Assembly (NCBI GenBank): GCA_002269645.1
Contig: NIVC01004725.1
Span: 1-36,990 of the forward strand
Direction: 5' to 3'
Length of the DNA stretch: 36,990 bases
DNA from: Macrostomum lignano
Taxonomy: Eukaryota
Part shown: positions 1 through 36,990 of the stretch, one piece after another
Layout: every line of letters starts with the position of its first letter
Numbering within the stretch: the stretch's first letter is position 1
Notes under the pieces: model-generated
What the model was told of the DNA's origin: nothing
The model's input: the letters and a program-made list of their open reading frames with translations, nothing else
Database searches by the model: none
Translations under genes and position numbers: made by a program

Positions 1-242
1 TGCTGCACCTTTCCATTTGTAATAAAATTTATTATTTGCTGCCATCACATTGGAACGTTTGACCAAACCAGTGAAGTCGTTAAGATAGACATGGTAATTA
101 GCGCCTGGATCCAGGCGAATCGCCTGCTCTAATTTTTCAACAAACATCCCGTTTGAGTCATTAATTCGCCCAGTTATTGTAATAGGAATGCTCTCCTTAG
201 AGTGAGAAACAATATTATTAGTCTTTCAGCAATCGCTTCCAT
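1..242 (-). CDS. Minor capsid protein (penton), 5' portion, interrupted by 1-bp indels, runs off the window
   Basis: ATG at 242. Manual translation gives ...ESIPITITGRINDSNGMFVEKLEQAIRLDPGANYHVYLNDF..(W)SNVP.V.AANNKFYYKWK, matching the Polinton penton N-terminal pattern (PI.L...Y.V.L..F....+PN+...NNKFYY). It lies directly downstream of the MCP. Confidence 0.75.
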
Positions 243-260
243 TTTTCACAAAAAAAATAT

Positions 261-1536
261 TTAAACTTTACTGGATGAATTGTTGATCATGTTAAGCTTC
301 ACCTTCCTCTCAAATGCATAGACAATGTACAGGTCCACGGGTGTTGCGCAGTCCTTTCAATGTTAGTCACGATATTCACAGGGCTGTTATCAGTAGGCAT
401 TTGTCTGGCAGACACATCAGCGCCAAACATCGGATATAGAGTTCCATTGAAGAGCAGTGATAGCAATTCCATTGTTCTCTTTCACAGCCAAGTCGACAAC
501 TCGCTATAAAATTTGCTAATCTTGTTCTGACTGAAATCTCCATTTTGTGGCAGTGCAGGGTAAAGATTATCACTGATTTCATGCTGAATGGACCGCACGT
601 CTCCATGCATGTAGCGTATAATGCTATTTGGGTTTCTCATATTAATAATGATATACCTTGGATTGCTGCATGATCCCTCTTTAATGCAGATGTTTGTTCT
701 AGTTTCGTTTCGCTCATCTCGACACATGTAGGCCGTGTATGCAACATCAATGTCCTTCTCTATTGCCTTAAGATAATCGCTTTTAGTGCAGTCTTTGGCT
801 CAATGACTTCCAAATACAGCTCGATTCCGGTTAGCTTCACATCCATCCTAGTGTGGTCCGCCCCAGTCCACAACACTCTACTGCGATCATCTCTAGTCAG
901 TCTAATGTGTAGCTAAAGTTACTAGTCAGTCGATTAAATGTATTACAGAATCCACTCATGAATCTAGTGGTACAAATACATCAACAGACGATACTGCGGG
1001 TTCTTAGCAGCATCATCAGCACCTTGCAATGCATAGTTGTATCTCTTCTTCCTTTTTATAGCCACTGTCATTGATGTCTCCTTCTTTTTCATCTGCAATA
1101 AAACCCGCACCACTTCCCAACTGAATAAAATCAGGATTCTCGATCAAACAATGAGCGTCATAGACAATTCCAAAGTTGGCGATTCGCTCCAACTCAGTGC
1201 TCCCATTCGATACACTAAACTCCTTGAACATGTACGCCCAAAAGTTACTGATCAGAGCCACATCCGCATCATGCTTGTCAACGTTAGCACGAGCCGCATC
1301 CGCACCACCCTTTGTCTTGAATTGAAATGTCATATGGAAGCCGCTCTTAGACTGTGCACACTAACCAAAGACGAACATCCATTGTATGTAAATGTCAGTG
1401 TTTGACCAGGACCAAGATTAGTTTCATTCTGATTTTCCTGACTGGGAACTCTTACCTGAGTCGCTTTGATTGTGCTATCATCACTCAAAATAGGCTTGTT
1501 AATTTTGTAGAAAACTGGTGTCAGTGGGTCGTTCAT
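261..1536 (-). CDS. Major capsid protein (double jelly-roll, hexon-like), split by several 1-bp indels
   Basis: Fragments join into one ~420-aa protein: MNDPL..LGPGQTLTFTYNG (1536-1330), NFWAYMFKEFSVSNGSTELERIANFG (1333-1016), VFVPL..SGFC..FNR, VKLTGIELYLEVIEP, SNPRYIII, LYPALPQNGDFSQNKISKFY, YPMFGADVSARQ and VDLYIVYAFERKV, with a stop at 261-263. All are typical Polinton MCP blocks. Confidence 0.88.
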
Positions 1537-1566
1537 TTTTTAACTAAAAATAAAATAAAATAAGAA

Positions 1567-2774
1567 ATGAAGCGAAAAAGTACACAGCAGATATCTGAAT
1601 TGGAGAAGCTAGCACAAGCAGAGAAACGAGTTACCGGGCTAATAAATAAGGAGCAACAATCCTACAATGAGTTTGTCCAAGCAGCCACAGAGTTTCATAA
1701 ACCCGGGTATGGAGAAGCTAAGAAAAATATTGATCAGGTCAAAGAAACTATCGACGACATACAGGAAACCCAGGTGCAAAAGGCTTTGGGCAAAATTCCA
1801 GAAGCACCACAGATACAGCCGCAACACAACAATCACAACCACAACAACCACAACCACATCAATCACAACTAAAAGTGACAGATAACATTTTTGGACCAGT
1901 AGAGCGTGTAGAACATGATGGGAAATATGTATTTGGAATAAGTATGTGGAGAAAAAATATTTATAATGAACCAGTGGAATATTATATCGACATAAATAAG
2001 AAACATATTTCTGTTGTCAAAGGCTCGGAAACTAAGAGCATTCCTTTCACAGAAACCTTACTGATTTTATGACCAAGAACCAAGAGAGAATCTCGGACAA
2101 ACAGCTAAAGAACTACAGAGATCTAGTGATTTTTTCTCTTGCTAGAGATATAGAAATACTAAAGGTCCCAGAAGTTCTGAAACACATGTACGATAGCGGT
2201 GTCAACCTGACTAAATTCAAAAAGTACAAGCACTTTAAACAATGGTTCGATTTGCCAGATCAGGGGGAAGTCATTGATCAGATGAAATATCTAGAACAAC
2301 AACAGCAACCGCCACAACAGCAGCAACATTCCACAGAAGAACAAGTACTTAGTCAACTCGAGCAGTTAGACCCTTTGAAAGTAGCTGAATATAAAAATGA
2401 TCACCCAGATGCCTGGCAACTCTTAGAACAACACTCTCCAGATCGAATGAACAGAATCAAGCAAAGAGTTTTCACACCTCAACAAAGACAGGCGCCACAT
2501 GACAGTTCCATCTCTGAAAGTGAGCAGTCTTTTGCATCACCTCCCCAGCAGCACAAGCCCAACCAACTCCACAACCTCAAGACCAACCGCCTTCAACTGG
2601 AAAAGGAATAGCTGAAATCTACAAGCGAGTAGCGGTTCTTCTAGGAGCAGCAAAGACCGGAATGAAAGATGAGAATAGAAAAGAGTTCGTCACATCCTCA
2701 ATAAAATGCTTGAGAGAAAATACATCGATAAGAGGGCGAGAGAGCTTCTGCTTTCGCGGTTCAACAAAAAATAA
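1567..2774 (+). CDS. Conserved Polinton hypothetical protein, fragmented (ORF pieces 1567-1872, 1875-2072, 2069-2611 plus a C-terminal piece)
   Basis: Abutting same-strand ORF pieces. The reconstructed C-terminus AEIYKRVAVLLGAAKTG..ENRKEF..ILNKMLERKYIDKRARELLLSRFNKK* resembles the RL.LL..S..AGN....E...I...L motif common in Polinton ORFs. Contains Q-rich and N/H-rich low-complexity stretches. Confidence 0.6.
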
Positions 2775-2790
2775 TTTATTTCAAGTAAAA

Positions 2791-3168
2791 ATGCCACTTA
2801 TTTTCGAAAAAGACATTGACAAATACTATGACAAAGAGGAACTTAATCTCATTAAACGCGGATCTGGACTTTTCCCTGCAGGCCACTATCCAAGAAAAGA
2901 ACGCTCAGGGAACGGTCTTGCCGATTTGATCGCTCAGGGGGCCAAGATTTTTAAGGTCATTGGAGAGAACAAAGAGAACATCAAGAACGTTGCCGAAGCG
3001 GCTGGCAGTGTAGCCACAGCAGCCAAAAAGATAAAGGATACTGTAACACCTAAACAAGAGATTCAACCGCTGGCTCCGCTGGCCCCAAATCCAGACAAGT
3101 GTGGACCCTGCAGTCTATGAGAAGATGAGAGCTAGCATTAAAAAGGAAGCGGTTTCAAATTTGACTAA
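2791..3168 (+). CDS. Putative virion core/cement protein with GxG protease-site motifs (frameshifted near the 3' end)
   Basis: MPLIFEK..KRGSGLF..RSGNGLADLIAQGAKIFKVIG.., with a reconstructed end VDPAVYEKMRASIKKGSGFKFD* (stop 3166-3168). ATG in AAAAATG context. Confidence 0.65.
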
Positions 3169-3211
3169 AGGGTACTTTTCAAGGGTACAAGACATGTAAG
3201 AGTATAAGACT

Positions 3212-3292
3212 AGTCCTGAAATGACACATCTAAGTCCCAAAATGACACATTAAGTCCCAAAATGACACATTCAAGTCCCGAAATGACACATC
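3212..3292 (+). repeat. Four direct repeats AGTCCYRAAATGACACAT at 20-21 bp spacing upstream of the ATPase
   Basis: AAATGACACAT starts at 3219, 3240, 3260 and 3281. Confidence 0.9.
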
Positions 3293-3335
3293 TTCTAAAT
3301 GATTTATTATTTAATTTTTTTCAATCATAGAAAAA

Positions 3336-4129
3336 ATGGACTTCTCAAACGACTTCAATCCTCACTGGACGCGTAATCAGATTAAGTTTTCTCATCACGA
3401 GTCAATCCCGAGTCACTTCAGATGCATTGTTGTTGGTTCATCAGGTTCAGGTAAAACATTCAGAGTCTTTAACATGCTTCTTAGACCTGGCTTTATCGAC
3501 TATGACACTCTGCACATCTACTCTCCCACACTGTATCAAGATGAGTATAAAATGCTGATTTCTGGATTGCAAAACAAACTGAACAAAGAGGACATTATTC
3601 AATGTTTTAATAACCAAATGAGCCTTCCCAGTAACCCTGAAATTGTAGCTGCTGAATATGCAAAGCACCTCAAAGACAATGAAAAATGGCAGAACATTAA
3701 AGTGTTCACCTATGGAGATCCACAGGCTGATCCAAAGACCAAACTTCTACCCCAACCAGATGAGCTAGAAAAGGGAGAAAGCATTTGATCGTCTTTGATG
3801 ATTGTATGACAGGCCCACAGAAGCAGATAGAAAACTATTTTACAAGAGGGCGACATAACAATTGTAATGTAATTTACATTGCACAGAACTGGTTCGAGCT
3901 CCCGAACAAAACAATTCGTGGGAACTGCAATCTGATTCTCCTGTTTCCAACCATTCCACAGGATAGGCTAAAAAGATTTTACAATGAGGTCATTGCGCCT
4001 GCCTATTTTATAAATCCAACAAAAAACTCAAGCAGAAAGATTTCACAAGAGGAATTCGTTAATCTTTGCTATGACAAGTGGAACCAACCCTATCAGTTTG
4101 TCATGATCAACAAGAAAAAAGAACTGTAA
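3336..4129 (+). CDS. A32/FtsK-like genome-packaging ATPase (single 1-bp frameshift at ~3780)
   Basis: Walker A VVGSSGSGKT, Walker B (HL)IVFDD and the A32 signature FTRGRHNNCNVIYIAQNWFELPNKTIRGNCN. Adding one A in the run at ~3779 gives KGEKHLIVFDD. Confidence 0.95.
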
Positions 4130-4150
4130 TTTAAAATTTGCTAATAAAAG

Positions 4151-4890
4151 ATGTCTATTAATTTTGCAGGTGAATCCATTTCTGGCAACAGCGCTCTTAC
4201 ATCAGCTCAAATATCCATCCTTGACAGGCGATATATCAACAGCGACGAAAAGATCCCAGAGATCAAACTGAATAAAAACAGACTGAAAGCCCTGGAGGCG
4301 CTCCATGCACCAGTTGCAAATAAACATGGAAGATCTCAGGCTTAAAGTAGCTAGGCAGAAGTTTGAAAGTGATAAGCTTTATGTGCCGTTGTTAAACGCA
4401 ACTAATGAACTTAGGTCAGAAATAACTTCGGCAGTCTCGCAAATCAACAGCTTAAGATCGACAGTTAATCTTCTGGGAAATTCCACTGATAGACGGATGC
4501 GTATTCTTGAAGGAGGAGTTTTCACAAACACAGCTAAAGTGAATAATTTAGAAGAGTTCATGAACCAGTCAACAGCGTTGCATGATAGAATTAAAGAAAA
4601 CGTCGCAACCAACACAGGTAAAGTGAGGAATTTAGAAGAGTTCATGACTCAGTCAACATCGTTGCATGATCGAATCAAAGAAAGACTTGAAGCATTAAAG
4701 AGAAAGGATGTATCACACAGTAGCTATCTAAACGGAATGTATAGCTCTTGGGGTAAAATAACTAAGGAGGCTTGATCGTCTGGAGAGAACACTCAATCTT
4801 CGTGATATTGCTATTGATGAAGCAGAATCTACTGCTCGTCCGGTCATGTCTACAGATCGAGTAGAAGGAGCTCTGGACCCGCCGGAGTAA
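4151..4890 (+). CDS. Coiled-coil protein, possible fibre/spike, fragmented
   Basis: ORFs 4151-4345 and 4305-4775 plus a continuation RLDRLERTLNLRD. Heptad-rich, with a 28-aa (84-bp) tandem duplication starting at 4524 and 4608. Confidence 0.55.
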
Positions 4891-5055
4891 TCCGGCACGC
4901 TCTCAAACGTCAGCCCAGCCGCTGCCTGCTGGACTCGCGATCCTCCGGCGTCACGAGAGCCGCCTAGACAACCGGCGGTGCAGATGGAATTATCAAAAAG
5001 AAAACAGATCTTTCAACCGGTATTTTGTATTTTTTTATTTTTTCTAGAGAAAAAA

Positions 5056-5757
5056 ATGGCCCAACAAAATTCTCTATACGATCAGTCTCAATACGTTGAA
5101 CCTAAAATACCGACAGCACCAAACCAATGGCACCGAATTCGAACACACAAAGCCTGAATGCACCGAATCTGAATGCACCTCAATATGAGCAACAAAAACT
5201 CTACCCCGTCATTACTTGTAACTCTCACAGTTTCGACTAGTGGAGATTCAAAAAATGCGAGATGATCTTGAAAAAAATATTTTCCACAACACAAAGAAAA
5301 TTAAGCGCTATGACAGCCACTGTAAATTTTTCGACTACAGCAATATGATTCTAGGATCTGTGTGTGTTCTAACTGGGTCTGCTGCAGCTGTCTCAGTGTT
5401 GCCAGTCATCACAGCCCCAATCGCAATCCCGCTCGGCTCGCTGGTGCTGCATGTGGACTTATTTCAGCAATTACTGGAGCATTAGCGCGAAACAGGCGAA
5501 AAAAACTAAAGCAGCTACAGGAGAAGCAAGTAAAAGAGAAAGGGGTGCACACTTCAATCATAGGGTACATTTCAAGGGCAATCGAGGATAAGTTCATTTC
5601 AGAGGATGAGTTCAAAACCATTCAGGATCTTTATGAACAATCAATTCGAATGAACTTGAACATGGTCGGTACTGATGACATGAGTCAGCTGAAAATGAAC
5701 TCGAGAAAGTTTTCAACATTATGCGGAAAGAAAGGCAAGAAACGAGAAATTCGGTAA
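5056..5757 (+). CDS. Polinton-type membrane protein with hydrophobic hairpin, fragmented by 1-bp indels
   Basis: Reconstructed KLYP..SFRLVEIQK..KKIKRY.. [MILGSVCVLTGSAAAVSVLPVITAPIAIPL / AGAACGLISAITGAL] ..SIIGYISRAIEDKFISEDEFKTI. This LYP/FRL/TM/ISD.EF layout recurs in Polinton ORFs. Confidence 0.7.
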
Positions 5758-5783
5758 GGACAACGAGAAATGCACAATGAACC

Positions 5784-6185
5784 CTATGAAACACAGGTAC
5801 GAATAATTTCCTTGTAGGTCTTTCGTGTTTTGGTCATTGCAAACAAAACAGTCATGCACAGCTCACCGCAAATATCACTGCTAAGACCTTGGAGAATAAA
5901 GTCTGAGCGATAAATTTTTTTATTCTTTTTTCCCTTCATATAATTTCTTAGCTCTTCTGGTACTGCCGTCCCATAGCTATCGAAGTAATAACACTTGTGC
6001 TTGCGATCGGGATCAATCACCCAGCAAACCCAATGAGATCCTGGCTTATCAGTGGTGTCAAAGTTCATGATGCCGCATTCTTTTCTTAGAGGAAAATCAG
6101 GCAGAGTGTCCCTCATAAATATTCCTCTAAAGTTTGGGATTTCCAGTTCGTTAGCCAAATCTTCAAGAAAGTTATTTGTCGTCAT
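5784..6185 (-). CDS. Adenain-like (adenovirus-type) maturation cysteine protease, intact
   Basis: 133 aa with the catalytic pattern GSHWVCW (H), YYFDSYG (D) and Q..SSDICGELC (Q, C). Confidence 0.95.
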   Translation of the reverse strand: MTTNNFLEDLANELEIPNFRGIFMRDTLPDFPLRKECGIMNFDTTDKPGSHWVCWVIDPDRKHKCYYFDSYGTAVPEELRNYMKGKKNKKIYRSDFILQGLSSDICGELCMTVLFAMTKTRKTYKEIIRTCVS

Positions 6186-6238
6186 TTTTTTTTAGTTTTA
6201 TTAAACTTTCTCTTAAACCTAAACCTAGTCTCCACCTC

Positions 6239-9200
6239 CTAAACCCAACCTCCTAAGCCTAATCTCCAATGCCCGAACGGTAGACTGTTAATATTGTCAT
6301 CAAAAATGAATCTCTTGTTATCTGCACCTGACAGTCCAATCTTCTTTTGCTGAATTGTGTGAATAATATGGTTTTTAGATTGTAGCTTTGAGAACTCATG
6401 TGATGTCTTTTTGTTGCAATTCAAGGCGTCTCTGTATTCAGCTTCATTAATTTCCTTCCTAACCACACGTTTCGGAATTCCCTTTGATTTTTTAATTGGG
6501 TCTGACGACTCACATTTTACAAAATAGGACTTTGCTCTCAACCCAATGAATTCAGTGATTATGTCACCAGCAATCTCGTCCTTCATTTTCCCAATCACTT
6601 TCTTGTTAGTAGCGTCAAACACTTGATCGCCATTCTGTGTCCTGCAAGATTCATCATACTCAGACAAGTCAAACAAATCTTTTTGCTGCAGCATGTCCTG
6701 ATAAATGTCTTCTGTTTGAATGTCCATAATAAAACTGTCTGTGTCAGTGTACAAGAGTTTCATTTTATCCTTGTACTGCTGCTTCATGCCATAGAAGAAC
6801 TGGTACATCAGACGTTTTGATTCGTCGAGAACAGTGACACCTGTATAGATCGGCTTGCGCAGCGTCACCTTGGTTTTGTAAAATATGATCACACCTAAGT
6901 AGCTATTAAAGATATGGAGTTCTTTGAATGTTGGCTTTGACATATTTGCCTGAATAACAGCAGGCTCTGATGAGGTAACAAGTTTCAGGTTTGTTCTTTT
7001 CCGCTCATTCTCAAGAGTCTTGCCATAGACAGAGTTGTTGGCCAACTTAAAGAGGTTCTTGTCAAAGTCGTTGGTTGCTTTGGTCCTAAACTGGGTGTTC
7101 TTATCAATGTAGGGTTTCATCCACGCTTCCTCTGTAAATGTAAGAGCCCGGTGAACTTTGGTGACCCTGCAACCAAGTGAGATAAAATACTGAAGCAGTT
7201 TGTAATGGATTTTGTAACGTGTCTTGTTGTTTAGATTCTGTGTTAGTTTCTCTGTATGTTCTTTTTCTGTTCCTGACAGGTGCCAAGTTCCATTATTATC
7301 ATTGGGAGTTTCGATTATTTTCGGGCACTTGATGTTCTCTGGGAAGGGTGGAAAGTCAGAGAAATAGTCGTGAAGCTCTGGTGGAATGTAAACATCAACT
7401 TCATAAATGGCAGCCAATGAAAAGTCCCACTTTAGTTCTGATGAGGGTAGCCATCGAAAATCTCTAACTGGAAGATCTTGACTCATCGCCCACCCGTAGA
7501 GATTATTAGCGTCCAAGTAAGTAATGTAGTTTGAGGGCTGCTCCTTATTGTAAGATCAATGTAGGGATTGTTTGCTTTGCATACCTGTTAACACAAATTG
7601 AGATTCCCCCTCGCTTTGACGATTCGACAAAATTGTACATGTCAATGTCTGTAAGAAGTTCAATGTACCAATCTGGATCTTGATCCCATTTCATTTTAAG
7701 CAAAGATTCCCAGCTAGTGGCAGGCAGAGACACATAATGTGCTGGATCGAGGCCATATGCTGTGTACCAGGTGTATCTGAAGGTTTCAAACACATCGGCC
7801 AGCAGAAACACATCTGTGTAGAGGTAAAGCAGGTGATACTGGAAGAAGTTTTGACAATTAAAGTAATTATAGACATGCTTCGCGTGCTCATAGTCTTTGT
7901 CAGAGATTCCAGAGTCTGTTAGCTTTGAAAAGAATTTCTCCTGTGGTGGTAAACCTTCTTCAAATACGTGATACCCAGTAATATTTTCATAGGGGTAGAA
8001 GCCTTTGGTTCTCAGGAGTTTAAATGATTCATCACTGTTGTAATTTTACTTGCAAACATCTTTGTATATGTACATTGTTCATCTTTTAGATTCTTGCTTA
8101 GTTCGTCTAGACTGGCAGCTAGAAATTGATATGAATCCTTCAGTCTTATTTTACCTGTAATTGAATTATCCTGTTTAATATCAACACACTTAAACTTCTC
8201 CTTGGTCTCTGCGATGCAATCAAGGTGTATGTCTGGAATCATGCCGATTTTTTCAACTATTAAATGCATGTCATAGTTCTTTGCGTTGTGACAAAATATC
8301 GTTAGATCATGAATGTTCGATTTTAGCTTTAGATTACAGGTGTTATGCGCTGCACCTCTAAATTTCCCAGTAAAGTGGCAGTGGTCCCTAACGGTGGGGT
8401 TTTTTAAATCAGTGCAAGTTAACTGTTTCCTGCAGATGTGGCAATGAGTTGCTGATAGGAAATTGCTTTCATCCTCCTCAGACATACTTATTGGAACAGG
8501 TTGAAGGGTGCTAATCACTTTTTGCACTCTAACATTCTGGCAATAAACTGCTCCACACACTGCTCTCCAAAGAAATAATTATACTCAACAAGTCCTTTTG
8601 TATTAATAAAGGCATATGCTACTGAATTGGGGACATGTTTTTGAGTTTGAGTTTGTTTTTGAGTTTCTGGCACGATTGAGCATTCGAAATCAGCATATAC
8701 AACAAATGGGAGCTTCTCCATCTTGTGATAGTTCTTAAACCGGAGATACTTCTCTTCAGCTGAAGGAAGAGAGCAGTTTGTTGGGTGATCCTCGCATGAT
8801 AATTCATGCTCTGCTAGTTTTTCAAAGCGTTCAGGTCCACTGTAATGCTTAAGGCACAAGCGGCAGATGGCAACAGCCTCGTGATGATTATTCAACTGCT
8901 TGTGAATGAGTCTTGAAAGATCTTTAATCCAAACATAGTGAGCCTCCTCTAGTAAATTACCAATCACTAGAAGATCCACTTCAGTCCGCCTTTTCCCCTC
9001 AGGATCTAAAACGTCTTTGCTACATCTGACCGGTTGAACTTTCTCAGTTTTTTCACTCCACTCAAAGACTGTGATTCTAATTTTGTTATTAAACACTTCT
9101 TCTAGCTTAGGGATCTGAGAAATCGCCAAGCCTCCTTTGTCAAACCTGATTCCCTTCTTTTCGCATTCGATGAGATAGTAGTTGAAATAATTTTGATAAT

Positions 9201-10079
9201 TTGAGGTTCTTTCGGGGTGGTGAGGGACACTATCATAAAGAAGTGCAGAAAGAACTGCCCATAGAGCACAGCAATTGTCTTTATTTTTAACATTTATGCA
9301 AGCTTTTTTGCCGGCTAGCTTATGCGGGAGCTCTATATAAGAGGAGGCTTTAAGTGGGTCATATTTCATGACCATGACAGTCGCTCTTTGAATCCCCCCT
9401 ACGACCCATCCGGAACCTCTGGATGTAAACGCTTCAATTTTCTTAGTGACATCTTGAAGGAAAGGATCCAGTGTGTCTGTAGGGGTGAATGGCTTTGCCT
9501 TTGTTGTCATGTAATACTCGAGATGCTCAGTGGGTTTTGCAGGCATATAAAACGCAATCTTGAATGATATCTGTAGTTTAAAAGTCTTGCGTGTTTTGAG
9601 TGTGTGATCAACAACTGATTGGATGCTGTCTTTATAGTCGTAGATATTTGCGGTGGTACCGTTGGTGCCGTTAATTGGGATTGTGTACTCTATGTAATGT
9701 TCTGTAAACTTCCTCTGTGCAAAATTAATCTCTTCAATGGCAAGCTCCGACTCTTTTAAATGGATTAATTGCTCTAATTTCTCTTGTTCCTGCTTATTTT
9801 GTGGGTACTTTGCTTTTTCACCAGTGAGAGTTTCGTATTTGTTAACTAAGTTGCGACTCCTCTCTTGGTGTTCCTTTGCAGGATTTTGTATAGGCGCATA
9901 TTGGTTGGATTCTAATTGATTGATGATTTCCAACTGTTTTTCATAGCTTCCCAGGTGACCAGGGTCGGTGTTGAACTTTGTTTGCATGCTTCTCTTAGTA
10001 AATTACTTTTGTCTTGAAATGAGACGCCTTTTGAAAAATATTTGTTGACTAAATCTTTTGCTGGATTAGCTTTTGGCAT
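6239..10079 (-). CDS. Protein-primed family B DNA polymerase with terminal-protein-like N-region, EndoVII insert and exonuclease; split by several 1-bp indels
   Basis: Motifs YLDANNLYGWAMSQ, KLANNSVYGKT and YTDTDS; Exo YADFE, HNAKNYD and YLYTDVFLLADVFE; KASSYIELP..CINVKNKDNCCALWAV; EndoVII CHIC..VRDHCHFTGKFRGAAHNTCNL. Probable ATG at 10079. Confidence 0.97.
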
Positions 10080-10203
10080 TTTTTTCTCTAAAATAAAAAA
10101 AATTTTTGAGGGTGACCACCCTGATAGAAAAGTTGAACTGTTTCTACATCCTATAAGTAGCGTTAGGTTTATGAAGCTGGATAAAGTGGGGTTTTAAACC
10201 TCA

Positions 10204-10650
10204 TCACATCCGCATTATTGTAAACCCAGCATTGTGTAGTGTCATGATTGCTTTGACAATGTCAGACTTGCTTACAGAATTTTCATGCTCACAATCATCA
10301 AAATCCGGGCAGCCCTCTCCTGCCTTAATTGTTATACCTTTATCTCTTGCAATCTTTTGCAATTCCAGCTGGTGGGCTCTATCATTACCAGCTTTAACAG
10401 CAGTTGCTACACCTCCAGCTACACCACCTGCGGCACTTACAGCGCCTGCAATGATCGGAATAAGAGCTGCTAATGGTAGGATTCCTCCTGACTTTTCATC
10501 TGTGATGCTGTGTCTTTGCTCATTACACTGAACTATTTGCTGCACGGGATCGACTTTTACTTTGGCACCTTTAATTGATATAAGACCTGGTTTCTTTGAT
10601 TCAATGATTTTATTGAGTTTATTGAGGGTTCTAGTTTCAATCTTTGTCAT
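10204..10650 (-). CDS. Adenovirus pX-like virion protein, intact
   Basis: KSGG/ILPLAALIPIIAGAVSAAGGVAGGVATAV parallels the adenovirus pX C-terminal GG/ILPLLIPLIAAAIGAVPGIASV segment. Confidence 0.75.
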   Translation of the reverse strand: MTKIETRTLNKLNKIIESKKPGLISIKGAKVKVDPVQQIVQCNEQRHSITDEKSGGILPLAALIPIIAGAVSAAGGVAGGVATAVKAGNDRAHQLELQKIARDKGITIKAGEGCPDFDDCEHENSVSKSDIVKAIMTLHNAGFTIMRM

Positions 10651-10666
10651 TTTTTATTTTAATATT

Positions 10667-36990: not shown

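Follow-up and report, generated by a model that had tools for sequence, protein, structure and literature searches.

A Maverick/Polinton provirus of Macrostomum lignano with one-base gaps that are likely consensus errors and a major capsid gene that is probably broken

Contig NIVC01004725.1 of the flatworm Macrostomum lignano carries a provirus whose genes are interrupted by one-base frameshifts, and similar breaks occur in host exons downstream. Are these breaks errors of the assembly or marks of decay, and is the provirus intact? The window analysed here is the whole contig (36,990 nt, forward strand). The provirus in it is a Maverick/Polinton of the Alpha-adintovirus-like kind: genes of Maverick/Polinton type for an rve integrase, a packaging ATPase, a protein-primed DNA polymerase B (pPolB) and a double-jelly-roll major capsid protein (MCP) were detected, several of them with weak Pfam scores, along with a candidate adenain-type protease gene. 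Both this type of element and the type of artefact described below are already known. The features, with gaps in window coordinates, are as follows.

1 to 240, reverse strand: probable penton (minor capsid) gene, 5' part, cut off where the contig begins; gapped in the window at 217.
261 to 1533, reverse strand: MCP, double jelly roll; gapped nine times in the window, 428 aa where family copies are open.
1564 to 3190, forward strand: core-type ORFs; window-only gaps at 1825, 2064, 2552, 2691 and 3139 and one extra base at 3097.
3336 to 4129, forward strand: A32/FtsK-type packaging ATPase; gaps at 3772 and 4111, frame open in contig C3170.
4150 to 4960, forward strand: coiled-coil ORF; window-only length differences at 4297, 4760 and 4877, C3170 frame open (273 aa).
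5056 to 5757, forward strand: membrane ORF (hydrophobic stretch); window gaps at 5124, 5227, 5439, 5691 and 5709.
5784 to 6191, reverse strand: candidate adenain-type cysteine protease, open; PF00770, 20.9 bits (cut-off 21.3), E 3e-4.
6239 to 10079, reverse strand: pPolB with endonuclease-VII-like motif; five one-base gaps.
10204 to 10653, reverse strand: pX-like core protein, open; PF05829, 149 aa.
10667 to 11662, reverse strand: rve integrase, open; PF00665, 41.1 bits (cut-off 32.6), 331 aa.
11693 to 12121, forward strand: parvovirus-like phospholipase A2 (PLA2) ORF; PF08398, one window-only gap at 12042.
12659 to 13450, reverse strand: accessory ORF, 263 aa; region variable among family copies.
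14148 to 14703, no strand: right terminal inverted repeat (TIR); ~430 bases near-identical to the left repeat, ~555 including a diverged inner part.
14704 to 14709, forward strand: 6-base target-site duplication (TSD) CAGTTG; hexamer repeated left of the element in C3170.
19290 to 19530, forward strand: host RP1-like gene, doublecortin exon, outside the provirus.
31009 to 31226, forward strand: host exon of PLAT type, lacking one G of the run at 31183 in the window; error control.
36280 to 36540, forward strand: host exon of PLAT type with a base missing at 36426; error control.

The MCP matched PF21738 over 187-398 with an E value of 6e-5, below the cut-off. Foldseek comparison of its model, a low-confidence one with a mean pLDDT of 53.7, gave the PBCV-1 Vp54, Sputnik and mavirus capsids as best matches (E 1e-10 to 1e-8), and the closest database MCPs (44-78% identity) have no assigned names. 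The ATPase, read in the C3170 frame, exceeded the cut-off for PF04665 (26.6 bits; cut-off 22.8). pPolB matched PF03175 in two pieces, both just below the cut-off (E 1e-5 and 7e-5), and has the motif YTDTDS in the frame 6239-7555. Pfam searches gave no match for its N-terminal region (8515-10002; Alpha adintovirus PolB has an OTU-like N-terminal domain), the core-type ORFs, the 263-aa accessory ORF or the penton candidate. The latter ORF, which its position and resemblance suggest to be a penton gene, is 287 aa long in another insertion and adjoins the MCP. An earlier note on this DNA had described the integrase, protease and pX as unbroken, and all three are indeed open, the protease over 135 aa from stop to stop with visible His and Cys motifs.

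The window contig ends before the left terminus of the element, and a left end matching the right TIR was found in C3170 and C4439. No substitution separates the two TIRs over ~430 bases, and CAGTTG is single at the unoccupied site in the homeolog C249. The TIRs, the 6-base duplication and the empty site in a diverged homeolog together show a single integration here that predated the split of two near-identical haplotypes of the insertion, which differ by 0.13%. (The M. lignano subgenomes are termed S, L1 and L2; PMC10733133.) Among 18 other family copies examined, both ends were found in nine, and five of these have matching TSD hexamers that differ from copy to copy.

The insertion, with the same host flank, is carried by three contigs: the window, C904 and C3170. 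Across the aligned segments of the window and C3170, net length differs at 44 places, the window being shorter at 36 and longer at 8; 29 of the 36 shorter places lie in 1-5900 and 7 in 5901-13460. Across family copies, one-base losses number 453 and gains 60. The five pPolB gaps of the window (7555, 7576, 8041, 8526 and 9975) all fall at polymorphic sites, and C3170 has none of them, nor the ATPase gap at 3772. The earlier note had reported mostly one-base losses in short runs; such breaks exist and most are one base short, but they are far more numerous than the seven it listed. Of its pPolB sites, 7576 falls inside the run it named, and 8041 and 8526 are in two-base runs adjacent to those it gave; it had overlooked 7555 and 9975, and its ATPase break sits ~8 bases from the motif given. 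As that note had observed, no in-frame nonsense codon occurs in the window across the eight genes or gene parts classed.

The gaps fall where copies of the element differ by substitution. In pPolB, 53 of 87 gap sites are also sites of substitution polymorphism, where 8.9 would be expected and the maximum in 10,000 run-length-matched permutations was 19 (29 loci; L018 of 30, cut by a contig end, was omitted). The same was found across 13 segments (195 of 266 sites; 69 expected) and in the window alone (19 of 23 gaps; 7.8 expected), the remaining four one-base window gaps lying away from known polymorphic sites. Some pPolB gaps are recurrent, in up to 9 of 29 copies, and the window and C904 have in common the ATPase gap at 3772 and the pPolB gap at 8041. 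Because the one-base breaks lie mostly at copy-variable sites and are absent from a second assembly of the insertion, they are likely assembly errors. To judge from these alignments, most of the viral gaps likely reflect conflict among reads from different haplotypes or paralogs, which the long-read consensus resolved by omitting the base. Homopolymer runs, which the earlier note had favoured, do not hold up as the main cause, and slippage in them was rejected as the chief viral one: 37 of the 87 pPolB gap sites are in runs of one base. Programmed frameshifting was likewise rejected, as the gap positions are not the same in different copies, and the majority of copies, like the short-read contigs, are open.

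The contigs of the insertion bear traces of such mixing. C3170 has a family-rare allele at 156 sites, of which the window is gapped at 11 and has the family allele at 24, and C904 is gapped at 19 of 144 such sites; both contigs alternate between the rare allele, the family allele and a gap. We suggest that the consensus of the window and of C904 was built from mixed reads, which would create false frameshifts and also overwrite true variants. The coincidence of gaps with substitution sites offers a simple test for this artefact. Polishing trouble in heterozygous coding regions is known (PMC8092372), described there, as far as that source was available, without the exact gap-on-substitution signature.

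Host exons served as controls. At the G run 31183-31187, four of four short-read runs from three studies have only the longer form, at full depth and in one case in a spliced contig; this agrees with the earlier note, which had called the break an error, and rules out the five-G form as a real allele despite its presence in three of five assembly copies. The second host break, placed by that note at ~36403, is also an error but lies at 36426, where the frame is open in all three other assembly copies. Over 8,808 unique bases of host sequence, the window and C773b differ by no substitution and nine one-base indels. Homopolymer slippage fits the host G run and some of the gaps at non-polymorphic runs.

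Contigs assembled from four short-read runs are longer than the window at at least four sites (3772, 7575, 496 and 1348) among the 12 of 49 indel rows seen, none of the pieces listed spanning 8041. These contigs reflect the family majority, not the single insertion, and lose rare variants, so they neither exclude the window gaps nor reveal the capsid lesion described below.

The family comprises ~200 copies in the assembly, at 96-99% identity and ~16 kb long. The dN/dS comparison among copies that the earlier note had suggested gave an omega of 0.20-0.25 by simple counting, and 0.25 among private changes. Only one nonsense codon was found among 979 variant codons, against ~36 expected under neutrality. 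By these counts, the family is under purifying selection. With C3170 open, gaps on polymorphic sites, host breaks in error and nonsense codons nearly absent, the earlier note's choice of consensus error over decay stands for the one-base breaks.

A further lesion, in the MCP gene, appears to be real. A loss of seven bases is common to C904 and C3170, and its junction occurs at only those two places in the assembly; 202 assembly places span the site, of which the first 100 listed are all full length, and none of 24 other aligned copies is gapped there. As two sibling assemblies share the loss, this copy is likely broken for real. With the lesion, the reading frame would change at about codon 363 (of 428), and the second jelly roll would lose its three final predicted strands. 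This tail is conserved in seven of eight homologs and lies inside the PF21738 match, its strands being those of the low-confidence model. With the frame shifted and the strands lost, the copy would not be expected to make its own capsid. Near the lesion C904 is of poor sequence (93% identity to the window) and exits the element 90 bases beyond. The window's own letters have a gap of two bases, not seven, at ~445, which the earlier note had overlooked; it starts at the deletion junction and would be a hybrid of deleted and full-length reads. Once artefacts are set aside, pPolB, integrase, ATPase and protease look coding-intact, so that its replication, or help to it in trans, might in principle still be possible.

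The left arm past the end of the window contig contains nested insertions. A 5.1 kb insert is present in both haplotypes, and the arm probably holds a second Maverick. In C3170, moreover, the membrane ORF is interrupted at 5655-5667 by a non-LTR retrotransposon of 5.4 kb, and the penton ORF has a private 4-base gain at ~94; the window has neither. Collectively, these results make it likely that a single insertion from a young, ~200-copy Maverick/Polinton family is present in the window, with one-base gaps that stem mostly from mixed-read consensus and a provirus that is itself defective through the seven-base MCP loss. The insertion is thus probably not coding-intact, and the earlier note's suggestion that it may be is not supported, given the MCP loss in both sibling contigs and the nested left-arm insertions. 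Real indels in viral genes beside erroneous host breaks, which that note would have read as decay, were not found among the one-base gaps, but the MCP lesion, which it did not list, appears to be such a case. By the definition of an intact Maverick in PMC8097293, with all core ORFs unbroken, this insertion would fall outside, given the MCP loss and the penton gain and retrotransposon of C3170.

It is unlikely that all breaks are errors and the window haplotype is coding-intact, the seven-base loss belonging only to the other haplotype and entering C904 via mixed reads. C904 and the window are mosaic, so C904 could include C3170-haplotype reads, and the window lacks the penton gain, the retrotransposon and, in the genes classed, any nonsense codon. 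However, C904 shares the window's flank haplotype (one substitution in 3,698 bases, against five in 3,446 for C3170) and departs from C3170 past window position 353, which makes C3170-type reads improbable in that part of it. The start of the window's own gap at the deletion junction, the left-arm insert in both haplotypes and the probable second Maverick also speak against it. We regard it as very unlikely that other insertions were joined into a chimera over the leftmost few kb of the contig, which would make the capsid state of the window haplotype unreadable from the assembly. Gaps do become denser near the beginning of the contig (29 in 5.9 kb, compared with 7 in 7.5 kb), four of the nine other copies with both ends have non-matching target duplications, and C904 and C4439 run from the nested element into different flanks, but the window shares rare C3170 alleles as far as 506, 841 and 850 and stays collinear with that contig right up to its own first base. 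Hardly credible is a decaying pseudogene with real one-base gaps and unrelated host breaks: real lesions do occur at the insertion, certain gaps recur and most vertebrate Maverick loci are reported as degraded (PMC8097293), but decay predicts nonsense codons and an omega near 1 in private changes, and would not put gaps on substitution sites six times above chance, leave C3170 open at all of them or keep the TIRs free of substitutions.

If the window holds one defective insertion among many, the locus itself is of minor importance: elements of this type are already known, and many are broken. Selection acts on the family, which is young, large and carried by a model animal. It probably includes coding-intact copies, as far as coding sequence can tell; pPolB is open in none of 26 other copies in the assembly, so an intact copy is deduced rather than seen. 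The low omega and near absence of nonsense codons would fit recent spread by replication with functional genes. More tentatively, and with some doubt, the family may still be active, its ~200 near-identical insertions keeping capsid, ATPase and polymerase under purifying selection and looking broken only through assembly errors. If so, M. lignano, a culturable laboratory flatworm, would be a tractable animal in which to seek naturally made Maverick particles, reported as not observed so far (PMC8097293), and numbers of degraded Mavericks reported from long-read assemblies may be too high through this artefact, with real lesions hidden by it. For multicopy proviruses, uncorrected long-read consensus errs in both directions, so neither 'intact' nor 'degraded' can be called from such an assembly. 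In one run, depth gave no sign of extra free copies (~1,100-1,400 on element contigs, ~21 at the host locus for three copies), depth being no copy number. No RNA record was found to contain the element; a run guessed to be RNA covers it, for which DNA carry-over from ~200 copies could account.

The vertebrate Maverick/Polintons of Barreat and Katzourakis (PMC8097293) also have TIRs, a 6-base TSD, pPolB, integrase, ATPase and MCP, as well as the protease for which there is a candidate here, span a length range (12.7-24.6 kb) that includes the flatworm family, and show purifying selection on core genes. They differ in host, in number (1-38 intact elements per genome, against ~200 flatworm copies, intact or not) and in omega (~0.001 between species, against ~0.2 within one young family). 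The Alpha adintoviruses as described by Starrett et al. (PMC8502044) share an animal host, a PF03175-type PolB, probably adenain, an rve integrase, an FtsK-type ATPase, a double-jelly-roll hexon and parvovirus-like PLA2 and pX-like genes; their PLA2X is one gene, whereas here PLA2 and pX form two ORFs, one on either side of the integrase and in opposite orientation. Bellas et al. (PMC10120064) describe reads of near-identical viral copies piling on one insertion and giving a false frameshifted consensus, as here, and retrotransposons inside endogenous DNA viruses, as in C3170. In the present family the signature is quantified, and mixing appears also to conceal a true deletion. Among titles and abstract openings, no publication on this M. 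lignano family was found; repeat libraries or supplements may include it.

The pX gene is one base shorter at 10626 in C904, C3170 and C1335. We rejected this frameshift as a second shared lesion, as 13 contigs have the window's form and the short one recurs in the unrelated insertion C1335, which in turn was rejected as a fourth assembly of the insertion (94-97% identity, no left-arm insert). The short form is probably itself an artefact, and it shows that the sibling contigs C904 and C3170 can share one.

A Maverick/Polinton-type element fills bases 1-14703 of the window, which is the complete contig C4725 of an assembly totalling 764 Mb in 5,269 contigs. Six of its genes are placed as follows.

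1-240, minus strand: probable penton gene
261-1533, minus strand: major capsid protein (MCP) gene
3336-4129, plus strand: A32-type ATPase gene
5056-5757, plus strand: membrane ORF
6239-10079, minus strand: pPolB gene
10204-10653, minus strand: pX gene

The set is completed by core ORFs, a coiled-coil ORF, adenain, an rve integrase, PLA2, an accessory ORF and the right terminal repeat. The penton, core and membrane ORF names are presumptive, being given by position and resemblance rather than by a family match. In other copies, where the left repeat adjoins the penton gene directly, the element is ~16 kb long. A GC-rich stretch of ~120-136 bases (4858-4993), forming the 3' end of the coiled-coil ORF, was found in some family copies only, and short-read contigs jump over it or switch strand across it. 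The accessory region next to the right repeat (12150-14100) has a 263-aa ORF and 19-base repeats and was matched throughout in one of 20 other right arms fetched; this cargo differs from copy to copy.

The same right host flank borders the element in two other contigs, C904 and C3170. C3170 holds both element ends with an identical 6-base duplication on either side, C4439 holds the left junction, and C249, a diverged homeolog, holds the empty site. In unique host DNA the window differed by 1 substitution in 3,698 bases from C904, 0 in 8,808 from C773b (another assembly copy of the host gene), 12 in 9,052 from C3170 and 174 in 5,316 from C249. Two short-read runs of one sample gave a depth ratio of ~2:1 for window-like to C249-like sequence, and a third run gave 1.5:1. 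Together, flank divergence and depth show that the insertion is carried by two near-identical haplotypes and is absent from one homeolog, in agreement with the three subgenomes that PMC10733133 describes for Macrostomum lignano. C3170's left and right repeats are free of substitutions over their outer 430 bases, differing there by one missing repeat unit and run lengths; the insertion is young.

The breaks in the viral genes noted earlier were borne out in part, and the one-base breaks among them are almost certainly assembly artefacts. Over 18.2 kb, 21 substitutions and 68 gap openings separate the window from C904. Across 29 copies of pPolB, each with at least one frame break, there were 775 substitutions, 171 one-base losses and 7 one-base gains. 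Fifty-three of the 87 distinct loss sites fall in a run that bears a substitution in another copy, compared to 8.9 expected for equal run lengths and a maximum of 19 in 10,000 permutations. All five pPolB gaps of the window lie at such sites, four exactly at C3170's own allele. For 13 segments combined (453 losses, 60 gains), 195 of 266 loss sites were on substitution sites (69 expected), as were 19 of the window's 23 gaps (7.8 expected). Of 156 sites with a family-rare C3170 allele, the window agrees with C3170 at 120 and with the family at 24; it has a gap at 11 more and a different letter at one. We infer that this mixture is the product of a consensus built from mixed reads, a cause of false frameshifts also described in PMC10120064. 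Single extra bases at 3097, 4297 and 4760, seen in none of 15-30 other copies, probably reflect the same artefact acting as a gain.

Short-read contigs from four studies, which reflect the family majority rather than the window's own copy, exceeded the window in length at 3772, 7575, 496 and 1348, at whole depth in three runs and part of the depth in the fourth; listed pieces span 7555-7576, 8526 and 9975 with matching gap numbers. Length errors in the element fall from ~5 per kb close to the contig start to ~1 per kb deeper inside, at or above the ~1 per kb by which two assemblies of unique host DNA differ.

Selection estimates led to the same verdict as the gap statistics. By simple counting (transition weight 3, a few divergent copies included) over 979 variant codons in eight genes or gene parts, omega was 0.20 for variants in at least three insertions, 0.23 for those in two and 0.25 for those in a single insertion. 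The variant codons include one stop, compared to ~36 expected without selection. A 1.3 kb pPolB piece had 292 candidates in the assembly, the 40 scored being 96-100% identical, and target duplications match, and differ between copies, in five of nine copies with both ends. In the assembly as it stands, the frame was open in 12 of 24 other copies for MCP, 18/30 for ATPase, 14/19 for integrase, 11/20 for pX and 0/26 for pPolB, the longest gene, as expected if a few artefacts per kb land at random. Coding-intact family copies likely exist.

The earlier note had taken two breaks in the host gene as signs of assembly error, and both are. Three of five assembly copies have a short G run at 31183; in each of four short-read runs the sole spanning contig has the long form, with a depth equal to that of all copies combined, and so does a spliced contig. 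The second break lies at 36426, rather than ~36403, and is missing from all three other copies. The note's preference for error over decay is supported by the gap coincidence, omega and short-read contigs, with a main cause other than the one it proposed. The host gene is RP1-like, with doublecortin and PLAT-type exons (19290-36750), and begins ~4.6 kb from the element's right end. Its exon at 19291-19530 is identical to proteins labelled Macrostomum lignano oxygen-regulated protein 1, exons at ~30157, 31009-31226 and 32993 are joined in spliced contigs, and its introns are packed with minisatellites. At 35552-35868, telomere-like TTAGGG-containing 19-base repeats inside a 51-base inverted repeat resemble a small mobile element. 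At G000:C773:356001-406000, two near-identical host-gene haplotypes lie tail to tail with a run of N between, probably a scaffolding join.

The suggestion that the provirus may be intact was not supported for this insertion. C3170, which shows few length differences from the family, has a 7-base loss in MCP at ~446-452. The identical junction occurs in C904 and, within the assembly, is limited to these two siblings; 202 places match a pattern spanning the site, and all of the first 100 listed are full length. The window has a 2-base gap starting at the same junction and then family-like sequence, as would a hybrid of deleted and full-length reads. The artefact is of a known type, with the useful twist that mixing probably also masks a true deletion. 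The loss shifts the frame near codon 363 of 428, with a stop ~24 codons later, removing a tail that is conserved in seven of eight homologs. This tail is predicted to form three strands and is the better-supported part of a low-confidence structure model whose best matches are double-jelly-roll capsids. On this sequence evidence the insertion is probably not intact. Against a defective insertion, the loss is an observation on two assembly contigs, C904 is poor near the lesion and becomes unrelated sequence beyond window 353, and a one-base artefact can be common to both siblings, as pX 10626 shows; an intact provirus here nevertheless seems unlikely. In C904 (18530-20290), the position expected for the MCP tail and the greater part of the penton gene is taken by 1.76 kb of unrelated, AT-rich DNA that includes a repeated element; this is either a real replacement or a chimeric read.

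Further lesions and nested insertions were seen in the contigs of this insertion. In C3170 the penton gene has a private 4-base gain, and the membrane ORF, in this haplotype only, carries a 5.4 kb non-LTR retrotransposon at window 5655-5667 with a 12-13-base target duplication. In both haplotypes ~5 kb of non-coding DNA, absent from the other copies examined, separates the left repeat from the penton gene. This left-arm insert (L034:2402-7531; 5.1 kb, AT-rich) is bounded by short terminal inverted repeats, has TA at each end and contains two tandem arrays, and we take it to resemble a non-autonomous DNA transposon. Within it, in C4439 and C904, starts a second, unrelated Maverick of ~17.7 kb, a Maverick nested in a Maverick.

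L035:3986-9360 (G000:C3170:77986-83361): retrotransposon; open 337-aa ORF1 and open 1,235-aa endonuclease/RT/RNase H ORF2
G000:C4439:3913-21556 (L105-L107) and G000:C904:20938-38674: second Maverick; 315-base inverted repeats and its own pPolB, pX, protease-like and capsid-like ORFs

C4439 and C904 continue from the second Maverick into flanks that differ, which makes at least one of the joins chimeric.
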